This document shows, one piece after another, positions 1 through 64,000 of a stretch of DNA of 64,000 bases. Position numbers and translations under genes: made by a program. The DNA comes from Lama glama (lineage: Eukaryota). The stretch spans positions 21,702,001 through 21,766,000 of the forward strand of contig CM052816.1 of the NCBI GenBank assembly GCA_028534125.1, read 5' to 3'. Each line of letters starts with the position of its first letter. Positions within the stretch are counted from its first letter, which is position 1. A model generated the notes under the pieces. That model was not told where the DNA came from. It worked only from the letters and a program-made list of their open reading frames with translations, and searched no databases.

Positions 1-3000
1 TGAAAGCTAACTTTAGATAAGTTGATACGGGGTTTTCAAAGAATGTTTCAGGGGTGGTTTCAGGCCCAAGTTTCATCCCCCAGCTCCTCTCATCTATAAG
101 GTGCTGGCAGTTTCCCACTGTCATTGTCACTGTCTAGCTGAGTGAGCTCATGCCCAGCTGGTCAGCACTCTTGGGTGGAAAGCCAGGGCTGGTTTTCCCT
201 GGATTCCAGCCTGCCTGAGTCATTGCTTTTGGCCTTAAGCTCCAGGCAGATTCTTGTGACTCAGCATAAGCTGGCTTTAGGCCAGGCTGACACAGGGCCC
301 CTTATCCCTGGCAAGGATTGCCTGAAGGCTTTGAGGGTCCTATCAGGATAGGGCAATCCACCCCATCTAGGCTGAAGCCGGGACCAGTGATGAAATGAGG
401 CTTCTGGGCCAAGAGAAACGTCATCTTGGATGGCAGGCACTTAGGTGGGGCATCTTCAGGTCAGCCCCTTCCCAAGCCTCTTAGAAGGGAGGACACTCAG
501 AACCATAATAGCCACACTGGAGATTCTACCCTGAAGGTTGGGAGTCTTGCTAGTAGCAGCAGACACAAAAGCAGGGGAATAGACACAGAACATTCAGAGT
601 CCTGTCCTAGAGCTGAAGCCCTGCAGGGTTGGCACCCTCAGGCCTCAATTGTTCCTGTCTCTGCCAAGGCCTGATCATAGGAAATAGAAGCCTAGGGCTC
701 TATGCTTACCTCCACAAGAGTCTACAAAGCCTACTTTCATTTGCTGTCCTGTACCCTAGGCTTTCACACTAACACTTGCAGCAGAGAAGGCTGTCCCCAT
801 TCTCAAAGAAGATGGGCCTCAGTGCACTAGGGAAGGTGGCCCAGGGTTACACAGTCAGTGTGGATGGCATCAGAGCCAGGCTGGATGCTGGCCCCTGCAC
901 CATAATGCCAATGGGATGCCCAACATTCAGGGAAGGAGCTCTGCATGTCTGATTCAGGCAGCAGCCAGCCAGCCATGAGCCCCTGCCACAAGCCTGGGAC
1001 CTCTTGGAAGCTGGGGGAAGCATAACTGAAGTCTCTGCCAGTGCCTGATCTACCTCTTGCCCTGCTTTGAGGGTGAATTGTAGCCTGGGAGATGAGGCCA
1101 GGTTTCTAGGTCTTGGTTGGGACATAAGAAGAGACACATCTGCCCTGGAGAGGCTGTACAGACTTTCCAGAGGCAAAGAGCAGGCTGCTTTCTCTTGGCG
1201 TCTATAGCCAGTCAGTCCCCTGAGGCGGACCAAGGAGGGCAGGACTGACGACCAGCCCAGAGCCAAGGCTGGGCTCAGACCCAGAGAGGAAGAGAGCATT
1301 CTCACAAAGCCCAGTGTTTGCAGCCTATTGACATAGAGTTTGATGGTATGAGCTAAGCCCTGCTTTGAGAGTTCCATAGAAGGAGTCTTTGACCTATTTT
1401 TCAAGGGCTGTGGTGGCAGGAGGGATTTTTGGCCACATCATAAAGAGTTTCGTGGCCACCTCTGATAGACCCGTCTCAGGAAGTTGTAATTTTCCACGAT
1501 TAGGTTATTAGTCACCAAGGTGATCCCTGCCCCCAGCTCCTGGCTCCTGTGCTGTGGCAGCCTGACAGAGGTGGTGCTCCATTGTGGTTAGGCCTCTTCA
1601 GTAGGCCAGGAGCCCTGGAGGCCCCGAGAACTAAGGTTGGGCCATCTGTGTGCCTGCCTTGTTTGTGGAGCTTCACAGCCCCATTCCAGGATTTACCACT
1701 TTCTTGAGCACTATGTCCTCCTCAGGAGATTTAGCTTGGGCAATAAATTCCTTACGATCTCAATGAAGGGATGTGGATAGAGAATAGCTCCCAAAAAATC
1801 CACTTAAAGGAAGACCCATGTACTCTGTGGTATCAGTAACTGTGAAGGCCCAGTCTATGACCTTTCTGGGCATTTTCATTTTAAGAAAAGAGAAAGTCTT
1901 AAGCCAAAGGAATGCATTAATGGAGATCTTTCATAAAGCACTTGCAAGAAACCTTGCAGCACTCAGAGCTCCTTGCCCATTAGAAAGATGGGGTTGTGTG
2001 GTCATACTTGGATCCCCAGGTTGGGCTTCACTCAGGAAGGCAGAATTAGGCATCCTACCCATCTATCGGAGGTTTGCCTACTTCTTCCAAACTCCTGCAT
2101 TCCCTTATTCCAGCTCCTGGGCTTCAGTGGGTACCTCTGAGGAGCATTCCTGCTCCTGGAGTTCGTGGGGGCACTGCCAAGCTGAGGACTGAGGAGAGCT
2201 GCTCCCTAAACCTTGCCCTCAAAGCCTTGGGGACAGTCATGCGTCTTGGTTGCCAGCTGGTAACATTTTCCTAGATGTAAAGGTGCTGGACTGGAAGTCC
2301 CCTCTGGCCTCTAGGCAGGCCTCTCCTCTCCGAGCATGTAGCTGGCCCCAGCTTGTCCGCTGTGATGATTTCTGAGGTGGGGCATGTTATGGTGGACAAG
2401 AATACAGGGAAGCAGGAGTTGCTGCATTTGAGGCAGGCAGGGTGGGATGCGGCTGGAGGAACTGGTCTTTTTTTCAATCTTATCTCTATCAGAAACAGTC
2501 ATAGTGTGGCCATAGGGATTTGTTTGTTTACTTGCTTGCTTGTTTGAAAGTAACCCATCTTTTTCTGAAGTCCTGGATGCTGCCATAGTTCTGAAAAGGC
2601 CAACGATTGGCTCAATTTTTCCAGATGTTTGGGATCTTCCAAGGGTCCTTTTCATGCCTATGAAATGACCCAACCCACCCGCCCACCCTGCCCAAGTTCC
2701 TAGTGCTTATGTGTGTCAGAGGAGGAGACTGAAAAATAACTTAGCCTCCGAGCTTAAGAACTGCCTTCTTAGAGTGTGCTGTCTTCTCAGGGGAGGGAAT
2801 TCAGGAAGAGGCTGTCCTGCTACACGTGAGGAAGTGGGAGCAGCAAATGAGCAGGTGCTGCATCCAGGGCAGGTTTAGAGGGAGGCTTATCAGGTGAATG
2901 GTGGTTCATGTACAAACTACAGGAAACAAATCAAGAAGACAGCTGGGTAGAAGTGAGGTGGCTTCTGTGCCCTCAGAAAAGCAGGAGTCTGAATTCATAA

Positions 3001-3184
3001 GGAAGTGACTCTTTTAAATAACACAGGTGGGCCAGTCTCAGACAGTACTGCAACCTTTCCCAGACGTCCTCTTCATGGTGTTTCTCACATTTCTCCACCT
3101 TAATCAACAATGCTGACCACACTTGATGCCTTTCGGGGTGACTCAGGGCCACTGCTCAGGTTGGCCATTGTGCATTGAATCTAG

Positions 3185-5975
3185 GCGAGGGTGCAGGTGC
3201 AGCTGGAGGTGGGACCATCTCTGAATCGCACCAACCTGTAAAGAGTCCCTAGATTGCCATTTAGGCAAAAGTCTCACAACCAATTTGCTTTTGGATCCTT
3301 TACCTCATTCTTTCTGAGAGGCATTTGATAGAAATAGCCTGATTTTTGAAGTCCGAGAGACCTGGCTTCAACTCTTGACTTAGCCCTACCCACTAATTGC
3401 CAGACTTTAGACAGCTTACTAACTCCTCATTTTGCCCTGTTCATTCATTCAACATGTATTGCTTGGGCATCTTCTATGTACCAGGTACTAGTTTCGGTAC
3501 TTGGGAATCATCAGAAGAGGAAGCAGAGAAGTATTCCTGTCTTCAGAAATGTATATCTAGCATGGGAGACACAAAATGAATGTCAGAAAGGTGATAAGTG
3601 CCACAGAAAAAGACAAGGTAAGGAGGATTTGGGGTGCTGGGAGTGCTGGCAGAAGGGGAAGGAATCTCGAATGGGTGGTAGGGCAGATCTCTTTGAGAAA
3701 ATAACATCTGAGAAAAGACTTGAAAGTGGTGGAAGAGTTTGGGTGTTTCAGACAGAGGGAAGAACCAATGCATAGGTCCTGAGGCTGCTGTATTCAAGGA
3801 ACAGCGAGGGAGCTGGCGTGGCTGGAGCAGCATGAGTGAGAGGGGAGGGGCACAGTGGAAAAAGGGAGGTAATGGAAAGATGAAGGGGCAGATGACGTTG
3901 GGCCTTGTAGGCCACTGTGGGAGCTTTGGCTTTTGCTCAGATAAAACTCAGAGCCACTGGAGAGTTTTGAACAGAGTTGCATGATCTAACCTAGATTGTA
4001 ACAGGATCACTCTGGCTGCTGAGATGAGAATAGAACATAGAGGGGGGGGCACTGGTAGAAGCAGAGAAATTAGCTAGGCATCCAGTGAGGTACATTTTAG
4101 GCAGATTATAGTGGCTTGAACATCATGGGTGCAGTGAAAGTGGTGAAAACTGTTGGATTCTGGATTTATTTTGAAAGGAGAGCCATCAGAATTTGCTGAT
4201 AAATTAGATGTGGAACATGAGAGAGAGCAGAGATGATGATGACTCCAAGGGTTTTGCTCTGGGTGGCTGGAAAGAAGGGCTTGACGTCACCGGAGATAAG
4301 GAAGGCTTCAGTGAGGCAGGTTTCAAGGGGGAAGATCAGGAGTTCACTTTTGAACATGTAAAATGGGATGGTGATACACTTTTCACAGGGCAGTAGTGCA
4401 GAGTGAATAAGATAATATGTGAAAGTGCTTAACCCTCATAGCTAGCTCTCGGTAACTGTCACTTTCCCTTTTCCTCTCTCATACAAGTTGGTGAAGTACG
4501 AGCAATTGGGGGTCCTCTAAGCCAATTTGACTAATCGCCTTTCTATAGAAATAATGAGCCAATTAGATGCCAAAACAGTCTCCTCCCCCGTGGTTTTCTC
4601 ACCCTTCAGAAAACTTTCACTGTTGCTAACAGGGTCTTTCAATTTGTTAAAAGTTTCTTGGTGATGTTGCCACACCAACATGATGATGAGTTTCTGCATC
4701 AGTGGCACCTCGGGGCCCAGGCAGCCTCTCATCTGTGCGCAAACCATGTCCATGTCAGTTGCTCTGCAGGTGTCAGCTGAGCAAGAGCCAGGAACTCCTC
4801 GTAACAGTGAGCAGAGAGTAAGGGAAGGAGTTTCCCCAGAAGCTACACTTTTTATTATCAAAAGATAGTTAGCTGACATAACATTAGGTCACAAGTTTCT
4901 CTTAGCCCTTTGAATCATTGGTCTCTGAATAAAATTGCTGGCATGTGGCATATTGCAGTTGCTGAATGAACAAAACAAACATGTATAGTAAATACAAAAT
5001 AAACATGTATAGTAAAACGTTTTTTCACAAAGAGTATAAATGTATGTTTGACTCTGTGGACAGGGAAAGAGAGGTTGAAGGATGCTAACCAAGGAGCTGT
5101 CTCTGGATATGGGATGCTTTCTACTTTACTTGTTTGGATTTTTAACAGTAAGCTTACATCATTATTCAGACTAAATAGAGTAATTTTTAAGAAGTCTCCA
5201 AAATGTTCAAGTAAGATTTGTGTGGCACCCATGTGATGGATAGGCTTTCTTGTGAGGTGATTTCACTGGTGACATTGCTTCATCTGAGAGACAGCCTGAC
5301 CCTACTGTAGCTGCAGTGGGACAGGCCAAGCAGAGGCACATGAGATGATGACAGTTTAGGAAAATAGATGACATTCCTTAGAAGTACCCAGACTTCCCTC
5401 TTCCACTATGGTTGGTGACTGCCCAGACCCAGAGCTGTGCTCACTCTCACTCACCTACTCACTCTGACAGAGAGCCTTTGTTCCAGGCAGAAATGTGTGA
5501 ACAGCTCTAGGTTTTTGTTATGCATGTATATACTGGCTGATAGTGTGAGGGCTTGAGGTATTTGTGGGACGTCGTTGACAGCTCCATGATAACAAAATCT
5601 TAGTGTCCAGAAGTTCTACTTGAGGGCCACTTCTAGGACTTGCATATATGAGAACAGTGATCTTATCCTTACTCTGTTTGAATTCTGGAGATTTGGTTTG
5701 TGGGCACCTGCCAATGTGGGCATTGGCAAGTGAATCCCAAATATACAGGCTTCTTTGGCCTGTAAAATAGTTCAAGAGGCAAGCTAAGTTCCCATATGAT
5801 CTCTCAAGAAATCTATCAAGTTGTACAGAAGCAGAGCATTTGAGTACCTGCCTTTGGAGCCTTGGGGTCATTGAGTTTGGAAGCCCTGGTATTGTCCTGA
5901 TCCAGTGATATTTCCCTAAGGTCATTCTTAGAGTTCAGAGTATGCCAGTTCTTGAAAAATGATTCAGTTCTCATA
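3185..5975 (-). pseudogene. Decayed ZSWIM9-like (MULE-transposase-derived, SWIM zinc finger) unprocessed pseudogene
   Basis: Collinear peptide remnants resembling human ZSWIM9 as recalled: MTLGKYHW, VLKCSASVQL, CPQTKSPEFKQSKDKITVL, QVELLDTKILLSWSC, intron about 5284-5454, MK...TQILLEHFGDFL, WLASFNLSFPVHRVK, LVWQHHQETFNKL, FRDG...SCTCT. Many stops and frameshifts. Confidence 0.5.
3440..4357 (-). mobile_element. LINE-2 fragment inserted into a MIR (MIR halves about 3345-3440 and 4358-4460)
   Basis: TTCATTCATTCAACA...TATGTACCAGG L2 3' end; MIR core TGTAAAATGGGA...ATAATATGTGAAAGTGCTT resumes afterwards. Confidence 0.65.
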
Positions 5976-6939
5976 CTCTGTGACCTTCAAGGTCCCACTG
6001 CCGAGTGCCAAACTGGCGAGGGGGAATATCACTGAATGGGTCATAGATACCCACCCTGCCCCACAAGCCATTCAGGTATGCTGAGTGACTTTAATGACCG
6101 CTTCTGCCCCAACACTGAATGCCCTCTGCCTCATCCCTTATATGCCATTTATGCTGTAACTGTCCTTGCCTCTGTTTCTGCCCCCTTCATCTGGGCACCC
6201 CAGCCCTCCTGCTTGGGATCTTTGGGGCTTGGATGCTGAGTAGAGATCATCTCTTTGGTGGTAAGTGACTGTGTGAGCAGGTGGTGAGCAGCAAGTCTTT
6301 GCTGACCACTGGCTCTTCCTCCTCTGGCCGCCTTCCTTCCCCAGTCCTGTGTTGCTAACTTTTGTCTAACATTCCTCTCTGTTCTCCTTTGGCCAGGATG
6401 TCAGAAGCTGCTCCAGATGGGGAGGATGCCATCTTGGATGCCTGATGACCAACATGCACAGCTTCAGTGGGCATCACTCCATGAATATCAGCCTGGATCA
6501 TGGCCATAGTGCTGAGTGGTAGGCAGTCAATGGGCAGCAGCAGTGGCATCCGCTCTTCAAAGTTCCAGGAGTTCAAGGTGCAGGAGCATGAGGCAGAAGG
6601 TTACTTGCTACATCTCAAGTCCATATCATCATATGACCAGAATCAGGGTACCCTGAGAGTGAGAGAGGGCTTGCTGGATCAGGCAGGCCCCAGGGCACCC
6701 TTGCCACCTGTCCCCGTCTCCTTCTGGATACTTTGGGCTCTGTCAAGGGCATTCAGCGGAGACCTCCCAAGAGCCCAGGCCAGGTGAGGAGCAGGGAGTG
6801 GGAAAGTTGAGGCAAAGGGCATCCACCTGCCAGGTCCTTGAGCACTGTGCCCTGCCTCCCGCCTGTGCTCCATCCTTTGTTCTCTATTCCCTGTGACCCC
6901 TTTCCTGACCCCTTTTCCCCCTTCTTACCCCCACTATCC

Positions 6940-7340
6940 AGTTCAGGTCATTATCTCTGGAAACCTCCTCACTGATCCCCCTACCAATGCTTTTAGCCAG
7001 TACAGTAGCCTGAGTTATCCTTTAAAAGTGTAAGTCCATCTTGTCAGGTCTCATCTGAATGTTACCTCCTCAGAAAGGCTCCCATTGATCACTCCAAAGA
7101 CTCCGTGTCACCATATGTTTTATTATCTTAATTGTTGTTATCTCTGACATTATCTGGGGAATTTCTTTGTTCACAGCTTTATGTCTTCCCCCTACCCCCG
7201 AATGTAACCACCAAGAGAGCAGAGAATCTCTCCTATTTCCCACTTTTCCCCAATACCCAGGACAGTCAGTGCCTGATATACAGCAAGCAGGAGCTCAATA
7301 AGTATTTATTGAATGAATCAATTAATCCATCCATCCATCT
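6940..7340 (+). mobile_element. LINE-2 3' fragment
   Basis: Ends in CAGTGCCTGATATACAGCAAGCAGGAGCTCAATAAGTATTTATTGAATGAAT. Confidence 0.6.
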
Positions 7341-9854
7341 ATCCAACCCTCAGAAGAGCTCACATTCCAGTCACTGGGATATTTGTTAGTCCTTAGAGTG
7401 ACCTGGGTGCTGAGCAGAGAGGAGAGAGCCTCTCTTTGGTGTATGGCACAAGCGTGTCGTGACCCTGGGAGGTGAGGCTAGGACCTCTTGGCAGGGTGGC
7501 AGTTAGCCAGTGGTAGGTCACGTGTCTCTTTAAAAGCAGCAGGAAGCCAGACTCTGAGATAAGAAGCGTGACTGCCAGCGTGATGAAGCTGGGGAGAGGG
7601 CCAGAGGGTGGAGAGGTGAGACTGCTCCGTGGGGATGCCCAGGCCTCTTTGGCTGGCCAACCAGCACCACACACTTCCTGTGGGGAACAAGGAGAGGAGA
7701 TCCCCTCTGAAGGCCCTGGAGCTGGGGCTGCCCCAGGTGCCTTACCCTTGTCTTCACTGAGGTGGCTAAGACACAAGGCTGCTGCCTCTCCTATCTGCCA
7801 TTCATGCACACAGGGACCTGCTCTAGGGCAGGTGTTGGACCCATGTGCTCTTGACTGCCCCAGCTGCCTGGGCTTCTCTGTGTTTTAGTCTTTTTGTTGG
7901 TGAAATGGTTTCACCACACTGGTGGTTGTAAAGAGTCTGGGACATCTGGGAGGAAGGTCTCGGTGGGTACTGGGGGCTGGAGGCTCAAGGAGTCGTGAGG
8001 CTGTGGCAGACTGAGATTTGAGGTAAGAGTGGTAGCCTGAGGTGCTAGGTGGTCCGGAAGGCTCACACTGAGGGTTCTGAGGCAGGCAAGGGGCAGACAC
8101 TTAGAGGTCTCAGGTCTAGCTGACATCCTGATACTACATGGCCAAGACCTGCCATCTCTCTCAGTATCTTATCCTGGCTGGTTCATGCTGAGTAGCAGGC
8201 GGGTAATGGAAGAGCACTTGATGAGAAATCTCAGAGACTAGGGTTCAAGCCTCATCTCTGCCACTCTTTGGGTTTATAGCTCAGGACAAGCTATTTCTCT
8301 GCTTGCTGCTTAAGTTACGCCATCTGTGAAAGAGGGGGGTCATGGTCTCACATGATTGTGGTGAGCATTAAAGAAATGATGTAAGTCATTGCCATGACTC
8401 TATGGGCTTGAGCTCCCTACTCCTACACTGTCATCTTCTGGGGTATGGATGGTAGGGGAATCTCTGGACAGAAAACCGCTGTCCTGACTCAGTGGCCTGC
8501 CCCACCCTGGCCTCTGGCCCAGATTCTGGAGGTCTTAGTCAGGGGGTGGGGGCCAAAGCTGGGGTTTCCCTGTAGGTTCCATGGGACAAAAGCACTGTAG
8601 CTCACTGGAAAGCCCTCAAAACAGCTGGATGTAGCCCTGCCTGAGAAGAGCTCACAACTGCCAGAACAGACGGGTGGACCAGTTGGACCCGCCTCTTGGG
8701 GAAACCCAAGCATGAGCTGGCACCTGGACCTGAATACAGTTCCTGTCCATCCTGCTCCATCAAGGCTCTGAGGAAAGCTTGGGAAAGGAAATTGGGGTGA
8801 CCCACAGGCAGAAGACTGCTCTCACCTGAATCCTACTCACATCCAGCCTGTCCAAAGATCCCATCCCCCAGTGCCTGAACTATCCAGGCTTCTTCCACTC
8901 ACATCACCTCCTCATTCCCCATCACTCTCTCACCTTACCTGTCCCAAGGCCCCTGCAAACAGATATTACCTCACCCTGCACTGACATGCTTTCTCCAGGA
9001 TCAGGGGAGTTTCCTGACCTCTTGGTCTTCCCTGTGATGGCACCACTCCTGGCTCCTTCCCTCCTCTGTGACCAGTTCTTACCAGACACTAGTGCAGTTG
9101 CTTCCTCTTCTGCCCATCTTCTAGGTTTGCAAGTTACTTAGGGCTTGATCCTTTCTCTCCTTGGCTGCACAGGTGTCTCAAACTTTGATCTAATGGCCAA
9201 ATCAGGGCCTATATCCTCCAATTAGGGTCCCTATCTTTTCTTAACATACTACCCCATAAATAGCACCTCAGACTTACGATATTCCCCAGACATATTTCTG
9301 CATGCCCTTCTTTGGAGGGGAAATTCCACCACTTTGGAGCCACCCTAACTGTGAGCTACTGGGCCCAGAATTCTCCTATCTGGCTTCCACCTTTGTATCA
9401 GCTCATTCCTGCCATGTTTCTCACCAGGACTCCTGCCATGAATGCAAGACTCTCTTTTAGGCATCCCATCATGTTCTCCCTACCCCTTTGCCACCTGGCA
9501 GATGACTCCTCCTCCCTTCAAAGACTGTCCTGCAACTATCTACCCAAGGAATTGTACCTAACTCCCTGACCCTCTGACCCAGGAAATGGATATCCATTTC
9601 CTGATAGGTATCCCTGGTACCTACTGGCTGAGGCACAGTGAGTACTCAGTATTAGGGAGGGAGGGGGACCCTGAAGCCGTTTCTCCTAAGGAGTTGGGTA
9701 CCTGAGATCCGCGGAGTGAGGCCCTTTCCTGGGATTTTATGTCCCAATAGAAAGAGGTTTAAGCTAAACAATAGAATCTTAATGGGGGATTTCTAAGCAT
9801 CAGGCTTCTGACCTGCTTGCCCAGGAGCTGGTTTTGTGCATGACATTTCAAAAG

Positions 9855-12800
9855 TGGTGTGGTTCATGCTGTGATATGCAACCCAGACACTCATTTATGA
9901 ATGAAGGCTTTATTCCACTGGCTGCTGGGAGAGCTACCAGAAGACAGCCTTGGTGGTCAGTCCTCTTTGGGGCTTGCCTCTGCTAAAGAAAATTGCCTTG
10001 TGTAAGGTCACATCTGCTTCCAGATGGAGCTCACATCTAGTGACTGATAAAGATGAGGGCATGAAGGTGTGAGAAAATGCTGAATAACCATCCCAGGAGA
10101 GCCCCTGGGTTCAGCTGGAACCTTTGTTAGAACTGCGTGGCCTCTGTCCTGGAAGACATGTTCTCTCATCATTCCAGGACCTGCTCCTACTCCCACTCTT
10201 GGCCACTTGGCCAATAACTAGGGTTAAATCACAACATAACCTCACCAGAAATGGGTCTGTTAGGGGAGAAAGGGATCTACACTATACAAAATGCAAGAGC
10301 TAGCCAGTAAGTACAAGCAGCAGTTGGAAGAATATATATGAAACTGGATTCTGGATCAGGAAAGAGGGTGGTACAGAAATTTGGATAAAAGAGTTTATGA
10401 AATCACTATCCAAGGATGCAGTGTTTAAAACTGGCAAGCACCCCAGGAGATGATACAGATAAACCATTAGAATGGTTCCTAGAAGCAAGGAAAAATAAAT
10501 GAAGTAGATACACCAGAATTGCTGTGGCAGACTATGGAAGAAGTGGGTATGCACAAGTGGATATACTAAGTAAGGTTGGAAAACCCCCTCAAGAATCCAA
10601 AAGATACCAAAACAATAAGAAATGTGCTGGAAATAAGGATACCAGCATCACTAAGAGGTAAACTGGTGGCCATCCTCTGTGGTCAGGACTGACAGTAGAA
10701 GATGTTGTCACAGAACTGAGCTCACTGAGAGCAATGTTGCTTATTCTGTACAATCAGAAGAAATCAGTCAAGGATGATGAGCCTACTCATCCCATTCACA
10801 AGCCCCTTGCCAAGTTTCCAGATTGGTTGTTACCAGAATCAGTGCATTGATTGAAGAAGAAACCATATCTCCAGATAGAGGGATCCCACAATACCACAAC
10901 AAGTGTGCCTGATAATGATTTCTCCAGCACTTCCCCAAGGGAACCTGTGGCCAATTATTTGGGTAACTGTGGATACTGGGAAAAGGAGAATACACAAGCA
11001 TTTAAAGGATTATTGAACACAAGATTTGAGTTGAAACTATTCTCTGGAGATCTGAAGTAGCACCAAGACCCTCTTGTCAGAGTTGGGGGCACATGTAGTT
11101 CAGATAATAAGTAGATTCTTGGCCAGAATCCTGCTCAGAGCAGGCCCTCTAGGTTCCCAGACCCATCAGGTGACATAAGCAGATAAACATATTTCATGAT
11201 TAGCATAATCCTCTATATTGGATCATTGGCCTTTGTGATATGGGCTGTCATAGTGAGGAGAGCCAAATGGAAGCCATAAAAATGTCTCCCCTTTCCAGCG
11301 AAAATTGTAAATTAAAAACAACACATTGCAGAGATGATGGCAGAAATTGGTGCCACCATTAAAAACCTAAAGGAAGTCTGTTATATCTTCTTTAATTTAC
11401 TAGTAAAACCCAGATAGATCTAGATCCTAGAAGATGGCGTTGGGCTACTACCTGTTCAACAAATAGTAGCTGCAGTTGGAACCACTGTGCCAGCCAGATG
11501 TGATATCTTTGCTACAGTAGATTAACACGGCCTCAGGCATACAGTGTGTGGCCACTAATCTGGTGACTCCATTCTTTTCCACCCCGTCAGAAATGGTTTG
11601 CATTCACTTGGAACAAACAACAGTACAGATTTCTAGGGATGCGTTATTGCTCCTTCCTTCGTTCATGCTGTAGTCCCAAGAGGTCTGGATCATTTGGGGC
11701 GCCCTATAGAACATAACTCTGGTCTTCTCAGTAATGTTATACTGATCAGACAAGATGATCTAGAAGTGACTAACACATTGATGGCTATGACAAGATAAAA
11801 GTACTCCAGAAAATAAGCCCTGTGAAGATTCAGAGCCTGCCACATCAATGAAGTTTTTAAGGAGCCAGTGGTCTAGAGCACATCAGAAAATTTCCTCTGA
11901 AGTATAGGATGAATTATTACATGTTGTACTTCTCACCATGAAGAGGGAGGCACCATGTTTTGTAGGCCCCTTGGGGTTATGGATGCAACCTGTTGCACGC
12001 TTGGGAATACTACTCTGACCTGTAAACCTGGCAATAACTCAAAAGCCTGCCACCTTTGTGTGGGGCCCCAGGCAGGCAAGGACTCTGCAACATTTTCAAG
12101 CTGTAATACAGGTAACCCTGCAATTTGGACCTTACGAATCTTCAGATCCTGTGGTTTTTAAAGGTATCAGTAGTGGGAAAATACATTGTGTCCCTAAGGT
12201 TCTGGAGCAAAGCCATATCATTTGCATTGGGGAATTTTACACCTTTTGGTAAAGAGCTCTTGTTATGCTACTGAACCCTAGTGGAGCTGGAGGGCCTCAC
12301 TGAGAAGGTCAAGCGGGCCTAGCAGTAACATTGTAATTCTGGAATTAATTGTAGCAAGATTGCAGGACACGAGTAAGCTGCAGAAATAGGTAACCCAGAA
12401 CTCCATGTCATCTACCACCATGGCACCAGAGCCTTTCCCCTAGCTCACACCTATGGATACATGGGTGATGTGGACCAGCTGATGGAAGAGGTAAAAGTTT
12501 AATTTGGTTTATAAGTTGATCACATCAGTATGTGGGTCAAGCCAAAAATGGTTAGTTACTCTACTACAGCTCCACTCAGGAATGACCTTTAAAGACAATA
12601 GTGAGGAAAAATCCAGTCTGCTAAAGCTTCAGGTGGTATGCCTGATCGTTGACTTTGTATAGAGAGGTAGGCTGAAGTTAAAATATATATAGATTCAAGG
12701 GCAGTGGCAAATGGCTTGTCTAGCTGGTTGGGGACCTAGAAGGAGAAAGACTAGAAGACCGGGGACAAGGAAGTCTGTTATAGAGACAAGTGATTGACAA

Positions 12801-15250
12801 ACATTAGTGGTGTGAAATATGAAAAGCTTCATATTTGAGTGTTAATGCCAGGAAGCCTACCACAATGGAAGAGGCACTGTAATCGGGTAGACGTAGTGAC
12901 TCTTCCATTTGATATCATCCAGCTTCTGTCATTGTACCTCAGTGCTGCCTCAATGGGTACATGAATGGAGTACCCATGGGTACAGGGATGCAGGCTATGC
13001 ATAAACCTAATACCATGAGCTCTTACCACAGTTGATCTAGCTATTGTCACTGTCAAATGTCTATCTTGCTGGCAACAGAGACCAGCCCTGAGCTCCAGAT
13101 GCAATATTGTGAGTCAAGGAGATCAATAGGCCACTTGGTTGCTAGTTGACCACAATGGGCCTCTTAGACCCTGGAAGGACCAGTAATTCATTTTGACAAA
13201 AATAAAAACACATTCCAGGTACAGGTTTGCCTTTCCTGTCTTCAGGGCCTCAGCCAAACCACTCCCCAAGGGCTTTCACAGTTTTTGATCCACCAGCATG
13301 GGGTCTCATATAATATCATGTCAAACCAAGGGATCCACTTTATGGCAAAGAAGGAGTAGGTCCATGACCATAGGGTCCACTGGTCTTATCATAAACTGCA
13401 CTATCTAGGAGCTGCCAAACTGATAGAATGTTGTGCAACAGCCTGTTGGAGGTGTGATTGAAACACCAGCTTGAGAGAGGTACTTAGAAGGATAATGAGC
13501 CATCCTCCATGACACAGTTCTCACTATGTCAAAGACCCTCACTTGGAGCCATGTCCTGATAAATATAATACAAAGGTCTGAGAATCAAGAGACAGAAACA
13601 TGAATGGTCCTTTTTACCATCTCCCTGTGACCCATTTGGAAAATGTGTGCTTCCCATCCCTTCATCTCTATACTCTATGGCCTTAGAGATCCTGGTTCCC
13701 CAGGAAGGAACGCTTCCACCAGGGACTACAGCAAGAGTCTATACCATAAGCCAGGGTTGCTACCAGAGCAGTTTGACCTCTTTGTATCCAGGAACCAGAA
13801 GAAAGGAAGAGTAGTCACCATCGTGGCAGGGTATCTGAGCCTGATCATCAGGAGGAAAGGTAAAAAAAAATAATAATAAATAAATTAATTAAATAAAATT
13901 TAAAAAAAAAAGAGGAAAGGGTACTGCTCTACAGTGCTACACAGTGGGATCCATTTGAGTGCCCCTCTGGTACTCCTTCCCCCAGTTTTGATAGTAAAGG
14001 GACAAGTGAAGCAACCCCTTGCTAAAATGGAATCAGATCAGGCAGTCAGACCCCTCAGGAATTATACCATCAGGGAAGCCACATATCTACTCATTGCTAA
14101 TAGAGGGTGAGGAGGAATCTGGAATAGATAGAATAGGAGATGAGTGCTAACTGTGGCCCTGAAATCAGCTACAACAGCAGGGCTGTAGTTCATCTCACTA
14201 AGCTTCCTCTTTTAAGTTTACTCCAAGAAGAGAAGTACACCGGAATCATTGATTTGCTGGAGCTGACTCAGCCTGGATGGAGCGAGCTCATTGCTAAATT
14301 TTTGCCAGCCAGTTTTTGAACCATTATAAACTTCAAATCAGCCCTAGTGGGAGTATTTATACCATGACAATTTACAAATTTTACAAATCAAGATTTGGCT
14401 TGTGTGTGTGTGAAGTCAGGTTTTTTTTTCTTTTTTTTTTTAACTTTTTTTTTATTGAGTTACAGTCATTTTACAATGTTGTGTCAAATTCCAGTGTAGA
14501 GCACAACTTTTCAGTTATACAGGAACATACATATATTCATTGTCACATTTTTTTTCACTGTGAGCTACCACAAGATCTTGTATATATTTCTCTGTGCTAT
14601 ACAGTATAATCTTGTTTATCTGTTTTACATATGCCTGTCAATATCTACAAATTTTGAAATAAGAGTCAGTGTTAAACATGTAACAGCATAGCACTGGAAT
14701 CCTGGAGAAGCTGCTCCCAAAGACTATGGAAAGTAGTTATAGAAAGAAGTGGATTCAGACAGCTCAAGGGGTGTATACTGTGGTGGACATGATGATGTGC
14801 TGCCCAGAACACCCTTTAGGAGTCAAGATCTTTTTTCCCCAGCAGTAGCACTGCTGGAAGACAGCTCTCAGAAGGCATCCCCTCTCTTTGAGAATTTCCT
14901 TGCCTGAAAAACATTGCCACACCTAAAGTCATACCTCCTTCTAGGGACATCCTATGTCTAATTAGTGATCAGCATCAAGGAATAAGGCTTAGCCTCATCT
15001 TCACCCAAAATTAGGGAGAGTCTGAGGGGCCATCTCAGCCCTGGAACTCTCCTTTGAGTCAGCTGAAACTTTTGCTGTGACTGCATTTAATCCATCTTCT
15101 CTCTCTGTTTAATCCTGATACCTTTTTTCACCTTCCTTTTCCTTCCGTTTCCCGCCTATCCCTTCCCTTCCCTTTCTTTCCCTTCCATAAGCAATCCTAC
15201 TTGCTAATCTCTGTCTCAGAGTCTCCATCCCAGTGACCCAGCCTGAGGCA
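9855..15250 (+). mobile_element. Decayed ERVL-class provirus (LTR16/ERV3-16-like) with two LTRs
   Basis: Related LTR-like segments at about 9855-10190 and 14779-15250, purine tract before the 3' LTR, RT remnants about 11430-11640 (FAFTWNKQQY), integrase remnant about 13300-13350 (SNQGIHFMAK); many stops. Confidence 0.75.
14419..14660 (-). mobile_element. 5'-truncated L1 3' end nested in the ERV
   Basis: T-rich tail followed by typical artiodactyl L1 3' UTR (tacaatgttgtgtcaaattcc...gtgctatacagta). Confidence 0.65.
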
Positions 15251-18200
15251 GGCAGCCTGGTCATGGTTTCAGCACAAAGGTCCCTTCAAGGTTGGAAAGT
15301 CTTACTTCTTTTCAGGGGTTATTGGACACTACAGATGCAGAGCTGAATGTGTCCAAGTCAGCCTCAGTCTCTACCAGTGAAAGTGGCTAATCACCCTATC
15401 CTTGCCTGGCCTGGAGTCTCTCCCCTTGGCCAAGACCTTTTAGCCCCTTAGGTCTCTGGGCCCTAGAGGTCATGGAGGTGAAGAGAGAAGTTGGTCAATT
15501 GGAGCTAAGTGTCCTCTGATAACCATGGGAGCAGTGGACTTCATCCTCTACCTAATACTGTGTCCACTGTGCCCATAGAGTCTGCCCTCACAGTGGTCCC
15601 TAAGGAGACCTTTCCCAGGACAAGAAGTTCCACTATGCTATGAGTTGGCGTTCCCAGGAGGGATATGAGGAAATCGTTTGATGCCCCACAAGGCTGGGAA
15701 AGGGAGATGGTGACAGGGGTATGAATTGATTCTTGAGTCTGGCTTCAGGGATAGTGAGGGCCACAGCTTTCTCCCTTCCTGAGGATCATGGGGCAGGGGG
15801 AGTTGTGGCCATGGAAAGAGTCCCTCAGAGTCTCTGATTGCAATGCTAAGAAGGAAAAACTCCAAGAGCCTCTGGGACTGAGCTCAGAATAGAACTGCCA
15901 CCTCTCATCCTGACCACAATAGCAGCTGTGTCTTTGTGTGTCCCTGCGAGGGACTCGTAAGTCTGTCCATCTGCCTCTGTCTGTCAGTCTGACACTGCCA
16001 ATGTCCCCAGCCAGTCTTTCCATCCATCCCTTCCAAGCCTTGGCTGAACCTGTCAGTGCCAGGGACTCTGTCAGTGACTATCCATCTGTTACTTTCAGGA
16101 GCCTTAGGCTATCTAATTTGTTTGTCACTGTCATGGGCCTGTCTATCTGCCTGTGATTCCTGGACTTTTGGACTGGCTGACTCTAAGGAAAGATGTTCCT
16201 TCCTTCCACAGGGTTTCATGATAACTAGGGAATCCAGGCCCATGGCCATGCCTGCTGTTTTTGTTTGGTTGTAGAGCCCAAGGCTACACCTCTCTGTTTC
16301 TGAGCTTCATAGATGCTCGAGTTGTCATGTGTGTCTGTGACTGTGACCCAGGGCATGGCCTGAGGCTCTTGCAGTTTCCTCTAATTTCTGCCTTGGTTCC
16401 AAAACTGGTTGGTGTGCATTTCTAGGGATTGGACCTGTGAGAGGAGGTGTTAGGATCTGTCTGAGTCACAGCCTTCATGTGAATCTGGGCTGGGTACAGC
16501 CCTATCCCTGGCCCTGGCCCTGTTTCAGTTGAGACTTCCCTAGAGAGATCCCTGTAGGAGAAGGGGCTCAAGGATTGTGGGGGTCAGTCAGGGTGACTTT
16601 GCTGGGTGTGGGGGGATGGGGGAGACTATGAGTTATCATATAGTTTCTGACTTGAAGCTGTGGCTCAAGTAACTTGCTGCTTCCCTGGCCTGCACACGAA
16701 ATGACCCCACCCTTATCCAGCCCTGCTGGCGCAAGAGGCCTGGGCAGGAGCCAAGGCCTCCATTAGGACAACTTGGGGCTGCCCCAGGCTCTGGGCAGAA
16801 GGAAGTATGACACATTGCCAGAGAGCTGGTCTTCCCTCCCTTCTGCTTCCTTTGAGATAATTTCTAAATCCGTTAAGTGGGAGAGGGAGAAGGGAGCTGT
16901 GCTGATGTTGGGTTCCAAGCTTCCCTGGTTCCTAGTAGCCCAAGGTCATCCTCTTGGCTGGCCTCTCAGACACTGTTGTTGATAAGGATAGTGACAACAG
17001 TATCCCTGGTTGTATTGGGCACCTTATAGCCTGGTGCTGATCTTTGTCCCACATAGCATTTTCTAAACTTTGGGAAATTTATGCTACTTTTTCATCCTGA
17101 CTTCCGTAAAACCTTTGTGCATTTCTTTTAATCACAGGTGAGAATAGGCTCACTTTCATCAGACCCTGGAACACAGCCACAGCTAGTACCTATACAGTGA
17201 GGAGTCCTCTCCAGACCTGGGGAAAGGAGCTATAGTTCAAGGCAGAAACCCTACAGGTCCCCAGTAGATGATAGGGCACCCCTTAGACCCAGGAGGTGTC
17301 CAGACAAACCCCTGAATAAATGCTGAGGAGCAGGATGCCCAAGTAGAGGATATGTCCACCTCCAACTGGACACTGATCTATCCCACTGGGAGAAAAATGC
17401 CAGTCATTTGACTGGGATGCATTCCAGGCACAGGGGCCTGGGGATGGTATGAGAGCTATGGTTTGTTCTTGTTCCTGGGGCCCAGGGCTGCTGTGAGGGA
17501 GACAGAGGGCTGTGAGCAGTGAGGTTGGAGGGATCTCCAAGGGCTGTGAGGCCAGAATGACAGAGCAGGGTCTTAGACTAGACCAAAGGTCTTAGAGCTC
17601 ACACTGAGCCAGCAGGCAGCCCATATGGGACACAGTCAGACACATGCCCTCCAATGTAAGCACCTCAAGTGTTAGGTTCCCTGCAGAGCCTGGCATAGTT
17701 CCTGATATTTCGTAGGCACTCAGTAAATATTTATTGAGTGAATTAATAGGTGCATGAATCCATCTGGCTGCCATGGGAGAGAAGCAGGAGGGGTCTGTCT
17801 AGAGACAGTGCCCAGGGGACAATTGAGGAGGTCATCTGCATGAGAGAGATGGGGTGGGCCAGGGCAAGGCTGTGGGATGGAGAGAAGTGAGAAGATATGA
17901 AAGGGGCTAGGGAGGTGAAAGCACCAGTAAGAAACTGACTAGGGGACTGAGACAGCAAGAGGATCACAGGCTCAGCCCCTTGGCCTGGTCTTTCTGCTAG
18001 AACAGTGGCACAGCACAGCTTCCTCAAAGCCTTCCAGAGACTCTGGGGCCAAACACTGTGGATGAGGACTGCACTTACCAATGCATTGGCAAGACAACAT
18101 CCACATCCATGTCATACTGGGCTCCTCTTGAGCTAACTCCTCCAAGAGGGAGATGTTGGAAGTGGAGGCAACTCCTCCACAGCCATGGCAGCATGGAGAA

Positions 18201-18544
18201 CTGGAAAGCAATAAACTAATTTCTGCTCTTCTTAATGCACGTGCTTCACTGCAGCCTGCCAAGCCAAGCTCCCCAAGGACGGTCCCCAGGGCCTTTAGAG
18301 CAAGGTCTGACCTCGGGCCAAGCTTAGTCGGATTTGGGTTTTGTTTCCCAACAGTTGGCTTTTCAGAATGCTGACAGTTGGGCAAGACTGAACAATGTAG
18401 AGAAGAATTTCCAATAATGACGAGAACATTTGGGAAGCAGCTTCAGATCATGTGAAGGGAGAGGAGAGATTCAGTGTCTGATGGACAAGCAGTGTCTACA
18501 AAAGGTAGGAAAACCAACAGCAATGTTGTTTATAAAAGACTTCT

Positions 18545-19130
18545 TTGGAAAAAAGTTTGGCAGTACCTACTAAAAGTAAAATATGTATATCCTATGACCC
18601 AATAATTCCACACCATTCCAGCCTTTCTGACAGAAACGCATACATATACTCACCAAAATATAAATACAAGAATGTTCATAGTAGCTTTATTAATATTAGC
18701 CAAAAAGCAGAAACAGCTGAAATACCTATCAGCAGTAGAATGGGAAAAAATACATTGTGAGACCCAGTGGAATACTACACAGAAACAAAAAGGAGCAGAC
18801 TACAACTGCATGCGCCAACCAGAAAGAACTGCACAAATACAATGTTGCACAAGAGGAGTCAAACATAAAAGAGAGCACAGTCTGTGATTCCACTTAGATG
18901 AAGTTCAAACAATGGGCAAAATGACTTTATGGTGATAGCAGTTGGAAAGGTGCCTATACTTAGCAGGGTGGATACTGACTCGGAGGGAGAGAGCTCAGGG
19001 AGCCTTTGGGGGTGCTGGAAAATGTTTCACATCTTGCTCTGGGTACTGGTTACATCAATATAAATAAAGGGATTCCCTGAACTGTATACTTAAGATTTGT
19101 GTACTTTATTGTACAATAACTCAGTAAAAA
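18545..19130 (+). mobile_element. Old L1 (L1M-type) 3' fragment
   Basis: TATGACCCAATAATTCCAC, AATGTTCATAGTAGCTTTATT, CTGTATACTTAAGATTTGTGTACTTTATTGTA. Confidence 0.7.
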
Positions 19131-22100
19131 AGAAAAGTAAAATAATTTTCTAAAGGTTTTTTCCCTGCCTTCAGAAGAACCGCAGGATCTTGAAGGAAGT
19201 GCCGGCCTTTGCCTTGGGTGAGGACCACGAGGTGCGTTTGAGGGCAGAACCTAGGGAGTTTGTGCTCATCTTCCCTTGAAGTTGAGAAAAAGAAAAGGGA
19301 GAAAAGTTTTTGATTAATCATTTCTCAGGTTGAAAGAGTAGGTCTGGGCCAGAGATAACATCAGTAGCAGCAACATGAAACTGTTTCGCTGTTGTTATCT
19401 CAAACCACAGTGAAAAATAACTTGTGAAGCTGCATCTTTCCTGGCAGCCATAGCTCAGGGTCTCCTCACAGGAGGGAAATTGGCCAGTCTTTTCCGAGGG
19501 TGAGGTCTGTGCCTGACAGCCCATCTGAGGGCCCAGAAAGGGGGCTTCTCTGGCACCATGTCTGAGGATTCTATCTTTCACCTCCTGTGTGGTCCTCAGG
19601 AAGTTCACAGCCTCTCTGGGCCTTGAGACAGCCGCCAGCTGATAGTAGATGCGATGGCCCTTCTTCATGCTCAGCTCCTGTCTTGATGGTTGGCCTTGCT
19701 CTGACCTGCTCTGCAGATGCCATCAGCATTCTGGCCTCCCTTCTCCTCAGAGGAGCAGGGCCAGTATCAGGGTGCTCTCAACAGAGCTCTAACCTAGGCC
19801 TTGGGCAGCAGGGCTCTGCATCTGTCTGGGCCTCCTTATGTCAGACTGATCTGGAATTGGGGCCTCTCTGACTCTGCCACAACCCCACTTCACAGATGAG
19901 AAAATTGAGGCCCAAGAGACTTACATACCAGATTTCTTTTTCGTGAAGCCCATGTAACAAGTTGGGAGGGCCCAGAGCAGAAGCTTCCAGATCCAGAACA
20001 ACGAGCCTTGTGCATTCAGCACAAATAGCAGCTTGCTTAGAAGCCCAGATTGGCACAGTACGTGCCTATTTCGTGAAGCCCCTGCCCTCCGCTTCCAAGT
20101 ATACAGACCCTGAATCCTCAAGTACAGACATGTGCAGGCACCCAGAAAGCAAGAGGCATAAGGACTCCTTCCTACTTGGGGCTGTGCGTCAGGCCAGATG
20201 TATAACCGCAATCTGTGACTCTACACAAAGAGCAGTTGTGAGGTTAATGAAGGGTGCCTGGACAGTACCTTGCAATCTCCAGGCCCAAAGTGAGAGCTTC
20301 CCTGCCTGCCAAGGAAGAGCAGACAGGCCTTTTTTGCTATCCATGCTATCTCAGAAAGAGGGTACCGGTGCTCTGGGTTTTGAGGAATGTAGTCCCCATT
20401 GAAGCTAATCACCAGCGTCTTGGCTGAACAACCAATTTTCAGCATCAGTCAGTGCAGTGAAAGCCATTACTGAGGATCCCGTTTAGCTGGGGACACTGAG
20501 GATGCAAGCTTTCCATACACAAGGGAACCACATGATGCCCATTGACCTTAGCACTCAACGTCTCTCCTCAGATTCAGCCATGTCCACATTTGTAGCCATC
20601 ACAGGGTAGAAAAAAACAAGAAGAAGACTCACCTGCCATCCCACTACCTAAATCATCATGCCAATTTCCTTCCAGGTTTTGGCCCACAGGGGTCCTCTCA
20701 GCATCAATCCCATTCTGGACCTTTCACAAGTGCCTTGCTGTGTTGCCATGTTAATAACTTCATGTCCATCATTTCATTTCATGGATTGACAGATTGGCCA
20801 TTTCTGAGGTGAAGTTTCCCTCCTGTCTTTCATGTGATCTCCCTGAACGTGAATGCTAAGTCAGAGGATGTGGCTACACTATGCCCTTAATAGAGATGGC
20901 TATGTGGCTACCAATGGAGCTGTTCCAGTTCTCAAGGACTAGCATATGAGAGAGGGCTGCACTGCTACTCTAGTGCATGTCTTAGGTTCCTGATTCTAAA
21001 CTTAATACTCCTGATTTCTGAAGGGGCTTGAGGCCCCCTAGGAGGCAGAAGGTGATAGAGGGTGAGGTGGTCACTGGGGAGGCCCCTGTGAAGAGAGGGA
21101 ACTGTTGAGGTGTCCTAGGAGGTCTTGATGTATGGATGAGCCTGTCTTCTCAGACCACCCAGCCCTGCTCTCCCTCCTGGTCTAGAGGTGGGCCTAGCAA
21201 ATCTAAGAGTGTTTCCTTAGTGCCAAAGTGGGCCTGCCCATGGTTGTCTCCCATGGAAGAATGTAATTCAGACCTGTTTCCTGGCCTCCTAGGGGGAGGA
21301 GGTGCTCAGGGCCAGTCTCAGCCAACTGGGGTTCAGGGCCATGCCTCCCATGCCCAGGAATCCAGCCCAGAGCTCTGGCCTTCCAATGTACTGCCTTTCC
21401 TTAGGCTTTGAGGCAGAAGTTCCAGTACGCGTCCAGGGAACTGTGGGCTTAGGCCTGCGTAGGTGTCCAGAGCAGTACCCACATGACTCTCCTACCTGAA
21501 TCCAGCCCTCAGCAGGCTCCTCAGTACTGCTGTCCAGATCTGAGCATAATTAGAGAGAAAACTAGGGCACATGGAAAATCCAAGTGGCCCTCACTGCAAG
21601 GTCTCTTCATGGGTGACTCTCTGGTGGCCTTGGCCAGGGCTTAAGGTTGTCAGGAGGATAAGGGCAGTTACTCCGGGCCATATGGCTGCCTTCCCTCCTG
21701 TATTCTTCCTAACTTTCTTATTTCCCAGGAGAGGCACCAGAGCCTGTCTTGTCAACCTCAGTTTCCCTAGAGTTGAGCTAGATGCTCTGAGGTCCTCTAG
21801 CTTGATAAAGACCCTGAACCTATGCTGCAGTCTGGCCTTTGGGTCTAGATTCCAGACTGCCTTTGTGGACTTTGGTTGAGAGACTGAGGTACCTTTCCAA
21901 GGTCACACAGCAAGCTAGTGGCAAGCCAAACTCGTGCAACCCTGCTGTCCTGAACATGGCAATGAGATGACAAGAATGTAAATGCAAGCCCCTAGCCCTC
22001 TACTGTGAGGTGCCTCAGGCTAAGAGGAGGCTGAAGCAATGAAGTGTCAGGTCTTCTGGCCAGCCTGTCTCAGCAACCCCATGTTGCTGTGTACCCCACA

Positions 22101-22561
22101 GACCCTACTGTCAGTCACAGAGGAGTGGCCTTGAGAACCCTAAGCACCTGTGTGGTTTGCTCAAGGGACAGGAGCTCAGAGCCTCTGGGGACTAGATTTT
22201 GGGATTTCTCTGGGCTGAAACCACCTTTGGTCCCTGGCCCCACATCAGCTGAGCCCAAATCACAGGGCCACCCTCCATATCCTGAGATAATTTGGCAACT
22301 TCATTCAGTCACACTGACTGACCTTCAGGCTGAAGTGGCCCTCAAGGTGGAAAGGAGCAGGGTGTGACCTGGAAATCCTAGGGCAAGGAATGGGGGTGGG
22401 CAGGGCTGTAGTGGACCTGTGTGCTGACTGTGGACACAATCCAAAGCTTTACAGTTGAGCAAGGTCTGTCCATGGGTAGATGTTGCAGACTGTGGGCAAG
22501 CCTGGCCTGAGCCAAGTTGTGGTTGCAAATTGATACCTAATTACATTTCAAACAGGTTATT

Positions 22562-22685
22562 GGGGGAGAGTATAGCTCTAGTGGTAGAGTCCATTCCTAG
22601 CATGCACAAGGTCCTGGGTTCAGTCCCCAGTACCTCCTTAATTAATTAATTAATTAATTAATAAACCTAATTACCGCCCCCCCCC
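22562..22685 (+). mobile_element. tRNA-derived SINE (camelid vic-1 type)
   Basis: GGGGAGAGTATAGCTCTAGTGGTAGAG...GGTCCTGGGTTCAGTCCCCAGTACCTCC, (TTAA)n tail, AAACAG(G)TTATT flanking duplication. Confidence 0.85.
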
Positions 22686-23639
22686 AAACAGTTATTTATC
22701 TTTCCTGGTTTGGGGAAGAAGCTCGTGGTCTGAGAGGTTTGGATTGTAGGAGGCTGTTGGGATTGTGAGATAACCCCAGTCACCTCTAATAAACTGTTCA
22801 AATGATCAGAATTTGGGTTAGCATTGAGACCAGGGAGTCAGAGTTGGTAGCCTAGTCTAGCAGCATTTCAGGACCTAAGGAACTGGCAGATTCCCCACAA
22901 GCAGGGCCCTGTGCTCTGAGGGTGTGAGGATGTTAATAGTCAGGGAGGCAGCTCTTATGCCAAGGAGACACTGGAGGGTGTTGAGAGGGGCTTTGCAGGT
23001 CAGGAGAGGGGCTTTAATTTGAAGTCAGATAGCTCTTTGCTAGTTTAGAAGAAGCTAGGGGGTTGGCGATGTCCCTGGGCCCTGTGGGCAGCCACCTGGT
23101 CCAGTTCCTCTGTGGTGCCCAGGCCTCGGTGAGTAGCCTGAAATCCCCCATTGCCCTGAGCCATTTACCAGGGCTGACCCTTCTGTGGCCACATTGGGTC
23201 CTCGGTTGGTAGTGATGGGGATGAATTAGACTTAGGACTCCCCAGGAACTGTAGTAGAGCCCTAAAGAAGGAGGGCCTTGGGCCCTTGGGTTGGAGGTGG
23301 ATGTGTACTGAGTGAGGCTGGGCAGAGGAGTCTGGGAAAGGATCTGATTTGAGTGCTGAAGGACACAGGGAGAAGAGGGGCAGTAGTAACAAGCTGCACT
23401 GACATTGATGGAACCCCCACTGTTTGTCCACTGGCACTAGGAGGTACAACAGAGGGGCAGATGAGGTGGGATTCCCACCTGCCCTGCTGAGCTTCTCCTT
23501 CCGAGAGACCCCTGGCCCTCCAGGTCAGGAACCCTGGTTATTGAGCCATCAACCCCAGCCCCCTGCCCCTTCCAGTCTGTCAAGGCCCCAGGCGGACGAG
23601 ACTCTGTCGCAAGTCTTAACAGCATTTCCATACTCCAGC

Positions 23640-23645
23640 TTTATT
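23640..23645 (-). terminator. PolyA signal of the KK34-like gene
   Basis: AATAAA 200 nt after the stop codon. Confidence 0.7.
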
Positions 23646-23844
23646 GAAGCAGCAGATGCTGATGAATCAGTTACAGGAATATTTCCTCAAGCACACCTCC
23701 TGCCCCCATTACCCACCCTAAGCCTTGTCTTCTGGCCCAGGGCCAGCAAACTCTCACACTCTGGCTGTAAATTGTTCCCAAGATTCCTCCAATCCCATTT
23801 CCTACAGTTCTAACTACTGGGGCACAAGCATGTGAGATGAGGTC

Positions 23845-23973
23845 TCAGAGGATGTCCTTGATCATTTTACAAGATTTCCATCCTTCTATAGATATGACAA
23901 CCCTCCGTAAGGCTTCCTTGAACTTTGAGAAATTACTTGTCTCAGTAGTACACTTCTTGTGTGATTCTGTTGG
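23845..23973 (-). CDS. KK34: KK34-like cytokine exon 4 (helix D)
   Basis: tttcttatttag|CCAACA...CTC TGA; PTESHKKCTTETSNFSKFKEAL... Confidence 0.88.
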   Translation of the reverse strand, partial: PTESHKKCTTETSNFSKFKEALRRVVISIEGWKSCKMIKDIL

Positions 23974-24013
23974 CTAAATAAGAAATACATATTTATGTCT
24001 TTAGCAGAAACAA

Positions 24014-24055
<42 letters not shown>

Positions 24056-25576
24056 CTCTGTTCTCCCAGCTACTAGGGTCCTGTAAACCCTCCATCCCCC
24101 AGGAGGTGACTTGGGCAGGCCCTCCCCATCTGTCTTAGGAGGGCACTGGGAGCTCTGGTGAGTGTGGAGCCCTGGGTCTGAGGACCATCCATGGCTTTGG
24201 GGAGAGAGTCAGCATGGTATAGGCAGGTCCCACAGCTGCCCAGGGCAAGGACAGGAGGATAAACAGGGTGGGAGGACATAGGAGACAAAGATCGAGGTGG
24301 GTAGAGAGAGAGGGCCACCTCAGTCATTTCCCCACAACATGTCCCCCTAAGCCATTGCCCATACCCCCATCATGGGCTCCCAGTGGAGCTCATTACCCCA
24401 GAAGGGGCCCCAAGGGCAGGGCAAGCCAGAGGCAGCTTAGACTGGCCGTCCAGCCGGGGTTGGCACTGAGTGGCCATTCTCTCTCCCCAGGCTAAATCCA
24501 CAACCAGCTCTGCCCTGACCTGTTCCATACTGACCCCTGTGCCCAAGGGCTTTGCAGAGGACAAGACAGAAATCTCTAGAACAACCCCTGAATCCCCACT
24601 CTCCTAAGCCCCAGCCCCTGTCAGTGAGTGGACTTCTTCTGGATCAGGAAATAGTACCTAAAGTCTCACATGTGGCAAGTGCGGGCCATAAAAAGCCCTT
24701 TGTCCCGCTGGGCCTCTGGCTGTGATTGCAAGAGGAATGATGTCTCAGCTTCCCCTAAGAGCAAACAGAAACTTACTTGCAACTTTGGGCAGATTTTGGT
24801 GAGTTCATCCATGTCCTTATAAACCTTTTCTATGTGATAGTCCTCTTTATATTTCCGAAAGATTTCCTTCAGGGTGGAGATGAAGTCCTTTATAAACTCC
24901 CCATAGCAGAGCTCCTGAAACAGAGTCGGGGCCATTGAGTTGGTGGTGGTACTGGCTGACCCCAAATTCATCCATCCCTGGTTACCCTGGCCAAATGGAG
25001 CCGTAGACCCAAATTCAGGCCCTACCCTCCCACAGGAGACCTGTTGGCCCTGCAAGCTTTGCAATGGGTATCTGGTCTCTCCTCAGGCACAGGGCTGCTC
25101 TGGGACGATGATTAGAGAAAGCAGAAAATCCGAGGATCTAGCCGCTGGTGCATCTGCTGGCTGAGCTGGAGACTCTGTCTTCAAACTCTCAGCTCTCTCC
25201 CCAAATTTCTTGACCCAGCATCTTTTGTTCTTTGCCCTGGTGCCAACTGGAGTGATATCTTTCAAAAGCGGTCAGATGTGACCATGGGGTGATTGCTCCT
25301 TACCTCACTGGTGTTCTGGGGCCTTTTGAAGGAACCCTGGAAGCAGGAAAAGTTCGTCAGAAGCACAGCTTTTGTCAGAGGTCCCTGAGAGCAAAGTGAT
25401 GTTTGATGAAGACCCAGACTTACGTTGTATATAATGTTGTCAGCTGTAAGTTCTTTCTGAATCTCAGCGCAGACTGCCGTGTGATTGTCCTGGAGAGATG
25501 TGCTGGCCATCTTCATTCGGGCGGAATGGCTTTCCAAGCCCCAGAGCACACAAGCCAGGAGCACATACAGATACAT
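23845..25576 (-). CDS. KK34: Secreted four-helix cytokine of the IL-3/IL-5/GM-CSF family, 4 exons, 150 aa (probable KK34)
   Basis: join(25424-25576, 25304-25336, 24777-24914, 23845-23973) = 153+33+138+129 = 453 nt, all GT-AG phase 0, open throughout. Protein MYLYVLLACVLWGLESHSARMKMASTSLQDNHTAVCAEIQKELTADNIIYN/GSFKRPQNTSE/ELCYGEFIKDFISTLKEIFRKYKEDYHIEKVYKDMDELTKICPKLQ/PTESHKKCTTETSNFSKFKEALRRVVISIEGWKSCKMIKDIL*. Signal peptide, GM-CSF-like Cys positions, CxTExxxFxxFKExL motif, TATA box and AATAAA present. The name is assigned from synteny and recalled literature. Confidence 0.9.
24015..24056. repeat. (AAC)14 microsatellite in intron 3 of the KK34-like gene
   Basis: Perfect trinucleotide run. 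Confidence 0.97.
24777..24914 (-). CDS. KK34: KK34-like cytokine exon 3 (helices B, C)
   Basis: ctctgtttcag|GAGCTC...TTGCAA|gtaagt; ELCYGEFIKDF...ICPKLQ. Confidence 0.9.
25304..25336 (-). CDS. KK34: KK34-like cytokine exon 2 (33 nt)
   Basis: ttttcctgcttccag|GGTTCC...AGTGAG|gtaagg; GSFKRPQNTSE. Confidence 0.88.
25424..25576 (-). CDS. KK34: KK34-like cytokine exon 1 (signal peptide, helix A)
   Basis: ATG 25576; donor AAC|GTAAGT; 51 codons. Confidence 0.9.
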
Positions 25577-25648
25577 GATACGGCTTGAGGGTAGCTCTAA
25601 GCTGATCTGAGCCCTGGGTTTGGTAGCATTTCTGTGGGGAGAGTTACC

Positions 25649-25733
25649 TATATATATGAGTCTAAGGAAATGCTAAAGCTCTTATCAGTTATCGCTGGTT
25701 TATGTGGAAGACAGAAAGGACCTACCTTATCTC
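25649..25733 (-). promoter_or_regulatory. Promoter of the KK34-like cytokine
   Basis: ATATATATA 25649-25657; CATTTCCT 25665-25672 (CLE0-like); GATA motifs 25682-25687, 25689-25694, 25727-25732. Confidence 0.75.
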
Positions 25734-26867
25734 TGGGCAAGATATGTTTTTCTATGACTACAGCACTCTTAGTGGATTTTTGTCTTTGCTGAAATTCAGA
25801 CTTGGTCTAAGAATTTTTATTCATAATCACATCTCAGTTCATGATCTTTCTGCCTATATATGGGGCAGGTGTTTGGCCAGGACTGGCACTGTCTGCAGGT
25901 GATGGCCAGAGCAGAGAGAGCAAGTGGGGTGGAAAAAGCCAGGCAGGAGCTAAAGCGGTACCAAGCGAGCTTCCCCTGCCCCACCCATCAAGGAGAAGCC
26001 TGGCCTCACTGCCCTCTTGACACTTAGGGACATACTTACTTCCTCACAGACCCCAGGAGGGACGCAGGAGGATGGGTTCAGGAACAAGAGCTCTGGCCTT
26101 ACTGGCAAAGCAAGGGGAAGAAGGAGAGCTGCTGTTTTCTCAGCCTGAAGGACATGAATTTGGGGGGAAAGCGCCACATTGCATGTGAAATTTCATGTGA
26201 AAACAAAAACCAGCTCAAAAAATGCCACACTAGAGCCATATATTAACAAATTTTGAACTTACATTCTGACTCTCAAAAGATTAAGATCACCCATTTTGGG
26301 GAAAGTTTGGTAAATATGCTGAGCTCTGACCCCTGTGGTTTGGTTTCTTTTTCCCTGAACAGCTAGTCTATCTGCTTGTTCATGCTGGGAGTGGTTGAAG
26401 CCTGGAGTGTGAGGGGCAAGGCCCAGCCACAGTTCTAGGCCTCTGAGGGGCACAGGTGTTTTGCTTGATGCTAGGACAGGCCCATTCAACAATGACCAGC
26501 CAAGCCCCAGGAATCCCCTACCTGCCCAAGAAGGACGATGCCCCTTTTCTGGAGCAAGCTTCCCCCTGGCTGGGTTACTTGGACTTCCAAGTGAACCTGG
26601 AAACCTCTCTCTGGGGTAGGAACCCTTGAGCATCCAGGGAAGCATGTTCAGATGTGCAGAACGCTACACACAGGCCTATTCTCACCACCTGTGTGCTCTG
26701 ACAGCACTGCCCCTCCAACTGCCCCGACTGGCTGCAGGCCTCTGCCTCCTCCCCCAACTCCCAGCTTCCTCCTCTCCCTGCCCTGTTGGGGGAGGAGCAT
26801 CTCCAGCATTTGCTTATGGTTGAAAACAAACTGTAAAACTGCACAAGTAAGAACAGATTTTTAATAA

Positions 26868-26962
26868 TTTATTATTATGTAAAACATCTTGAAATAAATA
26901 TGGAGTGTGAGCTTAAATAAATAAATAAATAAATATTAAAATACATAAATATATAAATAAAT
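26868..26962 (-). promoter_or_regulatory. CSF2: CSF2 3' UTR AU-rich element and polyA signal
   Basis: Clustered, overlapping ATTTA at 26891-26962; AATAAA 26868-26873. Confidence 0.9.
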
Positions 26963-27180
26963 ATTACTGATCCCTGCCAGTGTACGACAGCTCCCATTCC
27001 CCTACCATGGCTGTATCGGGGTCGACATGACCCAGAGCAATCTGTGGCCCCTACAGCCCTGGCCCCCACTGTGGTCCCTCCAAGGTGAAGATCCTGAGTT
27101 TTGTTTGGCTCTTTGTGGGTAGGAGGGCAGCAGTCTGTGAGGTAAGCTCCCAAGCTGACTTCTGGCTGATTTGGCCTGCT

Positions 27181-27288
27181 TCACTTCTGGACTGGCTCCC
27201 AGCAGTCAAAAGGGATGGTAAAAAGAAAATTTTTCAGATTCTCTTTGAAGCTTTTGAAGGTAATAATCTCGGTTTCACATGGAGTTTC
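27181..27288 (-). CDS. CSF2: CSF2 exon 4
   Basis: poly-T aag|GAAACT...[41 protein letters not shown]. Confidence 0.98.
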
Positions 27289-29236
27289 CTTAAAAAAAAA
27301 AAGAAAGAAAGAAAGAAAGAAACTTGAGTCCAGGCGTGAGTGGGTAACGTGGAAGAAGCACCAGCATGCTTTTGTGCTGCCTCTTAGAACTCAAGAGGCC
27401 AGAGGGCCTGTCTGGCGTTTACCTGCTAACTGGGTCAGGTGCACAGCTCTCCCAATGGCAGCTGGGACCGGGGGCCTGGTAAAGTGCCAGCCAGAGGCTG
27501 GTCTGCTAGGTAACTGGGCCACCATCGCCTCTTTGTCCTAGGCCAGGGCAAGGTAGCTGGGCCCGGGCCGTCTCCAGGAGCCCAGAAGGGGCAGGAATCA
27601 AAGCCACAGAGGTCACTCTTCTCCCACAGGAAAGGAATGTTTGGGGCCTTTTCCCATTCCAGGTAAGCCTCTGTCCTTGCTCCCAGGCAACCCAGGCACT
27701 CTATGAGGAGCCAGAGGAAAGTCCTTTTGGAAGGTGACACTTGGGCCCCGGAACTTCCTCTGGGCCTTAGTTAGGCAGGGCGTGAGTTTCCTTGTATTTG
27801 CCTCACCTCTGACCGCGTTAACGGTAAGGACAGCAGTGACAGGTCTAGTAGCAGCTCCCGCTAGGGAGCGCTGTAGGCTCTGGAGCTCCAGGGCTTTAAC
27901 TCCTGGAGTTGAAAATGGGCTGGGCTGCTCCCTCACTGGAGGGGCTAGTCGCTGCAAACCTGCTGACACAGAAACCCTCTGGGGTCCTGAACACCCACAG
28001 CCAGAGTTCTCTCCCTGACCATCCCTCCACCCTCCTAGAATGAGACCTTCCTGCTTGGGGACCTGATGTGGCCACTCACCTCAGTCGGGGGGCAGTGCTG
28101 CTTGTAGTGGCTGGCCATCAAGGTCAAAGGGCTCTTGAGCGAAGTGAGGCTGCCCCGCAGGCCCTGCCTGTACAGCCCCAGGCGAGTCTGCAGGCATGTC
28201 GGCTCCTGTGGGAAATGTCCGTTCCTTGGTGAGCAGGTGGCTGAGTGCACTCTGGTGGGCACAGGACAACCTCCCCATCACTCCTTTCTGTTCTCATCCC
28301 CATCTCCCAAGAGTAAGGCCTGGGAGGGGCACAGGATGATTTCTGACTCATCTTAGGCCGGGTCCAGTCATACATTCTGCCCTGTCCCCCTGCTACTGCA
28401 GGCACAAGTCTGACTCCTCCTCACCACTCAGCTCAGGCCACCCACAGCTAGCACAGCCACATTCTGTTGACCTGGCATCATAAGAGGGTCCCAGCTCCCA
28501 GGAAAGGAGGCCACTGTCCTTTCACCATTCAGGAAGAAGCAGAAGGGGGACCCTCACCAAGACCTGCTGTATGAGCAAGGTTTGTTCCTGAAACCTCTCT
28601 GTGTCCCTCTGTAGCCAGCACCCTGGTTCCACAGGACTTAGTCTCAGGGCACAGTGAGTGCCCAGAGCCCACAGCCCCTGTTCATAACAAAACCCCTGCC
28701 TACCCACCTGTCCCCTGACAACCCCTATCCCTTGAATGTTAGGTCTGTTCACAGCTGCTCAGCTAATAAAGGCGCTCACGTGACTGCCACTGCGGCAAGG
28801 CCAGTGGCTTCCTGAGCAACCCTCTGGCAGCTGGCTGACTAGCAAGAAAGTAGACAACTCTGTGAGGGTCTGTCTAAAATGGAGCCAACCTCCAAGGCAG
28901 AGGCCTTTGGGAAGGTGTGTCAGACAGAAGTATCTTACCTGGGGCTCAAACATTTCAGAGACGACTTCTACTGTTTCATTCTGTAGAAAAGGAAAATGTG
29001 TTACCAAGCTGACAGGCAGGGCAAGTCCAGGCCAGCGAGGTGGCCCAGGCCTGGGCTGTGCTCCCTCCCTCACTCACCATCACAGCATCAGTATCATTAC
29101 TCTCGTTCAGAAGGCTCAGGGCCTCCTTGATGGCATCCACATGCTGCCAAGGCCGGGTGACAGGGCTGGGTGGGCGGGTGGGTGCGGAGATGCTGCAGAC
29201 CACAGTGCCCAGGAGAAGCAGGTTCTGCAGCCACAT
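27181..29236 (-). CDS. CSF2: Granulocyte-macrophage colony-stimulating factor, 4 exons, 144 aa
   Basis: join(29078-29236, 28939-28980, 28080-28205, 27181-27288) = 159+42+126+108 = 435 nt, all GT-AG phase 0. Protein [144 protein letters not shown] is classic GM-CSF. Confidence 0.99.
28080..28205 (-). CDS. CSF2: CSF2 exon 3
   Basis: cccacag|GAGCCG...ACTGAG|gtgagt; EPTCLQTRL...HCPPTE. Confidence 0.98.
28939..28980 (-). CDS. CSF2: CSF2 exon 2
   Basis: ttttctacag|AATGAA...CCCCAG|gtaaga; [14 protein letters not shown]. Confidence 0.97.
29078..29236 (-). CDS. CSF2: CSF2 exon 1 (signal peptide, helix A)
   Basis: ATG at 29236; donor ATG|GTGAGT; 53 codons. Confidence 0.98.
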
Positions 29237-29293
29237 CCTCCAGAGGACTTTAGCCTTTCTCTCTGAGCACTGGGCTCACTGGCAAAAGAGCTC

Positions 29294-29390
29294 TTATATA
29301 CACAGTTAGAGGAAATGATTAATGGTGACCACAAAACGCCAGGGAGGCGGGGGAACTACCTGAACTGTGGAATCTCCTGGCCCTTATCAG
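29294..29390 (-). promoter_or_regulatory. CSF2: CSF2 proximal promoter
   Basis: TATATAA 29294-29300; CLE0 ATTAATCATTTCCTC 29309-29323; RUNX TGTGGT 29328-29333; GC box; kB GGTAGTTCCC 29351-29360; CK-1 GAGATTCCAC 29367-29376; GATA about 29384. Confidence 0.93.
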
Positions 29391-32109
29391 CTACACATGG
29401 AACGGTGAGCCTTTCCCCCAGGTGGTCAGGCTTGGGGGTTTTCATTAATGAGCCCTTCCAAGAATTGGCAGCCCACCTGCCGGCCTTCTTGAGCGTTCTC
29501 CAGCCCTCCCGGACAGTCTGGTGCGAGGCTTCCCCCTCCCTATGAGGGGCCTCTGGGCACAGCTTGGACTTCCTGGCCTGGAGTGGTCGGGGCGGGGCCT
29601 GGGAGACACTGGATCAAGCTTCTGGCCCCTCCTCCCTCCCTGGCTCCCCATCCTGCCTGTTATCCTAAGAAGCCTTTGGTCTGGCTGTGCCCACCCTGGG
29701 GCCTATTCTGATCCCAGCCTTCCCTTCTCCTCCTAGAGCCCACTGTGCTGGCCACAGTGAGAGATTTGAGTATGAGGAAGACTCTCCCAGGCCTGCTCCA
29801 CTGTCTACCTAGGCCAATTCCGGCCAAATGGCATAGTCCTACGACAGCTCACCTCAGCTCCCACCGAGGACCCAGAGCAGTTGGAAAGCTGTGCCCAGCT
29901 GGGGACCTCTGCCCCACAGCACCCGTGAACAGAGGGAATGACAACCGTGTACATGTCCAGCCAGCGATTCCAGAGTGTTCCTTCATGGTGAGATCTCATC
30001 TGACAGCAACAATCCTGGTTTACACAGCCATATTCAGCTCCCAAGCTGCTGAGGTGGGTTGGGGCTCTCAGCTAGGGTGGGTCAGGGTCCTGAGTTCAAA
30101 CCCTGCCTCTAGCACCTTCCCTCTGAGCTGTGTGAGTCTTGTCTCGCTTCCCTCTGCAGGGCAGACTGCCTCTTTGGGGTAGGCACTGCACTCCTATCTA
30201 CAGACCCTGGCAGAGACCAGGCACCAGCAGGGTCACAGCTGCATCCACAGCAGGTACAGGCGATAATGGCTTCTCAACCAAGGTCTTCCAGGCTTAACTT
30301 CCTACATGGCCTCTGCCCCAGCCCACCTCCAGCTCCTGGGGCCTCCCCTGGAACAAGAACTGCTTCTGGAAAAGCCACAGGCTCTTGAGGGACTGACAAG
30401 TGTTTGATTTTCACAATGGAGTTTGGAGAGGACAGCACGAGTTTGTGTTTACTTCCCCATGCCATGAGCTTCGTGGTCAAAGGGGTGTGGGGTCCACACA
30501 TGTATGCTTCTGAGTGTCTGTGTGCCCGTGTGGTTGATGTCTGTACTCACAGGTGTGTCAGGACGGGAGGCTGTTTTATATGAAGGGCGTCTGTGTAATC
30601 AGGTGCCCCTCTAATATGGGAGAAGCTCCTCACACTGGATATGATGTTTCTGGGCCCCAGAGGCTGATTTAGCCTAGATTGATGGGGTCAGACATGGTGA
30701 GGACATTTGCTAAGCTCAGGTGGACAGCCCTTGGAAGCAGGTAAAACTCGTGGTCTGAGTACTGTGGCCCAAGCCTGAAGCCCTGGCAAGTTTCACTGCA
30801 TAGTAACAAGGTGGTTGTCCTTGTAGGGAGAAGCCTGGCCTTAGTCTTCCAGACCCCTCTGGGGTCCCTTCCAGGATCTGGGCCATACCATGAGGCCAGC
30901 CCTACCCTTCTGAGCCTGGTGGAGCATTCCTAGGTGGCCAAGCAAGATGGTGGGGGTTGGGGGGAAGCGATAAGAGTGTGGCATATCCAAGCCCCAGCCC
31001 TTCCTCTACCTTTTTCATGAGACCTCTGCTTAGCCTCTTCCAGGGAGCTCTCAGGGAGCATCAGGGGTTCAGAGGCACTAGATGGATGTGCCACACAGAG
31101 TGGAGATCTGTGTGAGTGCCCTGGATTCTGGGTGGGAGGAATGGACATCACAGGCTGAGGCTAAGCTTGTGGCCAGGGAAACAGAGAAGTGGTGTGGCCT
31201 CTCTGAGATGGGAGGTCACTTTCCTTTTGGAAATGAGTCGTCACAGCTCAGACAGTTAGTCAACAAACTTTTCCAATCTGCACCCAGCCCTGTGCTGGGG
31301 AGGAGATGAATGGGACCCTCCCACTGGCCCTTTTGTCTGGCTCTGAGGCTCTCAGTCCTGTGGAGAAGAGAGATAGCTGTGGTCCCAGCTAGGATGGGGG
31401 AAATTCAGAGGAACCACCAAGGAACCACCAAGGAACCACCTCTCCCACATTGAGGGCCCTAGGAGACCAGAGACCAGCTGCCTCCCTGTGCAGGCTGAAA
31501 GGGCAAATAGAGTCAAGTGGGCAAGTCAGGTTGTGAGAGAGAGAGAGGGAAGGCAGGATGGAGAGAGTGTCTTGGGCATAGATAGGCAGAAGGTTTTAGG
31601 AATAGGTATGGTGAAGAGAAGTCAGTTTCCAGAGAGATTTAGGAGGTATAATCTTGGTGATGTAACGGACTCATTCATTCAGTATTTTTTGAGCATTTCC
31701 TAGGTTCCCAGCAGAGGCAGAGGATACAAGGATGAGGGGGAAACAGGTAGGGCCCTATCTTTATGGACTTTGTAGCCCCATAGGTAGAAGAGCAAGGTTA
31801 ATCTATTCGCCCTCCTCCCCAGAGTATACTGTGGAGTGTAAGTAAGAAGAGTTAGAACCACTGTCCTGGTGTGTAAGGTAGGGACTCAGGGAAAGAAGGA
31901 GCAGGTCTGCAGGATCTAAGGCCCACAGGTTCAACAGTTCAGAGGCTTTGTGGGCAGAAGACAGACCTGGGAGCAATCCGTGTTCATGTGATGACTAAGG
32001 CCATGCAGTGTTTTTTGGGAAGAAGCGCTGAAGGCCAGAACATCAGTGTTTAATGGCCAGGGGCATGACAGCTGAATGAGAGACTGGCCAGGGGTCAGTG
32101 GCCCAGGAA

Positions 32110-32540
32110 GAGTAGGATGGGAAGAGCAGGAGCCACAGGAGAGGAGAGGTCCATGCCACAGGGTGGCTTCCAGGCATGGAAGTTGGCACCCAAAGGCCAG
32201 AAGTCCATGGATTTGGCAGTCAGGTTTGTGGGCAGCCACACGTCTTTCTTTTGGAACGATGACATCAGGGCTGAGGCTATGACATGGGCAGGCATTCCTA
32301 GATTGCACTGCGTGGAAAGTGGCAGTGATAACATCAAGCGGGTATGCTGACTCAGGGGCGCCAAAGGGACTGTGGGAGGGTGAGGGTGGGGACCAAGATG
32401 GGCAGTGTGACTCCTCTTTAGCCCCTTTCCCTCAGGGTCAGGAGAAAATGCTCTGGAAGAGGTTTCCTCTGAGTGTCCCACCCACAGAAACGGCAGCTTC
32501 TGGCCTCTCCGGGATCCTTATCACAGAGGAAGTTATTACA
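32110..32540. promoter_or_regulatory. GM-CSF -3 kb inducible enhancer orthologue
   Basis: About 3 kb upstream of CSF2: RUNX palindrome TGTGGGCAGCCACA 32227-32240, TGGAACGATGACATCA 32252-32267 (GM420-like), TGACTCAGGGGC from 32348 (GM330-like AP-1), GATA about 32518. Confidence 0.75.
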
Positions 32541-35500
32541 AGAGGAAGGAAGCAGGCCTCAGAGTGCCTCGCATCCCGTGGGACCTTTGCACGAGCATCT
32601 TAGCTGATCCCACCCTCCCTGGGCCTGCCAGCCCGTGGTGCAGGTCCTTGTCCTTCCTGGGGACCTGAGGCCCAGAAGACCACTGGCCCACCCAGCCTGC
32701 CCAATCAGTGATAGTAGAGAAGGAATTAGAACCCATATCTGTTCCTGTTCTCCTGATGTCTTCTTCTATCTCAGGGATCAGAAAACCAGGAAATGCTGGT
32801 CACCTGGCTAGACCAGCAGAGGGATGTCCCCCTTGGGGCAGCTGTAAAGGGAGACTCCTCCACGTGTTGTCAGGGAATCTAGGGAGCCTGTTACCATCCT
32901 CAGGAAGCCCTAGGGGCCAAAGGCAGAATTTCCCCAGCAGAGCCTGGCATCCAGGCATCTCTGTGTCTCAGGCTTGGACTCTCTACCACTGATCCCTGGG
33001 TAGCCCAAGAAATTTTCTCCTCCCTGAGCCTCAGCTCCAGCATCTGTAAAATGGATTTAATTATTATTGTGTCACAGAGGAAACTATTGTCTATCCCAGG
33101 AACCTTTGTGGGAGTATCCTCCCAGGGAGGAGACAGTGCTCAACCTATATTCTCCTCTCCTCACTCCTTTGGGAGGTTTCTGAAGTCTAAACTGGGCAAA
33201 GGACTTACTTTTACTGGAATTTTCAGGGACAGCTACCACTTGCACAGCCCCAGCGCTAGATAGCATCTTTCTGGACAGATGCAGTGAGGTAGTGAGCCCA
33301 GCCTCCACACTTACGGGGTCCTGCAGCACCCTTGGGAGATCCCAGTGTGAGGACAGCACCATGAGTTGCTCATCCTTCCCTGAGAGGGCATCCTGGTCAC
33401 TCCAGGCCACACCAGACTTACGTTTGGTCTTTGTGGTTGCAGCTGCAGGTGGAGCTGTCCTGCATATCCCGGACTAGATCTCCAGAGGTTCACCTCAAGA
33501 AGTCCAGACTGGCCAGGAGAGCAGTTCTGGTCCTGTTCTCTGGGTGTCCCTTGGCGCTGGTACTGACAAGTCCTGATTGGTCTGGGAGGATGTGAGGGTG
33601 GTTAGCCTCCAACCATGTGCATGTGGACTCTGCATCCACACTGCCCAGCTTCCAGGAGGCTGGAGATGTGGCTGACCTCACAGCCGCCTTCACTTAGAGC
33701 TCACATCTGGTGCTCACATTGGGTAGGGGCAAGGAGGACAAGGCCCAGACTCAGAGGCACCACGTTAAGGGCACCAACCAAGATGTACACAAGGAATGGA
33801 CAGCTAGGAGGGGGCGGTCATGAAATGAGAGTGAAACGAGTTAAGAGAAGGCCTTGAGTGGATCTGTTGGATGTGTGTGTTTGGGGTACGAGGTGAGTGA
33901 GGAGCCTCAGACACTTGGGGTTCTGACTAGGTGGACAGCAAGGCCATTTGCTGTGATGGTGGAGACCCAAGTCATCAGACAGGTTTGGGGAGCCATCCAG
34001 ACTGGACTGGATATGGCAAGTTAGAGAGGCCAGGGGACCTTCAGAAAGACTCAGCTGTGGGCACATGGAGGTCAGGGAGAGGTCAGGGTCCAAGACATTT
34101 GGAAGTCATTGGTGAAGAGGAAGTTCCCAGCACCAGAGGGCTGCACAGAGTGAGCCAATCCTTGGGTAATGCCTGGTGATGCCAACTTTTAAGGCTGAGC
34201 CAAGAATTATGAGATGTCCTTTTTCACTTCACTCCTTGGGCCTTGGGGCTTCCTTGCTGTTTCCCAGGACCTAACAACTGTACACTCAGGCAATGACACC
34301 CATGGATGGGTACGCCAGGTCCTCTCTCTCCCCTGTGTATGTCTCCCAATTGCCCAGAGGACTCCCTACAGGGCTAGAAATGCATCCCCACCTGTGACTC
34401 TCTCCCTTAATCTCATCCCTGGCTATCAGTGTCATCAGTCACCTAGAAGGGGCCACTGCCTTTTTCTGCCTCCTTGGGAGAAAGCCAACGGGGGCTGCAT
34501 GAAAAATTTAAAGTAAGACAAATCATTAGAAGACAAGCCTTTACAACTTTCCAAAGACCTGAGGGTGCCCCTCACTGCCCTCTATGTTTGGGGCTGGAGT
34601 CCAGGCCAAGGTACTGGGTGGGAGCCTAGGGTCCCCAGCCTAGCTCCCTCACCCATCCCTGTGGAGCTGTTGGAGCAGAGTCAGGGCTACAGATGCCAGC
34701 TTTCTGTGCTGGGCAGGATGGGTGGTTCTGGGACGAGCTTCTTTCAGGACTTTTCTGAAGTGCCAGGGCTCCCTTGGGCTCACCATGAGGCCCTGCTTGG
34801 GCAGGTGCATCTCTTGGTTCTAGTTCCATTCTTCAGGTCCCAGAGGGCCCTGGTCTTGAGCCTCAGTTCCCTGTTTTTCACCTCTACCTCTGGGAAGGGC
34901 CCCCTACCTCCTTCCAGCACCTCCCCCAGAGGCCCCCCAGCCCCTCACAGGGATGAGAGCACCTTCACCAGACTCAGACTGAGGATCCAGCAGTAGTTGG
35001 GGGGTGGCTCACAAAATGTCTTTGGGATGGCTGGAGGGGTCCTTGGGGATCTCTCTTTCCCACCCAAGGGCCACCAACTCATAGCTCCCACTCCCTGAAC
35101 ACACGCTCATTTCCCACGCTCTCAGGCCACATCCTAGCAAGTGTTGGGCCAGGCTTCCTGTGTGGCGTCCTGGGAGCACAGTAGCTGCCTCTGTGATGAA
35201 TGCAGAGTTGGAGGCCAACAGGCTGGGTCACTTCCCACTGCATGACTTCAGGCTGTGATTTCCACCTCTGAACTCCAGTTGGCTTAGCTCCACAAGAAGA
35301 TGAAGGCCTGCTTTGCAGGTGGTTAGAGAGCTCTGGGCTGTATGTGGAGGTGTTTTCTGTTTTGGCTGACTGGGTGTCTCCCCCTTCCCCCATCCCTCCC
35401 TGTCTCTGTCTCCCTGTTAGAAAGAGGAAGAGAGGGGAGTGATTGCTGGGGTCTGGGCAAATGTCCAGAGGTTTCTGATGGGTGTGGATTTAGGCTTCCC

Positions 35501-38149
35501 TGATAGGGAGCTTCCCTGTGCAGACCTTTCCCCAGCACCCCAACACTGTCCTACACCCAGCCCCAGGAGGCAAACCCTGCTAGGCAGCCTGGGTATTCGA
35601 GGTCAGCTGAGTAGGAAGTGACTCAGTCACACGGATTTTCCTGGAAAGAGCAAACTGAGAACACAAGTCCAGGGCACTGTCCTCACTGGTCCTGCCTCCT
35701 GTCCTGGGTGGGAGGAGGTGGTCCCAAGCTGCCAGGGGCCCAGGGCCCTGCCTTATAGGGACAAGCAACCATGGAGTCCTGCCCTCAGCCTGAGAAGAGC
35801 AGAATCACATTTATTAGATGCTCACTGATGCAGGGTGGTCCTGTTCAGTGTGGTTCCCCCACCCCCATTCAAGTCTCAGAGCCCTTTGGAGAGATAGCAG
35901 CGTCTCCATGGTTGATTATGGTGCTCAAGAGGGCCCCAGCCCCTTTCCCCACAGGGATCAGGACAAATGCAGTAGAAAGAGGAGGAGAAGGAGCACCTCC
36001 ACCCCCACCCCGGACGTGGGCCCTGACTCCCAGGTGCTCTTACAGCTCTATGCTGGGACTGTGACCCTCGCACATGGCTGTGGCCATGGGCACAACCACG
36101 CTCCTTTTCCTCCCCACCCGAGGTCCTCCCAACATAGCACCCCTCAGAGGCTCACATCTTTGTTGTCACAGTCTACTGTCCCTGGCTGTACTCCAGCACG
36201 GCCCATGTGCCCTCCAGGGTGGGCCGAGTCAAGACTTGCCCGGTGTCTGCTGAAGGAAGTCCCAAGGCAACCGGGGTGGAGGGCGCCTGTCTGAGGAGGA
36301 GGCAAAAAGGCCTCAGACTAGGATTCTGTGGATCTAGCGGAGCAGGGAGGGCTCATGGAGGGGAAAGGGAGGGTGTCACAGCATGAGCCAAGGCTGGAGG
36401 TGAAAGGTAAGTCTGGGATCTTTAAGGAGCTGAGTGGGAGGGAGGAGACCCTGACTACCCACCAAGGCAGGGGCAGCTGTAAACCAGTGGTCTCTCTCTC
36501 AGAATCTCCATGAGGGGTGGGGATGGGGCAGACATGGATCAGTGTGTATGTGGTGGGGGAGCTGGGTAGGAGACAGGACAGATGGGAATGCAGAGGATTT
36601 TGGCCACAAATGTGTGGTGGGTCTGTGAACAGAGGGTGGAGCTGAGGCACCGCGGCTGTGCTACTGACCCCTGGAGCTGGAACCAGGAGGCTGTGGAGCC
36701 AGTCTGTACCTGTGGAGGCCTGGGTCCTGTCAATGGGGAGACCCCTGGTGGGCTGGACTAGACTCAAAGGGCTGCTGTGTCTCAGTGGACATTAGCCAAA
36801 GCACTATGACTTAAGGATTCAGAGGCTCTGGAGTTGGACTCCTTACTTTCTCTGTGCCTCATTATTTTCATACGTAAATGGGGGCCATCATAGACTTCTT
36901 CAGGTCATGGCAGGGTTCTGAATCTCTTCTCACTTCGGGAGGGCAGCAGCAACTTTGCCTGATTCATCTTCCCCTCCGTGAGCCTGACCTGAGGTTTTCA
37001 AGGAGAAAATTGAGGCCCTAGCTCATGGTGAGAGGTCATTCACCCCCCCCCACCCTGGCGCACACACACTCTGCCTCCCCCTCCCTTGCTCCCACCATGG
37101 TCCTGGGGATCCCACCCTGCTTGGCTGACCCCTCTTTCCTCCAGAATCTTTCTCCCTCTGCCCTGGCTTCTTCCTGTTGGTGTTAAACACAGCGATGTGG
37201 CCTCATCCTATCCCTCTATCTCTATACGCCCACCATGCCTCAGGCCATGGTTGTCCAGTCTTGCTGTTTCCTTAGTGGCCAGATCGGGCTGGGCTGGCCT
37301 GGGAGAAAGGAGTGAGGAATGTGGGAAGGGATCAGGCTGAGACCCAGAAGTGCCTTGGGGCCCAGGGTGGCCAAACACCAGGGACAAAAGCAGTGACCAA
37401 GGGAGCTCTGAAGGGCCTGTCTCCGCCTGCCTACCTGGCACCCACCCTGTGGTCCTATAAACTGCCTAAACTCTTCTGTGACTCCAGCTCACCTTGTACT
37501 GTTAGACCTCCACACCCTTGCTCCCTGGTGCCACCTGCTTGACATCCTTCTCTGCAACTCTGGCTGTCCAATGAATTTCTACTCCTTTTTTAAGCTCCCC
37601 TTGCATCACCTTCTTAGGGAAGCACCTCTGATGAGATCCGCACCCATCCATCCATCGCTCTGTCTGTAATACCCCTACCACACCATCTTGGGCCAGCTGT
37701 ACATGGCCAGCCCCCAGCAGCCAAACTCAGTGTCTCCTCAACCCACTGCCCCTGCCTGGGTAAGCTGTGGAGGGTCCTCTGAGTGTTTGCTCAGCTGAGT
37801 CAAATGCAGATTCAAGGTCAGGGTAGGAGAAGCAGAGCCCCTTCCTGGAGCAGGAGGATTCACACCGTGGAGAGATGGGTGATGCCTCTCTCAGTTCTCT
37901 CTTCAGGCACTTGCCTTCCTGGCAGTTTCTCTTTACTCTATTTTTCTGTATTTCCAAGATTTTTCCTTTAGAGCATCTGTGCTCTTTCATTGCCCTTCCA
38001 GTGAAAAAATATAATATTTTAAAAGTTAACATAAAAAATAAAACTCCTGGTTGACGTTATCTACTTTCCTGCTGAAGGAGCCCCTTGGATATGGGAAGAT
38101 GGGAACTTCGGCTTTCTGATGGCGGTGGTGGGACTTACGATAGGGCTTT

Positions 38150-38166
38150 GGTGCCCCCTAGTGGCA
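38150..38166 (-). promoter_or_regulatory. CTCF motif (candidate IL3/CSF2 insulator)
   Basis: Minus strand GCCACTAGGGGGCAC, near-consensus CTCF core, about 5 kb downstream of the IL3 start. Confidence 0.6.
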
Positions 38167-39184
38167 ACTGGACCTATAGACCTGGCCTTGAGCACAGTCT
38201 GGGCAGGCTCTGAGAAAAGACAATAAAACTGACAGACCTGCCAGAGAGATACAGGCACCCCAAGGCCTCCTATAGGGTCACCGAGTCATCAATCCTCTCC
38301 CTGAAGGCAGCTGGACATGACATGGAAATACCCTGCTTGACTGAGAACTGCCCACCCCTCTGTTCTGGGCCCCAGTGCCAGGCAAAGTGAGGTTTGGTGT
38401 AAGGATGAGCCTGAATGGGCCGGGCTCATGTTCATCCCATTTCAACCTGGAGCAGGATGGACTGCTCTACAAGAAGGGCAATGAGGATCACCCAGAATAT
38501 CTGAAAAGGGCCACTCCCCTCTCAGGCATGTCACCCCCACCCACCAGCCCCGCTCCTGCCCTGGGTCCTGCCTAAGCTGACCTCCCACCCCACACACCCT
38601 CGGATTCTGCACCGAGTCTGTGTTGGCTGACCTGACCACTAACCCCACACTCGCAGTCCTCGTTCATTAATACTGGGCTCAGGCCTGCAGAGGGAAGAGG
38701 GAGAAATCCAGGGAGAGTTGTGGGCTCTTCCTTCTGTTCTATGAGCGTCTTCAGCCCATTTCAGTCTCCAGACCTTTGCACTGGCTTTTGTTCCCTCTGT
38801 CCAGTGCTCTTTCCTTACTGACTGCCACATGGCTGACACTTTCTTGTCATTCAGGTTTCAACCTATGTGTCACCTCCTCAGAAGGGCCTTCCCAGACCAC
38901 TCAGTCTAAAGCAAGCTCCCGGACACCTTCCGTCTGTCTAGTTCACGGCCAGATCCCCAGTGTCCAGCAGGGCGCCTGACATGTGGGTGTTCAGCCAATG
39001 TTCTCTGAAGGTATGAAATCAAGGCACTGAAGGAATGTAGTGGTACCCAGTCTGGAGTGAGAATCAGTGTGGCTCCAGGACAAAGGACCAAGAACTTTGA
39101 GAAGAGTCCTTGAAGGGGACAGACAGGTAAGAGCAAAATGGTGGACTGCCAGCTACCTCCCTACACCGCAAGTGAGGTCAGCTC

Positions 39185-39360
39185 CAGCAGCTGGCGAAAG
39201 TTTAACAACAGACTCCCATGGGAAAGAGTCTGTTTTGTAGCATTCGCTGATTTAAGTCAATCAGCAGAGTGTAAATACTCTCAACGTGGCTATTGTCAAG
39301 CTACAAATTGTTTGATAACCAGGTGGCAACATTTTAAAAGATTTAACAACAGGCTCTTGC
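39185..39360. mobile_element. hAT-type MITE remnant (MER63-like); related piece at about 14250-14700
   Basis: TTTGTAGCATTCGCTGATTT...GTGTAAATACTCTCAACGTGGC pattern. Confidence 0.4.
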
Positions 39361-40815
39361 CCCCTGAGGACAAGGTGTGAGAGAAGCATGGCAGGACAGG
39401 CCAAAGGGCCCATCTCCTCCCCACCAGGGCAGAGGATAGCAGGGCTGGCACAGGCAGAGGGCAGCTGACCCCCTCTCCAGGGAGTGAAGAGGTGACAAGC
39501 AATGACTCATCCTGGGAACAAGGGGATGGGACACAATGCTTGCCTCAGCCCACGATGCAAATAGGACCAGCCACCAGGTGGGTGGGAGGGCAAGCAGGGG
39601 CAAGAGGGCAGGAGAATTGGGAAGTCTAGTCTAGAATCAGGCCTCTCTCCGGGTCCTCCCAGGCTCACCTCTGCTCAGGGCCCTGGAGCACTTGAATCCT
39701 GTGGCGTGCCTCCCCTAGTGGCTCCTCAAGGAACTGCAGCAGCATCCCTGCCTCCTCCCAGGGCCAAGCCCATCATAAATCTTCCCTGAGCACCTACAGT
39801 GCTTTTAGTGTCAGGCTGCAGTGAGGTGGGGTGGGGTGAGAAGAAAATTATTTCTGTGGGAGCACAAAAATTTATTAAAAAGGACCGTGGAGAAATACAT
39901 TTCTTAGCTAGTAGCAGATGACTTCCTGCTGTCCCATTCAAGCAGCTGGGCTTAACCTCAGGGGATCAAACTGGACTATGGAAAAAAAGGGCATGGGACC
40001 CCAGCATCCAGTGTCAACACCCAAAGCCTTTATGGGACTTGTGAGGAGTCAGAGAGGCTGACATTGCTCCTTAGCATGGTGACAGAGGAAAGCTTGCTCT
40101 GCCCCTCCTCTCCTGATCTCCTCCCAGACTGGAGGAGGTGCACCGGGCAGGCTGCAGGGGAGCCAGAGAGGGAAGAGCTCAGGGATCAAGAGTCGGTGGG
40201 ACCCCAAGGGTCAGGTGGCAGACTGAAGCCACATTCAGTGATGCCCCAGCCTCTATCATCTAGGTCAGTCTCTGCCAACAGGGCCACACTGGCTATCCTT
40301 CCAGGGGATCCCAGTCTACCCACCTATTTCAGAGAAGAGCTCTGTCCCAGAGCAGCATGGACAACCCGGAGGTAGGCAACATTTCAGCTGGTCTCTGAAG
40401 TAGGAACTCACCATGTAGGGTCAGGATCAGGGCATACAAGGCTGAGGTGGCAGTGTGGGTAAAGGTTTAAAGGTATGAAGGAAGGTGTGTGGTTCATCTA
40501 GGACGCCACAGCGCTCCTGTTAGCTGGAGCATTGAGGAGATAGGTAGCTGTGGGGGAAAGGAAATAGAAGCACCAGGTGGAAGCAGGCCTTTCATGCTGT
40601 CCTAAGGATGTGGACAAGGTCCAGAAGACCCTGAGGACTGGAAAATGATATATGAGACCAATCTGGTCATATTTGCATTTTCTGAAAGTAAATCTGGCTC
40701 CCCAGGGGACCCATCCAGTGGCAGAGAGTCCTGTTAAATTACCAGGCAGGGAAAGTTACTAAGACCTGAGCCAAATTGAGACACTAGCAACAAAGCATTT
40801 GTTCAGAGAGGGTGG

Positions 40816-40986
40816 TTTATTTTCACAGATGTGTAGAAACCAGTTTGAAAACTGAGGTACAAATGAGCATGTCCCCAAGTCCCCATCTTGAGTCTTGTTC
40901 AGAAGGAGTGTGGCATGGCTTCTCTGCTAAAATAAATACAGTTCACATTGCACAAAGTAATAAATAAATACATAAATAAATAAATA
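40816..40986 (-). promoter_or_regulatory. IL3: IL3 3' UTR AU-rich element and polyA signal
   Basis: Overlapping ATTTA at 40958-40986; AATAAA 40816-40821. Confidence 0.85.
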
Positions 40987-41155
40987 GTCTCAGTAGGATA
41001 AAAATGAGAACATAGTCTCCAAAGAGCAAATGGGGGCTGCACATTCCAGGGATTAGATAATTAACAATTCATCTGACTCCACAGGAGAAAGTGAAATCCT
41101 TCCGGTCTTGGACTGGGTGAGAGATGTCCAAGAATCTTCAGATGATCTGCTGTTT

Positions 41156-41290
41156 CTAACATCCCGAGGGCCTGTGGTGAGAAGTCCCAGTGGGTAAGCT
41201 GGACTTCAGAAAGTTTTCAAGGGAAACCAGATATGTCATCAATTTATTCTGGAAATCACCCAAGCTGTTCTCAATAACAATTGGATCTTC
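41156..41290 (-). CDS. IL3: IL3 exon 5
   Basis: ttcttcacag|GAAGAT...TGT TAG; EDPIVIENSLGDFQNKLMTYL... Confidence 0.93.
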   Translation of the reverse strand, partial: EDPIVIENSLGDFQNKLMTYLVSLENFLKSSLPTGTSHHRPSGC

Positions 41291-43073
41291 CTGTGAAGAA
41301 ATCAAGAAGATGACATTAGATGGAGCCAGATTGGAATGTGGCTTACAGGTTAGGGTCAGGTCATGGCTGAGGGCATCCCCTGCAGGGGCATTTTGGGAGC
41401 AGCTTACCATGCACGTGGTTGTAAGCGGGATTGACTGGAAGCTCTGTGGGAAAAGACCAAAGCAGACAGTCAGAGACTCACCTAGAAAAGGAGCAGGACC
41501 TGCTACCCTCCTCCCCAGAGGCCAGGCAGGACCAAGGCAGGGACCCCCAAAAACCTTGTCATCTTCACACACCTCAAGATTTTTTATGATACTTGAGTCC
41601 TCTCTCAAGAGATTTTTGGCAGCTGTCACAAATGCATCCAGATTTGACCTCAAAAGGCTCTTATCCTATGAGGACAAAAGTATATGTGAGGGCAGAGGTT
41701 GGAAAGTGTCCTTCCCATGGCTAGGCTGAAGTCATCCCCACAATTTTCCCAGCCTGCTTTCAGGGACATCTCTGGACAATCCCCTCCTAGTCCTCTTCTT
41801 GCCCCACGTGGGTCCCTGAGCTGCCCCAAAGTGCTCAGGCCTAGAGGCAAGTTCACACCCCAGGCCATGCTCACATTACTCACACCAAGAGCCCCCGGTT
41901 CCATGTGAGCTGCTTGAAGGGCTGGGCAGATCCTTCTGCACTTGGGAGTAAAAACATTTCCCAAAACAGGCTCTTAAAAGGGAAAGAGCTGGCCAAGGGA
42001 AATATTTGCAGCCAAGAGGCCAGATAATAGGGTTAATGCCTTGACTGAATTAAGGGCTACTGGAAATCAGGAAGGAAGTCACAGAGACCCCAGCATGGAA
42101 ATGGGTGCAGCGGGAGAACTGTGAGTGCCTAAGAGAGGAGAAATATAAATGGCCAGTAGACTCAGGAGAGATTCCACATCTTGTTTGAGCCAAGAAATGC
42201 CATGCAGACAAAGATGAGATAACCACCGAAGCCAACTGGAGCTAGGAAAAATAACTGTACATGCTAATTTCAAGGACTGGTCAGAGTGGAGAACATGACT
42301 CAATTATTTAAGCAGGCATGTTCCTAGGGGGAAGTTTTAGTCTGACAGCTCAGAGGCTGCCCCACTGAAAACTGAGCTTAAGACCTTTGATATTCACCTA
42401 GAGCTGTATTTTCGTTTTGTAATTCATTTATTTATTATTATTTTTTTTTAATGAAGGTACTGGAGATTGAACCAGGACCTAATGCATGCTAAGCACGGGC
42501 TCTACCACTGAGCTATACCCTCCCCCTTCTCATTTTGTAATTTTTTAAAAAATCATTTTTACTATTATAGCCATGGTTGGGGAAATGTGTTGTGACCTGT
42601 TCAGCACCAGACACTGGTCTGGGAACTTGATGTGTTTAATTCTCACAACCCCACTGAGTTAGGCATTATTAACCTTATTAACAGATAAAAACACCGAGGC
42701 TAGTCCAGGTGGAATGGTATGCCTGAGGTCACCCAGGCAGGAGGTGGCTGGAGATCCACCCAAGTGCAGGGCTGAGCTCTTACCTGCAGGGTCATCTGCT
42801 CATCTGATAGCAAAGAGTCCTGCAGGGGCAGAGGGAGAGAGCGCCCATGAGTCTTGTTGGCCTGAGGCACCTGTCAGCCCTTCCCTGCCCCTTGCCAACC
42901 TTATCCCATCTACTCACATTTGAAGATACAGTTAGATTCTTTAGGTCTTGTCTAATTTCCTTGATGGCAGCAAAATACTGTTCATCCCTGAGCATTATGG
43001 ACGCCCCCCACACTGAAGGGGTGTGAAAAGCAAGCAGGAGCAGAAGCAGATGCAGGATGGAGAGGCTGCTCAT
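41156..43073 (-). CDS. IL3: Interleukin-3, 5 exons, 151 aa
   Basis: join(42918-43073, 42784-42819, 41573-41665, 41408-41443, 41156-41290) = 156+36+93+36+135 = 456 nt, all GT-AG phase 0. Protein MSSLSILHLLLLLLAFHTPSVWGASIMLRDEQYFAAIKEIRQDLKNLTVSSN/DSLLSDEQMTLQ/DKSLLRSNLDAFVTAAKNLLREDSSIIKNLE/SFQSIPLTTTCM/EDPIVIENSLGDFQNKLMTYLVSLENFLKSSLPTGTSHHRPSGC*. Artiodactyl-type IL-3 leader, LLRxNLxAF and DFxxKLxxYL motifs, position upstream of CSF2. Confidence 0.96.
41408..41443 (-). CDS. IL3: IL3 exon 4
   Basis: ttcccacag|AGCTTC...TGCATG|gtaagc; SFQSIPLTTTCM. Confidence 0.9.
41573..41665 (-). CDS. IL3: IL3 exon 3
   Basis: tcctcatag|GATAAG...CTTGAG|gtgtgt; DKSLLRSNLDAF...KNLE. Confidence 0.93.
42425..42526 (-). 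mobile_element. tRNA-derived SINE (vic-1 type) in IL3 intron 2
   Basis: Same head on the minus strand, A-rich tail, TTTTGTAATT flanking duplication. Confidence 0.85.
42784..42819 (-). CDS. IL3: IL3 exon 2
   Basis: cccctgcag|GACTCT...CTGCAG|gtaaga; DSLLSDEQMTLQ. Confidence 0.9.
42918..43073 (-). CDS. IL3: IL3 exon 1
   Basis: CCAAACATGAGC start; donor AAT|GTGAGT; 52 codons. Confidence 0.95.
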
Positions 43074-43148
43074 GTTTGGGTTGGCAGGGTGGATCTGTCT
43101 TGTCCGGGTCCTTTGTGGCGTTCTGTGGTGTCCAAGACAGGCTCCTTC

Positions 43149-43290
43149 TTTTATGTACGCAGCAGCCGCTTGCCAAAACCCCAGGCGAAGGGGGCGGGCT
43201 TCGGAAGAATCTTTATCTGACATGGAACCTCCATAGCAAACCACAGACTTATTCATCACTTTCTAGTACTCGAGATCAGTGAAACTTGGA
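43149..43290 (-). promoter_or_regulatory. IL3: IL3 proximal promoter
   Basis: TACATAAAA 43149-43157; GC box about 43190-43198; AGATAA 43213-43218; CK-1 GAGGTTCCAT 43222-43231; RUNX TGTGGT 43240-43245; Oct-like ATGAATAA 43249-43256. Confidence 0.85.
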
Positions 43291-46200
43291 AAAAAATTAC
43301 TCAAAGGGTATCACCTCATCTTGCCAAGGGGCTAAGAGACAGGCGTGCCACTGGGCAGAGTAGGGACAGATAAGAGGACCTCTCTAATAGGTGAGAGGTC
43401 TCCTGACTCTGAGCTCCCTTGAGCCTCCTGCCCGTAGGGACCTGGTCCTGCCATCCCCTGGATGGTCCTGAGTCTCTGCTGCCCACCCCACTGGCACTTC
43501 CTGGTCCTGCGTGGGTGGCCAGGTGAAGGCCCAATGGAACAGGCGAGAGTTCGTCTGGCAGCCTGTCACTAGCTGCCTACAGGTGGACTTGTCCACTGAG
43601 AGGGACACCTCTTGATATCCCCCCTACTGAGTTATTGAGTGTTAAAACCCCCAGTGGTGTGCCTCATGGGCTTTGGGCAGCTTCTCCTCTATACTCTGCT
43701 CCAGACGGAGCTCATGCACCAGATACCCATTCTCTTATTGGTGTGATAACAGCACTGCCCAACTCTGCCATGTGCTGTGGCATCTTAGTCCTTGGTGGAG
43801 GCCTGGCTGCAGGCCCTGGGCAGTCCGTCTGGTAGCACAGAGGATCTGGGCTGGGGGACTCAAGGATGTAGGCCCTTGAGGAAGCTGCCACTGGGAAGCA
43901 GGAGGAGGGGGCTGGCCTGGGGAGGTTTAAATATTGGGTTTGGCAAGGTCTGAGGGGTGAGGGAAAGGAAGAGAAGAAGGAGACTCTCTGGTTTCATGCT
44001 GGGCCTCTGGTGATGGCAGCTGGTGACCAAAGGAGAAAAATGGGCTGCGAGGGTCTGGATACCAGTCTATGCTGGAGCATGATTGGGCAAGTACAGGCTA
44101 GCAGGGTTTGCAGAATGGAGCAGAGGGCAGGGACAGACTACAAGGGAGTCCACAAAGGACCAGAAAAACAGCAACTAGACAGGAAGCAGGCAAACCAGGA
44201 GGGTGGGGGGCCCAGAGGGCAGCCCCTGAGGGAAGAAGTAGATCCCTGCCCCATGGGGCATGTCAGGCCTTGACAGAAGCCCAGGGCAGGGGGGGTTGGT
44301 AATGGGGTGGGGGCAAGTGTAATGGGGACATGGGGAAGAGTTCTTTGAAATGACTGTGACTAGGGTCGGGGGAAGAAGAGAGTCAAGTTGGAAAGCCAGG
44401 GGCTGGGGTGTGGTGTGATGCCATCAGTGTGGGGAGATAAAGGATAGGAGGTTATGCTGAGGCAGGGGAATTTGAGTGTTTCAGGCTTCTGAGCAGGAGC
44501 AGATCTGGTGAAGACAAGGACCAGGATGTGGCTGTAGTGGAGGCAGGTGAAGAGGCTGCGATCCAAGGTAACGTCATGAGACAAGTGCCACTGGCTGTAC
44601 ACGAGGCTTCTGGCTCAGCCCTGGGATCTGGGCCCAGAGCATCCTCAAAAAGCAAGTGGAGTGAAATGAGTGAAACCACATGAGTGCAATGAGACAAAAA
44701 ACATGTGGGGAGCCTTAGGCCTGGGTGCCCACTAAGCACAAGTCGTTTGACAAACTGTTATGAAGCACTTGCTGTGTGCAGGCTCTGTGAATAAAACAGA
44801 CATGGTCCCCCTCCTTAAGAAATGCACAGTCTTGTGGGCAGAGACAGACATGAAACCTTCCTACTCAGCTTGGGTCTCAGACCTGCAGTTTCAGTGTCAT
44901 TTGGGGGCTTGTGAGAAGTGCCACAGATGGTGGAGAGGCTGGAGTAAGTTGATCCTGGTGGGGATGGAGAGAAGCAGTCAGGTAAAGACTCAAGCAGCTA
45001 ACTTCCTCTGAGCAGCACTTACTAAATACTGGGCACTAACTTCTCTTTGTGGGTAAATTCATTTAATCCTCACAACGAGCCTTTGAGGCAGGGACTATTA
45101 TTATCTCCATTTTACAGAAGAGAAAACTGAGGCTCAAGGAGGCTGAGTTCAGGCAGCTGGGAAGTAACATCAGCAAGGCTGAATGCAGACAGGTCTGTGT
45201 ACCCCTAGAGGCTGAGCACCCACCCCAGCAGCACTGAAAAGTGACAAATTAGGAGGGGATGCAGGGTGGCAGGAGGGGGACAGTAGGATAGGGATGAGAT
45301 GTGGCCACTAAGATGATTGACAGGGAGGCCACTGGAGCCTCTAGGGGAGCAGTTTTAGGGTGTGGTTGGTTGAAAAGCCAGTGGCAGTGGGCTGAGGAGG
45401 GAGGGAGGGTGGACAGAGTGGGTTTATTTATTCTTAAGGGAAGGAGAGAGATGGAGGCAGCTGGGGGTAGGGCATGGCATCAGAGAAGGATCTTTCCAGG
45501 CAGGGAAACTTGAGCATCTCTCTGCTGGAGGTGAGCTGGGAATGGGCAAGAGAGCTGGATGGTAGGCCAGTGCAGTGAGTGCCTGAGGGGATGTGCATGG
45601 GGAGGGCTCCCAATGTCAGGTATCACACGCCCCCCTGAGCAGAGAACTCAGGGGAAGTCTGCCTGGATGGGGCCAATCTAGCAGGCAGGGAAGATACACT
45701 GGTTTTGGCAGCAGGAGGGGACCATGGCTTCTGTGTTCCCTAGGAATAGGAAACAAGGTCAGCCCTTGAGGGTTTGGGGAGGTGGGTTAGAGATATGGAG
45801 GGTGGCATGGTCAGGTGATGTGAGCTGACAGCTAGGGATGATCTTGAGGGGATGGCAGCCTCGGGTCAGAGGGTGAGGAGTTTGGGAGAATCCAGGGCTT
45901 TGCAGGGCCAGAGTGTAGAATGGCAGGGCAATGGGGCTATGAGGGGAGGCCATGATGGGCAGGGAAGGGAGCAAGGATGGCCTGAGCAAAGAGCAAAGGA
46001 GGCTGAAGGTGGCATAGTCCCTGGAGAGGCCCATCGTGTGCAACCCAGCACTTTTTCCTGTGCGAAGGACAGAGTCACATTCCACCAAGCAAATGTGATT
46101 CAGAGGGGCTGCCCAGCTGCACCACGGAGGATGGGTGGGTACCCTCCACAGAATTTCTGCAACCTCTCAGGTGGCCCAGGCAGAGCCTGGACCTCCTCCA

Positions 46201-47540
46201 GGAGCCTCCTTTGAGGTTTGCCTTGACTCTAAAGATGAAATCACAGGAACCCCCCTATCCTCCCCTGCAGGCCACAGTCTTTCCCTACCTCTTGGGAGGG
46301 GCCTGGGCCACTGTAAGAAAGTGATTCCACCCCAGGCATTTGCGTCAGCCCAGCCCAGGGAAAGCCTCCTCCGCAGGCTGGCTGATTGCAATCAGGAAGG
46401 GAAATGAATGAGGGTGCCCAGCTCTGGGCAGGCACAAGGGAGGCCCTGCTGGTGCTGGGGCAGGAGAGGCAGTACAGAACTGCTGCCTGGAGTGTGCAGG
46501 AAAGAGACCCTGTAGGTTTCCAGGATGGGCCCCATCTGACAGATCCCTGCAGTTCTGACTTGGTCCTGCCCGTGACCCTGATATACTTAGAGTGGGGCAC
46601 AGTGTCGAGGGCCTGACTGGAGGTTCACTCCTCCTTTCTGTCACTCACCCTCTCAGGCCTAGCAGAGTTTTCTGGGGTGCCCACCACCAGCAGACGCCTG
46701 GGCCTCAGTCGTCATGATGAGCTCCCTTGCCACCCTCTCCATGGCATCATGTGTCAGATTTAGTCTCCATAACCTCAGTTACACTTCCACTGGTGGCCCT
46801 GACCACACTGCCTGGCTATGTCAATACAGAAGGCAGCTCAGTGTTCCTGGCTGGCCAAGCAGTGCCATCAAGTTTCACATGCCCACTTGAGCAGAGAGCT
46901 CAGGAAAAGCCACCTGAGTGGGCCCAGATGGACAGGCCTGTCCCTCTGTCCCCCGAACCTCTGAAGTCCTTCCCCAGGGCCTGTACAGCCTCAACCTGTG
47001 CGCCCTCAGCTTTCTATCCCAGTCTGCAGGGACGTGGTCTCCTCCCCAAGTCCAGTCTAATAGAGAAGATAGATGGGGAATCACAGTTTGGAGTGATCAG
47101 CCTGGTGGGATAGGGATGGTGGGGACAAGGGAAGCCCAGAAGTGGGGCAGCCTCTCCCAGCTGGACCATGAGGGAGCACTGGAGGAAGGGGCACCTGAAC
47201 TGAAGGATGGTCTGGAGCCAGGCATGTCCCCAAGGAAGTGCTCCCAAGCACAGCTGGGTTTGGGAATACAGAGGTTCTGTCTTTGACCTCAAGCCTACTA
47301 GCCACTGCTTGAATATTCAGGTAGCTGGGGGTGGCCCTGTCATTCTTGTTATTAATAAATGTGTGGGCATTCAGTGCCTGTCACTCTCTTGTTGCTCACA
47401 TTGTACAAAAAATTTGGGACAGGCATAGAGGGCCCTCAGCCCCCAACTCCTCGTTTTCAAAGAAGCTGCCCCAAAACTATGAGGTAACAATAGTGGGACT
47501 TAAATGCTAGTAACACAGTGTTCTAGGCTCTTAACAAATA

Positions 47541-48458
47541 CAGTTGACTCTTGAACAACACAGTTTGAAAAAACTTACAGACCAACTGTGTAGCCTAGAA
47601 ACATTGAAAAAATTAAGAAAAACATAGGTATGTCATGAATGCAAAAAATATACGTAGATACTAATCTAGCCTTATGTAGGCATAAGGTGAGTGACATTTA
47701 ACATAAAATTAATAATGTGTTAATTATTTTTACTGCTTTATAACTTTGCTTTCAAAAAATTACCATATATATATTTCTCATAGTTGGAGAAACTGAGTAT
47801 CAGCCTATCATCACAGGTAAGTGGTTTTTTACAAAAATGTTAACAATGTTTCCAAGACTATTATGAATATGACTGTGACACTGTATGCCCTAACAATTAT
47901 ATACCGATCCACTCATTGGTGTTTAAGCTGGGCTACCGTGAAGCAATCCTGTCAGCTCCACTGGGCTACCACTAAGCAGTCGTATTGCTGCTACTTTGTT
48001 ATCGGTGTATGAATCGTTCCATCTGTAAATAAATATGAATTTCTTTTTCACATTATCTTTTCGTTTTTGATGTTTAGTGTTAGCAATAAGTATAAACATC
48101 TACAGTGTTTGGTATCATATAAGACAACACTGATGTGGGTACTGACAGACAATTCATCTTGTAAACAGACAACATAAACTTACAGTATCAATAAATACAG
48201 TACAGTAGTGTAGTATTTTCTTTTCTGTATGATTTTCTTAATAACATTTTCTTTCCTCTAGGTTACTTTATTGTGGGAATACAGTATATAAAGCATATAA
48301 TATAAAAACAAGTGTTAACCAGCTGCTTATGTTGTAAGGCTTCCAGTCAGCAGTAGACTATTAAGAGTTAAGTTTTTGAGGAGTCAAAAGTTACACATGG
48401 ATTTTTGTCCGTGCAGGGGTTGGTGCCCCTAATTCTCACATTGGTCAAGGGTCAAGCG
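47541..48458. mobile_element. Tigger2-derived non-autonomous DNA transposon
   Basis: TA|CAGTTGACTCTTGAACAA ... TTGGTCAAGGGTCAAGCG|TA imperfect terminal inverted repeats with TA duplication; AT-rich interior. Confidence 0.75.
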
Positions 48459-48589
48459 TATTCTTCCGAGTGTTTGAGACTTCACACAGAATGTTACCCA
48501 TGTGTATTATGTTCCCAGGCAAAATCTTGCCTGCCTCTTAGGCAGAGAGTGGGAAGCCAGTGAGGATAAATGACCGAGTCAGCTCTGCT

Positions 48590-50439
48590 CAGAGAACAGC
48601 AGAGCCAGATCCCCGCTGGGCAGAGCCACGGACAGGCCTAGGTGAGCTCAGAGCCTGGCTGCCCTCTCACCTGTGCCCGCTGTGTCTGGTGGGCAGTGGC
48701 TCTTACCTTCCTTAGTAAGGTGAAGTGAAACCCTTTGAGAGCAATTTTTCAAGTTTTACTGATCTTGAGTTCCAGAAAACAATTTTTTTTAATGTTGATT
48801 TGTTTGTTATGAAGTTTCCATATCAGAAAAGGGTACCAGCCCATCTGGAGCTTCTCCACTTGCCCCACCATCACCCCATTTCCCACTCTGCCCCCAAACT
48901 GGGCCTGTAAGGGAGGATGCAGGCCAGGCAAATTAGAGAGGACCACGGTAGCTCCCGGTAGCTCCCAGCAGCTCAGAGATGTGGTGGTCCCTCTGCCTCC
49001 TGCTTCCTCAACCTGACCATCACCTCTTTGAGTAGCTGGGGTCACACCTGGCATGGGGCAGGGCTGGCCCACCTCAGGCCAGCGGCACTCATGGGTTCTC
49101 TCTCTTGTCCTCTGAAGGAATCTAGAGACTTGAATCAGTATGTGCTGAAGGGGCGGGCTGAAGCTGAGGGCCCACTGCCTCCATACTGGTGACTGCCATG
49201 GTATTGCTTGTCACTGCCCTGGACTTGGGTGCATTTGGGTCAGGCATCCCTGGATGGTCTCACCTGAGTCTTAACTCTTTACCTGGCATCTTAATGGTAA
49301 ATGTCCAGCAGCCTATCCTTTGCCTCGTGTGGAGGTTGTGTAGTTGATGTTTTTTCCCAAGTGTGGGAACTGTAAAATTTTATGTTGGCAGAGCTGGCCG
49401 CCTCCTCTTTGGGTTCTTCTCCAGAAGCTGGTTCAAAGAGAGTTCCCCATTCACCCAAGTCCCCTCCCCTGCGCACCTGGAGCCAGGGGGCGGGATGGGC
49501 TCTGCCTTGACTGGGCTTTGCCAGAATGTGCTGCAACCTCCTCAGTTGCGTGCGCTTGAGGCAGGTGCAGTCAGCCTGAGGTCGGGGGCAGCACTGAACT
49601 GGCAAGATGGTGGGCTGGGGGAGATGGTGGAAGGCGCTGCTGAAGACCTCACTGGGCAGGAGGCAGGACTGATGCCAGAAAAGGCCACAAGAAGGACAGC
49701 CCTCCCCAACCCTGCCTCACACACTTTTTGTCACTACAGAGAAAGATCCTTCTGAGGTCTCACCTGGCTGCCTTCTGGAGCACCTTAGAGAAGTCTGTCA
49801 GTATCTTTAACTCATCTTTAACTATCAGTAAAAATCTGAAGAAGCTTGAGGTATGTGAGGCTGGGGAGGGTCCCTCTGGCACTAGGGTCTCCACATCCCC
49901 AGAAGAGCCCAGTCCAGGTCAGAGTGCATGAACTTGTCTTGCCCTTTCCCAAATAGGAGAAGCATTTCTATCCCCACTTCCCAGTTCCTACCCCTCTCCT
50001 GCCACCAACCCCTCCAGGGCCAGGGGCAGAGCTACCACCCAGTACCTTCTTAGTCATGGAGGCCTTGCAGCTCCTAGTGAGGCCCCCGTTCCACCCACCC
50101 CACCCCATGCAGCACCCAAAGTTTGACTGGCTTCTCTTGTCTCCAGTCCACAGGAACTCCTGCAAACCTTGACCATCCCCACGACCATATCCCAGGTAAG
50201 CTGCGAACCGGGCTGGAATGCCCACGGCCCAAACGGAGCATGGTATCAGCCGTACACCTTCCGGCTTCCCCACACCTGACCCAAATTTCTGATTTCTTCC
50301 AAAGGAGTAGAGCAAATCTTAGTGAGAGATTTTAACATCTTCTCAAAAGTTGAGTATCTTCCTGAAAACCCTGGATGATGCCCCGAAGTCCTTACTGAAC
50401 TGCCCACAAACTCTGAAAACCTTGTGCACAGTCCTCTAG
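48590..50439 (+). pseudogene. Inverted, unprocessed IL3-paralogue pseudogene
   Basis: Promoter homology to IL3 at about 48590-48831. Exon remnants: 48979-49027 (MWWSLCLLL.../NLTITS), 49118-49150 (ESRDLNQYVLK), 49740-49850 (RKILLRSHLAAFWSTLEK...KNLKKLE), 50154-50195 (ELLQTLTIPTTISQ), 50305-50439 (...QKLSIFLKTLDD...). Intron 1 and splice flanks match IL3. Lesions: exon 1 deletion, donors 1 and 2 not GT, stops at the start of exon 5. Confidence 0.88.
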
Positions 50440-53189
50440 TCCAGGCCTTTGCACACCCAGGGCTCAGAGCTGGGCTCGTGTCCTCGTCTCAGTCCTCCTC
50501 CCTGATACTCCAGTTAATGCTCTGCTCCATCATGGATCTCAGCCATTGAACCAGGCTGCTCAAGTTTGGTTTCAGGGTTACTTCTATTTATATAACAGTT
50601 TATTTTTTTATCCACCCTATTGTGGTGTTATTTATTAATGGAGGCCTCTGGTCAGAGGCGGTGTGGCACCATTTTCTTTTGTATCTCGAATTTCAGTGGG
50701 GTTCCTTCTCCTCTGGGAAAAATAATCTCTTTATGAAAAGGTCGTTTTGTGCCCAGTATTGCATTTCTAGCTGGTTTATCCATCTGACTTGAGACTGGAT
50801 CACGGTTCTGACATTTCACAGTTAGTTTATTTAATGCTATGGTTTTGATTCTCCTTGGGCTTCTGTCTTTGAGTGTTTCCTATGCCCTGAGCAGGCTCAC
50901 CTAGACCCTGCTTCTTCTTTCTGGCTTGGTCACCATCGCCCCCTACCGGTTCCCTCTCCACTCATCCCTTCCCCACCACCACCATGTGCCTCCTAGCATC
51001 TCTCTGCTCCATCCACTTCTCATCATTCCCATGAGCACTCATTACCTGACCCAGGCCTGTCTGCCTGAGTTCCTACGATAGCTCCCAGGCTGGGCCTCTC
51101 CCATCCTATTTCCCACAGCTGTCAGAGCAGACTTTCTGGACATCTTTCTGCTCATTCCACCACTGCTGTTGTCCCTCCAGTGACTTACAGTCAGCCTCCA
51201 TGGATCAGGCCCCTGGAGAATGCAGCCTAGTTTTACTCCTAAGAAGATCCCCAGTGAGGATCCACAGGGCTCTTTCTAGTCCAGGAAACAAGCGGTCCTT
51301 GTTTGTTTGGGATCCTGGCCTCCCAAAGTCCCCTCACCCCTATTTAAATAGGCCTTTGATTCTCTCTCCCTTCCCTGCCCTTCTTTACCTCCTGGGAGCC
51401 ATACCTCGGAGTCTATGGGATGAGAAGCATGTAGCCCACACCACGCGGTATGAAAGGTCCTCATGTTTTTGTTCTCCCATCAGACTCAATCTAAAACAAC
51501 TCTAATGGCCAGACACTGAGCAGCTGCCATGCTGCTGTCCTCCTGGTTAGCTGTTGCTCAGGTGCCATTTGCTTGTTCTAAACTTCCCCCTCGAGATTAA
51601 ATGACAGTTTAACAGGATGCTGAGTAGGGTTTTACCTATGCCCTGGAAAAGAGGACCAGCATCCAGCCCTGCGCCTGTCTGAGCCAAGTAAACAACCACT
51701 GGGGCAGAAGGCCTGGACACTTCTGTCCTCTCACTGTTTGCTGAAGAAAGAATGTGTGGTTTTCTAGGGCCTGGGCCTGAGTGGACACTTGGAAGTTAGA
51801 AGTGCTGGAACCCCCAGTGAAGAAGGGCCCCTGCCAGGTGAGGGGACCCATGGGGGAGAGATTGTGGGTGACCACAGGGATGGGAGCAAGGGGTTCGGAA
51901 GAGATCGAGCAAAGAGTTTTCCCTTGATGGGGAACTATGAGGTAGGGAGTCCTTCCTGTGCCTACAGGGACTCTGGAAGGATGCACACACATGCCCCCTG
52001 GGGACCCACCTGCCACAGAGAGCCTCACAGTTGGATAAGCCCAGGCTGAAAAGCAACACCAGATAAGAGAATGGAAATAGTGCTTGTTCCATCCTCCTCA
52101 CCCCAGTACACCCAGGAAGGAAAGGGCCCTGAAGAGGGAGGACGGGAGAGTACCGTGAGACCATGCCATCCCCAATTCCATCCTCTCAGCTCTTTACAGC
52201 GGAGCTGGCCAGCCACAGGGAGGGGAAGAAATGAGCGTCAAATTGGCTCTATGCAGTGTTAATTGCTTTTATAACCCAAGTGACTCAGCAGTTGGGAGTT
52301 TCCCCAAGAAGTTGACCAGAGTCAGGAAAGGGTGGGAGGAAGAGACACACAGTTGAAGGAAGTGATTGGAAAACATAGAAGCGGCATTTCACATGTGTGC
52401 CCGACACGTGGCAGTCAACCCATAGCTCCTTGCAGTTAGCAAACATCCGAAGTCTGGCTGCTGCAGCCCCTGCTGAGGTTCCCCCAGGCCCGTCACTCAA
52501 AGCTAGTCATTTCCATCTACTTGGCTCCCAATTCAAGTGCCCTGGCTATCTCCTTCTGCAGGAGATCTCTCAGGTATGGATAAAATTCCACTCCCACAGA
52601 AGTGGGAGGCATTTCCCTAAGACTGAGACAGGAGGGTTTAGATATGGTTTTGGTTCTGTCTCTGACCCACATGCGTTTTTCTTTGGGGCACTTCTCTGAG
52701 AGCTTAAGCTCTCTAAGTCCTGGACAGTTACCTTCTCTGTGCTGTGCCTGCCTGGAGGGTCCTGAACCTCCTTCTCCCCCTCTGCACACAGGACCCCGCT
52801 TTTGGCTTCTTATGTTAACTCCTTTTATATTTGCAGAAGTTTAGGTTGAAACAGTTGCTTGACTCTTGAGCAGCACATCTTCCAAACATTTCCTTGTGCA
52901 CTGGGTCTCACAGATTTGCCAAAGACTTTTTCAACTCTGAGGACTTTTTCAGACTTGACCACTGAGTCACATTCCTGTCATTCCACTGACTGTGCTTAGT
53001 ATCCCACAAGGCTGGGATGAGTTTAGGGGGCCCGAGCCTGGAGAGCCACACTTCTCTTCTGCCCGGATGCATGTGTCAGTAGGATGCAGGGTCAGGGATG
53101 GCAGGTACAAGTGGATTTGGAGCCTGTGGGTCTCACGGGCCTTGGTAGCTGTAACTGCACTGATCTCTCTAATGTTTATTTTCTTACTG

Positions 53190-54090
53190 AAATGGCCTTA
53201 GTTCCTCGCTTTGAAACATCTAGTCTGTATCTGTACACCAACGTTCACAGCTACCTTAGTCCGTCCGACTGCTCTAACAAAACGCCGTAGACAGGGCGGG
53301 CTAATACACAACAGAAACGTATTTCCTACAGTTCTAGAAGCAAGGTGAAGTTGCTGGCAGGTTCGACGTCTGACGAGGGGCTGTTCCCTCGTTCACAGGT
53401 GCCTGTCTTTTCACCATAACCTCCCGTGGAAGAAGAGGCAAGGGAACTCTCTAGGGTCTCGTTTGTAAGGGCACTAACTCATTCACGTAATCTCTGTTTG
53501 TGCGTCCTAATCACCTCCCAAAGGCCCCATGAACAAATACCATCACTTTGGGGATTAGATTTCAACACACGAATTTTGGAGGGACAAAATCATTCTGTCT
53601 GTGGTAGCAGCATTATTCACAATAGCCAAGAGGGGGAAACAACCCACATGTCCATCAACAGACAAATGGATAAACAAAATATGGTGTATACATACATGGA
53701 CTTTTATTCAGCCTTAAAGAGGAAGGAAATTCTGACACACACTATAATATGAATGAAACTTGAAGACATTGTGCTCAGTGAAATAAGTCAGACAACGAAA
53801 GGACAAATACTGCATTTTGCTCACATGAGATACTGCAAGTAATCAAATTCATAGGACAGAATGTAGAAAGGGGTTGCCAGGGGCTGGGGGGAGGGGAGAA
53901 TGAAGTGTTATCCCTTAACAGGTACAGAATTTCAGTTTGGGAAGATGAAAAAGTCCTGGAGATGGATGATGGTGATCTTTGCACAAGATGAGTACGCTGA
54001 CACTATGATATTAATGCCACTGAACTATACTCTTAAAATTATTAAAATGGTAAATTTTATGTTATATATATTTTACTACAAAAAAAATCT
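53190..54090 (+). mobile_element. L1MB-type 3' end interrupted by an MLT1 LTR (about 53252-53605, minus)
   Basis: AGCAGCATTATTCACAATAGCCAA, ATGGATAAACAAAATATGGT, A tail; MLT1 motifs CCTAATCACCTCCCAAAGGCCCC, GATTTCAACACACGAATTTTGG. Confidence 0.75.
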
Positions 54091-54789
54091 AGCCTGGATG
54101 TTTTTTCAATTGACTAGGGACTTTTCTGAAGTTTCCCATCAGGCAAATCTCTCACTGTATTGACAGAGCCCTCAGAGCACCATTTGTAGGGTTCTCTCCA
54201 CCCTGATCCCTGGTTCTTCCTCAGACGGGGTCCTTGTGCCTCACCAACCTGGTAAATGCCTCTTCATCTTGACACTCAAGAGGTTCACCTCTGTGTGTCC
54301 CTCCCAGCCTCCTCACCCACCCATGGGCGGTACCTGCCCTCCCATGTGGCTGGGCTACACCTGCAGTTCTCTCGGTTTATGAGAGTGTGTGTACCAGGCC
54401 CAGAGGTTTCCGTGGTGAGCCACATCAGCTTCCTCCCTGTGCCCTTGGAGGCCTGAGTGGGGGATAGGGGACCATCCTGGAAGTCTTGGGAGAACAAACG
54501 TTCTGGGCTCAGATACCAGGCAATCAGGGTAGCAAGCAGGTAGAAGTACCCATGAAGATGGCTCTGGTGACTGGAAGCCTGCTGCTCATGGCAGGACCTG
54601 GAACAGCCCCAGGCTGTATGTGTTTGACATTTGCGAATGTCAGCTACATAGATTTAGATCTGCCATGGAGTAAGCTCAGGGTTGGAGGAAGAGAAACTGG
54701 TGGAAAAGGCAAGGCATGGTTCTATCATCTTGCCAAACATTCCTCGTGCTAAAGCTTTTCTAATTCTCTTTGGCTTTCCAGTATGAAGT

Positions 54790-57700
54790 GTAAGAAATTT
54801 CATTTCATTTTAGTTTTTACGTTAAAATATGGAAAATAGAGCACTCATACAGAAAACAGTATAAAACATGCACGCATAGTTTAACAAATAATTAGAAAGC
54901 CATCACCCACATAATCAGTGCTCATCCAAATACAGAATGTTTTTGAGGCTCCAGAATTCTCTTCACATTTGCCTTCTAATCATGACCTCCTCCCCCTCAG
55001 AGATAACCTACTAGCCTATCTTTTCTAACGATAATGTCCTTGGTTTTCTTTTAGCCTTATCACTTACAAATGCATTCCTAAATGATATAATTTAGCTTTG
55101 CCTATTTCTAAATGTTAAAGGAGTGGATTTGAGTTGCTTTCTGTATTTACTGCGAACAAATCTGCTACGGACATTATCCTGGTGCAAATATACATATACA
55201 GGCACCCCACAGAGTTATTGCAGGTTTTATTCCAGACCACCGCAATTAAGCGAATATCGCAATAGAGTGAGGCACATGAATCTTTTGCTTTCCCAGTGCA
55301 TATGAAAGTTATGTTTACGCTATATTGTAATCTGTTAAGTGTGCAATAGCGCTATGTCTAAAGAACAATGTACATACCTTAATTAAAATAATATGATTGC
55401 TAAAAAATTCTAACCATCATCTGACAATGAAGGGTTGCCACAATCCTTCAATTTGTAAAAAACACAGTATCTGCAAAGTACAATAAAGCAAAGCACAATA
55501 AAAATGAGGGATTTATTAGATAGAATAAATGCCCCACCCCTCCATGCTGCTCTGGCCCCAAGATATCTGTGTCCAAATCCCTGAAACCTGTGAGTACGTT
55601 ATCTTATGTTTGCAGAGGTGACTGAATTAAGGATTTTGAGATGGGAAGATTATCCTGGATTATCTAAGTGGGCCCAGTGCAATCACAAGGGTCCTTATAA
55701 GAGGGAGTCAGGAGAGTTGAATCCAGAGGAGAAGATGGCACAACAAAAGCAGAGGTCAGACAGAGAGATTTGAAAATGTTCCACTGAAGGCCTCAAAGAT
55801 GGAGGAAGGGGCTGTGAGCCAAGGAATGCAGGAGGCCTCAAGAAGCTGGAAGAGTTGAAGAAATAGATTCTTTCAGAAGGAATGCTGCCCTACCAATACC
55901 TTGATTTTAGGACTTCTTACCTCTAGAACTGTAAGGTAATAAATTTTTGTTATTTTAAGCCACTAAGTCTGTGGTTTTGTATGTATACACCTACACATAA
56001 GAGCAGAATTGCTGGGACATGGAATATATTCAGTTTTACTGGATAGCATTAAATGATTTCCCAAAGTTGTACAATTTATACTCCCACCAGCAGTATTTGA
56101 GAATTCCTATTGCTCCGCATACTTGCCAGCATGAGAAATTGTCTGAAATTGTCAGACTTTAAAATTTTTTACAAATCTGGTAAACATAAATATCTCATTG
56201 TGCTTTAAAGTGGCCTTGTGCTGTTTACTAGTCAGGTTGAGAAACTTTTCATATGTTTACCCACCATTTGGGTTTCCTATAATGTGAAACATCTGTCCAA
56301 CATTTTGCCTAGTTTTCTCTAGGATTGTCTGCAACTTTCTTATTTGTAGGGTTTCTTTAAATATGCTACATACTAACGCTCTGTGGATTGTATATATTGC
56401 AAATATTTTCTCCCACTCCATTTATCTTGTCACCCCATGATGTCTTTTGAGGAATCAAAGGTCTTCATTTTAATATAGTCAAATCTTGTCTTTATTAGTA
56501 GAGCTTTTTGTATCTTAGATTAGAAATTCCTTCCTTCCCTACCTCAAGACCATTAAGTTTTCTCATATACTCTTTGAAAACTTTATAGTTTTGGTTTTCA
56601 TATTGATGTGCGTAATTGACCTGAGATAGTATGAGGTAGGGGGCTGATTTGTTTCCATATTAATAGTCATTTGTCCCAGAACCATTTTTTGAGAAGGCTG
56701 TCCTTTCCCTGTTGAATTGCATTATTACCTCTAGCATATTTCAAGAGTTCAGATACATGTGAGTGTGGGACTCTTTCTGGGCTCTCTGTCCTATTGCATT
56801 GGTCTACTTGTCTCTCTTTGAACCAATGTCACACTGTCTTCAATTGCATAATACAATAATTCAATACATAGTAAATTTCATAATTCACATTGTTATTATA
56901 ACACATAATATATCTGGTGGAGCATATTCTCTCACCTTGTCTTTTTTCTTTTTTTTTTTTTAATTTTGGGGGGAGGTAATTAGATTTATTTATTTATTTA
57001 CTTCATTTATTCTTTTTTTTAATGGAGGTACTGGGGATTGAACCCAGGACCTCGTGCATGCTAAGCACGTGCTCTACCACTGAGCTATACCCTCCCCCCT
57101 TGTCTTTTTTCTTTAAGAGTGTCTTGGCTGTTCTTTATACACATTGATTTTAAATCAGCTTGTCAATTTCTCCCTCAACATCACCCCCTCCCCCCAAATG
57201 CTGGGAGTTTGGGACTGCATTGATTCTATAAATCAATTTAGGTAAAATGGTATCCTTTAGATTCTTAAGACTTATAATCCATGAACAGGGTATATTAATT
57301 TTTTATTTCTCTATAGAGTTTAAAATTTTCTCAGTGGAGAACTTTGACATCTTTTGTTAGATTTATCTGTAGGAAGTTGGTATTTTGGTGTAATATTAAT
57401 AATGGTATCTTTTTAAAAATTTATATTAATAAATTTTTTCTCATGTAGAGAAATATAATTGAACTTTATAGAATGATTTTTTATCCAGAAAATTTATAAA
57501 CTCTCTTATAAATATTAAAAATTTACCTTTAGATCTTTTTGGGTTTTGTACATACACAAGTACATTGTGAAAAATGACATTTTGTTTCTACTTTTCTTAC
57601 TTTTATATCTTTTTAAAAGTTTTTTTTCTGTACTATGTGGGCTAGGACATTCTGCATAGTGTTAAATAGAAGTGGTGCTATCAGGCATCCTTGTCTTTCT

Positions 57701-60330
57701 ACAGATCTCTAAGGGAAAGATTTTGTCGTTTTACCCTTAACTATGATGTTTCCTCTAAGTATATAGCAGATATCCCTTATCAGATTAAAGAATTTCCTTC
57801 TATTCCTAGGTTTGTTGGCAGTTTTTTTTTAATCATGAATGGATGTTGATTTTATCAAATGTTTTTTCCGCATACATTGAGATGATCATACATGTTTTCT
57901 TCTTTTATCTGTTAATATGGTGAGTCACATTAATTTACTTTCTAGAGTTAAAAAAAATAATCTGTTACCATTTTTATGTATTGCTAGTTTGTGTATCCCA
58001 ATCTTTTTGTAAAGATTTTTGCATCTATTTTTATGAGTGAGATATAGGAGAACATGTGTTCTGATTTGCCTGGGACACCCCAGGGAATACTTATCCTGAT
58101 ATTATTTTTAATAGCACTTTCTTTCACTCTCAAAGTTTCCCAGGTTTGAATGATAAAGTGGATGAGAATGGCTCTGATATTGCCTTCTCATATTGTCTAT
58201 CCAGTTTTGGTATCACAGGAGTGTTTCCTCATATTACATTTTCTGGAAGAGTTTGTGTAAGATTGGAACTATGTCTTCCTTGAATATTTGGAAGAATTCA
58301 CTGTTGAACCCATTTGGGTCAGAGTTTTCTTAGAGAATCCATTATTTTATATGTTACAGGATTATTCATATTTTCTGTTTCTCCTTGAGTCATTTTTGAG
58401 GTTGTAATTTTATACCAATTTATTGTTTTTTTTTCTCAATTTTGTTAGCATTTGGCTTTTCAAATTATGCTATTGTCTTCTTAATGTTTGCAACATCAGT
58501 AGTGATGGTGCTGATATTGGCTATTAATTCTTCTCTCTACTATTTCACTAGAGGCTTGTTAGTTGTTGTCGACTTTACAAAAAAACAGCTTTGAGCTTTG
58601 TGATTCTTTCTGGTGTATGCTCAGTGTATGCTCAGTGTATGCTCATGTTCTACTTCATTACTGTTTGCCCTCTGTGATTTCCTTTTGTACATTTTGTTTT
58701 GTTTATTTTGGTGTTCTTTGTGAAGTTTCTTGACCTGGATGCTTAACTTGTTACTTTTCACTCTATTCTTTTCTAATATATGTACTTAAGACTCTAAATC
58801 AAACAATTTTTCTGAAAAAGGTCAGATAGTAAATACATTAGGCTTGGCAGATCTCGCTCAGAATGACTCAGTTCTGCTATTGTAGCACCAAAGCCCTTAG
58901 AGGCAATAAAGAAACAAATAGAAATAATTGGGTTCCAATAAAACTTTATTTAAAAAATTATGTTGTGGCCTGGATTTGACTCGTGGGCTGGATTTTGCCA
59001 ACGCCTGCTCTAAACTTTGCTCTGTGTATTGCTTTAGCAACTTCTCAAAGATTTTGATAAATTATATTTTGTTATCAGTTCAAATATTTTCTCATTTCCA
59101 TTTCAAATTCTTCTTTGCCATTTGGGTTATTTTTAAAGTGTGTTTCTTAATGTCTAAATATTTAGGGATTTCTAGTTTTCTTTTTTTTTCCTACTAATTT
59201 CTTCTTAACTGTTTTGTGGTCAGCAAATATTCTGTGTATCAGTGCTGTTCGATAAAAATATATTGCAAGCCACATATGTAATTAAAATTTTTCTAGTAGC
59301 CACAGTATAAAAGTAAAAAGGAGGTAGAAATTAATTTTAATAATGTATTTTGTCTAGCATCCTATATCCAAAATAGTATCATTTCAACCTGTCATCAATA
59401 TAAAAATTATTAATGCCGTATTTTTTACTTTTCTTTTTTTCACACTAAGTCTTCAAAATACAGTGTGTATTTTATATAGACAGCATATCTTAATTAGGAC
59501 TAGCCACACTTCAAGTCCTCAGCTTGTGCCTAGTGGTTACTGTATTGGGCAGTGTAGATCTCAATGATGTCACCCTTGGAAATTTGCTAAGATTTACCTT
59601 ATGATTTAGCATATGATCAATTTTTATCAGCGTTCCAAGTATATCTGAAAAGACTCTGAATTCTTTAGCTATTGAGTACAGCATTTTATAAAGAATGCAT
59701 TTATCAAAATGTTCATTTGGTCAGGACATTTTCTCATTATATTGTTCAATTGTTGTATCTTTACTAAATTTTTAGAATTTTGGGTGTGCTGTTCTGTGAG
59801 TCACAGAGTGGTAGGTGAAAGTCTTCCACCACGATTGTGAATTTGTCTAATTATCCTTGTAGTTCTGTCAGTTTTCCTTGACATATTTTGAAGTTATGCA
59901 TATAATATTTAAATTATATCTTCTTGAATTAAACAGTTCTTTGTTATAAAGTGACAATGAATTTTAAAGATCGTTTTGTTTCTAAAAAGATGTTTGGCTT
60001 AAAGTCGATTTTGTCTTAACTTCACTTTCTTGTTTTACTGCTTGCATGGTATATCTTTCTTCAGTCTTTTTTTAATGTAAGTGCTGCGGAAGCGAACACT
60101 CTTTCTCCGGTCTTTTGCTTTCGATGTCTCTTACATTTTAGATGGGTCTCTCCTTTTGCTTTTTAATCCAATCAGTCTTTATCTGTTACTTGGAACGTGT
60201 AAGTGTCTTTATTTTGAATCTAATATTACTGTCATATTTTGGATAAATTTTATCATCCTTTATAGTGACTTTCATTTTCCCTGCCTGTTCTTTTGGATTA
60301 GTTTTGTTTTTTGAAATCATTTTTCCCCTC
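54790..60330 (-). mobile_element. Long old L1 (ORF2/3' region) with nested Tigger3-like (about 55197-55510), MLT1 (about 55515-55975), SINE and MER-type hAT elements (about 58790-59010, 59240-59557)
   Basis: T-rich plus strand with L1 antisense motifs (TATACTCCCACCAGCAGTA, GGCATCCTTGTCTT, TTTCCTTCTATTCCTAG, ATCATGAATGGATGTTGATTTTATCAAATG). Confidence 0.75.
56951..57098 (-). mobile_element. tRNA-derived SINE (vic-1 type) nested in L1
   Basis: Same head; CTTGTCTTTTTTCTT target-site duplication. Confidence 0.88.
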
Positions 60331-62799
60331 TACTAGTTTGAAAACCCTCTAGCTAAATTAAACAAGAGAGTGCCCTTCTGCACTGAGATCCCTTATATCT
60401 CTGGCCAAACCCAAAGAAGGGACAGGACTTTGGCTCCCCCTACGGCAAATACTTCCTCCCACCAGCCCAGGAAACCTTTATCAAGCTGGCCAAGAGGCCT
60501 AGCCCTAAATAATCTCAAGCTTTCATTCCCTGTGTCTTATACCCCTTAAGAGTCTGAGCTTTTGAAAGTCAAAAGCCTTTTCTCTGTTTCTGAGCTAACA
60601 TCCCTCCCTGGAAGTCCTGTATGCTTCACATTCCAGCTGCAGGAATTGGGAGTGCTTTGTAGAGCAACAGAATTAATCAAGAAAACACAACTGGGTTAAT
60701 ATTTGCTAGTCTTTTCTTTTTATGTAGTTGTCATCAGTTTTTTTTCCTTGACTTCTTGGGAAATAAAGAAAGCTAGTTAGGGAAAGCAAGGGCCCAGGGG
60801 ACCACAAGTGACAAGGAGGGGGATTGAGGTCTGAGTGCCAGTTCTGTTCTCTCCCCAGCGTCATCTCTCCTTTTTCTCTGCCCCGATGTGTGCTGTGAGA
60901 CCACTACCCAAGAAGGCTGCCCCACAGAGGGCACCACTGGGGGTGTTGCTCCCGTTGAAGCACACGGGCATCCAGTTTTGGGGGGCTCCTGCCCCAGAGG
61001 TATCACTGGAAGGTTTCAGAATCCTGAGCCTGTTGCATCAGCCTCATTGCTGCTCACCACCTCCCAGGGCCAGAGCTCCCCTGTTATCTGCCTGACAGCC
61101 CCTGTCGTCTCAGTAACTTGTCCCTCTGCCTGCCCCCAGCACAGCCCTCCTTGGGCTTAGTCTTGGAACTCTATTACTTAGACCAGGACAGCACCATCCC
61201 ACAGCTCCTTTCTCACCCAGGTGGTCTCTCCTTAGATGTTCCCTAAGGGCCTCAAACTCACCTCATTGTAAACTGGGTCATCCCACTAAATGCCAGGCAC
61301 TGTTCTGAAGGCTCAGGATACATAAATGAACAAGGTAGCCAGAGATCCCTGCCCTTGTGAGGCTCAGCACGGAGAAAGACAGACAATACAATAAGGTCCT
61401 AATAAAAATTATATGGTAGGTTAGAAGGTGATAAATGCTTTGGAAAAAGTAGAGCAGAAGAGATTCAGGAATGTTGAGAAGAGGAGGGAGGGATAGTGAC
61501 TTTTTAAAATATGGTGGCCAAGGCGGCCCTTGGGGAACTCAGTGGCAGCCTCCTTGAGAACACAATGTAGTGCAGGGGCTGTGGGAGCAGACAGAAGTGT
61601 CTCCACCCAGCCGGTGGGGGTTGATGGAGGGCTTCCGGGAAGAGGGCCTGGTGAACTGGCTCTTGAAGGATAATATGAGAAGTCAGCCACAGCACGGAAG
61701 ACAGCGGGGGAAGGTGTTTCAGGCAGAGGAGGCAGCATGGGCAACAGCCCAGAAGTGACAGTGAAAGTGGCTCCGTACCGCACCACAGACAGGTCACTTT
61801 GGCTGGAGAGCAGCGGGGTCTGAGAAAGGTGTCCATCCTGGGGCCAGTGAAAGCTTGAGTGAAGATCACTCCCCAGGAATGTGAGACCACAGGAGGCCCT
61901 TCTGTACCTGAACCTGCACCCCTTGCTTAGCGCATCAGTGCTTTTTCCCCAGAGCGTGGCGGTGAAGTAGTGGGGTTCTCTGCCATACTTGTGCTGAGTG
62001 CAGGTCTGCCTAGGGCTGAATGGTCCCTTAGAGCCACAGCTGCCTCTCACCAAGACATCAAGCTGGCTGCCACCTTGGGAAAGGTGGGGGCAGGGGCAGT
62101 GTGCCTAGCCCCGGGTCTCTGAAGCTACTCTGGTAGGGCAGCTGCTGAGACTAGCTGTGGCTTCTGATCTCAGAAGAAGGCAGGAAGCTGTGGCCAAGGC
62201 CACAGCAACATTTGCTCGTATAAAAGGAGAAAGGAAGTATGTGCCAGGAAATATGTGCAGCAGCCCCTCCCTGGCCTGGGCCTGAGTGACCTCAGTCCGG
62301 CAGAGTCCTGGATCTGACCCGAGGCCTCATGGAGGCAGCAGTGCCCACTCCTTCCCAGATGGCACCATCTGGCCTTGGAGCGGCAGTGGTCAAAGGGGTC
62401 ACTGACGCAAGGGACCCTGGGCCCAACAGATGTGGAATCTGTGACCAAAGGCCTCAGGTGACTGGAGACCTCCCCACACACACTCCGCCCCAAAGCCTCT
62501 CTGAGCTGGGGCTTCCCGTGACTGTAGCCGCAGAGGTTTCTCAGGCTGCTTCTCTCTGACGATTTTTCCATAGAAGAGCTGGGAACTAATGTGAACCACC
62601 ATCTGGAGCCCTGGTCTCTGAAAACCTCACGGATTCTCCCCTGCGCCTCTCATCTGCCTCCACACCCCCGTGCTGCCCAAAGGCCTGGTGCAGGACTCTG
62701 GGCTTCCATGTTAGCCAGGCCTCTACCATCTTCTACCATGGCCACAAACGTTGCTGGAATTCACTCTGTGCAGATCCAACTCATGTCAGATCTGAGGAT

Positions 62800-63620
62800 A
62801 CAGTAATGAACAAGAGCAGGCCTGCCATCAAGGAGCAACCAGGATAGAGAGGGTGACAGAAAACAAAGAAGGGAACACACGTACAAACAAGATAATTTCA
62901 GACAGTGATAAATGTTAGTAATAAAATATAGCATGGGACTATGATAGAGTTTGACTGGGCAAGCACCATGAGACTGTGTCCTCAGGCAAGGCCTCCCCAG
63001 GAGGGGACATCTGAGTTCAGATCTGAATGACAAGAGAGGCAACCATAGGAAGAATGGGGTTCAGAAGAGCAGTGGCAAGGCCGTCCATGGGAGTAAAGGG
63101 AGTCTTTGAAGAAGAGGAGGCAGTCTAGCTGGGAGGGGGAGGTGGAAGGGTAGGCAGGGCTGAATTCCATATAGCCTGTAGGCCTGGTGAGGGCTCTGAA
63201 TTATCTTTCTCTCTTTTTTTTTTTTTTGATGGAGGTACTGACAATTGAACCCAGGACCTTGTACATGCTAAGCACACGCTCTACCACTGAGCTATACCCT
63301 CCCCCTGGGACTCTGAATTCTATTCCAAGTTGGAAGATTTTAAAGCAGGCCTTGATGACATGATCTAATTTAGGTTTTTCAAAGATTCGTCTGGCTGCTG
63401 TGACAGAGTAGACAATAGAGGAACAAGAGTAGGAGTGGATGGACTTTCCACATATTTTAAAAGCAGAGCTGAAAGAAGTTGCTGACAGACAGGATATGAT
63501 GTGTGAATATGAAAGGAGTCAGGGATGAATTGAAAGATTCTTGATGAACCATCGGATGGATTGGGGTACCATGAACTGAAATGGGGAGGATCACTGAAAG
63601 AAGGCTGATGGGGTGGTAAG
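62800..63620 (-). mobile_element. LINE-2 fragment (another at about 61285-61500)
   Basis: GGATACAGTAATGAACAAG...CCTGCCATCAAGGAGC; GACATGATCTAATTTAGGTTTT. Confidence 0.55.
63203..63305 (-). mobile_element. tRNA-derived SINE (vic-1 type) nested in L2
   Basis: Same head; CTCTGAATT on both flanks. Confidence 0.85.
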
Positions 63621-64000
63621 AATATGAGAGTCCTGTGCTTGCTGTCATATGGATTGTGAGGCTTCAGCTGGCAAGTAATTGAATGTAAAAGTAAGCCAGC
63701 CTAAGCATCAAGGGGAATATATTGACTCTGATAAGTGGAAAGTCCAGAATTCAGGCATGGTTTGATCCATGGGTCCTCAATCTGGCTCCCCTCAGTGGGG
63801 ATAAATGACTGTTTTGGTGTCAGTCCCACCAGAAGCAGCAGCCACTCACCAGAAGAAGAAGCTTCTGTTACCCAACCATTTAACAAAATTTCTGAACTTA
63901 TATTCAATTTGATTGGACCAATTTAGATCACCAGTCATTGTGGCAAATGGGAATGGGATCATACTAATTGTCCTCACCAATCAGAGACCATCCCTGCAGC

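Follow-up and report, generated by a model that had tools for sequence, protein, structure and literature searches.

The minus strand of the window, i.e., the whole 64,000-nucleotide stretch of Lama glama DNA analysed here, carries from position 25576 down to position 23845 the coding part of a four-exon gene (153, 33, 138 and 129 nt) that is very probably the intact camelid orthologue of the cytokine gene KK34, which ranks as fourth in the IL-3/IL-5/GM-CSF family. This is a real gene, yet not one of a new kind, KK34 being known from chicken and from many mammals, and its product displays the conserved hallmarks of a secreted, N-glycosylated cytokine of the short-chain four-helix-bundle type.

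Gene structure, promoter and chromosomal neighbours

A check of splice sites and translation bore out what a reading of the sequence alone had proposed, namely four phase-0 GT–AG exons that splice to an open frame of 150 codons plus stop; each of the three introns begins with GTAAG and ends with a pyrimidine-rich tract followed by AG. The coding part of exon 1 (25424–25576) contains the ATG, the predicted signal peptide and helix A with Glu38, and its stretch matches the hippo orthologue with E 3.9e-21 in a protein search of the genome itself. It is followed by intron 1 (25337–25423; 87 nt, in frame and without stops) and by exon 2 (25304–25336), whose 11 codons include an N-T-S glycosylation sequon and are nearly invariant in placental mammals (10–11 of the 11 residues identical in 10 out of 10 placental comparisons). 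Beyond intron 2 (24915–25303; 389 nt), exon 3 (24777–24914) encodes Cys65 and Cys104 as well as helices B and C, as placed by the orthologue model described below, whereas the second β strand, helix D, Cys116 and Cys143 belong to the coding part of exon 4 (23845–23973, including the TGA). Intron 3 (23974–24776; 803 nt), which separates these last two exons, harbours a microsatellite of the (AAC)n/(GTT)n type around 24010–24057. The 3′ untranslated region extends over positions 23844–23640, with an AATAAA signal at 23645–23640, 199 nt past the stop.

Intron 1 is open not only in the window itself but also in 15 read-through sequences of other origin. Its retention as a conserved longer isoform was considered and rejected, the frame being shifted in P0043, P0049 and P0061; since sequences having a stop in intron 1 tend to escape the search, the openness probably reflects nothing more than the shortness and conservation of the intron.

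The TATA box, the polyA signal and the hydrophobic N-terminus that had been noticed earlier were all found again by motif scan and hydropathy analysis. The N-terminus consists of a 13-residue hydrophobic core (mean Kyte–Doolittle value 2.1) and, after it, small residues in positions −3 and −1, a hydropathy profile that predicts a signal peptide. The TATA box (TATATATA, 25649–25656, minus strand) lies 80 nt 5′ of the ATG and is preceded, 16 nt further upstream, by a CATTTCC element (25666–25672), a heptamer that we take to be a CLE0/NFAT–AP-1 element; 15 nt 5′ of the latter, a pattern scan of the 260 nt preceding the ATG detected a GATA motif, TGATAA (25682–25687). In the same genome CATTTCC is found 17 nt 5′ of the TATA box in the CSF2 gene of the window and 19 nt 5′ of a TATA-like box in IL5, so that its spacing is 16–19 nt in all three genes, and a GATA motif occurs 23 nt upstream of CATTTCC in IL5 and 72 nt upstream in CSF2. 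The proximal GATA motif of the KK34-like gene may be bound by GATA-3, and the GATA + CATTTCC + TATA module, common to IL5 and CSF2, could switch on the gene in activated lymphocytes.

Along the minus strand the order of the genes is IL3-like (~43050–41150), CSF2 (29236–26865) and the KK34-like gene (25656–23640). The coding exons of CSF2 (GM-CSF), directly upstream and likewise all in phase 0, measure 159, 42, 126 and 108 nt (29078–29236, 28939–28980, 28080–28205 and 27181–27288; 27181–29236 as a whole) and are followed by two polyA signals starting at 26873 and 26865, approximately 1.2 kb beyond which the TATA box of the KK34-like gene is found. The mapping of exons and polyA signals confirms that the gene immediately follows CSF2 on the same strand, inside the IL3–CSF2 cluster. 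The description of the gene as the “third” of the β-common family holds within the window, where an IL3-like gene and CSF2 are present, but not family-wide, the gene being the fourth if IL5 is counted; the IL5 gene of this genome lies at a distance of 345 kb, its individual exons scoring up to 76 bits with Pfam IL5. The KK34-like gene is single-copy in the 2.35-Gb genome, in that a search with the hippo orthologue protein returned only the three large KK34-like exons at E ≤ 5e-14, the next match having an E of 0.53.

The proximity of the two genes raises the question of whether the four exons constitute a separate gene or serve CSF2 as alternative 3′ exons in read-through transcripts. Seven database models, P0002 (Camelus ferus), P0014, P0018, P0025, P0026, P0055 and P0065, do join exons of both genes, and these joins stay in frame because all introns of both genes are in phase 0. 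Nevertheless, exon 1 has its own ATG, predicted signal peptide, TATA box and promoter elements, the two CSF2 polyA signals stand between the genes, and stand-alone models of 144–171 aa are available for hippo, elephant, pig, sheep, tiger and bats; furthermore, the chimeras would be expected to lack one helix, D in the case of GM-CSF or A in that of KK34, which would break the four-helix bundle. In the light of these data we consider it highly improbable that the exons belong to CSF2, and they are treated hereafter as those of an independent KK34-like gene.

Orthologues, conservation and the link with KK34

The spliced protein shows 68–83% identity with full-length proteins from hippo, pig, ruminants, carnivores, a bat, a squirrel and elephant, so that the existence of intact orthologues in many mammals, anticipated by the sequence-only reading, is borne out by database proteins of syntenic appearance. 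Over the full length the identities amount to 124/150 in hippo (82.7%), 121/150 in pig, 112/150 in bat, 109/147 in sheep, 109/144 in tiger, 103/144 in ground squirrel, 102/150 in elephant and 97/145 in lemur (67%), dropping to 46/146 in platypus and 33/136 in chicken. The relatives in pig, bison and sheep, 72–81% identical over their full length, have the same conserved residues and none of their records bears the name KK34; from their position and from the title of the 2016 article mentioned below, the pig and bovine relatives are presumed to be the published mammalian KK34 genes. The camelid protein keeps all 55 conserved positions of the mammalian alignment (34/34 invariant and 21/21 near-invariant), and Glu38, Cys65, Cys104, Cys116 and Cys143 are invariant in 25 out of 25 sequences, from camel to chicken.

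A search with exon 3 yielded 26 database proteins at E ≤ 1 and the family profile matched 64 proteins. The only named camelid record having an identical exon 3, in both database searches, is P0002 from Camelus ferus, whose 100% identity across exons 1–3 bears out the camelid origin of the gene; this is a 286-aa chimera of IL3-like, CSF2 and KK34 exons in which the last exon is wrong and whose CSF2 part matches Pfam GM_CSF with an E of 6.6e-42 (143 bits). P0001 (89 aa), whose exon 3 is also identical, is a genomic read-through ORF, as is P0035, a second camelid-like sequence that reads through exons 1 and 2, both identical; the contigs behind the read-through ORFs of the databases are unspliced genomic sequence. 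The supposition that the gene is unnamed or unannotated in camelids fits these data, the chimeric P0002 being its sole representative among the named camelid records of the protein sets searched. Among metagenome contigs none of 538 pattern matches was confirmed as orthologous DNA, and among the papers retrieved with the term KK34 none was devoted to camelids, the 2016 mammalian article being one that may list camelids.

The connection with chicken KK34 was made in several steps. An exhaustive search with the mammalian family profile gave 30 matches at E ≤ 1e-3, all of them of the KK34-like family, and reached platypus (5e-20), turtle (6e-12) and six bird representatives (3e-8 to 5e-4); the relative found in peacock led, with 81% identity, to a chicken “interleukin-like precursor”. 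In the gene table of a J Virol 2019 article “Interleukin-like” is the product of chicken KK34 (PMC6854487), and it is on this product name that the equation of the chicken precursor with KK34 rests. The alignment of the mammalian sequences was matched by hhalign to that of the bird and turtle sequences with 98.9% probability (E 2.9e-17, 149 columns) so that, between profile search and hhalign, the relationship to chicken KK34 is well founded. Chicken KK34 itself was reportedly described by Koskela et al. (2004) and Avery et al. (2004), whereas the presence of KK34 in many mammals is said to be the subject, as indicated by its title, of the article of Yamaguchi, Schares, Fischer and Dijkstra (2016, Dev Comp Immunol 65:268–279), in which the mammalian gene was reportedly located downstream of CSF2. 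Taken together, the orthologues, the chicken link and the locus support the identification of the gene as camelid KK34.

The human and mouse KK34 sequences are reportedly remnants, and the camelid gene could conceivably be an open but silent relic, its frame still intact but its expression or use lost, on the way to the same state. The family indeed evolves faster than CSF2 (camel–sheep identity of 109/147 compared with 93/109 for CSF2 exons 1–3), and some exon-3-like ORFs are devoid of the conserved cysteine (P0060), which indicates that losses occur in some lineages. On the other hand, the retention of all 55 conserved family positions, six splice sites close to consensus, TATA, CATTTCC and GATA elements in the layout of IL5 and CSF2 and the identity of exons 1 and 2 in the second camelid-like sequence (P0035) are at variance with decay, and make a relic improbable compared with a functioning camelid KK34.

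The practical consequence concerns annotation, in that the gene sets of camelids and of many other mammals miss KK34, fuse it with CSF2 or list it under names such as IL-4, IL-7 or GM-CSF isoform; therefore, transcriptome and immunology studies overlook a lymphocyte cytokine said to be absent from humans and mice.

Sequence relationships and predicted fold

The similarities with CSF2 and IL-5 first noticed by eye stood up to closer comparison. Exon 4 shares 14 of 34 residues with CSF2 exon 4 (pairwise E 4e-4), and the likeness to IL-5 of exon 3 and of the size of exon 2 is borne out against the genome's own IL5 gene, whose exons, again all in phase 0, measure 144, 33, 129 and 99 nt and whose exon 3 starts with Leu-Cys and has Thr-Leu-Lys about 10 residues further on, with an offset that differs by a single residue from that of the KK34-like gene. 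An HMM built from 25 family members scores the CSF2 of this genome with 17.1 bits and its IL5 with 15.1 bits, compared with a maximum of 7.2 bits among 2000 shuffled controls; in these alignments Glu38 falls on the helix-A glutamate and Cys65 and Cys116 on cysteines of both CSF2 and IL5, while Cys104 falls on the third cysteine of GM-CSF.

With Pfam no family member reaches any gathering score, the sub-threshold matches being spread over IL4, GM_CSF, IL3 and IL5. GM-CSF proper (PF01109; gathering score 20.1 bits) was thereby rejected: camelid exon 4 matches the profile positions of helix D with E 0.13 and 12.8 bits, the full-length pig protein attains 13.5 bits, and the hippo, elephant, ground squirrel and lemur members scanned gave no match. 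Likewise rejected were IL-5 proper (PF02025), without a match in the mammalian members scanned and with 17.8 bits in kiwi against a gathering score of 24, and IL-4 (PF00727), with at best 15.6 bits, in hippo (E 0.018) and lemur, against 23. Accordingly, the label “Interleukin-4” carried by the pig, horseshoe bat, turkey and scaled quail (Callipepla) proteins is unsupported and, since the family members scanned remain below the GM_CSF gathering score, database names such as “GM-CSF isoform X1” are misnomers.

The fold was predicted by AlphaFold2 for the hippo orthologue, using 15 sequences. The model has a mean pLDDT of 75.7 (85–94 over residues 31–100 and 121–140) and a pTM of 0.69, two of the five models being poor (pLDDT 48.6 and 43.2), and comprises helices at 32–45, 63–83, 88–103 and 123–138 and crossover-loop strands at 54–57 and 118–121. 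Its best match in Foldseek is human GM-CSF (1csg_A, E 0.013), its nearest solved folds are IL-15, GM-CSF, IL-2, IL-21 and IL-3, and in a wide structure search helical-cytokine chains account for 49 of the 50 rows listed, including fusions and one viral complex. The four-helix fold expected for the protein is thus borne out on the predicted structure of an orthologue, which would be that of a short-chain four-helix-bundle cytokine. In a profile search of PDB sequences, on the other hand, no cytokine was retrieved, the best matches, both spurious, being a tetraspanin fragment (E 6e-4) and an uncharacterized protein (E 5e-3).

The predicted fold does not single out the IL-3/IL-5/GM-CSF family, in that VIA-align ranks IL-15 (Z 13.6, rmsd 2.1, 107 aligned residues) above GM-CSF (Z 12.1, rmsd 3.2, 108 aligned, 17% identity) and IL-3 (Z 9.2). 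Should the protein then be regarded as a γ-chain-type cytokine, related to IL-15, IL-21, IL-2, IL-4 or IL-7, instead of a member of the IL-5 family? A language-model atlas, in which its neighbours are generic short-chain cytokines, also places the IL-15/IL-21 clusters first (0.93), and names such as “Interleukin-4” and “Interleukin-7” derived from UniProt, together with the Pfam IL4 match of the hippo protein, point in the same direction. However, the location inside the IL3–CSF2 cluster, the exon plan matching those of IL5 and CSF2 and the alignment of the four cysteines with those of GM-CSF all favour the IL-5 family, to which the HMM also leads, scoring CSF2 and IL5 some 8–10 bits over the best of the shuffled controls; furthermore, structural-alignment identity is 16–18% with GM-CSF and 10–12% with IL-15, gaps of ~1–2 Z units among helical bundles are close to tied according to the note of the structure-alignment tool itself, and all Pfam matches, IL4 included, are sub-threshold. 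A γ-chain-type cytokine is consequently a most unlikely explanation, and the assignment to KK34 is retained.

In the structural rows pertaining to human GM-CSF a constant offset of 17 is observed at the start in 9 out of 13 cases, a count that allows for the numbering of 9jkr_I, presumed to include the 17-residue signal peptide; with this offset Glu38 falls on residue 21 of mature GM-CSF, the residue that contacts the β chain.

Possible receptor system and comparison with known cytokines

These features suggest a pathway in which the four cysteines of KK34 would form two disulfides of the GM-CSF type and the protein, presumably secreted as a monomer, would signal through a class I receptor having as one of its components the common β chain CSF2RB, contacted by Glu38; a candidate private α chain would pair with CSF2RB, leading to activation of JAK2/STAT5. 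Bovine KK34 protein has reportedly been found to cause STAT5 phosphorylation or lymphocyte proliferation; that the camelid protein may do likewise is suggested by its invariant helix-A glutamate, which aligns with those of the genome's GM-CSF and IL-5. A secondary possibility is that Cys36, which is present only in mammals and stands two positions away from Glu38, might make a covalent dimer or a disulfide with the receptor.

In its strongest form, in which the common β chain has in KK34 a functional fourth ligand with a private α chain of its own, ligand and α chain being lost together in human and mouse, this model is tentative and, on balance, rather unlikely; such a joint loss would explain why the axis escaped notice. 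Intact copies of the gene are present in camel, hippo, pig, ruminants, carnivores, bats, squirrels, a lemur, elephant and platypus but the gene appears degraded in some other lineages, and this patchy distribution could reveal the α chain, if an orphan class I receptor gene were to display the same pattern of presence and absence. The biological question concerns the receptor of KK34 and its role in type-2 or γδ T-cell immunity, chicken KK34 being presented in one article as a γδ T-cell cytokine transcript (PMC10826067). For the receptor problem the camelid copy is no more tractable than the cattle or pig genes; nevertheless, the invariant helix-A glutamate, in conjunction with the GM-CSF-type cysteines, provides a falsifiable prediction, namely dependence on the common β chain.

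Compared with the known systems, the KK34-like gene shares with GM-CSF the four phase-0 exons, a short-chain fold of four helices in which the loops contribute two strands, a helix-A glutamate and four cysteines that align, a similar helix D and the CATTTCC + TATA promoter; it differs in the size of exon 2 (33 nt instead of 42 nt) and in the single ATTTA pentamer present in the 244 nt downstream of its stop (23844–23601), as opposed to the nine present in the 680 nt scanned past the CSF2 stop. With IL-5 it has in common the 33-nt exon 2, an exon 3 that begins with Leu-Cys, a helix-A glutamate and two cysteines that align, and the GATA motif beside CATTTCC in the promoter; IL-5, which is a domain-swapped dimer, is instead devoid of the other two cysteines, has a shorter link between helix C and helix D and gives a partial structural match (Z 5.5–5.6). 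Chicken KK34 is a full-length homologue that preserves the helix-A glutamate as well as the four invariant cysteines, although no more than 33 of 136 residues are identical to those of the camelid protein; in birds the C-terminal tail of KK34 is longer and carries additional cysteines, and both the mammalian Cys36 and the exon-2 N-T-S sequon are missing. Finally, the mammalian KK34 of the 2016 article, which reportedly occupies the same position downstream of CSF2, presents no substantive difference, and the gene of the window is best regarded as its camelid copy.

The KK34 locus and its cytokine neighbours

As judged from the DNA, the camelid KK34 gene is intact, conserved and single-copy, and has a promoter of its own. 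Its four exons lie on the minus strand at 25576-25424 (153 nt, beginning with the ATG), 25336-25304 (33 nt), 24914-24777 (138 nt) and 23973-23845 (129 nt, with TGA at the end), preceded by a TATA box (TATATATA, 25656-25649, minus) 80 nt 5' of the ATG and followed by an AATAAA polyadenylation signal (23645-23640, minus) 199 nt 3' of the stop. All three introns are phase 0, start with GTAAG and end with a pyrimidine tract plus AG, and the spliced exons form a 150-codon open frame; the splice-site and translation check and the motif positions thus bear out the four phase-0 GT-AG exons, the 150-residue protein, the TATA box and the polyadenylation signal proposed in the sequence-only reading. With the hippo orthologue as query, the 2.35-Gb assembly, in which the window lies at C1:21702001-21766000, returned only the three large KK34 exons (E 3.9e-21 to 5.3e-14), the next match having E 0.53, i.e., a copy number of one. 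Intron 3 contains a microsatellite, (AAC)n/(GTT)n with ~15 units, at about 24010-24057.

Intron 1 (25337-25423, minus, 87 nt) is in frame and without stop codons; its read-through is also open in database models from pig and dog and, over 25-29 codons, in 13 unnamed genomic ORFs, and is frame-shifted in three other database matches (P0043, P0049 and P0061). An isoform that retains intron 1 and has its A-B loop enlarged by the insertion is conceivable, a short conserved intron being the likelier account of the open frame.

CSF2 (29236-27181, minus), with four phase-0 exons of 159/42/126/108 nt, lies immediately 5' of KK34; a motif scan places its polyadenylation signals at starts 26873 and 26865 (minus), and its 3' end is ~1.2 kb from the KK34 TATA box. 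An IL3-like gene (about 43050-41150, minus) was located from pieces of P0002, a Camelus ferus database protein, from a sub-threshold Pfam IL3 match (21.5 bits) and from ORFs, its exon borders being approximate; the signal-peptide exon falls within ORF 42795-43262 and the later exons within ORF 41159-41665. The IL5 of the same genome, ~345 kb away, comprises phase-0 exons of 144/33/129/99 nt, so that the description of KK34 exon 2 as IL-5-sized holds true.

In the same genome, a CATTTCC motif stands 16, 17 and 19 nt upstream of the TATA box in KK34, CSF2 and IL5, respectively, with a GATA motif 15, 72 and 23 nt 5' of CATTTCC in the same order. We take this arrangement to be the combination of CLE0 (NFAT/AP-1) and GATA-3 sites typical of T-cell cytokine promoters. 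One ATTTA pentamer is present in the 244 nt scanned after the KK34 stop and nine in the 680 nt scanned after that of CSF2. By analogy with chicken KK34, which is transcribed in gamma-delta T cells (PMC10826067), transcription of the camelid gene would be induced upon activation in T-lineage cells.

Relatives from placental mammals to birds

Exon 3 as sole query retrieved 26 proteins, and a profile made from 13 of these relatives retrieved 64. Full-length relatives (144-171 aa) were found in hippo, pig, bison, sheep, tiger, panda, two bats, ground squirrel, lemur and elephant, two further bat records being N-terminally truncated models. Identity to the spliced camelid protein amounts to 124/150 in hippo, 102/150 in elephant and 97/145 in lemur; 10-11 of the 11 exon 2 residues are identical in all ten placental comparisons, and of the positions that are invariant or near-invariant across 15 aligned mammalian sequences the camelid protein retains 34/34 and 21/21, respectively. 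Three exon-3-like ORFs from unnamed sources stand apart, the conserved cysteine being lost in P0060 and neighbouring motifs altered in P0070 and P0075; they may be remnants in lineages that lost the gene.

The expectation that the gene would prove unnamed or unannotated was largely accurate, the sole named camelid record among the search matches being P0002. This 286-aa chimera combines IL3-like and CSF2 exons with KK34 exons 1-3, which are 100% identical, ends in a spurious exon, and maps to 23281-23382, 42784-43013 and 60873-60971 in addition to the CSF2 and KK34 exons; P0001 and P0035, both unnamed, are unspliced genomic read-through ORFs from near-identical DNA. CSF2-KK34 fusion models occur in six other species, such mis-joins remaining open because every intron of both genes is phase 0. 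KK34-family members go under empty or mistaken source names (“uncharacterized”, “GM-CSF isoform X1”, “Interleukin-4”, “Interleukin-7”), and in present camelid protein sets KK34 is either missing or garbled.

Searched exhaustively with an HMM, 1.84 billion representatives yielded 30 proteins at E <= 1e-3, all of the KK34 family, with E values of 5e-20 for platypus, 6e-12 for a turtle and 3e-8 to 5e-4 for six bird representatives, and no IL-5, IL-3 or stand-alone GM-CSF; the CSF2-containing matches P0002, P0026 and P0065 are fusion models matched through their KK34 portion. The peacock match leads to the chicken “interleukin-like precursor” (81% identity), and hhalign aligned the mammalian with the bird/turtle group over 149 columns (98.9% probability, E 2.9e-17). 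A published chicken gene table (PMC6854487) lists “Interleukin-like” as the product of KK34. Together with the mammalian relatives, this supports the earlier assignment as the camelid KK34 orthologue. Camelid KK34 is very probably an orthologue of a known cytokine, a kind of gene already in print: Yamaguchi et al. 2016 report KK34 “in many mammals”, and are said to have described intact genes in cattle and pig and remnants in human and mouse, and to have found that the bovine protein activates STAT5. In the swallow (P0072) and crane (P0074) models the KK34 exons are preceded by an additional, cytokine-like N-terminal part, which hints at another gene on the same strand, perhaps bird CSF2, immediately 5' of KK34 in birds as well.

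Predicted fold and likeness to GM-CSF and IL-5

The predicted product resembles a secreted, glycosylated short-chain cytokine, and its four invariant cysteines align with those of GM-CSF. At its N-terminus, a hydrophobic core of 13 residues (mean hydropathy 2.1) with small residues behind it at -3/-1 marks a putative signal peptide, which includes one of the six cysteines; N-glycosylation sequons number four. An AlphaFold2 model of the hippo orthologue, rather than of the camelid protein, based on a 15-sequence alignment (mean pLDDT 75.7, 85-94 at residues 31-100 and 121-140; pTM 0.69; signal peptide disordered, two of five models poor), contains four helices (32-45, 63-83, 88-103, 123-138) and two short strands (54-57, 118-121). 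Foldseek placed human GM-CSF first, with IL-15 and IL-2 close behind (all E >= 0.013), the VIA-align Z-scores were 13.6 for IL-15, 12.1 for GM-CSF, 11.0 for IL-2, 10.6 for IL-21, 9.2 for IL-3 and 5.6 for IL-5, and helical-cytokine chains made up 49 of the 50 rows of a wide structure search, with fusions and one viral complex among them. The modelled fold is that of a short-chain four-helix cytokine and by itself leaves the subfamily undecided between cytokine groups.

The discrimination that the fold lacks is supplied by comparison of the sequences. No Pfam model reached threshold on any KK34 member scanned, and PDB sequences searched with a profile returned spurious matches only; a family HMM built from 25 members scored the CSF2 and IL5 of the same genome at 17.1 and 15.1 bits, against a maximum of 7.2 among 2000 shuffles. 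Cys65, Cys104 and Cys116 align exactly with cysteines of this GM-CSF, Cys143 lies two columns off the fourth, and Cys65 and Cys116 are common to IL-5 as well. These four residues and Glu38 are invariant in 25/25 sequences, camel to chicken. The four cysteines would pair as two GM-CSF-type disulfides, in which case the fifth of the mature chain, Cys36 (exon 1, about 25469-25471, two residues before Glu38), which is present in 16/16 mammals and absent from 9/9 sauropsids among these sequences, would be unpaired. The protein is probably monomeric, since its helix C-D loop is as long as that of GM-CSF.

It is only through Glu38 and the cysteine prediction that the camelid copy sharpens the question of the KK34 receptor. 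Glu38 aligns with the helix-A glutamate of both GM-CSF and IL-5, and in nine of the 13 GM-CSF rows the structural alignments to human GM-CSF start at the same offset of 17 (one counted after allowing for a signal peptide in its numbering), which puts Glu38 on residue 21. The common beta chain is contacted by Glu21 in GM-CSF and by the equivalent residues in IL-5 and IL-3, and KK34 may likewise signal through CSF2RB via Glu38, together with a putative alpha chain, to STAT5.
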